Shown: in pieces, positions 1 to 64,000 of the stretch
How the letters are laid out: every line of letters starts with the position of its first letter
How positions within the stretch are numbered: the stretch's first letter is position 1
DNA from: Armatimonadota bacterium
GTDB lineage: Bacteria > Armatimonadota > Fimbriimonadia > Fimbriimonadales > GBS-DC
NCBI GenBank assembly: GCA_023511915.1
Contig: JAIMAN010000001.1
Coordinates: 2,877-66,876, forward strand
DNA: 64,000 nt
Direction of reading: 5' to 3'
Position numbers and translations under genes: made by a program
Notes under the pieces: generated by a model
Seen by the model: the letters and a program-made list of their open reading frames with translations, nothing else
The model's database searches: none
Told to the model about the DNA's origin: nothing

Positions 1-780
1 CACGCGCGGCATGCGACGCACCACCTCCAGCGTGAGCGGCTCGCCCCGCTCGATCGCATGCACCACCATATGCTCGGCGGCGTGCGTGCCCGCAATCGGC
101 AGCAGGCGCATCAGCAGCAGGAACACGACGAAGATAGAGCTGCGCAACACCAGCCCCATCACATCCGAGAACAGGAACCACTGCCCCGCAAACGGCGAGT
201 TGTAGTAGCTGTAGAGCGGCACGCCAAACCGCTCCTGCGCCCACCACATGCCGCCAATCACCAGCCAGTTCGCCAGCAAAAACAGCGTAAACAGCAGCGC
301 GCCTGTAAGCGCCAGTCCCAGCCCGCCTGCGCCCGCGCTCGCCACGCCGTTGGTCAGGTACACGCCCAGCGGGGTCGCCATGCCGCCAATCATGCCGATT
401 TGGGGCAGGCTGATTGGGCGCGCTGCCAGCCCTGCCAGCGTGACCACGCCCACATACCGTCCCCACGGATCCACGCCCAGCGCGGGCTGCTCGGCGTAAG
501 CGAGCGTCTCGACCGCCTCCTCCATCGGCGTGTCAATCGGCAGGCGCAGGAAGTTCTCGTCCATCCACGGGGCGACAGGCTCCAGCCAGTCCGCGCCCCG
601 CTGAATCGCCTCGCGCAGGCGCGACTCGGTCAGCACGCCGACGGGCGCGCCGTACTCGATAATCGGCAGCACGCCCGCGCCGCCCTGCGCCATCAGCTCC
701 GCCGCGCGCAGCAGGCTGTCGTCGGGGTAGGCGGGCAGCACGCGCTGCAACTTGTCCGCCACAAACAGTTTCTCGCTCAT
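1..780 (-). CDS. CBS-domain pair fused to a polytopic membrane domain with a DUF1385-like HAAEH motif; the 3' end runs off the window
   Basis: This gene is not in the ORF track because it has no stop in the window. My reverse-complement translation from the ATG at 780-778 stays open for all 260 codons. It reads MSEKLFVADKLQRVLPAYPDDSLLRAAELMAQGGAGVLPIIEYGAPVGVLTESRLREAIQRG..., followed by hydrophobic helices, then ...LLPIAGTHAAEHMVVHAIERGEPLTLEVVRRMPRV. Its start overlaps the prpB stop as ATGA at 777-780. The family names are recalled, not searched. Confidence 0.6.
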   Translation of the reverse strand, partial: MSEKLFVADKLQRVLPAYPDDSLLRAAELMAQGGAGVLPIIEYGAPVGVLTESRLREAIQRGADWLEPVAPWMDENFLRLPIDTPMEEAVETLAYAEQPALGVDPWGRYVGVVTLAGLAARPISLPQIGMIGGMATPLGVYLTNGVASAGAGGLGLALTGALLFTLFLLANWLVIGGMWWAQERFGVPLYSYYNSPFAGQWFLFSDVMGLVLRSSIFVVFLLLMRLLPIAGTHAAEHMVVHAIERGEPLTLEVVRRMPRV

Positions 781-1676
781 TCCTGCGCCAGCTGCTGGTC
801 GTACTGCAGGTAGCGGTCGTACTCCAGCAGTTCGTACAGCTCCGCGCGGGTCTGCATCGCGTCGAGCATCGGCGTCTGCGTGCCGTGCTGCTTGAGGCAC
901 AGCAGCGTCTGCTCCGCCGCTTTCATCATCGCGCGGAAGCAACTCATCGGGAAGATGACCATCTTGTAGCCCAGTTGGGCGAACTCGCTGACGGTCAGGT
1001 ACGGCGTCTTGCCAAACTCGGTCATGTTTGCCAGTAGGGGGGCGGGCACAGCACGGGCGAACTGCTCGAACTCGTCGGGCGACTGCAGCGCTTCGGGGAA
1101 AATCGCGTCCGCGCCCGCTTGCAGGTAGCGTTTGGCGCGTTCGATCGCCCCGTCCAGCCCCTCGATCGCGCGAGCGTCCGTGCGGGCAATAATCACGAAG
1201 TTCGGGTTGCTGCGTGCGCCGACCGCCGCCTTGAGTTTGGCGACCATCTCGTGGGTGGGGATGACCTCCTTGCCTTCCAAGTGCCCGCAGCGTTTGGGGC
1301 TGACTTGGTCTTCAAGGTGGATGCCTGCCAGCCCTGCGCGTTCGAGCATCTGCACGGCGCGGGCAGTCTGCAGCGCGCTGCCGTAGCCTGTGTCGGCGTC
1401 GGCAATCGCGGGGATGCTCACCGCCGCCGTGATGTAGGTACACACCTGCGCCATTTCGGGCAGGCTGATGAACGCATGGTCGGGCAACCCCAGCAGGCTG
1501 TTGGTCACCCCCGCGCCTGAGATGTAGAGCGCCTCGTAGCCGTGAAACTGCGCCAGCCGCGCGAGCGCAGCGTTGAACACGCCTGGCATCGCCACGATGT
1601 TGCGTTGCTCCCAGAGCAACCGCAATCGCGCGCCAGGGTCGGTCAACCGCTCCGCGCCGTGCAGGGGGAAGTTCAT
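777..1676 (-). CDS. prpB: 2-methylisocitrate lyase (PEP mutase / isocitrate lyase superfamily)
   Basis: The 299 aa product shows ...IADADTGYG...HLEDQVSPKRCGHLEGKEV...IIARTDA...FPEAL...ANMTEFGKTP... and QTRAELYELLEY. Together these match the PrpB pattern, including the KRCGH motif. Confidence 0.8.
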   Translation of the reverse strand: MNFPLHGAERLTDPGARLRLLWEQRNIVAMPGVFNAALARLAQFHGYEALYISGAGVTNSLLGLPDHAFISLPEMAQVCTYITAAVSIPAIADADTGYGSALQTARAVQMLERAGLAGIHLEDQVSPKRCGHLEGKEVIPTHEMVAKLKAAVGARSNPNFVIIARTDARAIEGLDGAIERAKRYLQAGADAIFPEALQSPDEFEQFARAVPAPLLANMTEFGKTPYLTVSEFAQLGYKMVIFPMSCFRAMMKAAEQTLLCLKQHGTQTPMLDAMQTRAELYELLEYDRYLQYDQQLAQE

Positions 1677-2962
1677 TCGCCGCGTTGCCCCAGCATCAGG
1701 ATGTCCGCGCGGGTGAGCGTAATCACCTTGCGCACGCGATAGTAGGTCGTCTCGCGCGTCGGGTTCGCCAGCTCGCGTCGAAGCGCGTCGGAGACCTTCG
1801 CGTATTCGGGCACGCTAATCGGCGAGGGCTTCTCGCGCGCCAGCTCCAGGTAGCGGGCGTCGTACATCCCGACCCCGTCCGAGCCGATACGCGCCTGAAT
1901 GTTCGGCGAGGCATAGCGCGGCTCGAAGATGAACTCCACCTCGTACTCCTCCGCCTTGAACGGGTACATCTTCGGGTCTTTGCTCATGTCGATTTCGCGG
2001 CGGAACTTCTCCTCGCGCACCGCCAGCGAGTCCTGCATATAGGTCAGCTTCGAGTCCACCTCGAAGGTGAAGGTCTTCAGCGCGCTGGGACTGTATTGCA
2101 GGGTTCTGCCCTTGTCGCGCAGGATGACCGTCACGCGCGCGCCAATCGTCGGGATGCCGAGTTTACCCTCCACCAGCAGCACGCGCGGGCGCACGACCTT
2201 CACCGTCGCGTCGAAGCCCAAGTCAATCGGGGGCTGCGTCTCTGGGTTCGGTCCGTAGCGGCGCAGCAGGTCTAAAATCGTGTCTTCCAGGTTGTTCTGG
2301 CGCACATCGTAGGTGTTGTTCGCCTCCCAGTCCTTGCCACGGTCTTTTTCAGCGTCCAAAAACAGCTTCGCCCAGTGATCCACAGCGTCGTTGAAGCGCC
2401 CCGCCTTGAAAAACGAGTGCGCCAGCATGTGGCGGCGGGCGGGAATCATGTCAGGGTACTCATTCGCGATTTGCATCCACGGCACGGCGTTCACAGGGTC
2501 TTGAATCTTGTGATAATACATCCAGCCCATCTCGAAGTAGAGATCCCACACCGTCGGGTTGTTCTGGATGCCCTCTTCGAGGAACTTGAGCGCCATCGGG
2601 ATGTAGCGTCGGTCGGAGCGTTGCGACTCGTCGGTGAAGTTGTAGCCCATGTGCCACGCGCCTGTGGAGTAGACATCGAGGTTGTGCGGATCCAGCCATG
2701 TCACCAGGCGCAGCATGGGCAGCACGGCGTCGTAGTTGCCCGAGTCGAAGAACCCGTCGGCGCGCACCCACAGGATCGCCGCCATGAACTCGCGGAACCC
2801 CGCGACCGCCACCAGCAGCTGTTCGGGCGCTAAGCCGACGGGCGTCGCTTGCTTGGGCGCGTAGTTGCGTACCCACAGCGGGAAGATGCGCATCTGCAAC
2901 CCCGCCTGAATCAACAACAGCACCACAATCGCAATCCATAACTTGCTATAATTGCGCTTCAT
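1673..2962 (-). CDS. hypothetical N-terminally membrane-anchored protein (helical-repeat N-half, beta-rich C-half)
   Basis: I trimmed the track ORF 1673..3082 to the internal MKRNYSKLWIAIVVLLLIQAGL (basic n-region plus a TM helix). The discarded upstream extension is Ala/Pro/Arg-rich junk. The stop overlaps the prpB start as ATGA at 1673-1676. I do not recognise a family. Confidence 0.6.
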   Translation of the reverse strand: MKRNYSKLWIAIVVLLLIQAGLQMRIFPLWVRNYAPKQATPVGLAPEQLLVAVAGFREFMAAILWVRADGFFDSGNYDAVLPMLRLVTWLDPHNLDVYSTGAWHMGYNFTDESQRSDRRYIPMALKFLEEGIQNNPTVWDLYFEMGWMYYHKIQDPVNAVPWMQIANEYPDMIPARRHMLAHSFFKAGRFNDAVDHWAKLFLDAEKDRGKDWEANNTYDVRQNNLEDTILDLLRRYGPNPETQPPIDLGFDATVKVVRPRVLLVEGKLGIPTIGARVTVILRDKGRTLQYSPSALKTFTFEVDSKLTYMQDSLAVREEKFRREIDMSKDPKMYPFKAEEYEVEFIFEPRYASPNIQARIGSDGVGMYDARYLELAREKPSPISVPEYAKVSDALRRELANPTRETTYYRVRKVITLTRADILMLGQRGE

Positions 2963-3137
2963 CGTCGTTGCCTCCAGTCTCGTCGATTTCGATACCGCGT
3001 TCCGCGAGGCGAGCGAGCGGCCGTTGCAGGCGCGCCTCGGCGCGCTCGGCGCGTTGGCGTTCGGCTTCGACGCGTTCGGCATCGGCGCGCTGTGGGGACT
3101 TCGCCTTGCGCTTGGGCGCAGTTGCCGTCTTAGCCAT
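2946..3137 (-). CDS. possible small highly charged protein (63 aa, Lys/Arg/Glu/Ala-rich)
   Basis: This ORF fills the otherwise empty roughly 180 nt between the permease stop (3144) and the next start (2962). Its ATG lies 6 nt after the permease stop, with GGGAGA about 12 nt upstream. The sequence is MAKTATAPKRKAKSPQRADAERVEAERQRAERAEARL.... It could be a chance ORF in high-GC DNA. Confidence 0.3.
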   Translation of the reverse strand: MAKTATAPKRKAKSPQRADAERVEAERQRAERAEARLQRPLARLAERGIEIDETGGNDDEAQL

Positions 3138-3143
3138 CGCGTC

Positions 3144-3926
3144 TCACATCTCCCGCTGGTTGAAAATCAGCATGCTCGCGACCAGCAGCAACGCGATGTA
3201 GACAATCGCGTACCCAATTGTCTGCACCAGATACGCCGTCTCGTCGGTCAGCATCTGCTCAGGGTTGATAATCGGATTCTGCACATTGAAGTTAGCGAAG
3301 TTGGGCAGGATGACCGTGAGCAGCTGCACAGGGATACGGGTAATCGGCGTGACTTCGGGGTTGCGCTGGATGGTCTCCAAAAAGCTGCTGAGCAGGTTGC
3401 CCATCAGGAACACGCCGCCCGACAGGAAGTAGTTCACCAGCGGCGAGACGAAAGTGGAGAAAAACAGCACGACCGCCGCCAGCAGCGAACTCTGGAAGAA
3501 GAACATCAGCAGCCCGCGTAGGATTTGCGGGTCGAACCCGCCCAGCGCCATCCGCGAGGCAATCAGGAACACGATGCCCATCATCAGGTACATAAAGCCG
3601 AGCGTGCCCACCGCGCCGAAAAACTTGCCCAGCACGAACTGATAGCGTTGCACGGGCTTGGACAGAATCGTGTAGATGGTGCGCCGCTCAATCTCGGTGG
3701 GAATCATGCTCGTACACATGATGATGGCGATGAAAGTGCCCGCGAGCTGAATCACGCCGAAGCCGAAGCTAATGATCAGCGTGCGTGCGCCGCGCCCCGC
3801 CGCGAACGGCTCGAACGCAGGGCTAATCAAAATAATCAGCAGCGCAACCAGCAGAATCACCATCAGGATGCGCTTGCGCACCGCCTCGCCGAAGGTCGCT
3901 CCAGCAATTGCGAAGGTCGCGTTCAT
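3144..3926 (-). CDS. ABC-2 type transporter permease
   Basis: The 260 aa product has about six hydrophobic segments. Its start overlaps the stop of the upstream ABC ATPase as ATGA, which is the typical ABC-2/NosY-like layout. Confidence 0.75.
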   Translation of the reverse strand: MNATFAIAGATFGEAVRKRILMVILLVALLIILISPAFEPFAAGRGARTLIISFGFGVIQLAGTFIAIIMCTSMIPTEIERRTIYTILSKPVQRYQFVLGKFFGAVGTLGFMYLMMGIVFLIASRMALGGFDPQILRGLLMFFFQSSLLAAVVLFFSTFVSPLVNYFLSGGVFLMGNLLSSFLETIQRNPEVTPITRIPVQLLTVILPNFANFNVQNPIINPEQMLTDETAYLVQTIGYAIVYIALLLVASMLIFNQREM

Positions 3927-4855
3927 GCGTTTTTGCCTCCTTGAATGGTCTCCACGAACAGGTCTTCGAGGGTGCGTCGGTAGGGCTTGACGCTGATGAT
4001 ATGCCCGCCTGCCGCACGCACGATGTCAATGACGCGATCCACGGTGCCGTTGTCGGGCTGCTCGACAATCAGCCTGCCGTCGTGCAGGCTGACCTTGCCG
4101 CCCAGCTGACGAATCGGCTCCACGGCGTTGTCGGGCACCTTGTCGGCGATGACCTCCACATGCCCGCCTGCCAGCAGCTCCTCGATGCGTCCCAGCTGCA
4201 CCATCACGCCGCGATTGAGAATCGCCACGCGGTCGCACACGCGCTCGACATCCGAAAGCTGGTGCGAGCTGATAAACAGCGTCTTGCCTTGATTGCGCAG
4301 GTCTAAAATCATATCGCGGATATCGATGTGCGCGATGGGGTCTAACCCAGCGGTTGGCTCGTCCAGAATCAGCAGTTGCGGGTCGTTGATGAGGCACTGC
4401 GCCAGTCCGATGCGCTGCTGCATCCCTTTCGAGTAGGTGCGCAGGGGCTGGTCTGCCGCGCGGGACAGCCCGACGCGATCGAGCAACTCGTTCACGCGCT
4501 TGCTGCGCTCTGGCTCCGCGATCCCGAACAGCTTGGCGTAGAAGGTGAGGATTTCGCGCCCGGTCATGTAGTCATAAAAGTAGGGGTTTTCGGGCAGGTA
4601 GCTGATTTTGTAGTGGTTTTTGGGGTCGCCCGCAGGCTGCCCCAGCACATACGCTTCGCCCTCGGTTGGGTAGATAATCCCCAGCAGCACCTTGATCGTG
4701 GTGGTCTTCCCTGCGCCGTTGGGACCCAAAAAGCCGAAAATCTCGCCGCGATGCACCTCCAAGTTGAGGTTCTTCACGGCGTCCACTGGCTGTTTGCTCC
4801 ACAGTCCCGAATAGCGCTTGGTCAAGTTGACCGTTTTGATGGCTATCTCGCTCAT
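3923..4855 (-). CDS. ABC transporter ATP-binding protein (ABC-2 subfamily)
   Basis: The translation contains Walker A GPNGAGKTT, signature YSKGMQQR and Walker B LLILDEPTAGLD. AGGAGG lies 5 nt upstream of the ATG. Confidence 0.9.
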   Translation of the reverse strand: MSEIAIKTVNLTKRYSGLWSKQPVDAVKNLNLEVHRGEIFGFLGPNGAGKTTTIKVLLGIIYPTEGEAYVLGQPAGDPKNHYKISYLPENPYFYDYMTGREILTFYAKLFGIAEPERSKRVNELLDRVGLSRAADQPLRTYSKGMQQRIGLAQCLINDPQLLILDEPTAGLDPIAHIDIRDMILDLRNQGKTLFISSHQLSDVERVCDRVAILNRGVMVQLGRIEELLAGGHVEVIADKVPDNAVEPIRQLGGKVSLHDGRLIVEQPDNGTVDRVIDIVRAAGGHIISVKPYRRTLEDLFVETIQGGKNA

Positions 4856-4887
4856 TACCGCCTCCTATAACGACGATTACGAGAGAG

Positions 4888-4893
4888 ATTATA
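4888..4893 (-). promoter_or_regulatory. candidate -10 box (GGG-TATAAT) for the ABC/prpB operon
   Basis: The minus strand reads tcgggTATAATctctctcgtaatcgtcgttatAGGAGGcggtaATG, and this is the only AT-rich hexamer upstream of the 4855 start. No clear -35 is present. Confidence 0.35.
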
Positions 4894-4965
4894 CCCGACC
4901 CCAATTGCTGTGCGCTCCTCATTTGGCGGTGGGGTGGGTGAATGAGGGGACATTGTTGGGGTTGT

Positions 4966-5140
4966 TGTCGGCAGGGGGCACGGGCGTTTTGTTGCCCTCA
5001 TCCGCAGCCCCTCTCCTGCGCAGCGGGAGAGGGGAGCCGCGCTTTGGAGTGCTGAAGCGTTAGCTTCAGCAGGGCGGAAGCTTCGCTTCCGCACTCCACA
5101 AAGCCAACATCCCCCTCGCCCGCGCGTGGACGAGGGGGAC
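4966..5140. repeat. cluster of G/C-rich hairpin repeat modules (CCCCTCTCC hairpin at 5008-5034, family-A unit at 5046-5097, TCCCCCTCG hairpin near 5110-5140)
   Basis: The stems are read directly: cccctctcc/ggagagggg and tccccctcg/cgaggggga. The same modules recur at 47491-47620 and 57966-58372. Confidence 0.8.
5046..5097 (-). repeat. family-A palindromic repeat (three-way-junction fold), copy 1, inverted orientation
   Basis: The reverse complement reads GGAGTGCGGAAGCGAAGCTTCCGCCCTGCTGAAGCTAACGCTTCAGCACTCC. The stems are identical to the copies at 47543 and 58253. Confidence 0.85.
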
Positions 5141-5211
5141 ATCGGGAGCAGGAACCTCACCAACGCCGCGCCAGACCGTTCCCCTTAGGAAGGCTGGACG
5201 CGGGTCGGTCG

Positions 5212-6102
5212 TCAATCCCACTCCTCACAGAAGTTCGGGCGCGGGTAGCACATTAGCAGCATGCGGTTCGGGTTGCCCTCTTTGGGGCGGCTGGGCCAGC
5301 CGAAAAAGCTCTGTCGCTCGTGGTAGACGCCGCCCTGAATGAACCAGCGCGGCATCAGACGCCGATCGACAGTCGTCGGGCGCGCGGTGTAGTGCGCGAC
5401 ATCGCCCATGCGCCGCGCGTCAGGATCCAAGCGTGCATGGAACGCCCGTACATGCCCATCCACGAAACTCGCCTGACCCTTGCCCCGATAGCGCGACTCC
5501 TGCCCCGCAACCACGCGGTCGGGCACGCGCGCGGCTAAGCCATGGCGCGGGTCTACCCCGCTGACGGGCTCGAACCCCGCGCCTGAGCCGTCCGCGCCCA
5601 GCCAACCATCGAACCAGAAGCCCGTGGAGGCGGGGAACGGCAGCCGCGCCAGGCTCACAGGCGGCACGGTCGGGTAGCTCGCCGCGTTCACGGTCAAGCA
5701 CCAGTTGGGCATCAGCGACACTTGCGTCGGTTCATCGGCACAGAGCGGGCAACCGACGCCCCGCACCGTGCGCATCGCAGTCAGGTCAATCGGCTGCGGG
5801 TCGGCAGGGCACAGCGCAACGCGATAGTCGCGCAGGTAGGGCTGCAACACGCCCCACACCGTTCGTAAGCATGTCCCATTCGCGCTCGCCGCGCGGTAGA
5901 ACGCCAACGGGAAACACTCATCGTAGTCCTGCGTGTAAAGCAAGGTCGCCTTGCTGAGTTGACGCAGGTTCGAAGCGCACACGCTCGCGGCGCTGGCTTG
6001 ACGCGCCGTCGTGAACACGGGAAACAGCAACGCCGCCAGCACGGCGATGATCGCAATCACCACCAGCAGTTCCACCAGTGTCAAGCCACTCTGTCGATTC
6101 AT
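5212..6102 (-). CDS. prepilin-type N-terminal cleavage/methylation domain protein, DUF1559-like
   Basis: The N-terminus MNRQSG/LTLVELLVVIAIIAVLAALLFPVF is a type IV pilin-like leader plus hydrophobic helix. FVDGHV occurs near the C-terminus. I chose the ATG at 6102 because GGGGG sits 7 nt upstream; the track start at 6120 is a GTG. Confidence 0.75.
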   Translation of the reverse strand: MNRQSGLTLVELLVVIAIIAVLAALLFPVFTTARQASAASVCASNLRQLSKATLLYTQDYDECFPLAFYRAASANGTCLRTVWGVLQPYLRDYRVALCPADPQPIDLTAMRTVRGVGCPLCADEPTQVSLMPNWCLTVNAASYPTVPPVSLARLPFPASTGFWFDGWLGADGSGAGFEPVSGVDPRHGLAARVPDRVVAGQESRYRGKGQASFVDGHVRAFHARLDPDARRMGDVAHYTARPTTVDRRLMPRWFIQGGVYHERQSFFGWPSRPKEGNPNRMLLMCYPRPNFCEEWD

Positions 6103-6220
6103 AGACATACCCCCAAGCACCGTGCGCCGAGGCGCACGCGAATCAATGGGAATCAGTGAAGGTCTTTCGCAAGGAGCAAAAGCAACCTGTGGAGATTATC
6201 GGCGGGCGGGCGCGGGAACT

Positions 6221-8923
6221 TTAGACGCCTTCCCGCGCCAGTTTCGGATGGCGCAGCCATTTGTGCGCTTCCACCACGACCACCACGCTCAGCGCCGCCA
6301 GCGCACTGCGCACCCATGCCTCCAGCTCGATTGGCTCCACGCGCAGCACGAACTGTGTCAGCGGTAAATAGAGCGCGAGCGCGTGTACCGCCGTCGCCGC
6401 TATCGCCGCAATCAGCAGAAACGGGTTGCGCAGCGGGCTTAGCAAAAACGCCGAGCGGAACTCCGAGCGCGCGTTGCCCACATGGAAGTTCTGGAACAGC
6501 ACGACGGTCGTCAGGGCGATTGTCTGTGCGCGGGTCAGCGAGCCTGTGGTCGTGTATTCGTAGTGGAACAGCCACAGCGTCAAGACCGCAATCAGCAGCC
6601 CCACAATCGCCGTGCGCTCCCACAGCAACGGGGAGATAATCCCCTCATCGCGCGGGCGCGGCTTCTGGCGCATAATCCGCTTATCGCCAGGCTCGAACGC
6701 CATCGCGATATCCTGCAGACCGTTGGTGACCAAGTTCAGCCACAGCAGCTGCGCGGGCAACATCGGCATCGGCATCCCCAGCAGCACGGCGAACAGGAAC
6801 ATCAGGACGGAACCCGCGCCTGTGGAGATGAGAAAGAAGGTCGCGTTGCGCAGGTTTTTGAAGGCGACGCGCCCTTCCTCGACCGCGTTGCGGATGCTGA
6901 CGAAGTTGTCGTCTGCCAGCACGATGTCGGCAGCTTCGCGGGCGACATCTGTGCCGCTTTTGCCCATCGCGACGCCGACATCGGCGGCTTTGAGCGCGGG
7001 CGCGTCGTTCACCCCGTCGCCCGTGACGGCGACCGTCTCGCCGTTGGCTTGCAACGCGCGCACCACGCGCAACTTGTGTTCGGGCGAAACCCGCGCGAAG
7101 ACATTCACCGTGCGCACGCGCTCGCGCAATTCCTCGTCGGAGAGGCGCTCCATTTCCGCGCCTGTGATGACCTCCGCGTCGGGCGGGGCGATATGCAGTT
7201 GGGCAGCGATCGCGCGCGCCGTCGCCGCGTGGTCGCCCGTGATCATCAGCACGCGGATGCCCGCCTGGTGGCACTCTTGTATCGCCTCCAGCACGCCCGC
7301 GCGGGGCGGATCCACCATCCCGACCAGCCCGATGAAGACCAGCGCGCTGGGTTGGGGCACACCCGCGCGTGTGTCAATCGGCTCGTCGCAGCGTCGGTAC
7401 GCCAGCCCCAGCACGCGCAAGCCCCGCTGCGCCATATCTGCCGCGTGCGCCATTATCGTCCTCTGCGCGTCGGCGTCCAACGGCAGCTCGCCGTCGGGGG
7501 TCAGCCAGCGCGTCGCCATGCCCATCACCCGCTCTGGCGCGCCCTTGACGAACATCCAGTGTTCGTCGCCCCGCGCACGGATGCTGGCGGAGTATTGCAG
7601 CTCAGGCTCAAACGGGATTTCGCCTACCACAGGGTGCTGCGCGCGCCACTCGTCGTGGTCGAAGCCTGCCTTGAGTGCGGCAATCAGCAGCGCGGCTTCC
7701 GTCGGGTCGCCGTGAATCTCGTATTCGTCCTCGCCGATGCGCCGCACATGCGCCTCGTTGGTCAGCACGGAAGTCAGTAGCGCCAGCACGAACGGGTGCT
7801 GGTCATCGTAGGGGATTGCGCCGCGCTCCAGTGCGTGTACGCGATACCACTCGCCCGCCGTCCAGTATTCCTGCACGGTCATGCGGTTCTCGGTGAGCGT
7901 GCCCGTTTTGTCGGAGCCGATGACGGTCGTGCTGCCGAGCGTTTCGACGGCGTGCAGGCGGCGCACCAGCGCGTTGCGTTTCGCCATCGCGCTCACGCGC
8001 AGCGCAAGCGTAATCGTCAGCACAATCGGCAGCCCTTCGGGCACCGCGGCGACCGCCACGCCGACCACCACCTTGAACATGTCCACGACGCTGTTGCCGA
8101 CCGCCAGCCCCAGCGCGAAAATCACCGCACAGCTGACGCCGATGACCATGCCGACGGTGTGCGCGAAGCGGCGCATGCGCGCCTGCAGGGGCGTCTCGTC
8201 CACGCGCTGCTCGCGCATGCTGCCCGCGATTTTGCCCAGCTCGGTGTGCGCGCCTGTGGCGACCACATAGCCCCGCCCGCGCCCTGACGCGACAATCGTG
8301 CCCGAAAAGACCATGTTCGCCCGATCGCCCAGCGGCGCGTCTTCGGGAATCGGCGCGACCTGCTTGTAGACCGCCACCGACTCGCCTGTGAGCATCGATT
8401 CGTCCACCTGCAGCGCAGTCGCCTGAAAGAGCCGAATGTCGGCAGGCACGCGCGCACCCGATTCCAGCAGCACCACATCGCCAGGCACTAACGCGCGGCT
8501 TTCGATGTCGTGTTCCGCGCCGTCGCGAATGACCCGCGCGTGGGGGGCAGTGAGTTGCATCAGCGCGCGCACCGACTTCTCGGCGCGGTACTCTTGGATG
8601 AAGCCAATCGTCGCGTTCAGCACCAGCACCGCCGCGATGACCGCCGCGTCGATATACTCGCCCAGCAGCAAGGTGACCACTGCCGCCGCGAGCAGGATGT
8701 AGATCAGCGGGCTGGCGAACTGGTGCAGGATCAGCGCGGGGATGCTGATGGGCTTGATGGCTTCGATTTCGTTGGCGCCGAACTGCTGCAGGCGTCGGCG
8801 CGCCTCCTCGACGCTGAGACCGTTGGGGCTGGTTCCCAGCCGCTGCGCAACCGCCTCTGCAGGCATCGCATGGGGGGCAAACTCGCGCAGCGTCTCTGGG
8901 GTTTCAATCGTCGGGTTCGGCAT
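6221..8923 (-). CDS. cation-transporting P-type ATPase (type II, Ca2+/Mg2+-like)
   Basis: The 900 aa product contains TGES, PEGLP, DKTGTLT, TGD and TGDGVNDAPALK. GGGAGGA lies upstream of the ATG. Confidence 0.9.
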   Translation of the reverse strand: MPNPTIETPETLREFAPHAMPAEAVAQRLGTSPNGLSVEEARRRLQQFGANEIEAIKPISIPALILHQFASPLIYILLAAAVVTLLLGEYIDAAVIAAVLVLNATIGFIQEYRAEKSVRALMQLTAPHARVIRDGAEHDIESRALVPGDVVLLESGARVPADIRLFQATALQVDESMLTGESVAVYKQVAPIPEDAPLGDRANMVFSGTIVASGRGRGYVVATGAHTELGKIAGSMREQRVDETPLQARMRRFAHTVGMVIGVSCAVIFALGLAVGNSVVDMFKVVVGVAVAAVPEGLPIVLTITLALRVSAMAKRNALVRRLHAVETLGSTTVIGSDKTGTLTENRMTVQEYWTAGEWYRVHALERGAIPYDDQHPFVLALLTSVLTNEAHVRRIGEDEYEIHGDPTEAALLIAALKAGFDHDEWRAQHPVVGEIPFEPELQYSASIRARGDEHWMFVKGAPERVMGMATRWLTPDGELPLDADAQRTIMAHAADMAQRGLRVLGLAYRRCDEPIDTRAGVPQPSALVFIGLVGMVDPPRAGVLEAIQECHQAGIRVLMITGDHAATARAIAAQLHIAPPDAEVITGAEMERLSDEELRERVRTVNVFARVSPEHKLRVVRALQANGETVAVTGDGVNDAPALKAADVGVAMGKSGTDVAREAADIVLADDNFVSIRNAVEEGRVAFKNLRNATFFLISTGAGSVLMFLFAVLLGMPMPMLPAQLLWLNLVTNGLQDIAMAFEPGDKRIMRQKPRPRDEGIISPLLWERTAIVGLLIAVLTLWLFHYEYTTTGSLTRAQTIALTTVVLFQNFHVGNARSEFRSAFLLSPLRNPFLLIAAIAATAVHALALYLPLTQFVLRVEPIELEAWVRSALAALSVVVVVEAHKWLRHPKLAREGV

Positions 8924-8965
8924 CGCGGGTTCCTCCCGCAGGGAGTATACCCTGTGGGAGGTCGC

Positions 8966-10168
8966 TTAGCTGAGTTGACTCACCACCGCGCCGATCCGCT
9001 CCAGCCCCGCTTCGATGACGGCTTCGGAGACGGCGTAGGAGAGGCGGATATAGCCAGGCGCGCAGAAGCCTTCGCCAGGCACGGTGGCGACGCGGGCGGT
9101 CGTGAGCAGGAACTCCGCCACATCCGCCGAGCTGCTCAGCGTGCGCCCGTCGTAAGTGCGCCCGATCAGCCCCTGCACATTCGCGTACACATAGAACGCG
9201 CCGCGCGGCGTCCAGCAGCGGATCCCCTCGATGCGGTTCAGCCCGTCCACCATCAGGCGGCGACGGCGGTCAAAAGTCGCCTGCAGCTGGGCGCGCCAGT
9301 CGGGTGTGGCGTCGCGCAGGGCAGCCAGCGCAGCGTACTGCGCAATCGTGCAGGCGTTGGAGGTCATCTGGTCTTGCAGGCGGCTCACGGCGCGGGCAAC
9401 CTCCGTCGGCGCGCCCAAGTAGCCAATCCGCCAGCCCGTCATCGCAAAGCTCTTGGAGACGCCGTTGACGGTAATCGTGCGCTGGAACACCTCCTTGCCC
9501 AGCGCGCCGATGCTCTCGTGCGTGTGCCCGTCGTACACCAGATGCTCATAAATCTCGTCGGCGACAATCCACAGGTCGTGCGTCAGCGCGAGCGAGGCAA
9601 TCTCCTTGAGCGGTTTGCGTCCAAAGACCGCGCCTGTCGGGTTGCACGGGGTGTTCAGCACGATGGCTTTCGTGCGCGGGGTAATCGCGCGGCGCAGCGC
9701 GTCATAATCGGGCAGGAAGTCGGTCGTCTCGTCGGCAGGCACAAGCACAGGCGTCGCGCCCATCAAGCGCACCTGTTCAGGGTACGACACCCAGCACGGC
9801 GTGGGGATAATCACCTCGTCGCCGGGGTCTAACAGCGCCATGAACGCGCCGAACAGCGAGTGCTTCGCGCCGCAGGAGACCACAATCTGGTCGGGCGCGT
9901 AGCGCAGGTTGTTCTCGCGTTCGAACTTCTCGGCGATGGCTTCGCGCAGGGGCAAGATGCCAGGGGTGGGGGTGTATTTGGTGTAGCCTGCGTGGATGGC
10001 TTCCAGCGCGCCCGTTTTGGCGAAGTCGGGCGTGTCGAAGTCGGGTTCGCCTGCCGTGAAACTCAGCACATCGACGCCTTGCCGTCGCAGCTCTTGGGCG
10101 CGCGCGGTCAACGCCAAGGTCGGCGACGGCTGCGCCGACAACGCCCGCTGTGAAAGACCCTTCTGCAT
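8966..10168 (-). CDS. class I pyridoxal-phosphate aminotransferase (aspartate aminotransferase-like)
   Basis: The translation shows GEPDFDTP, NTPCNPTG and SKSFAMTGWRIGY (the Lys of SKSF). I trimmed it to MQKGLSQRAL...; the track start at 10219 is a TTG followed by an implausible leader. Confidence 0.85.
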   Translation of the reverse strand: MQKGLSQRALSAQPSPTLALTARAQELRRQGVDVLSFTAGEPDFDTPDFAKTGALEAIHAGYTKYTPTPGILPLREAIAEKFERENNLRYAPDQIVVSCGAKHSLFGAFMALLDPGDEVIIPTPCWVSYPEQVRLMGATPVLVPADETTDFLPDYDALRRAITPRTKAIVLNTPCNPTGAVFGRKPLKEIASLALTHDLWIVADEIYEHLVYDGHTHESIGALGKEVFQRTITVNGVSKSFAMTGWRIGYLGAPTEVARAVSRLQDQMTSNACTIAQYAALAALRDATPDWRAQLQATFDRRRRLMVDGLNRIEGIRCWTPRGAFYVYANVQGLIGRTYDGRTLSSSADVAEFLLTTARVATVPGEGFCAPGYIRLSYAVSEAVIEAGLERIGAVVSQLS

Positions 10169-10214
10169 CGCGCTATAGGATACCTCCTCTGAGCGCGTAC
10201 ACAGCAGGAACAGG

Positions 10215-10220
10215 TACAAT
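10215..10220 (+). promoter_or_regulatory. candidate -10 box agg-TACAAT, 10 nt upstream of the antiporter ATG
   Basis: The sequence reads caggTACAATatgcgttgctATG. This is a member of the recurrent GGTAYAAT set. Confidence 0.4.
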
Positions 10221-10230
10221 ATGCGTTGCT

Positions 10231-11958
10231 ATGCCTGAGTCCCACGCCCATTCCCTGAGCGCGAGCATTTTGTTGGTGATCGGCGTCAGCATCGTGATTG
10301 TGGCGCTGTTCACGCGCTTGCGCCTGCCCGCGATTGCAGGCTTCATCCTCACGGGCGCGCTGATTGGTCCCTACGGCTTGGGCTGGGCGGGCGAAGTGGA
10401 CGCCATCAAGTTGCTGGCGGAGTTGGGCGTGGTGCTGCTGCTGTTCTCGCTGGGGGTGGAGTTCTCCATCGACAGGCTGTACCAGTTGCGCCACTATGTG
10501 CTGCGGGCGGGGCTTGCGCAGGTCGGGCTGACCGTGCTGATTTGCGCGGTCGGGTCGGGACTGCTGGGCTACACGCTGGCGCAGTCGCTGGCGCTGGGGA
10601 TGATTATCAGCCTGAGCAGCACGGCGGTCGGCGTGAAGATTCTCAAGCAGCGCGAGGAGTTGGACAGCACGCACGGGCGGTTCGCCGTCGGCGTGCTGCT
10701 GTTTCAGGACATTATGGCGCCCGTGTTTATGGCGGTTCTGCCGTTCCTGACGCAGGCGCAGGAGCAGGGTCTGCCGTTGGTGGGCGCGAAGTTGCTGCTG
10801 ACGGTGCTGGGCGTCGGCGCGGTCTACCTGCTGGCGCGGGTGGTCGTGCCTGTGGTGCTGCGCTGGATTGTGGCGTCCGACACGCGCGAGATTCCCGTGC
10901 TGGGGTCGCTGTTTGTCGCGCTGCTGATGAGCTACATTACGCAGTCGCTGGGGCTGTCGCCTGCGCTGGGCGCGTTTATCGCGGGCATCATCATCTCCGA
11001 GACGCCCTACAGCCACCAGATTACTGCCAACATCACGCCGTTCCGCGACAGTTTCCTTGCGCTGTTTTTTATCTCGGTGGGGATGTTGGTGGACTTGCCT
11101 TACCTATGGGCAAACTTCGGCGCGGTTGTGGCGTGGACGCTGTCGCTGATGGCGCTGAAGTGCCTGATTGTGCTGGGGATTGCGCTGGCGATACGGCGTC
11201 CGTTGCGTGTGGGGCTGCTGGCGGGCGTCGCGCTGGCGAACATCGGTGAGTTCTCGTTCGTGCTGATGGAGCAGTCGCGCGCGACAAATCTGCTGCCCCC
11301 AGAGTTGCTGAACGGGCTGGTGGCGGGCACTTCGCTGAGCATTCTGCTGACGCCGCTGCTGTTGGCGGGCGCGTATTGGGGCTTGGCGCGGGCGACCCGA
11401 CGAGCGCACTGGCTGAGCCGTGTACGCGCCGCGCACGAGAGCCACCCCGAACTGCGCGACCATATCATCATCGTCGGCTACGGGCTGAACGGGCGCAACT
11501 TGGCGAACCTGCTGCGCGAGTTGGAGCAGCCGTTTGTGGTCGTGGAGATGAACGGCGCGCTGGTGCGCGAGGCGCAGAAGCAGGGCATCCCCGTCATCTA
11601 CGGCGACGCGGCGTACCCCGAGATTATGCACGCGGCAGGGGTGGAACATGCCCGCGCCGTCGTGATTGCCGTCTCCGACCCGATTAGCACGCGCTACACT
11701 GTGCGCACCGTGCGCGAGTTGAACCCGACGGTGTATGTGGTCGCCCGCACGCGCTACATGGCGGAAATCGAGCCGCTGTACGCCGTCGGCGCGACCGATG
11801 TCATCCCCGAGGAGTTCGAGACCTTCATCGAGATTGCGGGACGCCTGATGCGCCTGCTGGGCGTGGACAACGAGCAGCGCCTGCAGCTGATGAACCAGTG
11901 CCGCGCCCGCCACTACCAGATGCTTCAGGAGACCAAAGAGGGCGTGTTCGCGAATTAG
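10231..11958 (+). CDS. CPA2 monovalent cation:proton antiporter with a C-terminal RCK/TrkA-N domain (Kef-like)
   Basis: About 12 hydrophobic helices are followed by IIIVGYGLNGRNLANLL (a Rossmann GxGxxG). I trimmed the ORF to the ATG at 10231 (MPESHAHSLSASILLVIGV). Confidence 0.85.
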   Translation: MPESHAHSLSASILLVIGVSIVIVALFTRLRLPAIAGFILTGALIGPYGLGWAGEVDAIKLLAELGVVLLLFSLGVEFSIDRLYQLRHYVLRAGLAQVGLTVLICAVGSGLLGYTLAQSLALGMIISLSSTAVGVKILKQREELDSTHGRFAVGVLLFQDIMAPVFMAVLPFLTQAQEQGLPLVGAKLLLTVLGVGAVYLLARVVVPVVLRWIVASDTREIPVLGSLFVALLMSYITQSLGLSPALGAFIAGIIISETPYSHQITANITPFRDSFLALFFISVGMLVDLPYLWANFGAVVAWTLSLMALKCLIVLGIALAIRRPLRVGLLAGVALANIGEFSFVLMEQSRATNLLPPELLNGLVAGTSLSILLTPLLLAGAYWGLARATRRAHWLSRVRAAHESHPELRDHIIIVGYGLNGRNLANLLRELEQPFVVVEMNGALVREAQKQGIPVIYGDAAYPEIMHAAGVEHARAVVIAVSDPISTRYTVRTVRELNPTVYVVARTRYMAEIEPLYAVGATDVIPEEFETFIEIAGRLMRLLGVDNEQRLQLMNQCRARHYQMLQETKEGVFAN

Positions 11959-11966
11959 CCAACGGA

Positions 11967-12689
11967 CTACCCCGCGTTGAAGCGCAGGATCTTCTCCCAA
12001 TCCAGCGCGCCGCTGGAGTCGGCAAACTCGTTCAGCAGGTCGCGCGTGAAGCGGTTGACCGCCTTCGCCCACTCCTGCTGATACCGTTGCTTCTGCTGCT
12101 CAGGATAGTCCTGCATCAGGCGCACCAGCTTGAGATAAAACTCGGGGTCGCCCGTCAGCTCTTCCCAGAACGCCTTGCCCGACACAATCCGATACCGCCG
12201 CTTGGTCGTTGGCGGGCTAACGCGCTTGCCGTAGGCGCACCCAAGCACAGGGTCAAACTGCTTGCCCAGCTGACTGAGATGCTGGCGCAGGCGGTGATAC
12301 AGCTCCTGAAACTCGTCGTTCATTCGCGCCGTCTGACTGGAGTTGAACACATTCGGACCCGACTTCACCGCGATGGCTTTGTATACTGTGCCCGCATCCA
12401 CTTCAAGGTCTATGCCCTTCGCGCTCGACTTGTGCCCGCCGCTAACCGCAAGCGCAATCGGCTCTACGAAGGTCTCGCCGAAAATCGTCTCATCGGACGC
12501 CTGCGTGTGCATCTGCAGCAGATACTCGACCAGCTCCGACGCCGCGCGGATACCAATCGCGCGGAGAAGATATGGGTTCTTGCGCTTCAGGACATCCTTC
12601 AGTCGCAGCCCCGACAGGTTACTGATGCGCCTTGTGTAGAACGCCTCCAAGCACTGTTTCACCAAGTCCTGAAGGGCGTCAGGACTCAT
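11967..12689 (-). CDS. putative type II restriction endonuclease
   Basis: This gene lies immediately downstream of, and overlaps by 11 nt, the methyltransferase gene. The sequence ...LKDVLKRKNPYLLRA...ETIFGETFVEPIA...KGIDLEVD...AIAVKSGPN...FWEELTGDPEFYLKLV resembles what I recall of PmeII-family type II enzymes, which I have not verified. I trimmed it to the ATG at 12689 (MSPDALQDLV). Confidence 0.55.
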   Translation of the reverse strand: MSPDALQDLVKQCLEAFYTRRISNLSGLRLKDVLKRKNPYLLRAIGIRAASELVEYLLQMHTQASDETIFGETFVEPIALAVSGGHKSSAKGIDLEVDAGTVYKAIAVKSGPNVFNSSQTARMNDEFQELYHRLRQHLSQLGKQFDPVLGCAYGKRVSPPTTKRRYRIVSGKAFWEELTGDPEFYLKLVRLMQDYPEQQKQRYQQEWAKAVNRFTRDLLNEFADSSGALDWEKILRFNAG

Positions 12690-13569
12690 ACGCGACCCCA
12701 TTCTCCGCGAAGGTATACAGGTTAGGCGATGCCTGTTCGCGTGCGATACGCTCTTCGGCGAGGCGCACATACTCTTCCACCAGCTCAATCCCGATGTAGC
12801 GGCGGTCGTTGCGGATGCAGGCAATCGCCGTCGTGCCCGAACCCATAAACGGGTCTAACACAAGGTCGCCTGGCTCAGTGAACAGCTTGATGAACCACGC
12901 GGGCAACTCCACAGGGAAGGTCGCCGCGTGATAGCGGTTGTAGCACTCGGTCGCCATATGCAACACATTCGTCGGATAGGCGTACTCGCGCCCAATCCAG
13001 TTCGCCACACGCTTGCCGAAGCCGCTGCCCGCCCGCGAGTTGAACCGATGCAGGTCGTTCGCGCCCAGTTTCTTCAGCCGCTCGTGCCGCCACTCGCCCA
13101 TCGGCGCCATCACTGCCTCTTGGAACATTTTGAACTGCTTCTGCTTGGTGAAGTGCAACAGTCGCTCCCACGCATCGCGGAAGCGGTTCGGCCACTTGCC
13201 TGGATAGCAGTTCTTCTTGTGCCAGAGGTACTCTTCCGTCCAAAGCCATCCTTGCTGGCGCATCGCGAGGATGAGTTCCAGCACATAGGTATGTCGCTCG
13301 CCGTTGACGACGCGCTCTTTGATGTTCAGCACGAACGACCCTGTGGGCTTGAGGACGCGCTTCAACTCGGCGGCGATGGGCAGGAACCACTCGACATAGT
13401 GGTCGGGGTGGACGCCGCCGTAGACATGCTTGCGCTGGTCGGCGTAGGGCGGCGAGGTGATGATGAGGTCGACGCAGGCATCGGGCAACTGCGTCAGCAC
13501 CGTGCGGCAGTCGCCGTGCAGGATACGGTTCACAAACGGCGCAAGTTGCGTCTCGTGGGCGTCGGGCAT
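12679..13569 (-). CDS. beta-class N4/N6 DNA methyltransferase (probably N4-cytosine)
   Basis: The catalytic motif IITSPPYADQ precedes the AdoMet motif LVLDPFMGSGTTAIA, which is the beta-class order. SPPY rather than DPPY leans toward m4C. I trimmed it to the ATG at 13569 (MPDAHETQLAPFVNRILHGDC). Confidence 0.85.
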   Translation of the reverse strand: MPDAHETQLAPFVNRILHGDCRTVLTQLPDACVDLIITSPPYADQRKHVYGGVHPDHYVEWFLPIAAELKRVLKPTGSFVLNIKERVVNGERHTYVLELILAMRQQGWLWTEEYLWHKKNCYPGKWPNRFRDAWERLLHFTKQKQFKMFQEAVMAPMGEWRHERLKKLGANDLHRFNSRAGSGFGKRVANWIGREYAYPTNVLHMATECYNRYHAATFPVELPAWFIKLFTEPGDLVLDPFMGSGTTAIACIRNDRRYIGIELVEEYVRLAEERIAREQASPNLYTFAENGVAYES

Positions 13570-13667
13570 ACCGCCGATAGTATACCTTGCTTGGGCTGGC
13601 GTCCTTTGCGCCCCTGCCCCAACACCCCTGCAAAACTTGCCTGCACACGCCGACAATTGACCTCAAC

Positions 13668-15764
13668 ATGGCGTGGGCGACTTGGCTGACACGGGCGTTG
13701 CGCAACTCCGACCTGATGATTGCGCTGGCAATCCTGGTCGTCGTCACGATGCTGATTCTGCCCATGCCGAAGTGGATGCTGGACACCTTCATCGTGTTCA
13801 ACTTCGCGGCATCCATCGTGATTGCGCTGATGGCGGTCAACATCACCAACCCGCTGCAGTTCTCGGTGTTCCCCGCGTTGCTGCTGGTGACGACGCTGTT
13901 TCGGCTGGCGTTGAGCATCGTCGCCACGAAGTTGATACTGGGCACGGGCAGCGCGGGCAAGGTGATCGAGACCTTCGGGCAGTTCGTGGTCGGGGGCGAC
14001 TTCGTGGTGGGCGTGGTGGCGTTCCTGATTCTGGTGGTGGTGCAGTTTGTGGTCATCACCAACGGCGCGGGGCGCGTGGCGGAGGTCGCCGCACGCTTTA
14101 CGCTGGACGCGATGCCCGGCAAGCAGATGGCAATCGACGCCGACCTGAACGCAGGGCTGATTGACCAAGCGGAAGCCAAACGCCGTCGCCGCGCCATCGA
14201 GATGGAGGCGGACTTCTACGGCGCGATGGACGGCGCGAGCAAGTTTGTCAAGGGCGACGCCATCGCTGCAATCCTGATTATCCTCATCAACATCATCGGC
14301 GGGTTCGCAGTCGGGTTTTTGCGCGGGCAGGGCGACGCGATGACCGTGCTGCAGACCTACACGCTGCTGACCGTCGGCGAGGGTCTGGTGGCGCAGATTC
14401 CCGCGCTGCTGATTTCCACCGCGACGGGCTTGCTGGTGACCCGCGCCTCCACCGAGCAGGCGATGGGGCAGGATGTGGTCGGGCAGGTGCTGCAGTACCC
14501 GCGCGTGCTGATGGCGGCGGGTGCGGCGGTGGCGTTCCTGTCGCTTGTGCCGGGCTTTCCTAAGCCGCAGTTTCTTCTCATCGGCGCGGCGCTGTTCGGG
14601 CTGGGCTATCTGGCGACACGGGTGAACCTTCTGCCTCCGCCTCCAGAGCCAGAGCAGCCCGAAGAGACCGCCGCCCCGCCCCCCACAGGTCCCGAAGCCG
14701 TGCTGCCCATGCTGAAAGTGGACGCCATCGAGTTGGAAATCGGCTACGGGCTGATGCCGCTGGTAGACCCGAACCAGAAGGGCGACTTGCTGGAGCGCAT
14801 CGCGGCGATACGGCGACAGTTGGCAACCGACTTGGGCTTCGTGATGCCGTCGGTGCGCGTGCGGGATAATGTGCGCCTGCGCCCGCTGCAGTACCAAATC
14901 AAGATTCGGGGCGAGACGGTCGCGCAGGCGGAGGCGCAGCCGCGCCTGCTGCTGGCGATGCCCCCCAGCGCGGACTCGCCCCCGATTGAAGGCATGGCGA
15001 CCACCGAGCCTGTGTTCGGCATGCGGGCGTACTGGATCGAGCCAAGCCTTCGTGAGCAAGCGCAGCGACTGGGCTACACGGTGGTGGAGCCGACCGCCGT
15101 CGTCGCCACGCACCTGACCGAGATTGTGCGCCGCTACGCCGCCGAACTGCTGGGGCGCGCCGAGACCCAGCAACTGCTGGACAACCTCAAGGAACACAAC
15201 CCCGTCGTCGTGCAGGAGGTCGTGCCCGACCTGCTGACGCTGGGCGAGGTGCAGAAGGTGCTGCAACACCTGCTGCGCGAGGGCGTGCCCATTCGCGACT
15301 TGGAGACGATTTTGGAGACGCTGGGCGACTATGCAGGGCGCACGCGCGATACGGAGGCGTTGGGCGAGTACGCCCGCGCCGCGCTGTCGCGCACAATCAC
15401 GCACCGCCTGCAGTCGCCCGACGGCAAACTGCGCCTGATGGCGTTCGAGCCTGCGCTGGAGGCGTACCTGCGCGAGCGCGTGGAACAGACCCCGCACGGC
15501 GTCGCGCTGGGACTGGAGATGGAGACCAGCCGCGCGCTGCTGCACGCCATCACCCAGCACGCCCAGCAGATGACCGCGCGGGGCTACCTGCCCGTGCTGG
15601 CGTGCGCGGGCAACCTGCGCCTGCCGATACGCAAACTGCTCGGCGCGGAGTTGCCCCAACTGCATGTGATGGCGTATCACGAGATTGCCCCCAACACAAC
15701 CATCGAGATTGTGGAGCAAATCGCCCGCGCGGAGGCGCTAAACGCGGCGACGGCGGCGGCGTAG
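13668..15764 (+). CDS. flhA: flagellar type III export apparatus protein FlhA
   Basis: The FHIPEP hallmarks are present: FPALLLVTTLFRLALSIVATKLIL, GAGRVAEVAARFTLDAMPGKQMAIDADL and FYGAMDGASKFVKGDAIA. I trimmed it to the ATG at 13668. Confidence 0.92.
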   Translation: MAWATWLTRALRNSDLMIALAILVVVTMLILPMPKWMLDTFIVFNFAASIVIALMAVNITNPLQFSVFPALLLVTTLFRLALSIVATKLILGTGSAGKVIETFGQFVVGGDFVVGVVAFLILVVVQFVVITNGAGRVAEVAARFTLDAMPGKQMAIDADLNAGLIDQAEAKRRRRAIEMEADFYGAMDGASKFVKGDAIAAILIILINIIGGFAVGFLRGQGDAMTVLQTYTLLTVGEGLVAQIPALLISTATGLLVTRASTEQAMGQDVVGQVLQYPRVLMAAGAAVAFLSLVPGFPKPQFLLIGAALFGLGYLATRVNLLPPPPEPEQPEETAAPPPTGPEAVLPMLKVDAIELEIGYGLMPLVDPNQKGDLLERIAAIRRQLATDLGFVMPSVRVRDNVRLRPLQYQIKIRGETVAQAEAQPRLLLAMPPSADSPPIEGMATTEPVFGMRAYWIEPSLREQAQRLGYTVVEPTAVVATHLTEIVRRYAAELLGRAETQQLLDNLKEHNPVVVQEVVPDLLTLGEVQKVLQHLLREGVPIRDLETILETLGDYAGRTRDTEALGEYARAALSRTITHRLQSPDGKLRLMAFEPALEAYLRERVEQTPHGVALGLEMETSRALLHAITQHAQQMTARGYLPVLACAGNLRLPIRKLLGAELPQLHVMAYHEIAPNTTIEIVEQIARAEALNAATAAA

Positions 15765-15775
15765 GGCAAAGCCCA

Positions 15776-16510
15776 TCAATCCAACACGGGGATCTTCTCC
15801 GCCTCGCGCATGGCGTCGCGCGGGTTCAGCACAGGCTCATCCGCCACAATCTTGCCGTCGCGGAAGCGGATGATGCGCTTGGCATGCTCGGCAATATCGG
15901 GCTCGTGCGTTACCAACACAATCGTGCGCCCTTCGCGGTTGAGCCGCTGGAAGATTGCCATAATCTCTTCGCTGGAGCGCGAGTCGAGGTTGCCCGTCGG
16001 TTCGTCCGCCAGAATCAGCACGGGGTCGGTGACGATGGCGCGGGCAATCGCGACGCGCTGCTGCTGCCCGCCCGACAGTTCGTTCGGCTTGTGGTGGATG
16101 CGCTCCGCCAGCCCGACCATCTCCAGCGCGCGTTTGGCGCGTTCGGTACGATCCCGCGCGCCTGCATACAAGAGCGGCAACTCCACATTGCGCAGCGCAG
16201 TGACTCGCGGCAACAGGTTGAAGGTCTGAAACACAAAGCCGATGTAGCGGTTGCGTATCTGCGCCAGTTGCGAATCGCTCATTGCGCTTGCTAACTCGCC
16301 GTTGAGGTAATACTCGCCGTCGGTGGGGCGGTCTAAGCAGCCGATAAGGTTCATAAAGGTCGACTTGCCCGACCCCGACGGTCCCATAATTGCCACGAAC
16401 TCGCCGGGCATCACGGTCAAGTCCACCCCACGCAGCGCATGCACCACAACGGAACCCATCTTATAGTCCTTTTTCAGGTTGCGTACCTCGATAACGGGTT
16501 TCATAGGCAT
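15776..16510 (-). CDS. ABC transporter ATP-binding protein (MacB/LolD/FtsE-like), with no adjacent permease
   Basis: The translation contains [23 protein letters not shown] and [12 protein letters not shown] trimmed it to [14 protein letters not shown]; the ATG at 16504 is an alternative start. Confidence 0.88.
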
Positions 16511-16532
16511 GGGTAGTATACCTGTAGACGCT

Positions 16533-18245
16533 TCAGCCCGCCTTGAGTTCGACGCGCAGGGTCTTTTCGTGGGTGTAGAGGGCGAAGCCTTGCGGCGCGC
16601 CTTTCGGTTTGCGCACATATTTGCGCAGGGTGTAGTCCACCTCCACGACGCGTGCGTGCCTGTCCGCGCTGTGTTGCGCTGCTAGTCGCGCGGCGAACTC
16701 CAGCGTGCTGCGCGGCACGCGCTGCGGCTGGTTCTCCGTGCGGATAATCACATGCGCGCCTGTGCCCGTGCGCACATGCAGCCACCAGTCGTTGGACTTG
16801 GCGATGCGGGTCAGCAGGAAGTCGTTCGCGGCGGCGTTCTCGCCGACCAGCACTTGGTAGCCGTCGGGGCTAAGGTGCGCGCGGATTTTGTGTCCTTCGA
16901 ACGGGTCTTTCTCGGCGCGTTTGGCGGGGCTGAGGGTGGTCGTCTCGCGCAGCCAGCCGTGCGCTTTGGCGTCTGCGTGCAGTCGCAGCAGCGCGTCGGG
17001 GTCGGCGGCTTGCTCGGCTTGCAGCAGCGCGTAGCGCAGTGCGTTCGCCTCGTCGGTGAGGCGTTGCAGGCGGGCGTGCAGTTCGGCGCGGCTCTCGCGG
17101 GCGCGGCGCGCCTTGTGGAAGTACCGCTCGGCGTTCTCGGCGGGCGTTTTGGCGGGGTCTATCGGGATGGCGATTTCGGGCGCGTCGGGCTGCGTGTAGT
17201 CGGGCGCGTGCAGGGTGGTCGCGCCTGCAGGCATGTTGTGCCCGAACGCGAGGATGAGTTCGCCGTAGAGTTGCCAGCGGTCGGCGTCTTGGCTTGCGTG
17301 CAGGGCGCGTTGCAGGTCGGCAAGGGCGCGTTCGCGCGCCTGCAGCGCACGGCGTAGGCTCGGCAGCAGGCTCTGGCGCAGCGCGTCCGTGCGGGCGTGC
17401 TGGATGCGCTCGCTGAACGCCTGCTCCCACGCGAGGCTGACGCTGGTACGCGCGTGCTGCCAACTGTCGGGGAAGCGCAGGCTGGGGAACGGGTACGCGC
17501 CGAGTGCGCGGCGGGTCTGCGGGTCGCGAATCAGCACGGGCTGCCACGCGCCCTCGCGCAGCCGTCGCGCCCACGCCACAACGCCGTCCACGCCCCCCGC
17601 GCGGTACACCGCTTCCAGTTCGTCTGCCGTGAAGCGGCTCAGCCCCTCGATGTGCGCCTGCCAATCGCGCGGCTCGCCCATCGGCGTAATCAGCGTGCGC
17701 CAGTCGTCGTCGGTCATCGCCAGCGGGTTGAGTAGCCCCTCCACGCGCGTTGGGGGCAGGCGATATGTCTCGCCCGCGCGAATGGGGCGCGCCTCGCTCT
17801 GACGCGGCGAGACCCACTTGAGCGCGCTGCGCACCAGTCCCGTCGGCTCCACCAGAATAATGTTGGAGTGCTTGCCCATCAGTTCAATCATCAGCCGATA
17901 GACCCCCTCGCGCGTCTGCACCTCCGCCTGCACGATTCGGTCGAAGCCCAGCATCGTCATCGAGCGCACGATACCGCCTTCAAGGTGCTTGCGCAGGCTC
18001 TGCAGGAACGGCGGGGGCGTCGGCGCGTTGGGCAACTTCGCGCTAATCGTGTGCATGCGGGCGAACTGCGCGTCCGCGCTAATCAGCAGCCGATGCTCGG
18101 CGCGCTGCGCGTATAGGTGCAGCACGATTGTCAGCGGCTCGGGCTGGCGGATGTCCTGAACCCGCGCGCCCGCGAAAAAGTCGCGCTCCTGCAGCACAGC
18201 GTACAGGTTCAGGCTGTCGAACGGGATCGGCTTCGCATCGGGCAT
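16533..18245 (-). CDS. rqcH: NFACT-family ribosome quality control protein (RqcH / FbpA-like)
   Basis: The 570 aa product has an N-terminal NFACT-N pattern (LNLYAVLQE...[10 protein letters not shown]...LHLY) and a C-terminal DUF814-like segment ([15 protein letters not shown]). Confidence 0.75.
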
Positions 18246-18252
18246 GGCGTAA

Positions 18253-18258
18253 TTATAC
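18253..18258 (-). promoter_or_regulatory. candidate -10 TATAAT, 6 nt upstream of the rqcH ATG (possibly a leaderless mRNA)
   Basis: The minus strand reads gtgtaatcgTATAATtacgccATG. Confidence 0.3.
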
Positions 18259-18469
18259 GATTACACGCGCATCTACCGTCCGTATCAGCTGATGTCCGAC
18301 CCTGTGTACGACGATGCGCCGCCTGATTAGGCACGCAGTCCGTGGCGGTAATACGCGCTGTGCGGACGGGTCGCCCACGGGCACTGACAAGAGTACATCG
18401 TCGAGCGTTGTACCCCTATCCGCCCCGTGGGGGGTGAACCCGTCGTTCGTCGTGCCTGGCGGACGGCGT

Positions 18470-21400
18470 CTATTGCTTGCGCTCGCGTTTGGTTTTCGGG
18501 GAAGCGCGATCGCCGTCGGTGGGGTCTGGCGCGTCAGCCTCCCCGGCTGCTGGACGCAGGGTAATCTCCAAGGCGGGCGCGTCGCCGTCGGTGGGGTCTG
18601 GCGCGTCCGCCTCACCTGCTGCGGGGCGCAGGGTAAGTTCGAGGGCAGGCGCGTCGGGCGAGGAGTCGGCAAGGCGCAGGGTGCTTTCCGTGTTGGGCGC
18701 GCCGCCGTCGGTTGCCTGCGCCTCGCCGTCGTCCGCCGCCAGCTCCTCTTCGAAGAGCGTGCCGAGCGTCGGCTCGCGCGTTTCGACGACCGCCGCCGCC
18801 TCGTCGGCGCGTGCGCCCCACTCGAACTTTGGCTCGAAGCGCGGCTTCACATACCCTGTACCCGCAGGAATCAGCCGCCCGATAATCACATTCTCCTTCA
18901 AGCCGACCAGTTCGTCCACCTTGCCGCGCACCGCCGCCTCCGTGAGCGCTTTGACCGTGCGCTGGAACGACGCCGCCGACAGGAACGACTCGGTCTGCTG
19001 CGCCGCCTCCGAGACGCCCAGCAGCACCCACTCTGCAGTCGCGGGTCGCCCGCCCTCGGCGATGACCTTGCGGTTGGCGTCCTCGAACACGAAGCGGTCG
19101 ACGGTTTGTCCAGGCAGGAAGTAGGCGTCGCCGGGGTCGATCACGCGCCGCTTGCGCAGCATCTGGCGGATGATGACCTCCAGGTGCTTGTCGTCGATGT
19201 CGACGCCCTGCGCCTTGTAGACCGCCTGAATCTCGCGGATGAGGTACTCCTGCACGCCGCGCACCCCGCGCAGGCGCAGCAGCTCGTGCGGGTTCAGCGG
19301 TCCGGGCGTGAGGCGGTCGCCCGCCAGCACTGTGTCGCCCTTGACCACCTCCAGCGAGCCTTGCGGCGGCACCAGCACCGCGTCCAGCACTGTGACCTCT
19401 TGGACGCCTGCTTCGTGCAGGCGCGTCAGGTGCGCGGCGCGAATCTCGTCCATCTCGCTGACGATGGGGTTGCCCCGCGCGTCTTCGATGGTCTGCAGGC
19501 TCATCTTGCCCACCAGCAGGTCGCCGACGGGCAGCGTGGCTTTGATGACCACCCAGCGCCCGACGGAGCGCACGACATCCACCACCTCGCCTGCGTAGTC
19601 GACAGTGATGGCTTCGCCTTTGGGCTTGCGCGCCTCGAACAGCTCCTCTACGCGGTTGATGCCCGAGTTGGGCGGCTCTTGCAGTTTGTTCAGTCGGCGC
19701 AGCGAGTCGCGCGTGCGCTTTTCGATCTTGTCCTCGCCGTCGCTGGGTTCGTCGGTCGCAAGCACGGGCACGGGCTTGCCCAACTGGTTCGCCGCGACTT
19801 TGAGCAGCACATGCTTCTGGTCTTTGCTGAGGTCGAGGGTTTGCGCCTCTTCTTCATCTTTTTTGGATTCACTTCGCACTGCGACAGGATATTCCACGAT
19901 GGAACATTTTTCGCGTTGTAGATGGGCGATTACCTTCTGTCGTAAATTGTGGAGTTCTTTGAGTTTCTTGATATCAATTTTGTCTCCTTTTCTCAGTAGG
20001 ACTTTCTTGTCGCCGATCGGAGACACAAGTTCCTTGTCCTTTTCATACACCGAGCCAACTCCCTGCGCAATGATCTCACGCACATCAGAGATAAACGGCA
20101 CAAACTCGCGCGTCTTTTGGTCATCCTTTATTTTGTCACGGTAGATTTGAGGAGTATTCCAACTGAAGCCAGATGCCGTAAACGACACTCGCAGTTCATT
20201 TATGGCGCTATGCAGTCTTTGCTCGATCAACAACAGATCTTCATCACTGGGCAAGAGAATTTGCTTACCAGTAAATGGATGCCTTACATCCTCGCGAAAT
20301 GCTTTGCCTAATTCACAACTCTCTACTTTACGACACATCCTCACAAACTCTGCTACCCTTCTGGCAAGTTCTTCTATCTCTTTGGCAGATCTTTCGTCGA
20401 TAGCCCTACCAGCGGTAGCCAACACTTTCTTAGTGTGTGGATCAAATAGAGTTCGCTCTGGTACGCGTCCTTTGAGCTGATCGACTTTAGCGTCCACTGG
20501 TTCGAAACTTCGCTCAACTGCTTTCATCTTGAAAGACGCAATTACCTGTCCGCTTCCCGCTACACCACTTGCGTGGAACACACGCATGGTCAGCTGCGTG
20601 CCGGGTTCGCCAATCGACTCGGCGGCGATGATGCCGACCGCTGTGCCCAGCTCCACGGGGCGCAGCGTGCCCATATCCAGTCCGTAGCACTTGGCGCACA
20701 CGCCTTGGCGCGTGTTGCAGGTCAGCGGCGAGCGGATGGGCACGCCCACGCGGTCATGCTCGACCCACTCGTAGCCCGCTTGGAGCCACATGGTGCGGAT
20801 TTCGTCGCGCCGCGCGTGCAGCCGATCCATCACTTCCTGCGTGAGCATATCGTAGGGTTCCAGCAGCGTTTCGCCGGTGATGGGATCGCGCAGCGGCTCG
20901 TCGTCGGTCGGCGTGAACAGTTCGAACTCGTCTTTGCCCGACAGTTCGCGCAGCGTCTGGGTGAACCGTTCGGTCGCCTGCGCCAGCGCGTCAAGTTCGG
21001 TTGCTACCGCTTCGGGGATGATTTCGTTCTCGGCGACGAGGGGTTCGCCCGTGATGGGGTGGCGCAGGTCGCGTCGGGCAGTGCGTCCGCGAATACGCTG
21101 GAACAGCGTTTCGATGAGGTCGCCCTCGCGCTCGATGCGGCTGACGACGATGCCTTCAGGCGTGCCGCAGTCGTGTTCGCGGATGACCACATCCTGCGCC
21201 ACATCGCACATGCGACGGGTGAGGTAGCCCGCGTTGGCGGTTAGCAGCGCGGTGCTTGCCAGCCCGCGCCGTGCGCCGTAGCCCGACACGAAGTATTCCA
21301 GCGTGGTCAGCCCCTCTTGGAAGTTGTGCTGCACGGGCAACTCCTCGACCAGTCGCTCGCCGCCTGAACGGAAGTCGAACCCGCCCATCATCAAGCCGCG

Positions 21401-23827
21401 CATGCCGACCAGCTGCGCCAGCTGCTTGGTGGAGCCGCGCGCGCCCGAATCGGTGATGATAAACAGCGGGTTGTCGTCGCGCAGCTCTTGCAGCATCACT
21501 TTGGACACCTCGTCGTACACGCGCTGCCAGAGCTGGATTTTGCGCTGGCGTTTCTCGTCTTGGGTCAGCTCGCCGCGGTCGTACAGCTCGTCAATCCGAC
21601 GCGCCTCTTCCGCTGCTTTCTGCAGGATGGCGTCGCGCTGCGCAGGAATCGCCATATCGGTCAGCGCGAAGGTAATCCCGCCGCGCAGCCCCCACTCAAA
21701 CCCCAGCGCCTTCAGGTCGTCCAAGAAGCGCACCGTGCGCGCGTGCCCGCAGGTCTGGTACACCGCGCGAATCACCGCCGAGAGCATCTTCTTGTTGTAG
21801 ACCACATTGAGCCAGTCAGGGTGATAGCGCAGCTCGTCGGGCATGATTTCGTGGAACATCAGTCGCCCGATGGTGGTCTGCACGAATTCGGGGTCTTGGG
21901 CGTTCGGGCGGACAAGGCGCACCTCGATAGGCTCGTGCAGCCGCGCGTCGCCGCGCTCGAACGCCAGCCGCGCCTCTTCGGGGTTCGCAAACCGATAGCG
22001 CACCTCCTGCTGGCGCTGCGGGTCGCTCATCGTCAGGTAGTACGCGCCCAGCACGATGTCCTGCAGGGGCGAGACCACAGGCGAGCCGTCGGCGGGCTTG
22101 AACAGGTTGTGCGTGGAGAGCATCAGCGTGCGCGCCTCCGCCTGCGCGGGGAACGACAGCGGCACATGCACCGCCATCTGGTCGCCGTCGAAGTCGGCGT
22201 TGTAGGCGTGGCACACCAGCGGGTGCAGCTGAATCGCCTTGCCCTCCACCAGCACGGGTTCAAACGCCTGAATGCCCAAGCGGTGCAGCGTCGGCGCGCG
22301 GTTCAGCAGCACGGGATGCTCCCGAATCACCGACTCCAGCGCCTTCCACACTTCGGGCAGCTGGCGGTCGATGGCGTTCTTGGCGTTTTTGACATTGTTG
22401 GCGAGTTGGTCGCGAATCAGCCGTTGCATCACGAACGGCTTGAACAGCTCCAGCGCCATCTCTTTGGGCAGCCCGCACTGGTGCAGTTGCAGCGTCGGTC
22501 CGACCACGATCACCGAGCGTCCCGAATAGTCCACGCGCTTGCCGAGCAGGTTCTTGCGGAAGCGTCCCTCCTTGCCCTTGAGCATATCGGAGAGCGACTT
22601 GAGCGGGCGTCCGCCTGTGCCAGTGACGGGCTTGGAGCGTTTGGTGTTGTCAATCAGCGCGTCCACCGCCTCTTGCAGCAGTCGCTTTTCGGAGTTGAGA
22701 ATGCTCTTGGGCGCGCGGATTTCCATGATTTTGCGCAGGCGGTTGTTGCGGTTCACGATGCGCCGATACAGGTCGTTGAGGTCGCTGGTGGCGAACCGTC
22801 CACCGTCGAGTTGCACCATCGGGCGTAGCTCGGGCGGCAGCACGGGCACGGCGTCCAGGATCATCCATTCGGGGCGCGTCTTGCTGTTTTTGAACGCCTC
22901 GACGATTTCCAGGCGTTTGATGGCGCGGGCGCGGCGCGTGCCCTGCGTCTTGCTGATTTCCTCGCGCAGCTCGCGATCGAGCTTTTCGAGGTCAATCTCC
23001 CGAAGCAGCTCGCGGATCGCTTCCGCGCCTTGCCCGACGCGCACCAGCGGGCGCAGGTCGCGCTGCAGCCTGCGCGCGCCCGTAATCAAGAGCTGCTCAA
23101 TCGCCTGCCAGCTGCTCTCGTCCAGCAGTTCGTAGCGCTGCAGTTTGGCGAGCCGTTCGATGGCTTTCTCCATCTCCTCCAGCAGGCGGGCGCGCTCGCG
23201 GCGCTCACTCTCTTTTCGGCTTTCGTACATCCGCACGCGCTCCGCAATCTGCTGTTCGGTGAGCGTGTCGGCTCCCTCTTTCAGCTCGCGTTCCAGTCGC
23301 GCGTCCAGCTCCAGAAACACGCGCTCGATTTCCGCGTCGAAGTTGCGCTTGGCTTCCTCGACCATGCGCTGCAGGTCGCCGAGGTTCTGCTCGATGCCCG
23401 CGCGGTCGATGTCGATGACCATGTAGTTCGTGAAGTAGATGACTTTTTCGAGTTGGCGCGGCGAGATGTCGAGCAGCAGTCCGAGCGGGCTGGGCGGCTG
23501 CCCCTTGAGGTACCACAGGTGGCACACGGGCGCGGCAAGTTCGATGTGTCCCATCCGTTCGCGTCGCACGCGCGCGCGCGTGACCTCCACGCCGCACCGC
23601 TCGCAGCGGATGCCCTTGTTTTTGACGCGCTTATAGCGTCCGCAGGAGCATTCCCAGTCGCGCGTGGGACCGAAGATGCGTTCACAGAACAGCCCATCGC
23701 GTTCGGGCTTGAAGGTGCGATAGTTAATCGTTTCGGGCTTTTTGACTTCGCCAAACGACCACGCCCGAATATCGTCGGGCGAGGCGAGACCGATTTTAAT
23801 CGCCTTGATACGCGAGATGTCCGCCAT
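18470..23827 (-). CDS. rpoC: DNA-directed RNA polymerase subunit beta-prime, unusually long (1785 aa)
   Basis: The translation shows the N-terminal zinc motif [43 protein letters not shown] and [12 protein letters not shown]. Its extra length comes from a trigger-loop insertion and a repeated C-terminal tail. Confidence 0.97.
18511..18654 (-). repeat. 2 x 72 bp tandem repeat encoding a duplicated 24 aa acidic/Pro-rich tail of beta-prime
   Basis: The units start at 18511 and 18583. The peptide is APALE(L/I)[18 protein letters not shown] repeated twice. The two DNA units differ at roughly 11 positions but at only one amino acid. Confidence 0.9.
19665..20572 (-). other. lineage-specific insertion of about 300 codons in the beta-prime trigger loop; 19850-20572 is AT-rich
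   Basis: The insertion lies between ...[13 protein letters not shown] and ...[16 protein letters not shown]. My G+C counts on 60-nt lines are 22 at 19921, 28 at 20161 and 27 at 20281, against 43 at 20701. Confidence 0.85.
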
Positions 23828-23839
23828 AGAATCTTCACC

Positions 23840-27889
<4,050 letters not shown>

Positions 27890-28033
27890 ACGGTACCCTC
27901 CACAGGCGCAAATTTGCCCAGTCTAAAAGTATACCCTATGCGATGGCGGGGTTGTCAAGGGGGGTGGGCGCATGCGCCAACACATCGTTGACACCCGAAC
28001 GGCAGATTAGACCCTGCCGCGCGCCCAATCGGG

Positions 28034-28039
28034 TACAAT
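28034..28039 (+). promoter_or_regulatory. candidate -10 box ggg-TACAAT upstream of sucD
   Basis: The sequence reads atcgggTACAATccccccgcgcAAGGAGcaagacgctATG. Confidence 0.4.
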
Positions 28040-28064
28040 CCCCCCGCGCAAGGAGCAAGACGCT

Positions 28065-28940
28065 ATGGCTATCTTAGTCAACGCCGATTCGAAGATACTG
28101 GTTCAGGGAATCACGGGGCGCGAAGGGGAGTTCCACACGCGCCAGATGCTGGAGTACGGCACGAAGGTCGTCGCGGGGGTTACCCCAGGCAGGGGCGGGC
28201 AGGAGGTCGCGGGCGTGCCTGTATTCGATACGGTCAAGCAGGCGGTGCGCGAGACGGGCGCGAATGTCTCCTGCATCTTTGTGCCTGCGCCGTTCGCCCC
28301 CGACGCGATTCTGGAGGCTGCCGACGCGGGCGTCGAACTCATCGTGTGCATCACGGAGGGCATCCCCGTGCAGGACATGGTGCGCGTGATGAACTATGTC
28401 AAACGCTGCACCCACAGCCGCGTGATTGGGCCCAACTGCCCCGGACTAACCACCGCCGAAGAGTGCAAGGTCGGCATTATGCCTGGCATGCTGTTCAAGA
28501 AGGGGAACATCGGGCTGGTGTCGCGCAGCGGCACGCTCACCTACGAGATTGTGTACGCGCTGACGCAGGCGGGGCTGGGACAGTCCACCTGCGTGGGCAT
28601 CGGCGGCGACCCGATTATCGGCACGACCTTCATCGATGTGCTGCCGCTGTTTGAGGCAGACCCGCAGACCGAAGCGGTCGTGATGGTGGGCGAGATCGGC
28701 GGCTCGGACGAGGAAATCGCGGCGGAGTATATCAAGCACCACATGACCAAGCCTGTGGTGGGGTTCATTTCGGGGCGCACTGCGCCGCCGGGCAAGCGCA
28801 TGGGGCACGCGGGCGCGATTATCTCAGGCGGCAAGGGCAGCCCGCAGTCCAAAGTCGCCGCGCTCACCGACGCAGGCGTGCCCATCGCCGACACGCCCAG
28901 CGAAATCCCCGATTTGGTGAAGCAAGCCCTGAAGCGGTAG
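28065..28940 (+). CDS. sucD: succinyl-CoA synthetase alpha subunit
   Basis: The translation begins [21 protein letters not shown] and also shows SRSGTLTYE and the phosphohistidine loop [12 protein letters not shown]. Confidence 0.93.
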
Positions 28941-28950
28941 CCCCATCAGG

Positions 28951-28956
28951 TAGAAT
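28951..28956 (+). promoter_or_regulatory. candidate -10 box agg-TAGAAT upstream of the aldehyde dehydrogenase
   Basis: The sequence reads catcaggTAGAATcctgc...ttAGGAGGgactaccgATG. Confidence 0.3.
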
Positions 28957-29000
28957 CCTGCAGGCTCAACGCCGAGTCTAACAGTTAGGAGGGACTACCG

Positions 29001-30500
29001 ATGAAACAAGTACAGGCGATGAACCTGATTCGCGGGCGCTGGCACGAGTCGGCGTCCAACAACCGCTTTGAAAGCCGCAACCCTGCCGACACGCGCGAGG
29101 TGATTGGCACGGCTCCATGCTCCAACGCCAGCGATGTGGACGCCGCCGTGCGCGCCGCGCGCGAAGCGTACCCGATGTGGAAAGCCATGTCGCGCGTCAA
29201 ACGCGGCGAACTCATCGACAACCTCGCGCAGCTCATCAAGCGCGACCTGAACGCGCTCTCGGAACTGGTTACGCGCGAGTGTGGCAAGCCCATCAACGAA
29301 GGGCGCGCCGATGTCGTCGAGGCGCTCCATATGACGCAGTATGTGGCGGGCATGGCGCGCATGCCGCACGGCGAAATCATCGACAGCGAAATCGCCGAGA
29401 AAGACGCCTACATCCTGCGCAAGCCCAAAGGCGTCGTGGCGTGCATCACCCCGTGGAACTTCCCCGTCGCCATCCCGCTGTGGACAATCCTACCCAGCCT
29501 GCTGGAGGGCAACACGGTCGTCTTCAAGCCGTCGGAAGACACCCCCATCTGCGGGCACGCGCTGGCGGAACTGTTTGTGGAGGCGGGCTTCCCGACGGGC
29601 GTGTTCAATGTCGTTCACGGCCCTGGCGAGGACGCGGGCGACCCGCTGGTGCATCACCCCGAAGTCGATGTCGTGGTGTTTACAGGCTCCTACGCCGTCG
29701 GACGCTACATCATCGAAGCGTGCGCCAAGCAGCATAAGTTCGCCGCTGTGGAGATGGGCGGCAAAAACGCCGTGATTGTGCTGGACGACGCCAATCTGGA
29801 AATCGCGCTCAACGCGGCGATTCTGTCGGCGTTCAAGACCAGCGGGCAGCGGTGTGTGTCGTCCAACCGCATCATCGTCCACGAGAAGATTGAACCTGAG
29901 TTCACCCCGCGCTTTGTGGAGTTGGCGAAGCGCATCAATATCGGCAACGGGCTGCGCGAGGACACCTTCATGGGACCGCTCATCAACGAACAGGGCGTGG
30001 AGAAGTACCTGTACCACAACCAGAAGGCGATAGAGGAGGGCGCCGAGGTGCTGCTGCCCGGCGGCGTGCTGAACGACGGCGAGTATCAGTACGGGCACTT
30101 TGTCGCGCCGTTCGTGTACCGCATGCGCCACCGCCCGGACAGCTTCGCGCTCAAAGAGGAAGCCTTCAGCCCGCATGTGGCGATTATCCCCGTCAGCGAC
30201 CTCGACGAAGCCATCCATGTCTACAACGACACCAAGTACGGACTGGCGATGGCGGTGATTACCGAAGACTACCGCAAGTGGCGCTATGTGCGCGACAACT
30301 GCGAGTTCGGCGTCGGGTATGTGAACCTGCCGAGTATCGGCGCGGAGGTACATCTGCCCTTCGGCGGGGTCAAAGGCAGCGGCAACGGGCATCCCAGCGC
30401 GTCCGCGCTGTTCGACGCCGTCACGCACAAGGTCGCCTTTACGGTCAACCATGCGACCGAAATCAAGATGGCGCAGGGCTTGAGCGCGAAGATTGGGTAG
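29001..30500 (+). CDS. NAD(P)-dependent aldehyde dehydrogenase
   Basis: The 499 aa product contains ITPWNFP, FTGSYAVGR, VEMGGKNA, SGQRCVSSNR and PFGGVKGSG. Confidence 0.9.
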   Translation: MKQVQAMNLIRGRWHESASNNRFESRNPADTREVIGTAPCSNASDVDAAVRAAREAYPMWKAMSRVKRGELIDNLAQLIKRDLNALSELVTRECGKPINEGRADVVEALHMTQYVAGMARMPHGEIIDSEIAEKDAYILRKPKGVVACITPWNFPVAIPLWTILPSLLEGNTVVFKPSEDTPICGHALAELFVEAGFPTGVFNVVHGPGEDAGDPLVHHPEVDVVVFTGSYAVGRYIIEACAKQHKFAAVEMGGKNAVIVLDDANLEIALNAAILSAFKTSGQRCVSSNRIIVHEKIEPEFTPRFVELAKRINIGNGLREDTFMGPLINEQGVEKYLYHNQKAIEEGAEVLLPGGVLNDGEYQYGHFVAPFVYRMRHRPDSFALKEEAFSPHVAIIPVSDLDEAIHVYNDTKYGLAMAVITEDYRKWRYVRDNCEFGVGYVNLPSIGAEVHLPFGGVKGSGNGHPSASALFDAVTHKVAFTVNHATEIKMAQGLSAKIG

Positions 30501-30524
30501 GTTGCTAAATAGGGACGATACTGA

Positions 30525-30618
30525 CCCCCTCCTCAAGGTTCCCCCTACAAGTAGAGGGAACCGAACGGGCGCGCGGCTTGGTTCCCCTCGCGAAGCGGGG
30601 GGAACCTAAAGGAGGGGG
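30525..30618. repeat. family-B palindromic repeat pair (CCCCCTCCT ... AGGAGGGGG arms, each with a GGTTCCC(C)/GGGGAACC hairpin)
   Basis: The sequence is ccccctcctcaaggttccccctacaagtagagggaacc ... ggttcccctcgcgaagcggggggaacctaaaggaggggg. Related copies lie at 58403-58476 and 63672-63751. Confidence 0.8.
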
Positions 30619-30655
30619 AGCTCTGAACCATGTGACCTCAATAGGTACGAAGCGC

Positions 30656-31097
30656 ATGAAACCCTCACTCAAGGAGCAGCTGGAGTCTATCCGCGCCGAG
30701 TTCGGCGTTCCCGCGCTGGGTGCGCTGGTGGGCGACTCGCGTCGGATTCGCGCGTTTGCCTGTGTGGGCGTGCGGCGCGCAGGAAGCCAAGAGCGCGTCC
30801 GCGCAGTTGCACCTGCGCGGGGCGTGCGGCGAAAAGACCGCGCTGCTGCGCCCCGAGTCGTTCGCTACCCTGCATGCGGACCCCTATTCGCAGGGCTACG
30901 CGACGGGATGGGTCGTGCGCCCGACGGAGAACGGGCGCACGCTGCAGCACGCAGGCAGCAACACCTTCTGGTTCGCTATGATGCAGCTGGAGCCTGCACG
31001 CGACCGCGTCTACCTGTGCGCGACCAACTGGGGGCACGCCGACGCCGTGCAAGCGGTGCTGACGCTCATCCAGAGCCTATCCACACAGGCGAGTTAG
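30656..31097 (+). pseudogene. degraded serine-hydrolase / beta-lactamase-family gene (frameshift plus internal deletion)
   Basis: The N-terminal frame reads MKPSLKEQLESIRAEFGVPALGALVGDSRRIRAFACVGVRRAGSQE. The C-terminal frame, one frame away, reads LLRPESFATLHADPYSQGYATGWVVRPTENGRTLQHAGSNTFWFAMMQLEPARDRVYLCATNWG. Together they give about 150 aa, against about 350-400 aa expected for the family. Confidence 0.5.
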
Positions 31098-31134
31098 GTG
31101 GGTGGGTCGCTGCGCCGTAGGCGCGCCGCGGGGA

Positions 31135-32313
31135 CTACCCGCTCACCTGACGGCTAACCGTCTCACGCAGGGTGAAGCCGCGCTTGAGCCACTCGGCGAC
31201 GAACTGACGTCCTGTCATCGACTGCTCGTAGGGCACAATCCCGCGCGGCACGACGCCCTTCGCGACGCCAATCGCGATAATCGACGCCGCAAAGCCCGTG
31301 CAGCGCTCCATCGCCGTGAAGCCCGTCGCCTCGTCGTGGTACTCCACGAACTGCAGGCGAATCGAGTAGGGCGCGCCGTTCTTGACGCCCGAACCGTAGG
31401 CGTAGACCACCACGAGGTCTTTCTCGTCGGGGAAGTCGATGTGCGGCGGGATGACTTTCGCGGCGATTTCGCGCGGGCTGATGTGGACGCCGTGCAGCTC
31501 CATCGGCTGCTCGTCGAAAAAGCCCAAGTCGCGCAGGGCGCGCATCGCCGCCCAGTGTCCGGGGTAGCGTAGCGTCTTGTAGTCGTACTCGCGCACCTTG
31601 CCCTGCAGCGTGTAGGGCGCGGTGGAAGTGCCCCCCGAAGTCGGCGCGGCTTCCAGCGTGCCCAGCGGCTCGATTTCGAGCGTCTCCACATCATCCATCG
31701 TCGGCACATAATGCAGCTTGCCCTCGTGCAGGGTCAGCGCCTCGCCCGTGTATTCCGAGATGACGCCGATCATGTTGAACACCAGTTTGTAGCCAATCGG
31801 CGGGATCGGGCGTTGGGGCAGCCCGCCGCAGCGCAGGCGTATCTCGTGGCACTCGTCCATCTGCTCCATGCAATACAGCCCCAGATGGTTCACCATGCCA
31901 GGCGCAAGCCCACAGTCGGGCACAAGCGCGATGTGCGCTTTCTTCGCCTCTTCGTCGCGCTTGCGGAACTCATGCCAGAACCATTCGGGGTCGTTGCCCA
32001 TGTCGATAAAGCTGCGTTTGACCTCCAGCGCGTGCTGAATCAGGCGCAGGTTCATCTGCCAGGGCACCGCGCTGATCACGACATCCGCCTGCTCGAAGTA
32101 GGCGCGGACTTGCTGCTCGTCAGTGGCGTCCACGCGCTTGGGGCACACGACCGTGCGCCCCAGCAGTTGGTTTACCCACTCCGCTTTTTGTGTGGCTCGT
32201 GTCTCGTCTATATCGGCTAAATAAATTGCTTCCGCGTCCCCGAACCGCGCCAGGTCGTAGGCGACGGCGGGACCTTGCATGCCAGCTCCCAAAATGGCGT
32301 ACTTATAGGTCAT
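31135..32313 (-). CDS. saccharopine dehydrogenase family oxidoreductase
   Basis: The N-terminal Rossmann fold reads MTYKYAILGAGMQGPAVAYDLARFG. GGAGG lies 7 nt upstream of the ATG at 32313. Confidence 0.75.
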   Translation of the reverse strand: MTYKYAILGAGMQGPAVAYDLARFGDAEAIYLADIDETRATQKAEWVNQLLGRTVVCPKRVDATDEQQVRAYFEQADVVISAVPWQMNLRLIQHALEVKRSFIDMGNDPEWFWHEFRKRDEEAKKAHIALVPDCGLAPGMVNHLGLYCMEQMDECHEIRLRCGGLPQRPIPPIGYKLVFNMIGVISEYTGEALTLHEGKLHYVPTMDDVETLEIEPLGTLEAAPTSGGTSTAPYTLQGKVREYDYKTLRYPGHWAAMRALRDLGFFDEQPMELHGVHISPREIAAKVIPPHIDFPDEKDLVVVYAYGSGVKNGAPYSIRLQFVEYHDEATGFTAMERCTGFAASIIAIGVAKGVVPRGIVPYEQSMTGRQFVAEWLKRGFTLRETVSRQVSG

Positions 32314-32330
32314 CGCATACCTCCTTCGGT

Positions 32331-32363
32331 ACAAAACGGCGGGGGGTCTATGCGACCCCCCGC
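32331..32363 (-). terminator. rho-independent terminator of fliC
   Basis: The minus strand reads GCGGGGGGTC-gcata-GACCCCCCGC followed by cgTTTTGT. It begins 31 nt after the fliC stop. Confidence 0.8.
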
Positions 32364-32394
32364 TGTTAGTGTACCCGATTCGCTCAAAGGAGGC

Positions 32395-33882
32395 TTATCG
32401 GATGAGCTGCAGCACGCCCTGCGGCGCGAAGTTCGCCTGCCCCAAGACCGACATACCCGCCTGCTGGAGAATCTGGAACTTGGTGAAGCGGCTGGTCTCT
32501 TCGGCGAAGTTCGTGTCGCGGATGGCGGACTCGGTCGCCGTCAGGTTCTCCTTCGCAACGGACAGCGAGCGCATGTTGCTTTCGAGAATGTTCTTCTGGA
32601 ACGCGCCCATGTCGCCGCGCAGTTTGGAGACCTGTGCAATCGCAGCGTCGATGATTTTCAGCGCTTCCTCAGCGCCGCCCGTCTTGGTCACATCGATATC
32701 CTTGAGGCTCTGGCCTGCGACGACGCCCGTGCCGATTTTGTCAGCGCGCATGTTGTTGATGGAGAAGCGGGCAATCTGCCCCGCGTTCGCGCCGATTTGG
32801 AACTCAAGCTGCCCAGCACTGGTGCGTCCGATGGCGCCGTCGCCGTTGGTGGTGTGATTGCCGTACTCGGTGAGCAGCAGCACATTCCCTTTGGCGTCCG
32901 TGAGGCGCAGCCCCGAGTCGCCGCTGGCTTTGCCGCCCGTAAACAGCACGGTTACGACGCCGCCGTCTATGTTGGTGATAGAGGCAGTGGCGGTAGCATT
33001 GACTCCCGTATTGCTGGCAGTGGTCGCCGAGTTGTACAGAATCGCCTGTGCGTCATTGACCGTCACGGAGAAATTCGCGCCGTATTCTGCCGCACGCAGC
33101 CGCACATTGAAGTTCGCGCCGTTCGGCACAAGTTCTGCAACGACGCCCGTGACACTGGTCTGGGAGTTGATTTGGTCGACAAAGCTTTGGACGGTCGTGG
33201 TGCCTGCTTGGGTGGTGAAGCTCACGCCGTTGATGACCACCGACGCAGAGGTCTGGATAATCGCCGCGGCGCCTGTGTAATCACGGCTGCCTGTCACTTG
33301 GGCGCGGGTCGCGGCAGTGGTAACATCGATGGTGATGGTTCCTGTGCCAATCGCGTAGTCTTGGGACGCCGCGCCACTGACGCTCCCGAACACAGAGCCG
33401 CCAAAGAACAAGCCGCCCACGCGCGTGAAGTCGGTCACGACAGCGGTCGTGCCCGCCGTGCCGTCGAGCAGCTTTTTGGTACCGAACTGGGTCTGTGCAG
33501 CGATACGGTTGATACTGTCGATCGCCGAGGCGATTTGGTTCTGGTTCGCTTGCAAGGACGCCTGATTGTTCGTACCCGTGTTTCCTGAAGCGACGGCGAG
33601 TTGGCGCATGCTGCGCAGCAGGTTATGCATCTCATCGAGCGCGCCTTCGGCGGTCTTCACAAGGTTCGTTGCGTCCTGCGAGTTGGCAATCGCCTGCTCC
33701 AAACCCGTGATTTGAGCGCGCAGGTCTTCCGAGCGAATCAAGCCCGCTGGGTCATCGGCGCTGCGGTTGATACGCAGTCCCGAAGCAAGTTTCTCAATCG
33801 ATCGCCCGAATCCGTCGGCGGCGCGTTCGACATTACGCAGCGCGTTCAGCGCTGACATGTTGGTGTTGATTCGTAAACTCAT
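32395..33882 (-). CDS. fliC: flagellin
   Basis: The conserved termini are present: MSLRINTNMSALNALRNVERA...LASGLRINRSADDPAG and ...ILQQAGMSVLGQANFAPQGVLQLIR. The central domain is variable and Thr/Gly-rich. Confidence 0.95.
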   Translation of the reverse strand: MSLRINTNMSALNALRNVERAADGFGRSIEKLASGLRINRSADDPAGLIRSEDLRAQITGLEQAIANSQDATNLVKTAEGALDEMHNLLRSMRQLAVASGNTGTNNQASLQANQNQIASAIDSINRIAAQTQFGTKKLLDGTAGTTAVVTDFTRVGGLFFGGSVFGSVSGAASQDYAIGTGTITIDVTTAATRAQVTGSRDYTGAAAIIQTSASVVINGVSFTTQAGTTTVQSFVDQINSQTSVTGVVAELVPNGANFNVRLRAAEYGANFSVTVNDAQAILYNSATTASNTGVNATATASITNIDGGVVTVLFTGGKASGDSGLRLTDAKGNVLLLTEYGNHTTNGDGAIGRTSAGQLEFQIGANAGQIARFSINNMRADKIGTGVVAGQSLKDIDVTKTGGAEEALKIIDAAIAQVSKLRGDMGAFQKNILESNMRSLSVAKENLTATESAIRDTNFAEETSRFTKFQILQQAGMSVLGQANFAPQGVLQLIR

Positions 33883-34047
33883 CGTTCAATCCTCCCTGAT
33901 AGTGTGATTTCCGACGCGCGGGGGCGTCGTTCCGTCGATGCCCTGTGGGCGCGTCGAGGGGGATTGTCGGCGGAACTTAAACCGTCACTCTCTGCAAAAT
34001 TGCGAGGTTTAGTCAAATATAGTAGAAGTACGAGTTGCCTGTGCGAA

Positions 34048-35097
34048 TTACGGGCGTGTCAGGCGCGTCTTGTGCAGCAGGCGGATGCGCTGCACGGCGT
34101 CGGCAGGCAAGCGTTGGAGTTGCACGCCGACTCGGTAGCGCGGCGCGCCCTGCTGCGTGAACGCGACGATGGAGCGCACTGTGCCCTCGCTCTGAAACTG
34201 AAGTTGCCCCGTTTCGGAATGCCCCTGCACTTCGAGGTAGAGTGTCGCGCCGCGCATGGGCGGCTCGGCAAGCACGAGGCACACGCCGCCCTCGCTGAGA
34301 TCCGTCACCTCCGCTTCGATGGCGCGCTGCAGTCTGCCCGCGACCGACACGAACGCCTTGCCCGACACGGGCACGCGCGGGCGGCGTCGCCGCTGGATGC
34401 GCCGTATCAGGCGCGGCAGGCGCAGCACCCACAGCATTTCGCCCCCCTCGGCGGTCGCTTCGATCACGCGCGCCTCGAACTGATAAAGCGCGTCGCTGCC
34501 CGTCCATTCCACCACCCATCGCGTCGGGTGGGGCGGCTCCAGCAACTCGGTGCGCACGCTGAGGAACATCTCGTCCGCGTGCAACGCCCGCCCCAGAACC
34601 GTGTGCGACTCGGCGCGGAGCGTCGCCAACGCGCCGACTTCCAGCCAGCAGACACCGCGACTCTCGTCCGTCGGCATCTGCACAGCGGCGTAAGCCGTGG
34701 GCGCACGCCTCGCCAACAGCGCACGCACCGTGTTCAGCAGCGTGTCGATATCAAATGGTTTATACAGCAGCGCGTCCACGCCCAGCGCGAGCGCACGGTA
34801 CACCTCCTCGTCGGCAGCGTAGGCAGTCACCACAATCACGGGGAGATCGGGGTACAGCGTTCGCGCATGGCGCAACACATTCACACCCGAACCGCGCTGA
34901 ATCCGTAGGTCGGAAATCACCAAATCGTAGCGTCGCTCCGTGAGCCGCCGCACAGCCTCTTCCTCGCAGCTTACGGTCTCGCACGGCACGCCCATCGTGC
35001 GCAAGGCATCGGACACCACGCGATCCAACAGCCGTTCATCTTCCACCAGCAGCACGCCAATTTCGGGCAAAGTCTCTCCTCCGTGAAACCTACGCAT
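34048..35097 (-). CDS. response-regulator receiver domain fused to a YcgR-like PilZ module (c-di-GMP receptor candidate)
   Basis: The REC domain shows VLLVEDE, VISDLRI, PVIVVTAY and LYKPFD. The PilZ motifs are RRRRPRVPV and DLSEGGVCLV. The TTG at 35070 is an alternative start, preceded by GGAGGAG. Confidence 0.75.
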   Translation of the reverse strand: MRRFHGGETLPEIGVLLVEDERLLDRVVSDALRTMGVPCETVSCEEEAVRRLTERRYDLVISDLRIQRGSGVNVLRHARTLYPDLPVIVVTAYAADEEVYRALALGVDALLYKPFDIDTLLNTVRALLARRAPTAYAAVQMPTDESRGVCWLEVGALATLRAESHTVLGRALHADEMFLSVRTELLEPPHPTRWVVEWTGSDALYQFEARVIEATAEGGEMLWVLRLPRLIRRIQRRRRPRVPVSGKAFVSVAGRLQRAIEAEVTDLSEGGVCLVLAEPPMRGATLYLEVQGHSETGQLQFQSEGTVRSIVAFTQQGAPRYRVGVQLQRLPADAVQRIRLLHKTRLTRP

Positions 35098-35225
35098 TCT
35101 CAACAGTGCAACTACCCAGTCTCACAGCAACTTTCGTGCCAAACGCGCCGATTTTGAAATTTTCTTGAGAAGAAGGTATAGATTCTGCGCCTATGCAGGA
35201 ACCCACTCCAGATTGGCGAACAAAC

Positions 35226-35233
35226 GCCGATAA
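35226..35233 (+). promoter_or_regulatory. exact match to the sigma-28 (FliA) -10 consensus GCCGATAA
   Basis: The sequence reads aaacGCCGATAActac, 51 nt upstream of the TPR gene ATG. The expected -35 position, 15 nt upstream, reads TCCA rather than TAAA. Confidence 0.25.
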
Positions 35234-35265
35234 CTACAGCAGATTGCAATCCGCGCGTGCGCGGG

Positions 35266-35271
35266 TATACT
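35266..35271 (+). promoter_or_regulatory. candidate -10 box ggg-TATACT, 12 nt upstream of the TPR gene ATG
   Basis: The sequence reads gcgggTATACTtagggtagaacgATG. Confidence 0.3.
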
Positions 35272-35283
35272 TAGGGTAGAACG

Positions 35284-35874
35284 ATGCGGAACCTACTACT
35301 GATTGTGGGCTGTGCGGTGATGCTGAGCATGGGGTGGACGCAGGCGCAGCCGCCTGACGCGGTACAGCGCAAACTGACCGCCCTGCGCCAACTGACCGAG
35401 TTCCGACTGGTGCAACTCGCCGACGAATACTGGCACGAAGGCTTGCACTACAAGACGATGGCGCTGATGTTCGTGCTGTTGGAGTACGACCCGCGCGATG
35501 TAGAAAACATCGGCGGGCTGGCGTGGCTGCTGGACGGCTACGGCGAGACCGCGCGCGCGATTCAAGTCTACCAGCGCGGCATCCGCCTGAACCCCAACCG
35601 CTACGACCTATATTACGACCTGGGATTCGCCTATTTCAACAAGCGGCAGTACGCGCAGGCGCTGCCCTACTTGGAGAAAGCCGTGCAGTTCGCCAACGCG
35701 CCCGCGTTTGTGTGGAAGACGCTGGCGCACTGCTACGAGCGACTCGAACGCTACCAGCAGTCGCTGCAGGCATGGGAGAAAGCCAAACAGTTAGACCCCA
35801 GCGACGGCGCGGTGGAACCCAACATGCAGCGCGTGCGCCAAAAACTCCAAGAGCAACGCGCCAACAGTTCCTAA
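35284..35874 (+). CDS. secreted tetratricopeptide-repeat protein
   Basis: The signal-like N-terminus is MRNLLLIVGCAVMLSMGWTQA. TPR-like repeats follow (AIQVYQRGIRLNPNRYDLYYDLGFAYFNKRQYAQALPYLEKAV...). Confidence 0.75.
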   Translation: MRNLLLIVGCAVMLSMGWTQAQPPDAVQRKLTALRQLTEFRLVQLADEYWHEGLHYKTMALMFVLLEYDPRDVENIGGLAWLLDGYGETARAIQVYQRGIRLNPNRYDLYYDLGFAYFNKRQYAQALPYLEKAVQFANAPAFVWKTLAHCYERLERYQQSLQAWEKAKQLDPSDGAVEPNMQRVRQKLQEQRANSS

Positions 35875-35893
35875 ACGATGAGGAGGGGAGGCT

Positions 35894-36184
35894 ATGCTGT
35901 CGCCGATTGACCTGCTGATCCTCGCGCTGCGCGCGATTGTGATTATCTTGGTAATTAATGTGGTCTTCTCGTGGATTCGCTTCGCGGGCGGGCGCGTGCC
36001 GCGCTACAATCCGATTGTGCGCTTCATCGACCGCATCAGCGACGCCATCCTGGAGCCGATTCGCCAAGTGCAGAACCGCCTGCTGCGCAGTACGGGGCTG
36101 GGCTACATGCCCATCGACTTCTCGCCGCTGATTGCGATTATCTTCATCCAGTTCCTCATCTACCTGCTTGCGGGGTTGCGATGA
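35894..36184 (+). CDS. YggT family membrane protein
   Basis: The 96 aa product has two TM segments and the sequence ILVINVVFSWIRF...YNPIVRFIDRISDAILEPIR. GAGGAGGGGAGG lies upstream. Confidence 0.8.
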   Translation: MLSPIDLLILALRAIVIILVINVVFSWIRFAGGRVPRYNPIVRFIDRISDAILEPIRQVQNRLLRSTGLGYMPIDFSPLIAIIFIQFLIYLLAGLR

Positions 36185-36726
36185 ACGAGCCAAGACGACT
36201 CACGGTGCTGGAGATTGAGACCAAAAAGTTCCGCAAGCGGCTGCGGGGCTATGACCCTGTGGCGGTGCAGGCGTTCCTGCAGGAGGTCGCGGCGCACTAC
36301 GAGGAGGTCGTCACGGAGAACCGCCGCCTGCGCGAGGAGTCGGTCGGGCTGCGTCAAGAGGCGGAACGCTATCGCGCGATGGAGGACGCCCTCAAGGAGT
36401 CGCTGGTGCTGGCGCAGCGCAGCGCGGACGAAACGCGCAGCAACGCGCACAAGGAGGCGGAACTGATTCTGCGCGAGGCGCACCTCAAGGCGGAGCAGAT
36501 TGTGCGCGAGGCGGAGACGCGCGCACAGCGCATCCTCGCCGAGACCGAAGCGCTGGAAGCGCGCAAGCGCGCCGTGCTGATGGAACTGCGCGGGCTGCTG
36601 CTGGCGCACCTGCACGCGCTGGAGACACAGGAGAGCGACTCGGCGCGTGGGGTCGCCCTCGCCGAGACCGCCGCCCCCACCGAGAACGGCGCGCCCGAAC
36701 CCGTCGCCGACGCCAGCGCGTCCTGA
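36181..36726 (+). CDS. DivIVA domain protein
   Basis: The sequence LTVLEIETKKFRKRLRGYDPVAVQAFLQEVA is followed by a long coiled coil. The start overlaps the yggT stop as ATGA. The yggT-divIVA pairing is the classic arrangement. Confidence 0.85.
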   Translation: MNEPRRLTVLEIETKKFRKRLRGYDPVAVQAFLQEVAAHYEEVVTENRRLREESVGLRQEAERYRAMEDALKESLVLAQRSADETRSNAHKEAELILREAHLKAEQIVREAETRAQRILAETEALEARKRAVLMELRGLLLAHLHALETQESDSARGVALAETAAPTENGAPEPVADASAS

Positions 36727-36798
36727 ATCCAGCGCGATGCACCAACACCGTGGGCGAATTGGGTAGGAGCTTCGCCCTTGCACCCGAACTTTACGTCT

Positions 36799-38118
36799 AT
36801 GCGCAAGTGGAAGGTCGTGTGTGGCATTGCGGCAGGCGTTGCGCTGCTGGTTTGTGCGGGCGCATTGGGGTGGGTGTTCTTGCCCCCGCGGCTTGAGGTA
36901 CCCCCGCGTCAATACCCGCCGAACAACGCCTACCCCGAATACGGCGCGCTAAGGGAGCAAATGCGGGGACATATCGTGCGCGATGCACGCCTGACGCGCA
37001 TCGAGCGTGCAATTGTATCCCAGCAGCCCCTCTCTGCTGCCGACCGCGCCTACTACCTGCAGCAGATGGCGCCCTATCTGCGCCGCTACGAGCAACTCAC
37101 CCAACGCCCCAGTATGGTCGTCTACGAGCGTGATATCACGCTTTTCCCTAAATTGGCAGGGGTACGCGAGCTGGCGCGCATCGATTCCTACTTTATGCGC
37201 GAAGAGTTGCGCCAGCGACGCTACCGCGACGCCATCAGACGCGCCGAGCGGCTGATGCGCCTCGCCGACCAAGTGCGCAACGGCGGTCTGCTGACTCACT
37301 ACCTCGTGGGCGCTGCTGTGAACGCGATTGCGATAGACCCCATTCGAGAGGAGTTGCCGCGCATCCGCGACCGCGCCGCGCTGGAAGCCCTGCTACAAAT
37401 CGCCCGCGCCTACGAACAGCAGCGCGTGCCCCTCTGGAAGTGCATCGAGGAGGAATACTACCTCGGACTAAAGATGTACCAAGAAATCGCAACAGGACGC
37501 CGTAGCGCCCAGCGACTCACCGATCCAATTTCAGGAACGCCGTCAGAGCAGATGATCGGTTGGGCTCGTGGGATTATTCGTGGGATTATGGATCGCTACT
37601 TAGCCAAGACCGCCATCCCCGAATACCGCCGCCTGATGCCGCGCCTGATTGAAGAACTGAAACAGCCGCCTGGCAAGCGCCCCCAACGCTCCAAAGCAGA
37701 CCTCGAACGGGAGACGCGCCACCCGCTGAACCAGATTACCATTCCTGAGCTGGCACGTTCGGGCGAAAACGAAGCGCGTGAAGTGGTTGTTATGCGGCTC
37801 ATCGGTTGCACGGCGGCGATTCGGCTACACAAACTGCGCACGGGCAACTATCCCGCCTCGCTGGAGGCGTTGCAACTCGGCGAGATGATAATCGACCCGT
37901 TTTCGGGCAAGCCGTTCGTGTATAAGACCGACCCACGCGCGGGGTTCCTGCTCTACTCGGTCAGTCTGAACGGCGTCGATGACGGCGGCGTGACGACCTA
38001 TCTGCCCTTCGCCGAGGCGAGCGGCGACCTCTCGCCTGTGAAAGTGCCTGTGCCCACACACCTGAAAGGCACGCCCCTACAGCAGTTGCCGCCGATTGCG
38101 CCGATTTGGCTACGGTAG
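36799..38118 (+). CDS. hypothetical membrane-anchored/secreted protein
   Basis: [27 protein letters not shown] is an N-terminal anchor. I do not recognise a family. Confidence 0.55.
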
Positions 38119-38166
38119 ACCCAGCGTAGCCCCAGAACACGATGCCAGTGGACGACTGCAAAAGGG

Positions 38167-38172
38167 TACAAT
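38167..38172 (+). promoter_or_regulatory. candidate -10 box ggg-TACAAT, 10 nt upstream of the uvrA-fragment ATG
   Basis: The sequence reads aaagggTACAATttgcctgcctATG. Confidence 0.4.
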
Positions 38173-38182
38173 TTGCCTGCCT

Positions 38183-38941
38183 ATGGCGCAGGATAAGATC
38201 GTCATCACGGGCGCGCGCGAGCATAACCTGAAGAACCTGCACCTGACTATCCCGCGCGATAAGTTGGTCGTCATTACGGGCGTGTCGGGGTCGGGCAAGT
38301 CCACGCTGGCGTTCGACACCATCTACGCCGAGGGGCAACGCCGCTATGTAGAAAGCCTCTCGTCCTACGCCCGCCAGTTCCTCGGCGTGATGGACAAGCC
38401 CGATGTGGACTCCATCGAGGGTCTCTCGCCCGCCATCTCCATCGACCAGAAGTCGACCAGCCACAACCCGCGCAGCACGGTCGGCACGGTGACGGAGATT
38501 TACGACTACCTGCGATTGCTGTTTGCCCGTGCGGGACGCCCCCACTGCCCCCAGTGCGGTAAGCCCATCACGCGCCAGACGGTGGACAGCATCGTGGACA
38601 CGGTGATGCGCCTGCCCGAAGGCACGCGCATTCAGGTGCTTGCGCCCATCGTGCGCGGGCGCAAGGGCGAGTACCGCCATGTGTTCAGCGAGGTGCAGAA
38701 ACTCGGCTTTGTGCGCGTGCGCGTCGACGGGCAAACCTACGAGGTCACGGAAGTCCCCGCGCTCGACCGCTACAAGCAGCACACCATCGAGATTGTCGTT
38801 GACCGCTTGGTCGTGCGCGAGGGGGTGCAGTCGCGCTTGGCGGAGGCGGTGGAGACCAGCCTGCGCTTGGCGAAGGGGCTGGCGACCGTCCACATCGTGA
38901 GCCTGCCCGAACAGGCAGTGGTCCACGGGAGTGCGGAATGA
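38183..38941 (+). pseudogene. uvrA: uvrA 5' fragment (first ~250 of ~940 codons)
   Basis: The translation [68 protein letters not shown]...[18 protein letters not shown]...[12 protein letters not shown] is collinear with UvrA residues 1 to about 245. It then stops, and the stop overlaps the deoB ATG. Confidence 0.8.
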
Positions 38942-40104
38942 GGCTGGAGCGTGCGATTCTGGTTGTGCTGGACGGCTGTGGGGTCGGCGCGGCGCCCGAC
39001 GCGGCAGACTACGGCGACACGGGCGAGAACACCCCCAACACGCTGGGGCACTTGGCGGAAGCGGTCGGCGGGCTGAACCTGCCGTGCCTGCAGGCGCTGG
39101 GGCTGGGCAACATCTTGCCGCTGCGCGGCGTTCCTCCCGCCGACGCGCCCCGCGCCCACTACGGCAAAGTGCAGCCCCACTCCAAAGGCAAAGACTCCGT
39201 CACGGGGCACTGGGAGATGATGGGCGTCCACACCGAGACGCCGTTCCCCACCTACCCCGACGGCTTCCCGCCCGAAGTCATCCGCGCCTTCGAAGCGCGA
39301 ATCGGACGCGAGACGCTGGGCAACTATCCCGCCTCGGGCACGGAGATTATCAAGCAACTGGGCATGGAACACCTGCGCACGGGCAAGCCGATTGTCTACA
39401 CCAGTGCGGACAGCGTGTTCCAAATCGCCGCGCACGAGGCGGTCATCCCGCTGGAGGCACTCTATCGGATGTGCGCAATCGCCCGCGAACTGCTGCAGCC
39501 GCCGCACCATGTGCAGCGCGTGATTGCCCGCCCATTCGTCGGCGATAGCCCCGACACTTTTCGGCGCACGGAGAACCGACGCGACTTCCCGCTGCCGCCG
39601 CCCGAAAATCTTATCGATGCGCTGCACGCGCGCGGAATCGGCGTCTACGGGATTGGCGTTGTGCCCGAACTGTTTGTGTATCGCGGCTTTCGCCACGCCG
39701 AGCGCACCCAGAGCAACGCCGAGCATTACGACGCGCTGCTGCGCGCCCTGCAGAGCGACTGCGCGTTCATCTTCGCCAACTTCGAGGACTTCGATATGCT
39801 GTACGGGCATCGGAACGACCCTGCAGGCTTCGCCCGCGCCCTGAACGAGTTCGACGCCATGCTGGGGGAGTTGCTTACGCGCCTGCGCCCGACCGACCTG
39901 CTGATACTGACCGCCGATCACGGCAACGACCCGACCACGCCCAGCACCGACCACTCGCGCGAGTACCTGCCGCTGCTTATTTATTCGCCCAGCAACGCGC
40001 GCGGGCGCGACTTGGGTGTGCGGCGCACGCTGGCGGACATCGGCGCGACCGTCGGCGCGCTGTGGGGCGTCCGTGCGCCGAATGGCGAGCCGATTGAACT
40101 GTAG
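38938..40104 (+). CDS. deoB: phosphopentomutase
   Basis: The translation starts [22 protein letters not shown] and shows [13 protein letters not shown] and TADHGNDPT. Confidence 0.93.
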
Positions 40105-40111
40105 CGGCGGC

Positions 40112-40876
40112 TTACTTGAGGGCGAGGCGGATGACCGTGTAGAGCATCACGCCGACGAAAATCAGGCGCAGGGCAAGCGTCGGCACGCGCTGGGCGAACT
40201 TGACCCCCACCCGCGCGCCGATCACAATTCCCAGCGCGGCAGGCACAACATAGTCCACCTGCAACTTGCCCTGCACCAGGTACAGTAGCGCGCTTGCCGA
40301 CGCCGTCGCGCCAATCAGGAAGGTGCTGGTGCCAATCGCGCAGCGCAGGGGCGTCTTGAGAATCGTGTGCATCAGGGGCACTTGAATCAGTCCGCCGCCG
40401 ACGCCCAGCACCGCCGAAATCGCGCCCGCCAAGGCGGAGAGGCTGACGGCAATCCCGCGCTGACGCGAGTCCCAGTGCGTACGGCAGTCGGGTCGCGCCG
40501 CCTGCGCCGAGACGGGACGCCGCATCGCCCACAGCATCTGCCCCAGCACATACAGCACCAGCGCGATAAACAGCCAGCGCACCGCTGATTCGGGGACGTA
40601 GCCGATCAGCAGCCCGCCCGCAATCGCGCCGCACAGCGTCGGAATCAGCAACCGCACGCCCAGGCGCCAGTCCACCAGCCCCGCCTGTAGGTAGGTCTGC
40701 ACGCCCGCACAGGAGGTCGCCGCCACCGCCACCAGACTCGCCGCCACCGCCTGCTTAATCGGCGCGCCCATCAGCACCGTCAGCGCGGGAACCAAGATAA
40801 TGCCCCCGCCCAGCCCCAGCATCGAGCCGAACGCGCCCGCGCCTATCGCGATCGGGAAAATCCATAGGCTACTCAC
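40112..40876 (-). CDS. TauE/SafE family sulfite/anion exporter
   Basis: The 254 aa product has about eight TM helices and the repeated GLGGGIILVP / GVGGGLIQVP motif. Confidence 0.8.
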   Translation of the reverse strand: MSSLWIFPIAIGAGAFGSMLGLGGGIILVPALTVLMGAPIKQAVAASLVAVAATSCAGVQTYLQAGLVDWRLGVRLLIPTLCGAIAGGLLIGYVPESAVRWLFIALVLYVLGQMLWAMRRPVSAQAARPDCRTHWDSRQRGIAVSLSALAGAISAVLGVGGGLIQVPLMHTILKTPLRCAIGTSTFLIGATASASALLYLVQGKLQVDYVVPAALGIVIGARVGVKFAQRVPTLALRLIFVGVMLYTVIRLALK

Positions 40877-42024
40877 GGTCGCATGTTGCGCGGGATACGC
40901 TCGGCAACGGGCGGCAGCGGCGGCAGCGGCTTATGCGGCTCCGTCTGATACCAGTACGCCACGCTGGAGTAGTCGTTCTCCTGCAGATTCGCGTGCCCAT
41001 GCTCGATGCTGACCCGAATCGACTGCGTGAACAGAATGGGGTCTTCCACATGGAACCGATAGGAGGTACACTGCCTGCGGTCGGGGTGTTTCGGGTCCGT
41101 TTCGGGGATAGAGGTTCCCGCGTACAGGTACGCCTTCGGGTGCATGCCCCATGCGTGGCAGAGGTAGTCTTCGGAGCCTGTGCCGTGCAGCGAGGGCGGC
41201 CACGGCTCGCCGTCGATGAAAATCATATCGTCGCCCTCGCCCCACCAAGTGTATTCCTTGATGACCTGCTCTTGGCTGCCCAGTTTGCGAATCACGGGCA
41301 GCGGGTCGATATTGTCCACCGACAGCACGCAGCCGACATAGTGCCCCGCGCCTTCGGCGTCCAGAATCAGGTAGTTCTCGGCGTCGCTGAGGTTCGGCGT
41401 GTCCAGCAGTTCCCAATAGTTGCGTCGCTGCTCGAACAGGTTGCCCTGCGTGCCTGTGGTGTGATACTCCTGGCGGTAATGCGCGTGGAAGCGCAGCACA
41501 TGGTCGGGCAACGGCGCGTCATAGGATTCGTAGTCGATGTAGTAGTAGAACGAGCCGATTTCGGTGTCGCATTCGTTGACCACCTCGAGGCGTGCGCCTG
41601 TGCTGAACGGCATCGGGAAGTAGCAGTTGAGCGCGATGCCGCCGCCGTAGTTGCCTTCGTTCGCCTCGTGGTTGACGGTCGTGAAGGGCATCGACATGTA
41701 GGAGCGTGCAATCCCGTGCCCCAGCCCGAAGAAGTCGCCCAGCGGCGCCAGCACACTCGGCTCCGTCTCGTCGTCCCAATACATCTTGAGGACGGTCTTG
41801 CGCAAATACAGCCGATCGCGGCAGCCGACCGTAATCCAGATATGGCGGATGCACCCTGCGCCTTCAATCTGCGCGAGGGTCGCCGTCGCGCCCTGCGGAA
41901 TGGTCAGAAAATCGCGGTTGCCGCCCGTTGTGTCCCAACTGGAGATGCGTCGGGAGCGTCCTGCGCGGCGATAGATGAGTTTCGCCAGCGGTCCTGTGCC
42001 GTCGATGCCTGAAAGGATGTCCAT
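40873..42024 (-). CDS. DUF2961 (GH172-like) protein
   Basis: The translation shows RISSWDTTGGNRDFLTIPQGATATLAQIEGAGCIRHIWITV, APLGDFFGLGHG and WWGEGDDMIFIDGE...HGTGSEDY. Confidence 0.75.
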   Translation of the reverse strand: MDILSGIDGTGPLAKLIYRRAGRSRRISSWDTTGGNRDFLTIPQGATATLAQIEGAGCIRHIWITVGCRDRLYLRKTVLKMYWDDETEPSVLAPLGDFFGLGHGIARSYMSMPFTTVNHEANEGNYGGGIALNCYFPMPFSTGARLEVVNECDTEIGSFYYYIDYESYDAPLPDHVLRFHAHYRQEYHTTGTQGNLFEQRRNYWELLDTPNLSDAENYLILDAEGAGHYVGCVLSVDNIDPLPVIRKLGSQEQVIKEYTWWGEGDDMIFIDGEPWPPSLHGTGSEDYLCHAWGMHPKAYLYAGTSIPETDPKHPDRRQCTSYRFHVEDPILFTQSIRVSIEHGHANLQENDYSSVAYWYQTEPHKPLPPLPPVAERIPRNMRP

Positions 42025-42091
42025 AGCCTATGCGCCTCCTGCAACGCAGGGATTCTGCGGGTGCTTCGAAAGTCCTGCAGGGGTTCGGCGG

Positions 42092-42097
42092 TATAAT
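42092..42097 (+). promoter_or_regulatory. candidate -10 box cgg-TATAAT
   Basis: The sequence reads ggcggTATAATtgactga...gcGGAGGtgctgtgATG. Confidence 0.4.
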
Positions 42098-42134
42098 TGA
42101 CTGACCCACGGGTCAAATACGCGGAGGTGCTGTG

Positions 42135-44705
42135 ATGAAACGAGCGTTGGGGCTACTGGGCGTGCTCGGCTGGCTGCTGAGCGTGCAGCTGGCGTATAGC
42201 GTGTCGGAAACGAGCAAGCGACTGCCTGCGCCCCCTGCAGGCGTTGCCGAACTGGTGCAAGCAACCGCGAACGATTTACCCGACGGACCGAAGACCGACG
42301 GGCGACCTGGCGACTATGTGCTGCGCAATCGCGTGGCGACCTTCGTGATTGCGGGCGACCGACCGACGCACGGCTACGGACGATTCGGCGGCAGGCTCGT
42401 CGACGCCGTGCGCCACGAGAACGGACGCCAGCAGGACTTTCTCGGCGAGCAGTTTTTCGGGATCGCCGACTCGCGCGGGCTGCTTGCCGCCCGCACGCTG
42501 CGCCCAACGGCGTTCGAAATCGTCTCCCCAGGCGGCGCGGGCAAGCCCGCTATCCTGCGCGTGCGGATGACCGACGAACGCCTGCCGCTGATCGACCAGA
42601 CCACGCGCCTGCCCACCCAGCCGATGGGCGTGCAAGCGACCCTCACCTATACGCTGGAACCCGACTCGCCCACGCTGCTCATCGAAGCGAGCCTGCAGAA
42701 CACGACCGACCGACCCCAGACCTACACGCTGATGCAGGCGTGGGTGCAGGAAGACAGCATGCAGATGTATATGCCGCCGTTCGGCAACGCCAAAGCGGCG
42801 CAAGCCAGCGGGGCAGGCGCGGGCGTCATGGCGATGATTCAGACCCTGCGCGGGGCAATCCCCTTCGCCGCGGCGGTCAACCACACACTGAGCTACGGGC
42901 TGTTCCCGCTGGAGGAGCGCTTCCCCGCCGTGCAGAAGGTGCAGGACATCTACCTGTTCACGCTGCTGACGGGCGCACGCGCAGAGCCAAACGGCAGCGT
43001 CGCGGCGCGCTGGGCGTTCACCGTCGGCGCAGGCGAGACGGAGACCATCCGCGCCGAGCGCAACCGCCTGCTGAACCGCGCGGACGAGCTGACCCTCACG
43101 CAGGGCGTCGTGCAGAACGGCAACGGCGCGCCGCTGGAGAACGCGCGCGTCTACATCTTCCAGCAGAACGGCAACGCGGAGCAGTTCGCCACGGTCGTGC
43201 GCACGGACGCGCAGGGACGATTCGCGGCGCGCCTGCCGCAGGGCGACTACCGCGCGATGGCGTTCGCCGACCACCACGCCCCGCAGGAGTTCCGCTTCAG
43301 TGCGCCCACCAGCGCGCTGCCCAGTGTCAGCCTGCCCGAACCCGCGCAACTGCGCCTGCGCGCGACCGACGCCCGCAACCGCCCGATGCCGACCGCCGTT
43401 GTGTTCCAACGGCTCGACGAGCCGCGCGTGCGCGCCCAGCGACTACTCTACGGCGAGGAGGGCAACTACGGCAATTGGACGCGCGTCCACTACAGCCTCA
43501 CCGGCGACGAGACGCTGCCCGTCGAACCCGGACGCTACCGCATCACGCTGCTGCGCGGCTTCGAGTACGAAATCGCCCAGCAGGAGTTTGACCTCAAGGC
43601 AGGCGACCGCGCCGAGTTCACCGCGCAACTCGCCCTCACCGCCCCGCTGGAAGGCTATCTGTCGGGCGACTACCACCTGCACACCCTCGCCTCCGCCGAC
43701 TCGTTCGACTTCTTCGAGGACAAAGTCGCCTCGTATGTGGCGATGGATGTGCATATCATGGTCAACACCGACCACGACTACCATGTTGACCTCGCGCCGA
43801 CAGTGCGGGCGATGGGGCTGCGCAACCGCCTCGCGACCATCGTCGGCAACGAGATTACGCCGATGAACGCCATCGGGCACTTCAACGCTTTCCCGCAGCG
43901 GTATGACCCCAACGCTTGGAACAACGGCGCGATTGAGTGGTGGGACAAAAAAGCGGGCGAGATCTTCGCAACCGCCCGCAAAAACTACAACGGCGACAGC
44001 ATCGTGATGATCAACCACCCCCGCGCGCCGACGATGGGCTACTTCCTGCATATCGGCTTAGACCCCAAAACGGGCGAGATCAAGCGCCCCGATGAACTCA
44101 GCGAGGACTTCGACGCCATCGAGGTGATGAACGGCATGAGCGTCGCCGCCGCCGAAGCCGTGATGCAGGACTGGTTCTACTTCCTCAACAAGGGCAAGCG
44201 CGTGCTGGGCATCGGCACGACCGACAGCCACCATGTGTTTCGCCTGCAGCCGGGGCTGCCGCGCACCTATGTCTACTTTGGGCATCGCGACCCGTCGCGC
44301 GTGACGCCTGAAAACTTGGTGCAGCAGTTGCGCAAGGGCGATCTTGTGGTCAGCAGCGGTCCCGTGCTGACGCTGACCGCCGCCGACCCGAAGCGTCCGC
44401 GTCAGCGCGTGCGCATCGGCGACACGCTGAAACTGCAGGGCGACGCCATTCAGCTCGAGGTGCAGGCGCGCGCGGCGTCGTGGGTGCGCGTCAAGTCGCT
44501 GCAGGTGATTGTGAACGGCACGGTCGTGCGCGAGGAGCCGCTGAACCAGCCCGACGGCAAGCCGCTGGACTACAAGGCGACGCTGACCGTGCCCGTGCAG
44601 GGTGAGCGCGGCTGGGTGCTGGTGCGCATCGTCGGCGAACGGTTCACCGCGCTACTGGGCGACGCGCCGATGGCGTTCACCAACCCCGTGTATTGGGAGC
44701 GATAA
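42135..44705 (+). CDS. secreted multidomain protein with a CehA/McbA-like (PHP-type) metallohydrolase domain
   Basis: The signal peptide is MKRALGLLGVLGWLLSVQLAYS. A CarboxypepD_reg-like segment follows (GVVQNGNGAPLENARVYIF...TDAQGRFAARLPQGDY). YLSGDYHLHTLASADS and GIGTTDSHH are also present. Confidence 0.7.
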   Translation: MKRALGLLGVLGWLLSVQLAYSVSETSKRLPAPPAGVAELVQATANDLPDGPKTDGRPGDYVLRNRVATFVIAGDRPTHGYGRFGGRLVDAVRHENGRQQDFLGEQFFGIADSRGLLAARTLRPTAFEIVSPGGAGKPAILRVRMTDERLPLIDQTTRLPTQPMGVQATLTYTLEPDSPTLLIEASLQNTTDRPQTYTLMQAWVQEDSMQMYMPPFGNAKAAQASGAGAGVMAMIQTLRGAIPFAAAVNHTLSYGLFPLEERFPAVQKVQDIYLFTLLTGARAEPNGSVAARWAFTVGAGETETIRAERNRLLNRADELTLTQGVVQNGNGAPLENARVYIFQQNGNAEQFATVVRTDAQGRFAARLPQGDYRAMAFADHHAPQEFRFSAPTSALPSVSLPEPAQLRLRATDARNRPMPTAVVFQRLDEPRVRAQRLLYGEEGNYGNWTRVHYSLTGDETLPVEPGRYRITLLRGFEYEIAQQEFDLKAGDRAEFTAQLALTAPLEGYLSGDYHLHTLASADSFDFFEDKVASYVAMDVHIMVNTDHDYHVDLAPTVRAMGLRNRLATIVGNEITPMNAIGHFNAFPQRYDPNAWNNGAIEWWDKKAGEIFATARKNYNGDSIVMINHPRAPTMGYFLHIGLDPKTGEIKRPDELSEDFDAIEVMNGMSVAAAEAVMQDWFYFLNKGKRVLGIGTTDSHHVFRLQPGLPRTYVYFGHRDPSRVTPENLVQQLRKGDLVVSSGPVLTLTAADPKRPRQRVRIGDTLKLQGDAIQLEVQARAASWVRVKSLQVIVNGTVVREEPLNQPDGKPLDYKATLTVPVQGERGWVLVRIVGERFTALLGDAPMAFTNPVYWER

Positions 44706-44724
44706 CAGCCACACGCCGATGGTA

Positions 44725-44748
44725 GGGGCAGACCCCCGTGTCTGCCCC
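44725..44748. terminator. GC-rich hairpin between convergent genes (possible bidirectional terminator, no U-tract)
   Basis: The hairpin is GGGGCAGAC-ccccgt-GTCTGCCCC. Confidence 0.3.
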
Positions 44749-44760
44749 CCGCGAGGCGTC

Positions 44761-45543
44761 TCAGCGCAGGAGCCCTGCGCCGATGCCTGCAGCGGCAGCG
44801 AGCAGCGTGCTGATGCCGTTGACCGCGTTGTTGTCCAGCCCGCGCACGCCGCGCAAGTGTTGCGTCGGCGCGTTGCAGCAGCGCGCCTGCTCCGTGAGCG
44901 CGTGGCACTGGGCGCACCAGTAGCGCGCCTGCAGCGTCGCGCCCAGCAAGCTGTCCAGCGCCATGCCCGCGACGCCCAGCCCTGCCGCGAGTGCGAGCAA
45001 CTGCCCCTCGCCTATCAGCGGCGCGCCGAGGCAGGCAATCGCGCACGCGCCCGCTACGCCGCCCAGCGTGCCCTGCCAACTGACCCCGCCCGATTCGCCC
45101 GCTGCGATGCGCCGCCCCGTCGTGAGCAACCACACGGGGCTGCCAAAACGCACCCCGAACTCGGTCGCCCAAGTGTCCGCTGTCGCCGTCGCCAGCGCCG
45201 CCATGGAGCCCAGCCAGAACGCCTCCGCATAGGCAGGCGTCAGCGTCGCGCCCCAACCGCACAGCGCAGGCGCGAGACCGTTCGCCAGCACCTGCGCTGC
45301 GGTGCGCCGCTCGGTCTTATGCGGGCGTCCCAGCAGGCGCGGCAGCAGGCTGCTGGAGAAAAAGAAACCGACCATCGGCGCGCTTGCCCATAGCCCTCCT
45401 GCCCCGAACACGCTCGCGCCGACCCCCACCGCCGCCCACGCGCCCCCAGCCGTCAGCAAGCGCAGGCGATACGCCACACCCGCAATCAGCCCCGCAAGGC
45501 ACAGCCCGACCAGCCAGTTCACCTGCGCATCGCCCCGCGCCAT
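44761..45543 (-). CDS. DUF92 (TMEM19-like) integral membrane protein
   Basis: The translation shows FFFSSSLLPRLLGRPHK...QVLANGLAP and ATADTWATEFG. I trimmed the 463 aa track ORF to the ATG at 45543 because its N-terminal part is antisense to the SRPBCC gene. Confidence 0.7.
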   Translation of the reverse strand: MARGDAQVNWLVGLCLAGLIAGVAYRLRLLTAGGAWAAVGVGASVFGAGGLWASAPMVGFFFSSSLLPRLLGRPHKTERRTAAQVLANGLAPALCGWGATLTPAYAEAFWLGSMAALATATADTWATEFGVRFGSPVWLLTTGRRIAAGESGGVSWQGTLGGVAGACAIACLGAPLIGEGQLLALAAGLGVAGMALDSLLGATLQARYWCAQCHALTEQARCCNAPTQHLRGVRGLDNNAVNGISTLLAAAAGIGAGLLR

Positions 45544-45567
45544 TATACCGACTCGGCGAAACTCAGG

Positions 45568-45573
45568 TACAAT
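45568..45573 (+). promoter_or_regulatory. candidate -10 box agg-TACAAT, 9 nt upstream of the ATG
   Basis: The sequence reads ctcaggTACAATacacacactATG. Confidence 0.4.
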
Positions 45574-45582
45574 ACACACACT

Positions 45583-46080
45583 ATGAAACTGTTCCGTTTG
45601 CAAACCGAGCAGGTCATCCCTGCGCCGTTGGAAACCGTGTGGGACTTCTTCTCCAGTCCCGTGAACCTGAAGACGATTACGCCGCCCTACATGGGCTTCG
45701 ACATCCTGACGCCTGTGCCCGACAAGATGGAGGCGGGGCTGATTATCGCCTACACCGTGCGCCCGCTGCTCAATATCCCTATGCACTGGGTCACCGAAAT
45801 CACGCATGTCGAGCCGATGCGCTTTTTCGTGGACGAGCAGCGGTTCGGACCCTACCGCTTCTGGCATCATCGGCACACTTTCACGCCTGTAGAGGGCGGC
45901 GTGCTGATGGAGGACTTGGTCTACTACGCGCTTAAGCAGCCGCTGATTGACGGCATCATACACCGCCTGCTGGTGCGCCCGCGCTTGGAGGAGATTTTCG
46001 AGTACCGCCGTCGCAAAGTGGAGGAGGTTTTCGGCGCGCCGCGCACGCACCACGCAGGCGAACTGACCGCCGTGAGGTAG
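45583..46080 (+). CDS. SRPBCC (cyclase/dehydrase-like) family protein
   Basis: The translation shows MKLFRLQTEQVIPAPLETVWDFFSSPVNL and FVDEQRFGPYRFWHHRHTF. Confidence 0.7.
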   Translation: MKLFRLQTEQVIPAPLETVWDFFSSPVNLKTITPPYMGFDILTPVPDKMEAGLIIAYTVRPLLNIPMHWVTEITHVEPMRFFVDEQRFGPYRFWHHRHTFTPVEGGVLMEDLVYYALKQPLIDGIIHRLLVRPRLEEIFEYRRRKVEEVFGAPRTHHAGELTAVR

Positions 46081-46084
46081 GCGT

Positions 46085-47395
46085 TCACGCCTCCACCAAC
46101 GCCTGCAACAGCGATTCAAACTCGGGAAAACTGGTCTGCACGCAGGCGACATCGTGAACCACCGTCTCGCCTGAGTGCGCGATTAGCCCCGCAATCGCCA
46201 GCGTCATGGCAATCCGATGGTCGCCGTGGCTGTGAACCTCTGCGCCGTGCAGCGGGGTCGGTCCCTGCACGCGGAAGCCGTCGGGCAGCGGTTCAATCTG
46301 TGCGCCCATCGTGCGCAGTTCGGTCGTGATGGCTTCGATGCGGTCGGATTCCTTGACGCGCAGTTCGGCGGCGTCGCGCAGTTCGGTTTCGCCGTGCGCT
46401 TGGGTCGCCAGCAGGGCGAGGATGGGCGCCTCGTCGATGAGGCTGGGCACAAGCGCGCCGCCGATGCGCATCGCGCCGATGGGCTGCGCCCGCACACGCA
46501 GAGTCGCCGTCGGCTCGCCCGCCTGCTCGCCCACTGCCTGCCACTCCAGATGCACGCCCCCCTGCGCCAACGCCTCCAGTAGCCCCGTGCGCGTCGGGTT
46601 CACCCCAACATGTTCGATCGTCAGGTCAGACCCTGACAGCAGCAGCGCGGCAGCCACCCAGAACGCCGCCGACGAGAAGTCGCCTGGGATGGTCAGCCGC
46701 TGCCCCTCCAGCCGTTGCCCGCCTGCGATGCGCACGCGATGCGCGCCCGCGTCGCTCATCTGCTGCTCCAGCGTCGCGCCGAAGGCGTGCAGCATCCGCT
46801 CGGTATGGTCGCGCGAAAGGCACGGCTCGGCGACCTCCGTGACGCCCGCTGCGTGCAGCCCCGCCAGCAGCAGGCACGACTTGACCTGTGCGCTGGCGAC
46901 GGGCGTAAGGTAGTGAATCCCACGCAACGCGCCCCCGCGGATCGCCAGCGGCAGGCGCGTCGCCCCGTCGCGCCCGTCGATGCGTGCGCCCATGCGCTGC
47001 AGGGGTTCCACCACGCGCCGCATCGGACGCCGCCGCAGCGACTCGTCGCCTGTGAGTACGCTGAAAAACGGCTGCGCTGCCAGCACGCCCGCCATCAGCC
47101 GCGCCGCCGTGCCCGAATTGCCTGCATCGAGCGTATCCGCAGGCTCCTGCAGCGGCTGACCCCCGCGCCCCACAATCCGCCAGTGCGCCGCGCCGACCCG
47201 CTCCGCCGACGCGCCCAACTGCTGCGCCATCCGCAGCGTGCGCAGGCAGTCGTCCGACTCCAGAAAGCCCTCAATCTCCGTCGCGCCGTGCGCCAGCAGC
47301 CCCAGAATCACCGCGCGGTGCGTGATGGACTTGTCGCCCGGCGGACGCCACACGCCCCGCACGCGCCGTGCAGGACGAATCCGCCAACTCTGCAC
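46085..47395 (-). CDS. aroA: 3-phosphoshikimate 1-carboxyvinyltransferase (EPSP synthase)
   Basis: The translation shows PPGDKSITHRAVILG, LDAGNSGTAARL and RVKESDRI. The track start at 47527 translates a repeat element. I propose the GTG at 47395 (VQSWRIRPARRV...), but this start is uncertain. Confidence 0.88.
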   Translation of the reverse strand: MQSWRIRPARRVRGVWRPPGDKSITHRAVILGLLAHGATEIEGFLESDDCLRTLRMAQQLGASAERVGAAHWRIVGRGGQPLQEPADTLDAGNSGTAARLMAGVLAAQPFFSVLTGDESLRRRPMRRVVEPLQRMGARIDGRDGATRLPLAIRGGALRGIHYLTPVASAQVKSCLLLAGLHAAGVTEVAEPCLSRDHTERMLHAFGATLEQQMSDAGAHRVRIAGGQRLEGQRLTIPGDFSSAAFWVAAALLLSGSDLTIEHVGVNPTRTGLLEALAQGGVHLEWQAVGEQAGEPTATLRVRAQPIGAMRIGGALVPSLIDEAPILALLATQAHGETELRDAAELRVKESDRIEAITTELRTMGAQIEPLPDGFRVQGPTPLHGAEVHSHGDHRIAMTLAIAGLIAHSGETVVHDVACVQTSFPEFESLLQALVEA

Positions 47396-47490
47396 GCGCC
47401 CCCGATTCGCGCCGATAAGCGAAACTCCTGCGAGGGGGGGCAGGAAATCGCTGCGTGTGGGGGAATGGTTGTATGGGCGGGACGCTGGAG

Positions 47491-47620
47491 GTTTGCCCTC
47501 ACCCCCCTTGCCCCCTCTCCCGCACACGGCGAGGGGGACTATGGAGTGCGGAAGCGAAGCTTCCGCCTAATGCTGAAGCTGCGCTTCAGCACTCCAAAGG
47601 GGCTGGGGGTGAGGGCAAAC
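47491..47620. repeat. composite hairpin repeat bracketed by GTTTGCCCTCACCCCC / GGGGGTGAGGGCAAAC arms and containing a family-A unit
   Basis: The inverted arms are read at about 47491-47506 and 47605-47620. The inner hairpin is ccccctc...gaggggg. Confidence 0.75.
47543..47595 (+). repeat. family-A palindromic repeat (three-way-junction fold), copy 2
   Basis: The sequence is GGAGTGCGGAAGCGAAGCTTCCGCCTAATGCTGAAGCTGCGCTTCAGCACTCC. Confidence 0.85.
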
Positions 47621-47649
47621 AAACACACCCGCCCAAAGGAGACGCAACG

Positions 47650-49116
47650 ATGCAAACCTACAGGCTCTACATCGATGGTGAATGGGTCGACACAGGCACG
47701 CGCTACGAAGTGCGCAACCCCGCCAACGGTGAGGTGATTGCCGAATGCGCCGTCGCGGGCGAGGCGGAACTGAACGCCGCCGTAGACGCCGCCGCACGCG
47801 CCTTCCCCGACTGGGCAGCGCGTTCCTACGAAGAGCGCGGCGAACTGCTCCGCGCCGTCGCGCAGGGCATCAAGGCACGCTACGAAGAGTTCGCTCTCGC
47901 CGAAACGCAAGAGACGGGACGCTGCCTGCGCGAAACGATGGCGCACGACATCCCCGCTGCCATCGCCGTGTTCGAATACTTCGCGGGCATCGCACCCGCC
48001 ACACTGGGCGAGACCATCCCCGTTCCAGGCATGTACCTCAACTACACGCGGCGCGAACCCTACGGCGTCGTCGGCGCGATAACCCCGTGGAACTTCCCGC
48101 TGTGGTTGGCAGCCATCAAAATCGCCCCCGCGCTGGCGGTCGGCAACACGATGGTTCTCAAGCCCGCGCCCACTACGCCGATTACCGCGCTGATGCTGGC
48201 GGAAGTAATGCACCAAGCGGGCATCCCCGCAGGCGTATTCAATGTGCTGACCGACCCGACGCCCGCTACGATTGGCGACCTGCTGACCCGCCACCCGAAG
48301 GTGCGCAAGGTCTCCTTCACGGGGTCTACCGCCGTCGGCGTGCGCGTGATGCAAAACGCCGCGACGCACATCGCCCCCGTGTCGCTGGAGTTGGGCGGCA
48401 AGTCGCCGTTTCTGGTGTTCGCCGACGCCGATTTCGATCGCGCCCTCGCCCACGCCCTGCTGGCAAACTACTTCGCGCAAGGGCAGATGTGTACCGCCGC
48501 CACGCGCATCTTCGTCGAGCGACCCCTCTACGAGCGGTTCCGCGATGCATTCGTCGCCCGCGCCCAACGCCTGCAGATTGGCGACCCGTTAGACCCCACC
48601 ACCGAGTTTGCGACCCTGCACAAGCGCGAGCAACTCGAAAAGACCGAGTTCTATGTGCGCGCCGCGCTTGAGGAAGGCGCGAAACTGCTCGCAGGCGGCA
48701 GACGCCTCACCGAGCCGCCCTTCGACAAGGGCTTCTACTTCGCGCCGACCGTGCTGGAGGAGGTGCAGCCCACCATGCGTGTCGCCTGCGACGAGATTTT
48801 CGGACCCGTCGCGATGCTGATGCCGTTCGAAGGCGAGGCAGAGGCGGTGCGCCTTGCCAACAACACCGACTACGGGCTGGCAGCGGGCGTCTGGACGCAG
48901 GACATCGGCAAGGCGTTGCGCGTCGCCCACCAGATTGAGGCGGGCAAGGTCTGGGTCAACTGCTACAACATGATTCCCCCGCAAGCGCCCTACGGCGGCT
49001 ACAAACTCAGCGGCTTCGGACGCGAACTCGGCTTGCACTGCCTGCTCGACCTTTACACGCAGGTCAAAAATGTGCAGGTAGACCTCAGCCCCGACTACTT
49101 CGAGTGGTTTGGGTAG
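47650..49116 (+). CDS. NAD(P)-dependent aldehyde dehydrogenase
   Basis: I trimmed the track ORF to MQTYRLYIDGEWV, which has AAGGAG upstream. The translation shows ITPWNFP, FTGSTAVG, LELGGKSP and EIFGPV. Confidence 0.9.
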   Translation: MQTYRLYIDGEWVDTGTRYEVRNPANGEVIAECAVAGEAELNAAVDAAARAFPDWAARSYEERGELLRAVAQGIKARYEEFALAETQETGRCLRETMAHDIPAAIAVFEYFAGIAPATLGETIPVPGMYLNYTRREPYGVVGAITPWNFPLWLAAIKIAPALAVGNTMVLKPAPTTPITALMLAEVMHQAGIPAGVFNVLTDPTPATIGDLLTRHPKVRKVSFTGSTAVGVRVMQNAATHIAPVSLELGGKSPFLVFADADFDRALAHALLANYFAQGQMCTAATRIFVERPLYERFRDAFVARAQRLQIGDPLDPTTEFATLHKREQLEKTEFYVRAALEEGAKLLAGGRRLTEPPFDKGFYFAPTVLEEVQPTMRVACDEIFGPVAMLMPFEGEAEAVRLANNTDYGLAAGVWTQDIGKALRVAHQIEAGKVWVNCYNMIPPQAPYGGYKLSGFGRELGLHCLLDLYTQVKNVQVDLSPDYFEWFG

Positions 49117-49129
49117 GCGCGTTTTGACT

Positions 49130-49162
49130 GCCTGTGGCGGGGCGAAACGCTTCGCCACAGGC
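49130..49162 (+). terminator. hairpin terminator candidate after the aldehyde dehydrogenase
   Basis: The hairpin is GCCTGTGGCG-N13-CGCCACAGGC, followed by gttcgtcttcg (a weak T-tract). Confidence 0.4.
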
Positions 49163-49175
49163 GTTCGTCTTCGAG

Positions 49176-49181
49176 TATACT
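49176..49181 (+). promoter_or_regulatory. candidate -10 box TATACT upstream of the 49201 gene
   Basis: The sequence reads cgagTATACTtcctcacAGGAGGcgcacgATG. Confidence 0.3.
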
Positions 49182-49200
49182 TCCTCACAGGAGGCGCACG

Positions 49201-50046
49201 ATGCGGTGGCTCAGTCTGTGGCTGTGTGTGATACTAACAGGGCAGCACACCCTCGCCCAAGAAACGCTCACCAACGACCCGCGCCTGCAAACGCGCATCA
49301 CCGTCTGGCTCAAAATGGAACCCCTGCGCGATACGCTGCGCGCCATCAGCAATCAAACAGGCGTCCCCCTGCGCTGCCAAGACGCCCTCCAGCACCACAA
49401 GGTCTCGGTGTTCGTGGAAGACCGCCCAGCGGGTGAGATTTTGACGCAGTTGGCGGCGTTGTTGCGGTATGCGTGGCGTAAGGATGGGGAGGAATATGTG
49501 TTGTATGTGCCTGAGGAGACGCGGCAGCAGGAGGAAGGTGTGTTGCGTGCGGGTCGTGAGGCGCGGGTGCGTGCGTTGCGGGATGTGATTCGCTTTGCGC
49601 GGGAGGCTCTCAAGAACCCGCCTGCTGAAGCGGAGGACGACGATTCGTTCTGGGATCCCCCGCAACCGAGTGAAGACGCGCCGCCTGAAGAGTGGAGTCG
49701 GTGGTCGGTATATTGGTATCGTCCTTGGGAGGCAACGCGCGGATATGCTCAAAAGCGAGGCAATTTCCCAGAGTGGGTCCTCGAAGACGCAGTGCTGTTG
49801 GCGTTGCTGGCGAAGATGCCGCCGCAGGCGGAACACGCCCTGCTGAATGGGCAACTGGTCGGTTTTAGCACGCGCCCTATGCCAGGCGTCTACCCTATGC
49901 CTGCGGAAATCATCGCGCCTCATTACATTCGTGAGCATGAATGGGACGAGAATGCTGGTAGGTTCGCACGGTTCAGCAGAACCCAGAGTATTGGGGGTTC
50001 TGGATACGGCTCCCCGAGCGCGGGAACTACTTGGAATATGAGTTAG
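49201..50046 (+). CDS. hypothetical secreted protein; probably the 5' part of a frameshifted longer gene
   Basis: The signal peptide is MRWLSLWLCVILTGQHTLAQE, with AGGAGG upstream. Protein-like sequence continues in another frame from about 49962 (NPEYWGFWIRLPERGNYLEYELVSFSQ...). Confidence 0.55.
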   Translation: MRWLSLWLCVILTGQHTLAQETLTNDPRLQTRITVWLKMEPLRDTLRAISNQTGVPLRCQDALQHHKVSVFVEDRPAGEILTQLAALLRYAWRKDGEEYVLYVPEETRQQEEGVLRAGREARVRALRDVIRFAREALKNPPAEAEDDDSFWDPPQPSEDAPPEEWSRWSVYWYRPWEATRGYAQKRGNFPEWVLEDAVLLALLAKMPPQAEHALLNGQLVGFSTRPMPGVYPMPAEIIAPHYIREHEWDENAGRFARFSRTQSIGGSGYGSPSAGTTWNMS

Positions 50047-50501
50047 TGAGCTTCTCACAAGACTCGTCCCCGCCCGATCGACGACCTTCCGAGCCTCGCT
50101 TGTACTGCTCCGCCGACCTGTTTGTGTTCCACACCTCGCCGTATGTGCGCGACCATCCATGGCTGGCGCAATGGCGCGCATGGGCGACGCCACAGAAAGA
50201 ATGGGAACCGCGCATTCCTGAACGCGCCCTGACCTCGCGCGACGACCGCCCTAAGCCGCAGTTTCCTTCATATGGGTCTGATAGATACTTATATAACAAC
50301 TACATCATAAATAGCGCGGACTTGCTGGAGTGGTTCGCATGGAGTACACGATCTTCCAGCAACGCGCCGAACCTGTGGATGTGCGCATACTGGAGGCGAA
50401 ACTCAAGGAGTTGGAGAAGCGGAATGAAGATACCCAAGTCCAGAAGCCGTGAAGAGGCAGCAGTGAACGCTCCCACATCTTTGACCGCCCCGCCCGTCGG
50501 G

Positions 50502-50507
50502 TACAAT
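50502..50507 (+). promoter_or_regulatory. candidate -10 box ggg-TACAAT, 8 nt upstream of the gyrA ATG
   Basis: The sequence reads gtcgggTACAATtccttgtgATG. Confidence 0.4.
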
Positions 50508-50515
50508 TCCTTGTG

Positions 50516-52996
50516 ATGAGCAGCCCGATTGGACGCGAGGTGTTGCAGGTTCCCGTCGAGGAGGAGATGAAACGCTCCTACCTCGACTACGCGATGAGCG
50601 TGATTATCGCCCGCGCGCTGCCCGATGTGCGCGACGGACTCAAGCCCGTGCAGCGGCGGATTCTGTATGTGATGCGCGAACTCGGCTTGACCCCCGACTC
50701 GCAACACACCAAGTCGGCGAAGGTGTGCGGCGAAACCACCGCGAACTACCACCCGCACGGGCAGGAGGTGGTCTACCCGACGCTGGTGCGCATGGCGCAG
50801 GACTTCAACATGCGCTACCCGCTGGTGGACGGGCAAGGAAACTTCGGGAGCGTGGACGGCGATCCTCCGGCGGCGATGCGCTACACCGAGGTGCGCCTCA
50901 CCCCCATCGCGATGGAGATGCTCGCCGACATCGACAAGGAGACCGTCGATTGGATGCCGAACTACCTGCAGAGCGCGGAGGAGCCGACTGTGCTGCCCGC
51001 GCGCTTTCCGAACCTGCTGTGCAACGGCGGCAGCGGCATCGCCGTCGGCATGGCGACCAACATCCCCCCGCACAACCTCAGCGAAATCGTCGACGCGCTC
51101 ATTTATCGGCTGGAACACCCCACCTGCACGCTGGATCCCATCCTGAAACTGCTGCCTGGTCCCGACTTCCCGACGGGCGCGCTGATTCTGGGCACGAAGG
51201 GCATCCGCCAAGCCTACGAAACAGGGCGCGGCAGCATCGTGATGCAAGCCAAGACGCAAATCGAACCGCTGGACGGCGGCAAAAGCGCGATTGTGATTAC
51301 CGAACTGCCCTACCAAGTGAGCAAGGCGCGCCTGATTGAACAAATCGCCGCGCTGGTCAAGGCGGGCAAACTGGACGGCATCACCGATATTGCCGACTAC
51401 TCCGACCGCACGGGCATGCGCGTCGTGATCGAACTGCGCCGCGATGTGAACCCGAACCGCATGCTCAACAGCCTGCTCAAGCACACGCAGATGCGCACCA
51501 CCTTCGGCGCGATTCTGCTCGCGTTGGTGGACAATGTGCCGCGCGTGATGAGCCTGCTGGACTTGCTCGATCACTATCTGGAGCATCGGCGGGCGGTCAT
51601 CGAGCGGCGCACGCGCTACGAACTGTACCGCGCCAAGTCGCGGGCGCACATTCTGGAGGGGCTGCAAATCGCGCTCAACTTCCTCGACGAGATTATCCGC
51701 ATCATCCGCCAGTCGGAGACCGCCGAAGCAGCCCGCCGCGAGATGATCCGCCGATTCGGGCTGACCGTGCTGCAGGCGGACGCGATTCTGAACACGCAAC
51801 TGCGCCAACTCGCGCGATTGGAGCAGGAGAAACTCGCCGAGGAGTATCGCGGGCTGCTGCGCGAAATCACACGGCTGGAGCATATCCTCTCCGACCCGAA
51901 GCAGGTGGAGCAAATTATCAAGGACGACCTGCGCACCCTCAAGGAGAAGTACGGCGACGCGCGGCGCACGCGCATCATCGCCCGCGAAGCCGAAGACATC
52001 TCGGAAGAGGAACTCATCCCCGAAGAGGAGACGCTCGTGCTGATTACGCGCGACGGGTACATTAAGCGCGTGTCAGTGGACGCCTACCGCTCGCAAAAGC
52101 GCGGCGGCAAAGGCGTAATCGCCACCACCGCCCGCGAGGAAGACGAAGTGGAACACCTGTTCCAAGTCAGCACGCACCACTACATCCTGTTTTTCACCGA
52201 TCGGGGGCGCGTGTACCGCCTCAAAGCCTACGAGATTCCCGAAACCTCGCGTCAGGCGCGCGGCACGGCGGTCATCAACTACATCAACATCCAGCCCGAC
52301 GAGAAGGTGACGGCGACGGTCTCGGTGCGCGATTTCGCCAGCGAGGGCTACCTGACGATGATTACGCGCGGGGGCGAGATTAAGCGCACCGCGCTCAGCG
52401 AGTTCGCGAACCTGCGCAGCAACGGGTTGAATGCGTTTGACCTCGAGAGCGGCGATTCGCTGGGCTGGGTGCTGCACACTTCGGGCAAGGACGATGTGCT
52501 GCTGGTGACGCGCGCGGGGTTGGCGATACGCTTCCCCGAATCGGATGTGCCTGTGCGCGGGCGCACGGCGGGCGGCGTGAAGGCGATACGGCTCGGCAAA
52601 GACGACGCGCTCGTTGCGGCGTGCCGCGTGCAGCCCGACGCGCTGCTGCTGGTCGTCTCCGAGAACGGCTTCGGCAAATGCACGCCGCTTACGGAGTACC
52701 GCGTGCAATCGCGCGGAGGCAAGGGCATCTTCACGATGAATGTCACGCGCAAGACGGGCAGCGTGGTCGCGGCGGAGGTCGTCGAGAAGGACGACAAGGT
52801 CATCCTCGTCACGGCGAACAGCAAGGGCATTCGGCTGCGCGTGGCGGATCTGCGGATCACGGGGCGCATCGCGCAGGGCGTGAAACTGATTGACCTTGCG
52901 GAGGGCGACACGGTGGCGGCGATCACGCGCATCGTGCTGGGCAAACGCCTGCACGCGGTGGACGCTGTACGCGACGGGCAGGGCGCGCGCGGGTAA
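50516..52996 (+). CDS. gyrA: DNA gyrase subunit A
   Basis: The translation shows [39 protein letters not shown] and the active-site region [12 protein letters not shown]-terminal beta-pinwheel repeat region follows. Confidence 0.96.
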
Positions 52997-53012
52997 GCGA
53001 CGCCGTCTGAGG

Positions 53013-53018
53013 TACAAT
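53013..53018 (+). promoter_or_regulatory. candidate -10 box agg-TACAAT, 7 nt upstream of the ATG (leaderless geometry)
   Basis: The sequence reads tgaggTACAATtccaccATG. Confidence 0.45.
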
Positions 53019-53025
53019 TCCACCA

Positions 53026-54059
53026 TGCGTGCAGTGTTATTGCATGAGTTTGGCGGCGCGGACAAACTGGTCTACGAGGAGAGCGCGCCTGAGCCGATGG
53101 TGGACTCAGGCGAGGTCAAGGTGCGTGTGCGGGCGTGCGCGCTGAACCATCTGGACATCTGGGTGCGCAACGGCATCCCCGCCTACAAGACGCCCTTGCC
53201 CCACATTCTCGGCAGCGACATCGCAGGCGAGGTCGCGGAAGTCGGGGCGAGCGTGCGCGGCTGGGGCAAGGGCGACGAGGTCATCCTCTACCCGATTATC
53301 TCCTGCGGCAAGTGCCGATTCTGCAAGATGGGGCGCGAGAACCTGTGCGTGGAGGTGCAGGTGATTGGCGCGCACCGCGCAGGCGGCTACGCCGAGTATA
53401 TCGTCGTGCCTGAGCGCAACCTGCTGCACAAGCCCGCGAACCTAAGCTTCGAAGAGGCGGCGGCGTTCCCGTTGGTGTTCCTGACGGCGTGGCATATGCT
53501 GATGACCCGCGCGCGGCTGCAACCTGGCGAGTGGGTGCTGGTGATGGGCGGCAGCAGTGGCGTCGGCAGCGCAGCCATCCAAATCGCGAAACTGCGCGGC
53601 GCGCTGGTCATCGCTACCGCAGGCAGCGACGCTAAACTGGAACGCTGCCGTGAACTGGGCGCAGACTGCGTGGTCAACCACAACGACCCCGGCTGGCACA
53701 AGCAGGTGCGCGAGGCGACCGAAGGCGAGGGCATCGATGTGGTGTTCGAGCATGTCGGGCAGGCGGTGTTCGACGCGTGCATCAAACTGCTGACCAAAGG
53801 CGGGCGACTGGTCACCTGCGGGGCGACCACAGGCGGCGAGGCGCGGTTCGACATCCGCTATGTGTTCAGCCGCGAGCTGGAGATTCACGGCGCCTACATC
53901 GGCGCCCGCGCCGAGCTGGAGCAGATTTTGCCCCACATGGTCTACGGACGCCTGCGCCCGATTGTGGACAGTGTGTACGACCTAAAGGACGCCCGCGCGG
54001 CGCACGAGAAACTCGAAAGCCGCGACTTTTTCGGTAAAATCGTGCTGCGCGTGCCCTGA
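53026..54059 (+). CDS. zinc-type alcohol dehydrogenase / quinone oxidoreductase (MDR family)
   Basis: I trimmed the ORF to MRAVLLHEFGG. The translation shows HILGSDIAGEV, CGKCRFCKMGRENLC and GGSSGVGSAAIQ. Confidence 0.85.
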
Positions 54060-54082
54060 ACCCGTTTGCTGGAGGGAACCCG

Positions 54083-54598
54083 ATGACGCCGCAGCTGAGC
54101 ATTCGCTGGTTAGACCCGACGGGCGTGGTGATTGAACGCCTGCCCGACAGCGTGCTGGTGCGCATCCGCCTGCCCAACGGCGAGGTGTACGAAGATGTGC
54201 AGTTCGCCCGCGCCTTCCCGCTGTCCCACGCCAACGAGTATATCAGCGTGCTGCGCCGCGAGGAGCGCGACAAGTTCGTCGAAATCGGCATGTTCCGCAC
54301 GCTGGAGGGCATGCCCGACGACTCGCGCCGCATCGTGGACGAGGAGTTAGACCGCCGCTACTTCACGCCTGTCATCGAGAAAATCTACTCGTTGACCGAA
54401 GAGTACGGGCAGCACCGCTGGGATGTGATGACCGATCGGGGCAGGCGCGTGTTCTATGTGCGCAACTGGCGCGATAATGTGCATGAACTCTCGCCCGTGC
54501 GCTACCTGATTGTGGCGGTGGACGGCAGTCGCTACGAGATTCGCGACCTCGACGCGCTGGACGCTGCAAGCCGCGCCCAACTGGAGCGGTTGGGCTAA
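54083..54598 (+). CDS. DUF1854-like protein
   Basis: The 171 aa product shows ...VQFARAFPLSHANEYISVL...FTPVIEKIYSLTEEYGQHRWDVMTDRGRRVF... The family name is recalled, not searched. GGAGGG lies upstream. Confidence 0.5.
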   Translation: MTPQLSIRWLDPTGVVIERLPDSVLVRIRLPNGEVYEDVQFARAFPLSHANEYISVLRREERDKFVEIGMFRTLEGMPDDSRRIVDEELDRRYFTPVIEKIYSLTEEYGQHRWDVMTDRGRRVFYVRNWRDNVHELSPVRYLIVAVDGSRYEIRDLDALDAASRAQLERLG

Positions 54599-54609
54599 GA
54601 GAACCTGCG

Positions 54610-55194
54610 ATGTTCCCCACGCGCTTGATCATCGGGCTGGGCAACCCAGGCGCGCAGTACGCCTCCACGCGGCACAATGTCGGCTTCTGGACGGTGGACG
54701 CGCTGGCACAGCGGCACGGCATCGAGTTGCGCACGCGCCGCTACCACAGTCGGGTCGGCGTCGGGACAATTGCGGGCGTAGCGGTCGCGCTGGCGCAGCC
54801 ACAGACCTACATGAACCTCAGCGGGCAGGCGGCGCAGGCACTGCTGCACGCCTACCGCCTGACGCCCGACCAGATGCTGGTGGTGTTCGACGACATCTGG
54901 CTCGCGCCAGGCGCCGTGCGCGTGCGCCCCAAAGGGTCTGCAGGCGGGCACAACGGCATGAAGTCGATAATCGCCGCGCTGGGCACGGAGGCGTTCCCGC
55001 GCGTGCGCATCGGGATTGGGCAGCCGCCCGACGGGGTAGATCTCGCCGACTATGTGCTGTCCGCCCCAAGCGTCGCCGAGCGTGAACTGCTGCTGAACGC
55101 CGTGCAACGCGCCGCCGACGCCTGCGAAGCGTGGCTCACGGAACCCATCGAGCAGGTCATGGCGCGATTCAACGCCGACGCGCCTAAAAGATGA
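54610..55194 (+). CDS. pth: peptidyl-tRNA hydrolase
   Basis: The translation shows LIIGLGNPGAQYASTRHNVGF, DDIWLAPG and GGHNGMKSI. Confidence 0.93.
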   Translation: MFPTRLIIGLGNPGAQYASTRHNVGFWTVDALAQRHGIELRTRRYHSRVGVGTIAGVAVALAQPQTYMNLSGQAAQALLHAYRLTPDQMLVVFDDIWLAPGAVRVRPKGSAGGHNGMKSIIAALGTEAFPRVRIGIGQPPDGVDLADYVLSAPSVAERELLLNAVQRAADACEAWLTEPIEQVMARFNADAPKR

Positions 55195-57970
55195 AGTTCA
55201 TGTTCGCGTCCAGCGAGCGCGCGCGGTAGCTGAACTGACTATACTGCGGGTCTAAGTTCAGCTGCTCGCGGAAGCGGTAGCTCAGCACGAACGCCCAGTT
55301 GCGCGTGATGCGGTACTGGTAGCCGATGTTGAATGCCGTGTCGCGCGAGGGGAGGTAGCCGCGCAGGGTGGTGCGCTGGAACTCGGCGAACAGGCTCTGG
55401 TTGCTGGCGATGTCGTAGCTCACGCGCGCCGCGAAGCCGACAGGCTCCTGCACAAACTCGCCCTGCCCGCCCTGAAAGCCCTCGCCCAGAAAGCTGCGCG
55501 TCTTCATCGCATAGAAGCTCAGGTTCACCGTCCAGCGGCGCAGCGGTCCGATGTCCACTGCGAGCGTCAAAAACTCGTTGCTGGAGTTGCCTGTCGCGGA
55601 GAGGAACTGCACCTCTTGGCGCGACCAGCTCGCGCTGAGCGCCAGCCAATCGCGCGGCAGGTAGCTAACGCCCACCGAGAGCGACTCCTGCGCGCTGTTG
55701 GTCTGCAAATCGCCCAGCGAGCGGTTCTGGCTCCACTGCAGGTCTATCGAGAGCGCGTCCAGCGGCGTCCACTGCACGGTGAGGTCTTGCCCCTTGCCCC
55801 GCACGCCGAAATAGCTGAACCCGCTGAGGGGCGGCGCGCCCGACGAGAAGCCGTTGCCGTCGAAGCCGACGCCCCACGGGTTCGAGGGGAAGCCCGTGGT
55901 CGGCGGCAGCGGGTTGCCGAACTGCCGCGAGCGCACATCGGTCGGCGCGAGGTTCAGCGACCCCGAATCGCTATCGCGCCAGCGGTAGGTGAGGCTTAGG
56001 CTCGATAGCGGTCGCCACGAGGCGTCCACCGAATAGTCGCGCGACTGGGTGCGCACGCTCCCACTCGGCTGGCGCTGCTGGATGTCGCTTTGCGCCAGCG
56101 AGGCGCGCAGGGTCAGCTGCGCGTTCACCGTCCAGTCCACCTGCGAGCGCAGGCTGCGGATGCGGTAGAACAGGTTCGTACCGCCGCTCAGTGCGCTGAA
56201 GGCGTCCGACTCGGACTGCTCGTAGCCCAGCGAGAAGTTGAGCGCGTCCCAGCGGCGGGCGAGGCTAATCGCGTCGCGCGTCTGCTCGCTGCGGCTGTTC
56301 GGGGCGCGCACTTCGTTCGTGTTGCGGCTGAGCGTGAGCTGGAAGTCGTTCGGCGGGGTGTAGCTGTAGGTGAAGTTCTGGATGCGCGTGTCGGTGAAGC
56401 TCGCGCTGAAGCTGCTGCTGAGTGGGTTCAGCGCGGCGACGCGCAGGTTGCTGAAACTCGCCTGCAGGTTCGATATCGCGCTGAAGCGGTAGCTGAGGTC
56501 GGCTTGGTAGCCGCGCTCGTTGCGGCGGAAGCCGACCGATTCGATGCCGATGAATTCCGCAGGGATGTCACGGTAGGTCGCGTTCAGGGTGAGACGCCCG
56601 AATTCAAAGCGTCCTGTGGCGTTGTGCGCAATCGCCTCCAGTCGGCTGCCCTGCGCGACGGCGCGGCTCTGCGCCGCGTTCCACACAAGGCTCCCGACGC
56701 GCCCCAGCGGGAGCGTGAAGTCGATGCCCATCACCTCGCGGTCGCCGCCAATCGTCGAGCTGGGGTCAGGGCGCGGGGTGTATTCCACCTGAATGATGAC
56801 CGTCTGGGGCATAAAGCGCGTGAAGTAGAATCGGTAGGGCAGCAGCTCGTCGAAGTAGTAGTCGACGCCTTCCACCTGCGGCGCGCCCGCGACAGTGATA
56901 ATCACAGGGTTCGCCGCGTCGCGCAGGGGCGGGAACTGCAGGTCATACGGCGTGCTGGGCGCGCCAAAACCGTAGAACTGCTCCGTGCGACGGCGTAGCG
57001 CGGTGCGCGCCGTCGTCTGCTGCGAGAGCATCGTGAAGCCCAAGTTGAACCCACCGCCGAGATTACCCTCCCAGCGGAAGCCTTGCAAGCGGCTTGGCGC
57101 AGCGTTGAACGCATAGGTCTCGTAGGTCACCACGATAGTGGAGGTGCGCGGGATAATCATCCCGTCGCGGAAGCGCAGGATGCCCCCGAAGTAGTCGATG
57201 GTGTAGTCGTCGCCGCGCCGTTTTTCGACGCCGTCGACTTGCACGCGCTCGCTGCCGTCCACAATCTGGCTGCCCTGCAGGTAGTAGGGTCCGGGGCTGT
57301 CGTTGCCCGAAATCGTGATGGTGCGTGCAGCGGCTTTGGTCTCGGAGGTGATGTACCGAAAGCGGTTCCCGCCCCAGGTAGCGGTCGCCGACGCGCCTTT
57401 GAGCGTGCGGTTGAACCCCACCAGCGGGTTCGCCCCGCCCAGCGACGCTGTGATGTCGCCCCACTCCAGCGTCAGGTTCGGCGACTCGTAGGTGTAGGTG
57501 ATCCGCGCGTCATACGGGTTGCGAAAGCGGCTGTTCGTCCAGCGCCAGTCGAAGCTCAAAAACCCCAGAAACTTGTTCACGCGGATGGTCAGCTCGGTGT
57601 TGTCCGTGACGCGCTGTCCGCCTTGCCCGAAGTAGTTCTGGTCGCGGAAGGCAGCGAAATCGCCCTCGATGTCGTGCAGGTGGTAGCCGATACTTTTGCG
57701 CCCGCTGATGGTGACCGTGCGTCGGAACTCCTCTTCCAGCGTCTCCCAGCTGCGCAGGGTGCGCAGAATGCTGTCGAGCGTGTCGCGTCGTTGTGGGCGT
57801 GGGCGGGGCGTCTCAGCAGGCTGAGTACGCGGCAGCGCTTCCTGCGGAATCTCGATGCTCGGCACGACGCCTGCAGGGGTGAGGATGGGGGGTGTTTTGA
57901 GTTGCGCCGATGCGGACGCGCTGAGTGCGAGGGCGACGGCGAGGGCGGTTGCCAATTTTGTTGCTCTCAC
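55184..57970 (-). CDS. large outer-membrane beta-barrel protein (putative)
   Basis: The C-terminus ...LDANMNFIF ends in an aromatic residue, as is typical of OMPs, and alternating beta-strand patterns run throughout. I trimmed the 1113 aa track ORF because its first ~185 aa translate repeats. The proposed start is the GTG at 57970 (VRATKLATALAVALALSASASA/Q signal), with the TTG at 57955 as an alternative. Confidence 0.65.
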   Translation of the reverse strand: MRATKLATALAVALALSASASAQLKTPPILTPAGVVPSIEIPQEALPRTQPAETPRPRPQRRDTLDSILRTLRSWETLEEEFRRTVTISGRKSIGYHLHDIEGDFAAFRDQNYFGQGGQRVTDNTELTIRVNKFLGFLSFDWRWTNSRFRNPYDARITYTYESPNLTLEWGDITASLGGANPLVGFNRTLKGASATATWGGNRFRYITSETKAAARTITISGNDSPGPYYLQGSQIVDGSERVQVDGVEKRRGDDYTIDYFGGILRFRDGMIIPRTSTIVVTYETYAFNAAPSRLQGFRWEGNLGGGFNLGFTMLSQQTTARTALRRRTEQFYGFGAPSTPYDLQFPPLRDAANPVIITVAGAPQVEGVDYYFDELLPYRFYFTRFMPQTVIIQVEYTPRPDPSSTIGGDREVMGIDFTLPLGRVGSLVWNAAQSRAVAQGSRLEAIAHNATGRFEFGRLTLNATYRDIPAEFIGIESVGFRRNERGYQADLSYRFSAISNLQASFSNLRVAALNPLSSSFSASFTDTRIQNFTYSYTPPNDFQLTLSRNTNEVRAPNSRSEQTRDAISLARRWDALNFSLGYEQSESDAFSALSGGTNLFYRIRSLRSQVDWTVNAQLTLRASLAQSDIQQRQPSGSVRTQSRDYSVDASWRPLSSLSLTYRWRDSDSGSLNLAPTDVRSRQFGNPLPPTTGFPSNPWGVGFDGNGFSSGAPPLSGFSYFGVRGKGQDLTVQWTPLDALSIDLQWSQNRSLGDLQTNSAQESLSVGVSYLPRDWLALSASWSRQEVQFLSATGNSSNEFLTLAVDIGPLRRWTVNLSFYAMKTRSFLGEGFQGGQGEFVQEPVGFAARVSYDIASNQSLFAEFQRTTLRGYLPSRDTAFNIGYQYRITRNWAFVLSYRFREQLNLDPQYSQFSYRARSLDANMNFIF

Positions 57971-58363
57971 CCCCAGCCCCTCTCCCACAGGGTGGGCGCT
58001 TAAGAGGGTAGGTTTTCTGCGGGCGTGCTTGCTCGCGGCATTTCCGAGCAGGGCATTTCTGCCTCCGTGCGAGCGAGACGCTCGCGCTCCCAGCATGCGC
58101 GACGCTGGGAACGCGGGCGTCCCGCCCGCCATGCCAACCGCGTGAGAAAAAAACCTACCCCTTTGAGCAGGGTGGGCGCGGGGTGTAGGGGCGCACGGCA
58201 GTGCGCCCTCAGCCGTTTTTCCCCTCGTCCGCTTGCAAGGGAGGGGGATTATGGAGTGCGGAAGCGGAGCTTCCGCATGATGCTGAAGCTGCGCTTCAGC
58301 ACTCCAAAGGGTCTGGCGCGCGACTCCCCTCTCCCGCGCAGTGGGAGAGGGGCTGGGGGTGAG
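57966..58363. repeat. MITE-like composite of about 400 bp, bracketed by perfect 21 bp inverted repeats
   Basis: The left arm ctcacccccagcccctctccc at 57966-57986 is the exact reverse complement of gggagaggggctgggggtgag at 58343-58363. The interior holds further nested inverted and direct repeats, including the family-A unit. Confidence 0.75.
58253..58305 (+). repeat. family-A palindromic repeat (three-way-junction fold), copy 3
   Basis: The sequence is GGAGTGCGGAAGCGGAGCTTCCGCATGATGCTGAAGCTGCGCTTCAGCACTCC. Confidence 0.85.
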
Positions 58364-58402
58364 GGCAAAAAAGCGTGCGTTCGCGAGCGATGTGCCCTTG
58401 TC

Positions 58403-58476
58403 CCCCCTCCTAACCTCCCCCGTCAACGGGGGACGAACACCCCCCTCCCCGCGTGCGGGGAGGGTTGGGGTGGGGG
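58403..58476 (+). repeat. family-B repeat copy (CCCCCTCCT, TCCCCCG hairpin, CCCTCCCCGC hairpin, GGTTGGGGTGGGGG)
   Basis: It aligns almost base for base with the reverse complement of 63672-63751. Confidence 0.8.
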
Positions 58477-58502
58477 CTGCTCGGTCATAACCCGTGTGCA
58501 GT

Positions 58503-59393
58503 TCACTGGCTGCTTTGCTGCGCATTCGCCGTCTTCGGCTCCTTGCGGGTGAGCGCGGCGGTCAGCTTGACCTCCGAGGTCTCCCGCTCAAAGTCCTTGA
58601 TTTCGGAGCCGTCCTTCTTGATGGGTTCGGTCGTCTGGTTCAGGCTGGCTTGCATCGTCATGCGCTGCACCAGCCCGTTGTCGGGGTGATACCACATGGT
58701 CATCGTGCCCTTCATCAGCCCTTTGGTGACGCGCGCGGCGGCTTCTTTGTCGGTGGTCGGCTGGTAGAAGGCGTCTTGGTACGACTCGATGGTCTGCTCG
58801 AAGGTCTGGGTGATTTTGTGCAGTTTGACGCCGTTGTAGTCCTCCATGCCTTCGTAGCGGGCGGTCATGGGGATTTGGAGCGCGCCGATGACGCGCACGA
58901 AATTCCAGCTCATGCCGTTGGTGAGCGGCTTATCAGGCAGCTCGGTCGGAATCAGCAGCGTCGCCAAGTTGCGGGGGTCAAAGCCTGGCAGCTGGAAGCC
59001 CATCAGCCCGCCGCCGCCCTGCAGCCCCGACAGCTTGCCGTTGGGCGCGACGGTCGCCGTCGAGTCGGGGATCACATTCCGCGCCATGTCCAGCCCGACG
59101 GGGAACGGCTGCCCGTTGAACTCCGCCTCGAACGCCTCCAGTCCCGTCTTGACGGTCGCCTTGCCGCCGTCCTCGACCTTGTCCACTTCCATAAACACGG
59201 TCATCATCATCTTCAGCGTGCCTGCCATGCCCGCTGCGCCCGGAATGGGCAGGTTGCCGTTCAGTTCCACAGTCGCATCGAACAGTTCCCGCTGCTTCTC
59301 GGTGAACTTGAACTGCAGCGTGCTGGACGCCTCTTGCGCCCAGAGTGCGTTAACCAACGCGCTTACCGCCAATAGACTCGCGAGTCGTCTCAT
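58503..59393 (-). CDS. hypothetical secreted protein
   Basis: The signal peptide is MRRLASLLAVSALVNALWAQEAS. AGGAGG lies 6 nt upstream of the ATG at 59393. I do not recognise a family. Confidence 0.6.
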   Translation of the reverse strand: MRRLASLLAVSALVNALWAQEASSTLQFKFTEKQRELFDATVELNGNLPIPGAAGMAGTLKMMMTVFMEVDKVEDGGKATVKTGLEAFEAEFNGQPFPVGLDMARNVIPDSTATVAPNGKLSGLQGGGGLMGFQLPGFDPRNLATLLIPTELPDKPLTNGMSWNFVRVIGALQIPMTARYEGMEDYNGVKLHKITQTFEQTIESYQDAFYQPTTDKEAAARVTKGLMKGTMTMWYHPDNGLVQRMTMQASLNQTTEPIKKDGSEIKDFERETSEVKLTAALTRKEPKTANAQQSSQ

Positions 59394-59471
59394 GTGTGCC
59401 TCCTGCATGGTGTGGCGCGATGCGCCGTTGGAAGTATACCCGCGTCTTTGGACGGCTGAAATCGCCGAAAG

Positions 59472-60527
59472 TTATGCGACGGTCAGCAGGCGCACGAACA
59501 GGTTCTCGGTCACGAGTTGGGGGTTGGCGTTGCCGAGGATGGCGCGTCGCGCTTGGATGATGGCTTGCAGGTCGTGTGTGCGTTCGGGCGCGGCGAAGCG
59601 TTGGGCGAGTTGGCGCAGCGCGTCGCGGTGCGCCTCGAAGCGCAGGGGCGCGTCGGGATATTGCATGGCGAGCGCGTCGCGATACCACTGCACGAGGTAC
59701 TCCAGCCCCAGCGCGAGCGCGGCGCGCGCCGAGCGCGACGGGCTGCCGCCCTCCAACGCCTTGCACGCCTCGCGGAACTCGTGCGCCAGCCGCAGCGCGT
59801 CCTCCAGCGACGCCTGTCCCAGCCGCGCGAACACGCCGAGCAACGCCTGCAGCGCGTCCAACTCGCGCGGGGCGTTATCGGAACCCTGCAACGCCTCCGC
59901 CCAGCGGATGGCGCGTCCCAGCGCGCCGTCCGAGAACGCCGCGATTGCCTGCACGGTCGCTTCGGGCAGCGAGCAGCGCGCCTGCAGATACGCCGCGACC
60001 TGCGCCGTCGGCAGCGCGCCCAAGCGCACAATCCGACAGCGCGAGAGTATCGTCTGCAGCAGCAGGTCGCTGGCAGGCGCGGTCAGCAAAAAATGGTAGC
60101 GCGGGGGCGGCTCTTCGAGCGTCTTGAGTAGCGCGTTCGCCGCCGCAGGGTTCAGCAGGTGCGCCTCCTCCAGCAAAACGAACCGCACGGGCGCAACCGT
60201 CGGCGCGAACGCCGCCCACTGACGCACCCCACGCACGGCGTCGATCTTAATCTGGTCGGGGTCGGGGCGCAGGATGCGCAGGTCGGGATGCTCGCCTGCG
60301 TCCGACCATTTCTGGCACACGGGGCACGCGCCGCAGTGTCCGTCGGGCGTGCGCTGCGGGCACAGCCACGCGGCGGCAAGCGAACGCGCCAGCGTGCGCT
60401 TGCCCACGCCCGCCATCCCCACCAGCAGCAGCGACTGCGACGGGCTGGGGCGCGTCAGCATCTGCGTCAGCGCACGGCGCACCGACTCTGGCGCAACGAC
60501 CACCTCGCGAAACGGCAACGGACGCAT
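59472..60527 (-). CDS. holB: DNA polymerase III delta-prime subunit
   Basis: The translation shows LLLVGMAGVGKRTLARSLAAAWLC...CGACPVCQ, FVLLEEAHLLN and SRCRIVRL. Confidence 0.85.
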   Translation of the reverse strand: MRPLPFREVVVAPESVRRALTQMLTRPSPSQSLLLVGMAGVGKRTLARSLAAAWLCPQRTPDGHCGACPVCQKWSDAGEHPDLRILRPDPDQIKIDAVRGVRQWAAFAPTVAPVRFVLLEEAHLLNPAAANALLKTLEEPPPRYHFLLTAPASDLLLQTILSRCRIVRLGALPTAQVAAYLQARCSLPEATVQAIAAFSDGALGRAIRWAEALQGSDNAPRELDALQALLGVFARLGQASLEDALRLAHEFREACKALEGGSPSRSARAALALGLEYLVQWYRDALAMQYPDAPLRFEAHRDALRQLAQRFAAPERTHDLQAIIQARRAILGNANPQLVTENLFVRLLTVA

Positions 60528-60530
60528 AGG

Positions 60531-61655
60531 CTAACGGCGGGCAACCAGAAAGATGATGCTCAGAATCAGCCACAGGATGCGCAGCGGCTCTTCAGCGGAG
60601 GCGCGTCGCTGCGCGGGTTCGGGCACCTCCACCGTGTCGCCGGGCAACAGTCGCTCGTCGGGGCGCGTGCCCTGCGCGACCTCCAGCAGGTTCACCGTCA
60701 GCCGCTGCTGCCTGCCGCGCTCCGTCGGACGCAGAATCACCACCCGCTCCAAAATCGCGTTCGGCTTGGGACCGCCCGCCGCCTCAATCGCCTGCGTCAG
60801 CGTCATGTTCTCGGCGTAGTTGATGAGTCCCGCGCGGTTCACCCCGCCGCGCACCACGATGAACTGCCGCACGCTGCGGAACGGCACGGTAATCTGGTCG
60901 CCGGGCTGGAGTTCAAGGTCGCCTGTGATTGTGTTCAGGTTCACGGCGATTGGCTCGGCTTGGTTCGCGCGTCGGATTTGGATGCGCGTGGTGTCGGCTT
61001 CGGGCAGCGTACCGCCCGCCTTGCCGAGGGCTTGAATCAGCGTGCGGGCGTCGTCGTACTCGAACGAACCTGGCGAACGCACCGCGCCCAGCACCAAGAC
61101 GCTCCTGCCGCCCGCGCGCAGCGGCACGAAGATGCGGTCGCCCGCCTGCAAGACGGGGTTCGCGCTCTCGTCGCCCTCTTGGACGAACTTCAGGTGGTTG
61201 ATGGTCAGCCGTTCGCCGCCCGCGCGCTCCAATCGCACCGCGCTCAGGTCGGCGGTGTCGGTCGGTTGCGCGGCGTTCAGCGCGTCGCTCAGTCGCCAGC
61301 CTGTCTGCAGCGGGTAGTCGCCCCCGCGCCGTACCGCGCCCTGCACCGTGACGGTCGCCTGCGCCCGCTGGGCAATCTCCACCGTCACCTTCGGGTCGCG
61401 GTAGAAGTTGCCCTCGCGCAGGCGTTGGGCAATCTCACGGGCGAGTTCGTCGGTGGTGCGCCCCGCCGCCTGTACCAAGCCGATCAGCGGCATCCGAAAC
61501 GCGCCCGACGAGTCCACCACATAGACGCGCGACAGCGACTCGTCGCCCTCCACCGTGATTCGCAGCGAGTCGCCCGCCTGCACGCGCGGCGAATCCTGCG
61601 TCCAGACCGCAACCAGCGTCAGCCACAACGCCAACAGCCCAACCCATCGCGCCAT
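60531..61655 (-). CDS. polysaccharide export protein (Wza-like, SLBB repeats)
   Basis: After the signal peptide MARWVGLLALWLTLVAVWT, the sequence GDSLRITVEGDESL...G.FRMPLIGLVQAAGRTTDELAREIA gives the Poly_export pattern. Several SLBB-like units follow (GAVRSPGSFEY, GGVNRAGLINY). Confidence 0.75.
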   Translation of the reverse strand: MARWVGLLALWLTLVAVWTQDSPRVQAGDSLRITVEGDESLSRVYVVDSSGAFRMPLIGLVQAAGRTTDELAREIAQRLREGNFYRDPKVTVEIAQRAQATVTVQGAVRRGGDYPLQTGWRLSDALNAAQPTDTADLSAVRLERAGGERLTINHLKFVQEGDESANPVLQAGDRIFVPLRAGGRSVLVLGAVRSPGSFEYDDARTLIQALGKAGGTLPEADTTRIQIRRANQAEPIAVNLNTITGDLELQPGDQITVPFRSVRQFIVVRGGVNRAGLINYAENMTLTQAIEAAGGPKPNAILERVVILRPTERGRQQRLTVNLLEVAQGTRPDERLLPGDTVEVPEPAQRRASAEEPLRILWLILSIIFLVARR

Positions 61656-61675
61656 AACACACTAAGGATACCCGC

Positions 61676-62533
61676 TTAGGCGTAGTCCGAACGGAACATC
61701 CCCCCGATGAACCAGCCCAGAAACATCGCAAGCAGCGGCAGGCTCCCGAAAAAGGCGATGCCCACCGACAGCCAATCCGCAAGGTCCACATAGTCCACCA
61801 GCATCAGCACTAGTTGGAACAGGATACGGAAACCCACATAGATCGCCATCACGCCCAGCAGCGACCAGTCGATGTCGGCGCGTGTAATCGCCCAGACGAC
61901 CAGCATGCCTAACCCGTAGAGTACAAACGCGAACAGCGGATTGCAGCACAGGAAGTTGAGAAACAGCACAATCCCCAAGTCGCGGAACAGCTCCACATCG
62001 GTATCCAGTTTGTTCACCAGATGGGAGACGGGCAGCCACGCGCCGACGAGGAAGAAGAACAGCAGGTTCGACCACGCTGCCCATTCGGGTTTCCAGCCCA
62101 GCACCAGCACATTCAGCGCCGCTAACGGCAGCGCGACGCCGAAAAAGCGTTCCAGTTTGGCGGTGAAGGTGTAGCCTTCGACGACCTCACTGATGAAGCG
62201 GATGGAGTCGGCGGGCTGTTGCTGCACGGCGGCTTGTCCTGCGGGGCGCGAGTAGTCGTACAGCGGGGCGGGCTGAGGCGTCGGGATGGCTTGCGTCGGC
62301 TGGCTACTGGGCTGAGGCGTCGGGATGGCTTGCGTCGGCTGGCTGCTGGGCGCTACGGGCGTTGCCTGAGTCGGGTCGCTCCCGCTGGGCGCGCCAACGG
62401 GCGGGCTTGCCGTAGGGTTCGGCGGCAGCGTGCGCGCCACAGCGCCCGTCGCCCGATCACGCCGACACCACTCGCACACCTGCGGATGCGCGCTCTCCTG
62501 ACCGCACCAGCGACAGCGAATCACCGCAGCCAC
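61676..62533 (-). CDS. zinc-ribbon / Pro-rich linker / polytopic membrane protein (hypothetical)
   Basis: The N-terminus is CRWCGQESAHPQVCEWCRRD (CxxC-N10-CxxC). A Pro/Thr/Gln-rich linker with a tandem repeat follows, then 4-5 TM helices. Confidence 0.6.
   Translation of the reverse strand: MAAVIRCRWCGQESAHPQVCEWCRRDRATGAVARTLPPNPTASPPVGAPSGSDPTQATPVAPSSQPTQAIPTPQPSSQPTQAIPTPQPAPLYDYSRPAGQAAVQQQPADSIRFISEVVEGYTFTAKLERFFGVALPLAALNVLVLGWKPEWAAWSNLLFFFLVGAWLPVSHLVNKLDTDVELFRDLGIVLFLNFLCCNPLFAFVLYGLGMLVVWAITRADIDWSLLGVMAIYVGFRILFQLVLMLVDYVDLADWLSVGIAFFGSLPLLAMFLGWFIGGMFRSDYA
62271..62348 (-). repeat. 2 x 39 bp tandem repeat (encodes SSQPTQAIPTPQP twice)
   Basis: The units at 62271-62309 and 62310-62348 differ at one base. 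Confidence 0.9.
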
Positions 62534-63204
62534 CCCCCGAACGGACTCTGCGACGCTTGACGCACCTCAATCGTGGCGATAATCTGGTCGTACACCTTCT
62601 CGTAGTCGCCGAAACTGTTGGGCGGGCAGTAGGCGTTGAAGTGAATCACCTCCGTCGGCGACAGCGGCAGCGTGATCAGATACCCGCGCACGGGCATGCT
62701 CAGAAACGGCACAGGGTGCGGGATTTTGTATTCGTAGTCGCTGCGGATGCCTTCTACGCCGCGAATACGCACGGTTGTACGCTTCGTCTCCGAGAAGTCC
62801 ACATTCCCCCAATCTTCGCGCATCGCGGCGAGGTACATATCGTGCGTGCGGCGCATGAACTGGCTGAGGTTGAACGGCGGCGCGCCTTGCATCTGCCCCA
62901 GCTGCGGCGGCGTCTGCTTCGGCGCGACAATTATAATCTGCATCCCCGTACGCTCCCCGCGCGACAGCGTCACGATGTCCAGAAACTGCACCTCGTCGCT
63001 CGGCTCGGGGAGTCGCAGAATCTGCAGTAGGTCGTGCTCCAGTCGTAGGTGTTTGGGCGCACGCACGCGGAACCGTCCCTGCTCCCGAATCTCCCAGTCG
63101 GACGCGCGTTGCGGGGCGATCTGGCGCGGGTTCGCCAGAATCACCATCTCCGCCACTAACGCAATCAAGCCCACAATCCAAAAGATGCGATAGACAATCA
63201 GCAT
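62521..63204 (-). CDS. hypothetical N-terminally anchored protein
   Basis: I favour the ATG at 63204 (MLIVYRIFWIVGLIALVAEMVILA), which is preceded by GGAGGAcacGGAG. The track start at 63327 would add a 41 aa unanchored leader. Confidence 0.55.
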   Translation of the reverse strand: MLIVYRIFWIVGLIALVAEMVILANPRQIAPQRASDWEIREQGRFRVRAPKHLRLEHDLLQILRLPEPSDEVQFLDIVTLSRGERTGMQIIIVAPKQTPPQLGQMQGAPPFNLSQFMRRTHDMYLAAMREDWGNVDFSETKRTTVRIRGVEGIRSDYEYKIPHPVPFLSMPVRGYLITLPLSPTEVIHFNAYCPPNSFGDYEKVYDQIIATIEVRQASQSPFGGWLR

Positions 63205-63288
63205 CTCCGTGTCCTCCGTAGCATTACCTAAATACACATCGGAGGGCTCAATTCCTGCCAAATTCAGGGCAAAATCCCGCAAATTTGC

Positions 63289-63645
63289 TTGGCTCGATGT
63301 CCGCTTTTCGGGGCGATTCTGAGTCATAGGAACGCCAACGGCAAAGCGTTCTCAGCAAGCGTTACTACGAGAACTATTCGGAGGTGTGCAGATGGAAAGA
63401 CTGATGCTGTGGGCAACTTGACGAACTCCATCAGGGGTCAGTTTACTGTGTATGGCAACTTCACGGACGGCGAGCGGTTTATTTGGGCGCCGCCAGGCGG
63501 TGGTAGACAGATAGGCTTTGAGGGCTACACGGGCGCGGGCACGGCGCTGTTCCGCCTGCGGGTGCTGCCCGAACCTGCCAGCATGCTGGCGTTGGGCGCG
63601 GGTCTGGCGGGTCTGGCTGCGCTGCGTCGGCGGAAGAAGCAATAA
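63289..63645 (+). CDS. small ORF ending in a PEP-CTERM sorting signal; N-terminus unclear, possibly a gene remnant
   Basis: The C-terminus VLPEPASMLALGAGLAGLAALRRRKKQ has PEP, a TM helix and a basic tail. No signal peptide is present. An RBS-preceded ATG at 63392 opens a different frame that stops after 9 codons. Confidence 0.45.
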   Translation: MARCPLFGAILSHRNANGKAFSASVTTRTIRRCADGKTDAVGNLTNSIRGQFTVYGNFTDGERFIWAPPGGGRQIGFEGYTGAGTALFRLRVLPEPASMLALGAGLAGLAALRRRKKQ

Positions 63646-63671
63646 ATGTCTTTGCAGTGAGATTAAGCATA

Positions 63672-63751
63672 GCCCCTACCCCAACCCTCCCCGCGGGCGG
63701 GGAGGGAGTGGCGGTTCCTCCCCCGTCCACGGGGGAACCTGAAGGAGGGGG
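63672..63751 (-). repeat. family-B repeat copy (inverted relative to 58403-58476)
   Basis: The sequence is gcccctaccccaaccctccccgcgggcggggagggagtggcggttcctcccccgtccacgggggaacctgaaggaggggg. Confidence 0.8.
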
Positions 63752-63796
63752 TTCTCGGCGTCCTTTTCTGGGAACTCTGCCTATGTGAGAGTTGTT

Positions 63797-64000
63797 AGCC
63801 GCCGCAGCGCCAGCCGAAGTTGAACAGCACTTCCAGCAAGTCTGCGTCGTCCACCACGCCGTCGTTGTTCACATCCGCAGGGTTCGGATCGCAACCGCCC
63901 GTCTGGGAGAAGGCGATGTTATCGTACCGACGCCCCAGTCGTTGCCGAAGCGAATTCCGATAACCCTGCCTTTGACCGTATCTGGGTCGAAGGTGAAGGT
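63797..64000 (-). CDS. 3' end of a gene with a dockerin/EF-hand-like C-terminal motif (partial, apparent frameshift)
   Basis: The minus-strand translation ends ...YDNIAFSQTGGCDPNPADVNNDGVVDDADLLEVLFNFGWRCGG*. Upstream, the protein-like sequence (TFTFDPDTVKGRVIGIRFGNDWGV) lies in another frame. Confidence 0.45.

Follow-up and report, generated by a model that had tools for sequence, protein, structure and literature searches.

The trigger loop of the RNA polymerase beta-prime subunit carries, in E. coli and in other Gram-negatives, SI3 (also In6), an insertion which in E. coli measures 188 aa and is composed of two SBHM domains. SI3 is described as ancient and essential in E. coli (PMC11077087); the functional analogies drawn below go back to the SI3 literature (PMC11077087, PMC4227799, PMC10895346). 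Its cyanobacterial and plastid counterpart, Si3, is reported to reach about 65 kDa, with nine recursively inserted SBHM/HABAS units, and to have grown by insertion and duplication (PMC10895346; PMC11515920). The BEAN domain (Alvarez-Carreno et al. 2024, PMC11515920) is another unit found in insertions of the polymerase, and corresponds to BBM2 (Iyer et al. 2004, as cited in Opalka et al. 2010, PMC2939025). In PMC11515920, BEAN insertions are listed for beta, and for bD2, bD4, bD5 and bD7 of beta-prime, while only HABAS is given for the trigger loop (uD5); according to the same survey, lineage-specific insertions into the polymerase tapered off after early bacterial evolution.

The locus described here belongs to an uncultured member of the Fimbriimonadales (Armatimonadota), as the genomes closest to it are Fimbriimonadales MAGs. 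It was analyzed within a stretch of 64,000 nt, indicated below as the window, and lies in rpoC, whose product matches the TIGR02386 model with 1539 bits. The coordinates of all features are reported in Table 1.

Table 1. Features of the rpoC locus. Nucleotide positions refer to the window, amino-acid positions to its beta-prime subunit.
Feature	Position	Strand	Evidence and remarks
rpoC (RNA polymerase beta-prime, 1785 aa), host of the insert	18470-23827	-	ORF and translation; Pfam Rpb1 domains 1-5; TIGR02386
Trigger-loop arm 2, 12 aa (aa 1392-1403)	19619-19654	-	
Basal insert, C-terminal part (aa 1329-1391)	19655-19843	-	GC3 0.80-0.88; found in 15 of 15 Fimbriimonadales loci
Right junction of the AT-rich patch, KKDEEEA (aa 1322-1328)	19844-19864	-	Composition and identity to L002 recover here
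Nested domain, unit 2 (aa 1240-1321): helix, strands, helix, strand, V-R-S end	19865-20110	-	AF2
Variable linker (aa 1224-1239)	20111-20158	-	Indel-rich; lowest conservation of all stretches when window and L001 are compared
Nested domain, unit 1 (aa 1102-1223): two P-x-T-G-E-like motifs, bD5 paralog	20159-20524	-	BLASTP, tblastn, hhalign, AF2
Foreign trigger-loop arm segment, 16 aa (aa 1086-1101), left end of the AT-rich patch	20525-20572	-	Nucleotide identity
Trigger-loop arm 1, 13 aa (aa 1073-1085), native; last residue is the catalytic His	20573-20611	-	Nucleotide identity
Beta-prime bD5 (aa 898-1035), pre-trigger-loop BEAN/BBM2 module, order-specific expansion; paralogous source type	20723-21136	-	Homology

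A two-layered insertion in the trigger loop

The two trigger-loop arms of the window beta-prime are separated by 306 aa, versus 14 aa in insert-free proteins; measured between arm starts, the distance is 319 aa, versus 27 aa in insert-free relatives. Set against E. coli beta-prime, the insert falls at the SI3 site, in the loop tip, with one arm on each side. An earlier note on this DNA, made from the sequence alone, had recognized an in-frame insertion at this very site; its description of one AT-rich insertion of about 300 codons, on the other hand, has to be revised, as the insert is composed of two layers. The first is a basal insert of about 85 aa, of normal GC content, present in every Fimbriimonadales relative examined: the arm distance is 110-117 aa in all of the 15 loci where both arms could be located. 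It is native to the order, placed at the trigger-loop tip, and probably helical. The second, nested in the N-terminal arm of the basal insert, is an AT-rich domain some 227 aa long (some 290 aa for the allele of contig L041); 16 codons of the trigger-loop arm share its composition.

The nested domain is found in four metagenome contigs only: the window, L001, L003 and L041. It is absent from all of the 15 loci with both arms located, likewise from L005 and L006, and, by a DNA-based search, from all of the 16 GTDB species representatives of the order. The insert is not ubiquitous in the phylum, a point which the earlier note had proposed to settle by aligning the closest genomes. Two close relatives, L002 and L042, are insert-less; when compared to L002, the window features 695 nt in place of 68 nt. 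The carriers are not identical in organization: in L041 an extra unit is placed at the site of the linker, and both L003 and L041 keep native basal residues at the right junction, in place of KKDEEEA.

The AT-rich patch extends from codon 1086 to codon 1328 (19844-20572), with GC3 dropping from about 0.85 to about 0.45. GC content, in 150-nt windows, is 0.41-0.49 at 19825-20574, versus 0.58-0.73 on either side; GC3, in 40-codon windows, is 0.38-0.57 for starts at codons 1081-1301, versus 0.68-0.98 in the rest of rpoC. In the whole 64-kb window (mean GC 0.643, sd 0.044, in 300-nt windows) no other stretch falls below 0.50. In all carriers GC3 of the patch is 0.44-0.50, versus 0.85 in the flanks. 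Being seen in GC3, the fall concerns synonymous sites, and is not an effect of amino-acid content, the explanation against which the earlier note had suggested a sliding-window check. The flip in codon choice, also noticed there, is evident from the counts: of the 20 Arg codons of the patch 40% are AGA or AGG, versus 1% of 153 in the remaining rpoC, and similar shifts are seen for ATA (19% vs 0%), GAT (56% vs 14%), GTA (32% vs 2%) and TTA plus TTG (32% vs 5%). The rpoC frame contains no stop in the 732-nt patch, where shuffles have 14.8 on average and none out of 200,000 is open; the other five frames contain 3-20. The nested domain is read in frame and is under purifying selection, far weaker than that acting on the core (dN/dS 0.33-0.59); for its presence in the mature, active enzyme both are indirect evidence.

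As anticipated, the AT-rich tract starts within the conserved arm, straight after the His codon, and the breakpoint is sharp: between codons 1085 and 1086, nucleotide identity to relatives falls from 85-95% to 48-67%. On the native side, the 85-95% identity of arm 1 to the 15 relatives equals the level found among the relatives themselves. On the other side, the 48 nt of the foreign arm segment are 48-67% identical to the same relatives, which are 69-100% identical to one another. In all 15, the start of the loop arm, TGGVAGAG, is invariant, as are 11 of the 16 arm residues. The foreign arm, common to the window, L001 and L041, features five residues changed at positions invariant in 15 out of 15 full-length relatives, and a sixth change, Ile to Met, where relatives show Ile or Val; one Gly codon, GGC, is replaced by Ser, TCT. 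These 48 nt are beyond the diversity of the entire order.

Neither direct nor inverted repeats, which would mark a transposon, were found at the junctions. A promoter and terminator scan gave nothing above shuffles, Rfam at E up to 1 gave no match in 19400-21000, and the other-frame ORFs within the patch are all short. Over the whole subunit, 20 window-specific changes were observed at otherwise invariant beta-prime positions, all of them between aa 882 and 1456; several are common to the insert-less close relatives, and the set is therefore not taken as a sign of co-adaptation.

Identity and fold of the nested domain

Unit 1, which forms the N-terminal half of the nested domain, is related to a module of the same protein. 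BLASTP aligns it to aa 898-1021 of the window beta-prime with 27% identity over 124 aa (E 1e-11), and tblastn to bD5 of the 15 Fimbriimonadales loci with E from 3e-9 to 2e-15. When the canonical bD5 module is used, hhalign gives a probability of 79% (E 1.5e-5); canonical bD5, in turn, matches BBM2b of E. coli beta-i4 with a probability of 80% (E 1.4e-5). By the BEAN criteria of PMC11515920 (BLAST p <1e-12 and HHalign >70%), applied here to pairwise or small-set E-values, unit 1 classifies as a BEAN homolog. It keeps the G, R, P and T signature residues of its parent module, and in the MAFFT alignment, where canonical bD5 aligns at both ends of the domain, G, R and R are invariant, and E, R, P, T and S nearly so. 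The T-G-D/E motif positions read P-H-T-K-K, P-F-T-G-K and P-I-G-D-K in the insert: P and T are nearly invariant in the joint alignment, while the acidic residue is lost. Unit 1 is a strongly diverged paralog of the bD5 of beta-prime itself, of the Fimbriimonadales type.

For unit 2 the hhalign scores are not significant (E 0.29 vs canonical bD5, E 0.058 vs beta-i4): it is an alpha/beta unit, resembling BEAN by pattern and in-register alignment only.

The AF2 model of the domain (pLDDT 83, pTM 0.72) is of the alpha/beta type, with four long helices of 20-25 residues. Values of pLDDT are 75-96 for unit 1, where the model leans to the bD5 fold because the alignment contains mostly paralogs, and 84-95 for unit 2, covered by two sequences; a single-sequence prediction of the whole loop reaches a pLDDT of 36. 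The top Foldseek matches are RNA polymerase beta-prime and beta, with a 39-residue local match to cyanobacterial beta-prime (rmsd 1.5 A); no significant global structural match, and no match to SI3, was found by Foldseek, nor any match in BFVD. Pfam reports none of the barrel-sandwich (SBHM-type) families that mark SI3-bearing proteins. The insert alone gave no meaningful match in Pfam and NCBIfam, and no significant one in PHROGs. A search for further copies in the 64-kb window, which might act as silent cassettes, gave the bD5 paralog, a weak match in rpoB, and nothing else.

These results agree with the earlier note in two respects. A sandwich-barrel fold had been doubted there, and is contradicted by Pfam, by the AF2 model and by Foldseek; a repeat module had been described as common to the insert and to the upstream region, and P-x-T-G-E-like modules are indeed present in three copies in the former and in two in the latter. 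The proposal of short helical repeat modules, instead, has to be abandoned in favor of alpha/beta units of the BEAN/BBM2 type, the N-terminal half being a bD5 paralog.

Exchange between strains and search for a donor

Two contigs from one sample, L041, which carries the insert, and L002, which does not, form a strain pair; both, like L001, are error-prone assemblies with frameshifts, and the argument refers to these two contigs. They are 98.2% identical at 600-2400 nt upstream, and 97-100% identical downstream. Over the 600 nt before the patch, identity is only 82.7%, and there L041 groups instead with L001, L042 and the window, at 88-90% identity. The two strains differ, accordingly, by a tract of about 1.6 kb, bearing the insert. 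The matching backbone, together with the displaced insert tract, is direct proof that homologous recombination moves the insert: it passes between related strains through the conserved rpoC flanks. The backbones of the insert-less L042 and of L001 are also close (95.8% identical).

Alleles are mosaic, and the number of units is variable. Identity among them is 85-93% over the first 60 aa, and 48-72% over the remainder of unit 1. In L041 unit 2 is tandemly duplicated: the copies are 84% identical over 159 nt, and one of them, 2b, is 95-100% identical to L003. The polymorphism of presence and absence within one sample suggests that the domain is dispensable.

Donors and further carriers were searched for in protein, metagenome and viral collections. 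When the window insert was used in a word-indexed protein search, 5 proteins were retrieved, each a beta-prime fragment of the same group, while the L041 allele retrieved 2; a profile search run exhaustively over 1.84 billion representatives yielded a single protein (P0002). No entry on record is identical to the window beta-prime. No match was obtained in a viral scan, nor in two metagenome DNA scans, which missed even the known L001, L003 and L041. Since the clustered protein libraries never gave the 1368-aa ORF of L041, absence of the domain beyond the 16 GTDB representatives is weakly supported.

The recombination patch from a lower-GC donor, proposed in the earlier note, stands as far as recombination is concerned, given the sharp breakpoint and the tract of about 1.6 kb exchanged between strains. 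The low-GC donor was not found: beyond the carriers, none emerged from the protein, metagenome and viral searches. Donors can be traced only among GC-rich relatives already provided with the AT-rich cassette. As all of the 16 species sampled in the order have 59-65% GC, we can only infer an ultimate low-GC origin, and an outside source of low GC content is not the most parsimonious one, because the domain architecture is specifically Fimbriimonadales-like. Polarised substitutions, a small sample with a saturated outgroup, are W>S in 23 cases and S>W in 16, with 8 and 6, respectively, at third positions. The lack of a clear GC drift is unexpected for a simple, ameliorating import.

Alternative readings and comparison with known systems

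The reading that we regard as probable is that of a bD5-paralog domain, nested in the basal trigger-loop insert, which lies on a foreign patch, is spread by recombination and would have a function similar to that of SI3. The cassette, made of arm and domain, would have had a long evolution in a relative of lower GC content not represented among the sampled genomes, or in a separate allele pool, before being imported into the carrier populations. The patch also replaces 16 codons of the conserved arm, and related strains exchange it by homologous recombination, through the rpoC sequences on its sides. By analogy with SI3, a domain tethered to both arms would have to follow the loop when this folds into the trigger helices, and would thereby tune catalysis and pausing, and offer a surface to partners near the secondary channel and the jaw. 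Probably, the arm substitutions that were transferred along with it and adjoin the catalytic His have co-adapted to the added load.

Of low probability is a hypervariable plug-in, maintained in co-occurring Fimbriimonadales rather than fading after import: a pool of divergent AT-rich alleles, together with a null allele, would be kept by balancing or diversifying selection and reshuffled by recombination in the flanks, in the manner of flagellin or O-antigen loci. Phage- or toxin-encoded factors, docking on this face of the polymerase, may exemplify the selective agent. If this were true, the lasting low GC3 and the co-transferred arm would be properties of the allele pool.

It is rather unlikely that the domain is a tolerated passenger, without function of its own, removable only by precise deletion or recombination, because stops or frameshifts would hit an essential gene, and hitch-hiking on the exchanged tracts. 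An amino-acid rate 10-20 times that of the flanks may suggest so, as may the presence/absence polymorphism among strains of one sample, the variability of copy number and of the right junction, and the lack of the domain in every GTDB species representative of the order. Yet dN/dS is 0.33 for window-L001 and 0.59 for window-L003, not 1 (the window-L001 flanks score 0.04-0.12); signature residues of the parent module are kept despite 27% identity; the first 60 residues are well conserved between alleles; and AF2 predicts with confidence a compact fold, even for unit 2 with its two sequences.

Origin in place is unlikely as well: bD5 would have been duplicated into the basal insert in an ancestor of the carriers, where it then diverged very fast with an AT bias, or came under selection favoring codons that are AT-rich or rare, L002 and L042 being secondary losses or conversions. 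The order-specific bD5 architecture of the nested domain, with good matches only to Fimbriimonadales bD5, fits this scheme, as do the absence of low-GC relatives among 16 species, the unit duplication, which is still ongoing, and the GC3 of 0.44-0.50 in copies that differ by dS 0.6-0.9, with no clear W>S excess. However, divergence down to 27% identity with the source would take much longer than the carrier flanks permit (dS 0.18-0.26), and no known process holds synonymous sites locally AT-rich in a gene with GC3 of 0.85. Furthermore, the 16 arm codons cannot derive from bD5, yet they too are AT-shifted and outside the diversity of the order (GGC to TCT), and the tract displaced toward another clade is that of L041, not that of L002, which indicates a gain rather than a loss.

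An assembly chimera, joining rpoC to AT-rich DNA from another organism, is very improbable. The abrupt switch in composition, and the error-prone metagenome assemblies from which related contigs derive, had justified the concern, raised in the earlier note; it is effectively refuted by the recurrence of the junctions in independent contigs, the left one alike in the window, L001 and L041, the right one in each of the four carriers. At least three samples are represented among them, with alleles 54-71% identical in amino acids; the frame stays open through 243 AT-rich codons, and the AT-rich DNA itself encodes a beta-prime paralog. A self-removing element (an intein, or an intron with an ORF), leaving a mature polymerase without the insert, may be dismissed in spite of an in-frame location at a highly conserved site of an essential gene and of a foreign composition, circumstances typical of inteins: Pfam and NCBIfam give no Hint/intein match even at E up to 1, the N-junction (K1102) lacks a Cys, Ser or Thr nucleophile and the C-junction (...SES/KKD) a His-Asn, Rfam gives no intron match, and the sequence is a paralog of a structural polymerase module.

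The favored reading, a nested bD5-paralog domain spread on a recombining patch, puts the locus in a peculiar position with respect to lineage-specific polymerase insertions, usually treated as ancient, phylum-level characters: here a domain gain would be seen in progress, as signaled by the foreign patch, the mosaic alleles, the freshly duplicated unit and two strains of the same sample that differ in presence. L041 and L002 provide naturally matched enzymes, one bearing a load of 290 residues on the catalytic loop and the other free of it, which may be used to study tolerance to trigger-loop insertions and their effect. That recombination in rpoC can move whole domains between related species also matters for the use of rpoB and rpoC as phylogenetic markers.

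The insertion site is the same as that of SI3, from ...GVAG to ...TG(L/I)xRV, and the window insert is, like SI3, in-frame, lineage-specific, tethered to both arms and, presumably, surface-exposed. It differs in being two-layered, with a domain nested in a probably helical basal insert, and in the domain itself, which is polymorphic among strains, compositionally foreign, and made of alpha/beta units of the BEAN/BBM2 type with long helices, not of SBHM/HABAS barrels. Nesting of a unit in an older insert, and tandem duplication of one unit (in L041), recall cyanobacterial Si3; the type of unit is different, and growth is recent and visible among strains, rather than fixed in a phylum. With the BEAN/BBM2 modules (beta-prime bD5, E. 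coli beta-i4/SI1) the relationship is one of homology, of unit 1 to bD5 and of bD5 to beta-i4 BBM2b: the domain shares the secondary-structure pattern of helix and strand pairs; its T-G-D/E motif can still be made out, but is degenerate (TKK, TGK, GDK). A BEAN-type unit in the trigger loop, in contrast, is not described in the PMC11515920 survey.

As to the mode of transfer, the domain may be compared to surface antigens. The central region of flagellin fliC and the O-antigen genes, of atypically low GC, are hypervariable, mosaic middles exchanged by homologous recombination through conserved flanks. The window case is alike in its flanks, in the divergence and low GC content of the middle, in the mosaicism of its alleles and in their passage from one related lineage to another. 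Those genes, however, specify cell-surface antigens under immune or phage selection, while the sequence described here belongs to the catalytic subunit of a core informational enzyme.

Composition and layering of the trigger-loop insertion

The trigger-loop arms of the window's beta-prime lie 306 residues apart; in insert-free proteins the gap is 14. GC is 0.41-0.49 from about 19825 to 20574, the sole stretch below 0.50 within the 64-kb window, and GC3, otherwise 0.68-0.98, drops to 0.38-0.57 in the 40-codon windows that begin at codons 1081-1301 of rpoC: the composition switch therefore sits at synonymous sites. Within the patch, 40% of Arg codons are AGA or AGG (1% elsewhere), and the share of ATA is 19% (0% elsewhere). 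The rpoC frame of the 732-nt patch contains no stop codon (shuffle mean 14.8; none of 200,000 shuffles open). The AT-rich, codon-atypical insertion described in the earlier note, with its flip in codon choice, is thus confirmed, GC3 being lowered and not unchanged.

The about 300 extra codons are indeed present, but in two layers rather than one. In all 15 loci of Fimbriimonadales (Armatimonadota), the order to which a genome scan assigns the window, where both arms were located, these are 110-117 aa apart and enclose an insert of about 85 aa of normal composition. The distance is 78-80 aa in other Armatimonadota, 27 aa in insert-free bacteria and 201-208 aa in SBHM-bearing Planctomycetes and Bacteroidota. 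The window has 695 nt (19843-20537) in place of 68 nt in L002, an insert-less close relative; the 300 codons therefore comprise a native basal insert and, nested in it, an AT-rich domain. The AT-rich part is also missing from the related loci L005 and L006.

In every Armatimonadota locus with both arms located (L020-L025, L004-L019), the insert between them is short and not of SBHM type. Armatimonadetes are given in PMC11515920 as type 4 beta-prime, whose trigger loop has two HABAS units, an arrangement not seen in these loci.

Coordinates of rpoC, rpoB and the features of their products
Feature	Window position	Protein position (aa)	Remarks
rpoC	18470-23827, minus strand		1785 aa
rpoB	23840-27889		directly upstream of rpoC
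Glu/Arg/Leu-rich stretch	about 22910-23410	about 140-305	within Rpb1 domain 1
bD5 module	20681-21205	875-1049	
Trigger-loop arm 1, [13 protein letters not shown]		1073-1085	
Arm codons within AT-rich tract		1086-1101	16 codons preceding nested domain
Nested AT-rich domain		1102-1321	inside native basal insert
Unit 2 of nested domain		1240-1321	
Trigger-loop arm 2, [12 protein letters not shown]		1392-1403	
C-terminal tail of beta-prime	18504-18656, minus strand	1726-1773	Ala/Pro/Asp-rich
rpoB match of nested insert	24332-24460, minus strand	about 1144-1186 of beta	

Two other stretches of beta-prime are unusual. In the C-terminal tail, a 72-nt unit is tandemly repeated (2.1 copies, 86% matches) and encodes two copies of APALE(L/I)[18 protein letters not shown]. 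The long, coiled-coil-looking Glu/Arg/Leu-rich stretch is probably another lineage-specific insertion; Pfam Rpb1 domain 1 spans aa 5-427, against a 312-position model.

Relationship of the nested domain to the BEAN/BBM2 module

No family match was found for the nested domain in Pfam, NCBIfam or PHROG. Its first 122 residues match aa 898-1021 of the same beta-prime (27% identity, BLASTP E 1e-11); the corresponding region is matched with E from 3e-9 to 2e-15 in the 15 Fimbriimonadales loci, and weakly or not at all in other phyla. This region is part of the module bounded by DVAQD...DCGT and CAKCYG, namely beta-prime bD5, which in the scheme of Alvarez-Carreno et al. 2024 (PMC11515920) is one of the BEAN domains with a T-G-D/E motif; Iyer et al. 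2004 (cited in Opalka et al. 2010, PMC2939025) call it BBM2. The module is 99 aa long in most bacteria and 175 aa in the window, as in Fimbriimonadales, because of an apparent order-specific internal duplication, indicated by a second P-x-T-G-E motif; it reaches 153-154 aa in Chthonomonadales-type proteins. Proteins P0009, P0012 and P0013 belong to this comparison. In P0016, a beta-prime fragment (ENA, 1050 aa), the bD5 site hosts an insertion of about 300 aa, with Cys-rich (CxxC) motifs and an extended run of acidic residues.

By profile comparison, the insert matches the canonical bD5 module (79%, E 1.5e-5), which in turn matches E. coli beta-i4 at its second BBM2 repeat (80%, E 1.4e-5). In a joint alignment, the canonical module aligns with the nested domain at its two ends (E..IE.L..R..GR through VRS), with G, R, R invariant and E, R, P, T, S nearly so. 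Unit 2 likewise shows a helix, strands, helix, strand-VRS pattern; its profile similarity to BEAN/BBM2 is not significant. AF2, run on an alignment of carriers and paralogs, predicts an alpha/beta fold with four long helices (pLDDT 83, pTM 0.72). A Foldseek search of the PDB gave no significant global match, and one of viral structures gave none at all; the PDB list consists mostly of RNAP beta-prime and beta chains, with a local match to cyanobacterial beta-prime (39 residues, 1.5 A rmsd).

The nested insert is not SBHM: profile matches and the alpha/beta model agree with the earlier suggestion that it lacks a sandwich-barrel fold. The repeated module of about 25 aa, common to insert and upstream region as had been noticed, is by the same evidence the BEAN/BBM2 signature and not a helical repeat. 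The insert also matches rpoB (tblastn, 33% over 43 aa, E 0.004), probably at a further BEAN/BBM-like module near the beta C-terminus.

Recombination, selection and origin of the cassette

The BEAN-type trigger-loop domain moves between strains by homologous recombination. Over the 39 nt preceding the catalytic His codon, the window has 85-95% identity to 15 relatives, as high as these have to one another; over the 48 nt after it this falls to 48-67%, against 69-100% among the relatives. The loop-arm start TGGVAGAG is invariant in the 15 Fimbriimonadales loci, as are 11 of 16 arm residues; in the foreign arm one Gly (GGC) is Ser (TCT). At such identity the segment falls outside the whole order's diversity, and it cannot be bD5-derived; its source must be the trigger loop of a long-diverged rpoC.

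Residues invariant in 15 full-length relatives are changed in the window at 20 sites, all within aa 882-1456 (19460-21183) and none in aa 1-881. Two of them (aa 1142 and 1144), inside the nested insert, are probably alignment artefacts, since relatives lack it; several others are common to insert-less close relatives.

The cassette is found in four contigs (the window, L001, L003, L041) from at least three samples, with the same junction types, so that an assembly chimera, a worry of the earlier note, is excluded. L041 and L002, from the same sample, share 98.2% identity 600-2400 nt upstream and 97-100% downstream, against 82.7% in the 600 nt ahead of the patch; there, L041 has 88-90% identity to the window, L001 and L042, and L002 lies at the distance its position predicts. 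In L041, 919 AT-rich nt stand in place of 43 nt in L002. By this comparison, a recombination tract of about 1.6 kb evidently brought the cassette into an L002-like strain; with the sharp drop after the His codon, it upholds the proposed recombination patch. Presence/absence polymorphism recurs in a second background, where L042, which lacks the insert, has a backbone 95.8% identical to that of L001.

Judged by local identities, cassette alleles are mosaic: the window, L001 and L041 share 85-93% of the first 60 patch residues and 48-72% of the remainder of unit 1, and L041's unit 2b is 95-100% identical to L003. Unit 2 is tandemly duplicated in L041 (copies 84% identical over 159 nt).

In JGI metagenome contigs, frameshifts break rpoC into two to five ORFs (L001 7009-12409; L002 7667-12276; L041 1832-7308; L003 about 825-946, ending in an A-rich tract reading QKKKCKKKK); these resemble errors of assembly or sequencing rather than pseudogenes.

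When the window is compared with L001, flanks show dS 0.18-0.26 and dN/dS 0.04-0.12, the nested domain dS 0.61, dN 0.20 and dN/dS 0.33; between the window and L003, the domain shows dS 0.92, dN 0.55 and dN/dS 0.59, with flank dS 0.24. By these rates the domain is constrained, its protein-level change being about as fast as silent-site change in flanks. Strong codon bias depresses silent rates, as in enterobacterial genes; the higher dS of the domain would be in the range expected if this holds for the flanks.

Two explanations of the AT-richness remain: alleles diverged in an unsampled lower-GC pool, then entered several times, or the composition is held in place. The lower-GC donor previously suggested was not found in any sequence search, metagenome scans having missed known carriers and clustered libraries never having returned the L041 ORF; all sampled Fimbriimonadales species have 59-65% GC, and in its architecture the domain matches the order. 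Divergent as they are, all carriers have a GC3 of 0.44-0.50. The strong AT-to-GC excess expected under amelioration is absent, in a small sample with a saturated outgroup: polarised changes are 23 vs 16 overall and 8 vs 6 at third positions (binomial P 0.012 against an 85% expectation).

Other candidates are ruled out: an intein or intron, by Pfam, NCBIfam and Rfam searches and the beta-prime translation; a transposon-like element, direct or inverted repeats at the junctions having been sought and none found; a hidden gene or RNA, on whichever strand, by ORF, Rfam and promoter/terminator scans.

Expected function and comparison with known insertions

An in-frame, constrained BEAN-type domain is joined to both trigger-loop arms through the basal insert. 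By analogy with SI3 (PMC4227799, PMC11077087, PMC10895346 and PMC10120043), it would swing as the loop folds into trigger helices, and would therefore modulate catalysis and pausing and offer a docking surface. Arm residues adjoining the catalytic His are transferred together with the cassette, so that the two may be co-adapted; in E. coli, SI3 loss requires a compensating trigger-loop substitution (PMC11077087).

In the literature searched, neither a BEAN-type unit in the trigger loop, nor its nesting inside a helical basal insert, nor a polymorphic, mosaic, compositionally foreign insert state among close strains is described. Trigger-loop insertions and BEAN/BBM2 modules are both already known; the trigger-loop cassette is at odds with the idea of RNAP insertions having come to an early end.

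Follow-up and report, generated by a model that had tools for sequence, protein, structure and literature searches.

GGAGT-tagged hairpin doublets in an Armatimonadota genome: probable inverted REP pairs of a widespread RAYT family

Three hairpin units between genes and the composites around them

The window, that is, the whole 64,000-nucleotide stretch of Armatimonadota DNA analyzed here, has a G+C content of 60-69% and contains three copies of a 52-53 nt hairpin unit, one of them inverted. They were found, on re-reading the sequence, where a sequence-only reading had placed them. The units, their halves, and the larger composites that contain them are listed below; the doublet rows rest on the two-REP anatomy, on folding, and on a scan for the tag and stem.

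4987-5139, minus strand: composite 1 (inverted), with a family B arm and hairpin at 4987-5042, the candidate REP doublet, and a C hairpin at 5111-5139
5046-5097, minus strand: candidate REP doublet, copy 1 (inverted); T-variant REP at 5046-5070 (plus), G-variant REP at 5074-5097 (minus), spacer AGG on the plus strand, which is CCT in unit orientation
47492-47619, plus strand: composite 2, 128 nt, an outer inverted repeat TTTGCCCTCACCCCC / GGGGGTGAGGGCAAA around a C hairpin (47511-47537) and the candidate REP doublet
47543-47595, plus strand: candidate REP doublet, copy 2; G-variant REP at 47543-47566 (plus), T-variant REP at 47572-47595 (minus), 5-nt spacer CTAAT
58205-58372, plus strand: composite 3, with an outer arm GCCCTCAGCC, a C hairpin at 58221-58247, the candidate REP doublet, a B hairpin at 58326-58352, and then the outer arm GGGGGTGAGGGC
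58253-58305, plus strand: candidate REP doublet, copy 3; G-variant REP at 58253-58276 (plus), T-variant REP at 58282-58305 (minus), spacer ATGAT

All three copies read GGAGT-GCGGAAGC-loop-GCTTCCGC-linker-GCTGAAGC-loop-GCTTCAGC-ACTCC, as had been described. An alignment of the three confirmed that they vary only in the loops and the linker (loop 1, GAA or GGA; linker, CTAAT, ATGAT, or CCT; loop 2, TGC or TAAC), the tag and stem bases being identical across copies. Each unit contains two inverted modules of 24-25 nt, GGAGT followed by GC[G/T]GAAGC-loop-GCTTC[C/A]GC, whose tags point outward and whose tails face each other with 3-5 nt between them. Every half-unit has a perfect 8-bp stem (GCGGAAGC or GCTGAAGC), a loop of 3-4 nt, and the 5' tag GGAGT, and the unit as a whole is nearly its own reverse complement. 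The hairpin pattern gave five matches in the window, compared with 0.19 expected from shuffles. A looser scan of the 64 kb, tolerating one mismatch in the tag and one in the stem, recovered six half-units, which are the three doublets, and no other match. The copies lie 10-42 kb apart without regular spacing, so a CRISPR array was rejected.

Gene calls and Pfam matches put all three copies (all six REPs) between genes, in agreement with the earlier placement; two of the sites lie between co-directional genes and one in a divergent promoter region. Copy 1 lies between two minus-strand genes: a prepilin-type (N_methyl) gene with its stop at 5212 and an ABC ATPase gene that starts at 4855. Copy 2 separates two divergent genes: aroA, on the minus strand with a GTG start at 47395, and an aldehyde dehydrogenase gene that begins with ATG at 47650. 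Copy 3 has on one side a minus-strand gene that ends at 58503 and on the other a gene for a large secreted protein, whose start near 57970 was set by third-position G+C and the signal peptide. Between composite 3 and that start, at 58154-58171 on the minus strand, there is a terminator-like hairpin followed by seven T, which would make composite 3 part of the 3' untranslated region of the minus-strand gene upstream. Translation through the units had been said to create false extensions on three ORFs. This holds for the aldehyde dehydrogenase ORF (47455..) and for the 1113-aa ORF (..58525); the spurious extension of aroA stops at 47527 and covers the adjacent hairpin, not the unit.

The units are embedded in larger composites, as had been noticed, and these composites are homologous to one another with the same order of modules: C hairpin, unit, and B hairpin or arm. 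TAT or TGT separates the C hairpin from the unit, and AAAG stands between the unit and the B-family element, whether hairpin or arm. Copies 2 and 3 have all of these modules within an outer inverted repeat (GCCCTCACCCCC / GGGGGTGAGGGC), and the outer inverted repeats of the composites are 12-15 bp long. The predicted fold of composite 2 is a nested multi-branch structure with z = -10.4, and that of composite 3 is similar. The C hairpin (CCCCCTCGYCC..GGCGAGGGGGA) lies just 5' of all three doublets in the same relative orientation. Repeat family B is a long hairpin (GCCCTCACCCCCAGCCCCTCTCCC..GGGAGAGGGGCTGGGGGTGAGGGC) found at 4987-5042, at 47492-47506 with 47605-47619, at 57957-57996, and at 58318-58372; it occurs alone (e.g. 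57957-57996), beside a REP doublet, or split with its arms enclosing other hairpins. It was also seen in the related KatS3mg018 genome (locus L089), and no gene associated with it was identified. The window holds a further hairpin-type repeat family, an inverted pair of 36 nt at 58443-58478 and 63671-63706 that is 92% complementary (CCCTCCCCGCGTGCGGGGAGGGTTGGGGTGGGGGCT). There are also two tandem duplications, one at 18510-18653 (72 nt x 2, 86% identical) within a 1785-aa minus-strand ORF and one at 62270-62347 (39 nt x 2, 97% identical).

The window comes from a Fimbriimonadales bacterium (Armatimonadota), and close relatives were available for comparison of these sites. An exact-protein look-up of its aldehyde dehydrogenase gave no record. 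The P-type ATPase of the window is 93-94% identical to those of KatS3mg018 (Fimbriimonadales) and of two JGI contigs, and one related contig has 92% nucleotide identity to the window over 5 kb. Two contigs with a 93% identical aldehyde dehydrogenase keep the divergent aroA/aldehyde dehydrogenase arrangement of the copy 2 site, with a spacer of 84 nt compared with 254 nt in the window, and the whole 128-nt composite is absent from them. This empty site records a gain or loss of the composite between close relatives, and what is missing there is the composite in full rather than the doublet by itself. No target-site duplication was visible at composite 2, where the flanks have diverged between relatives. 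At the copy 1 site, synteny with three close relatives (L196, L197, and L198) ends exactly at the stop of the N_methyl gene (window 5210-5214). Composite 1 begins there, so that a rearrangement breakpoint coincides with the repeat cluster.

Fold and covariation of the doublets

The unit had been described as a three-way junction, with two 8-bp hairpins enclosed by a closing stem. The two hairpins stand, with strong covariation behind them, and the closing stem does not stand as a helix, since it shows no covariation. The minimum-energy fold (ViennaRNA) of all three copies, on both strands and with either RNA or DNA parameters, was one long imperfect hairpin, and the junction fold of the window copies was 0.9-7.4 kcal/mol worse than this hairpin under RNA parameters. 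The long hairpin is predicted because the two halves of the unit are symmetric, being almost the same palindrome.

We evaluated covariation in 43 distinct doublets that were picked by their two tags alone. RNAalifold predicted two local hairpins, with compensatory changes in 12 of the 14 predicted pairs. When the closing stem and the two hairpins were scored together, the structure was 95.4% paired and 96 cells had changed on both sides; the covariation score of 0.328 compared with 0.097 in shuffles, was reached by none of 500 shuffles, and compared with 0.03-0.06 in slid controls. The long-hairpin alternative was 84% paired in the same doublets and scored 0.122. We rejected it as a family-wide conserved fold, its variable positions being unpaired in 16-23 of the 43 doublets.

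The 5-bp closing stem was invariant save for its fourth position, where 11 doublets depart from the usual G-C pair and 10 of these are unpaired. A stem that lacks covariation and is broken when it varies is better read as two inverted copies of a sequence tag than as a selected helix. The tag behaves like a sequence read by a protein, and the junction would be a by-product. Two traits of known repeats were also found in the units: each half is a stable stem-loop palindrome of 24-25 nt with its tag (about 20-40 nt being usual for a REP), and each unit has two inverted REPs separated by a short spacer and predicted, in all three copies, to form a single long hairpin, as in a REPIN.

The tagged hairpins and a RAYT protein in other genomes

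We scanned 185,579 species genomes for GGAGTGCNGAAGC-N(2-6)-GCTTCNGC and found at least 115 loci. By our own arithmetic, about 22 matches to this 19-base pattern are expected by chance in 596 Gb, so the locus count alone proves little and the argument rests on the RAYT association described below and on multiple copies per genome. Several MAGs among the matches listed carry many copies. The phyla among these matches include Armatimonadota, Chloroflexota, Acidobacteriota, Planctomycetota, Verrucomicrobiota, Lentisphaerota, Ignavibacteria, Calditrichota, Hydrogenedentota, Nitrospirota, and others, and the complete Fimbriimonadales genome KatS3mg018, also among them, carries full doublets. In the other phyla listed, the second hairpin differs in sequence and is still a hairpin, the end of the unit is often still GCACTCC, and single REPs are often followed by a T-run. 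At four of the five KatS3mg018 loci among the matches listed, the doublet has different flanks and is without the B or C modules, which argues that the doublet is a module independent of those hairpins.

Copy number in the lineage of the window is probably modest. The related 3-Mb genome AP024673.1 has at least five loci, and about 200 kb of relatives, obtained by protein and not by motif, held one collapsed copy only. In the collapsed forms a single palindrome bears both tags (GGAGTGCKGAAGC-loop-GCTTCMGCACTCC), which looks like a doublet that has lost its inner arms (L007:585-613, L038:1491-1519, L074:128-157, L082:4984-5012, L089:6639-6667, and L196:19443-19472). The one in L089 has a left arm of the G variant and a right arm of the T variant. 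Tandem composites of 130-131 nt that include a tagged hairpin occur in a Chthonomonadia MAG (L018:5329-5482) and in an unclassified MAG (L108), the latter with three minus-strand matches 131 nt apart.

All-versus-all clustering of the ORFs of at least 90 codons from the at least 115 motif loci, performed without a prior hypothesis, placed five Y1_Tnp (PF01797) ORFs among the widest-spread clusters. These are 187-234 aa from stop to stop, or about 176-185 aa when trimmed to their likely starts, and the PF01797 matches of cluster members ranged from weak to significant. Four of the five adjoin the motif (within about 100 nt), in Chthonomonadia, Victivallis, Acidiferrales, and Nitrospirales MAGs from four phyla, and have arrays of GGAGTGC-tagged hairpins on both sides. 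In an alignment of four close members, the HUH motif (NHYHL) and the tyrosine motif (YVxxNPVxHG; Y-V-x-x-N-x-V-x-H-G) were invariant. All four scored above the threshold of the NCBIfam equivalog NF047646, 'REP-associated tyrosine transposase' (104.6 bits, cut-off 80), and only one matched NF033573 (IS200), weakly. The sole PDB match was 4ER8, the E. coli TnpA-REP (E = 2e-9). The protein, of about 183 aa, has more than 7000 homologues, some of them named REP-associated tyrosine transposase by NCBI, JGI, or UniRef. By these profile and motif matches, the clustered protein, which comes from related loci rather than from the window, is classed as a RAYT distinct from IS200 TnpA.

The association was also evaluated in reverse. 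A metagenome scan with the protein profile alone gave 80 loci, and a GGA.TGC tag with an 8-bp hairpin (at most one mismatch) lay within 300 nt of the gene in 77 of them, on both sides in 64. The density of tagged hairpins was 6.4 per kb near the RAYT gene and 0.23 per kb further off. In a count made without regard to the tag, GGA.T stood at one foot of 222 of the 359 perfect 8-bp hairpins in RAYT flanks (GGAGT in 159), with A/T-rich sequence at the other foot and 114 distinct stem arms. The usual RAYT flank has the architecture of the window units, GGAGTGC-hairpin-spacer-hairpin-GCACTCC, the spacer sometimes holding a third hairpin.

The Chthonomonadia RAYT is flanked by GGAGTGCGGAAGC..GCTTCCGC, whose tag and stem are identical to the left half of the window unit. 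Among the RAYTs most similar to the Armatimonadota enzyme, a clade at 70-100% identity, the stem is GCGGAAG. in the 5' REP and GCTGAAGC in the 3' REP; as sequences, these are the same two variants that are joined in the window doublet. The 3' REP of this clade (GGACTGCTGAAGC..) overlaps the end of the gene and includes its stop codon (..GAC TGC TGA); the tag is thus read as Asp-Cys, and the TGA stop begins with the T of the T-variant stem. The overlap lies at L210:4543-4566 and L214:4543-4566 and was also seen in L211-L213, L215, and L216. The RAYT gene of L210-L213 has an N6_N4 DNA methylase gene on one side and a gene for a ResIII helicase on the other; in L214 and L215 ResIII is downstream and the upstream gene is without a Pfam match. 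We found no RAYT gene in the window, nor, the Chthonomonadia locus excepted, in about 400 kb of Armatimonadota sequence. RAYT genes are usually single-copy, and this absence is therefore uninformative.

Interpretation and comparison with known systems

We conclude, at a probability of roughly 85%, that each unit is an inverted REP pair (a REPIN- or BIME-like doublet) and that its halves are cognate repeats of a widespread family of RAYT proteins (HUH/Y1, NF047646). Counted against this reading are the noncanonical tag, the modest copy number, the lack of a RAYT gene in the window and in about 400 kb of Armatimonadota sequence outside the Chthonomonadia locus, and the empty site, at which the polymorphic unit is the composite as a whole. 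Two guesses of the sequence-only reading, a REP/BIME-like element and a RAYT recognition structure, are supported by this comparison of sequences: a RAYT-type Y1 transposase has such tagged hairpins beside it in 77 of 80 loci and scores above the RAYT equivalog cut-off. Its remark that it recognized no described family also agrees with our searches, which gave neither a literature match for the GGAGT REP sequence nor an Rfam match. Full-text searches of the literature for this sequence found no relevant paper, and GGAGTGC is absent from the text and supplements of the main REP survey (PMC3733652).

The closest described systems are the REP/BIME elements and REPINs with RAYT (TnpA-REP) of E. 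coli, Pseudomonas, and Stenotrophomonas (Nunvar 2010, PMC2817692; Bertels & Rainey 2011, PMC3116915; Messing 2012, PMC3479197; Di Nocera 2013, PMC3733652). Like these, the window repeat is a short, G+C-rich, extragenic hairpin with a conserved tag at its 5' foot, present in the window as three doublets in 64 kb, and, as described for REP dimers, it is arranged in inverted pairs that may form separate hairpins or one long stem-loop (PMC3733652). In other genomes such repeats lie beside a single HUH/Y1 transposase gene, and the doublets are heterodimers of two stem variants, like the Y and Z REPs of BIMEs. Spacers as short as 1-2 bp have already been described for the REP dimers of Opitutus terrae. 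The family differs from described REPs in its tag, which is GGAG(T) and not GTAG, GTRG, or GTGG, and does not match the literal GTAG consensus (PMC3733652); tag variants of the GTGG type are already accepted in the REP literature. It also differs in range, its tag and hairpin geometry (8 bp starting with GC, usually with AGC/GCT at the top) being common to MAGs of at least 10 phyla; most described families are confined to one species or genus. Unlike that of classical REP families, the copy number in the lineage of the window is apparently low, and low copy number is also reported for RAYTs that belong to neither of the classical groups 2 and 3 (PMC5581495).

Two other kinds of element offer partial parallels. 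The ends of IS200/IS605 elements (IS608 and ISDra2 TnpA) provide an analogy in an HUH/Y1 enzyme that acts on single-stranded DNA with subterminal imperfect hairpins, and the protein of the RAYT loci belongs to the Y1_Tnp fold family (PF01797). Unlike the IS200/IS605 enzymes, that protein scores as a RAYT (NF047646 in four of four members, NF033573 weakly in one of four), and no PDB match to IS608 or ISDra2 TnpA was found at E < 0.01; the repeats are, moreover, dispersed without the gene, and there is no TnpB. The MITEs (Correia/NEMIS, ERIC, and RUP) are likewise small, non-autonomous, intergenic repeats with inverted termini, and the 128-170 nt composites resemble them in size and in their outer inverted repeats. 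The doublet differs from MITEs in lacking terminal repeats of the DDE type and a target duplication, and in its link to a tyrosine HUH enzyme.

By inference from E. coli TnpA-REP (PMC3479197) and IS200/IS605, each REP would fold into a hairpin on single-stranded DNA, e.g. on the lagging-strand template, and the RAYT would recognize the hairpin with its tag and cut and rejoin the DNA beside the REP. The doublets would be copied or moved in trans as non-autonomous elements; REPINs have been described as non-autonomous doublets disseminated in trans (PMC3116915). In such a mechanism the tag would be conserved because it is read by the protein, and the stems would covary because only their pairing is needed. 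With two nearly identical palindromic halves, the doublet can form either a pair of hairpins or a single long one. The doublets of the window are probably passive cargo of intergenic DNA.

An alternative already raised from the sequence alone is that the unit is a structured non-coding RNA (a small RNA or a cis-regulatory element) that folds as a three-way junction. Its predicted folding is very stable (z = -6 to -8) and its two hairpins covary across many genomes, but both strands, the unit being nearly its own reverse complement, fold equally well, and the stem that would close the junction lacks covariation and breaks when it varies. Rfam gave no match at the gathering threshold for the whole window, and permissive E-values for the unit and eight loci returned only sub-threshold matches to generic (miRNA) hairpins. 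The copies occur in both orientations relative to the flanking transcription units, with one between divergent genes, and the element is multi-copy, lies beside unrelated genes, and flanks a transposase. We consider an RNA highly improbable. An element kept for a host function rather than as mobile DNA, such as an intrinsic terminator, an mRNA 3'-end stabilizer, or a protein-binding site, is a further alternative; these roles have been shown for some REP/BIME elements of E. coli, and the reading would be consistent with descent from REPs. Copies 1 and 3 are found downstream of genes that run in the same direction, and a T-run often follows single REPs in other phyla; the window copies, on the other hand, are followed by AAAG or ATAG and not by a T-run, and none was called terminator-like, on which grounds an intrinsic terminator was rejected for them. 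Copy 2 lies in a divergent promoter region, where a terminator is unneeded, and a close relative does without the element at this site. A host role of this kind as the reason for which the window units are kept is, in our estimate, unlikely, although they may have a secondary host role.

The mobile entity could also be the 130-170 nt composite, as a MITE with the terminal inverted repeats TTTGCCCTCACCCCC / GGGGGTGAGGGCAAA and a DDE-type transposase, in which the doublet is a passenger. The shared order of the C hairpin, doublet, and B module inside outer inverted repeats in the three copies, and the empty site from which the composite is missing as a block, speak for such an element. Against this, four of the five KatS3mg018 loci among the matches listed have the doublet in other surroundings, with neither B nor C modules, B hairpins are also found alone (e.g. 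57957-57996), no target-site duplication is visible, and no transposase is linked to the composite. The pattern would be accounted for just as well by separate hairpin elements inserted into one another. A MITE is a possible reading of the composite and leaves the doublet unexplained; that the composite is the mobile entity, with the doublet as its passenger, we regard as unlikely.

A broader proposal can be made only tentatively, and we hold it to be doubtful at present: the window unit may belong to a single, very widely spread RAYT/REP lineage in which the GGAGT tag and the 8-bp geometry are fixed and compensatory changes let the stems diverge. Enzyme and repeat together might then be a domesticated system that serves the host, and not merely a selfish element. 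As part of this proposal, the G and T stem variants of the doublet may trace to the 5' and 3' REPs of the RAYT locus in the closest clade. If the proposal is true, constancy across phyla and single genes flanked by doublets on both sides would fit domestication, and the host role could be, e.g., the structuring or processing of single-stranded DNA.

The kind of element is one already known, REP/REPIN-RAYT by most of its defining features; the sequence family, which spans many phyla, is, as far as our searches went, previously undescribed. The finding leaves the picture of what REPs are unchanged. It accounts for a conspicuous unannotated repeat in Armatimonadota genomes and allows spurious ORF extensions to be removed from their annotation. 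It also gives a REP consensus (GGAGT and an 8-bp hairpin starting with GC, often with a T-rich tail) for a RAYT family so far named by NCBI from homology only. To our knowledge, REP/RAYT biology has been worked out almost entirely in Proteobacteria. The constant tag and covarying stems across phyla provide a data set for the RAYT-REP recognition code and for the question of domestication.
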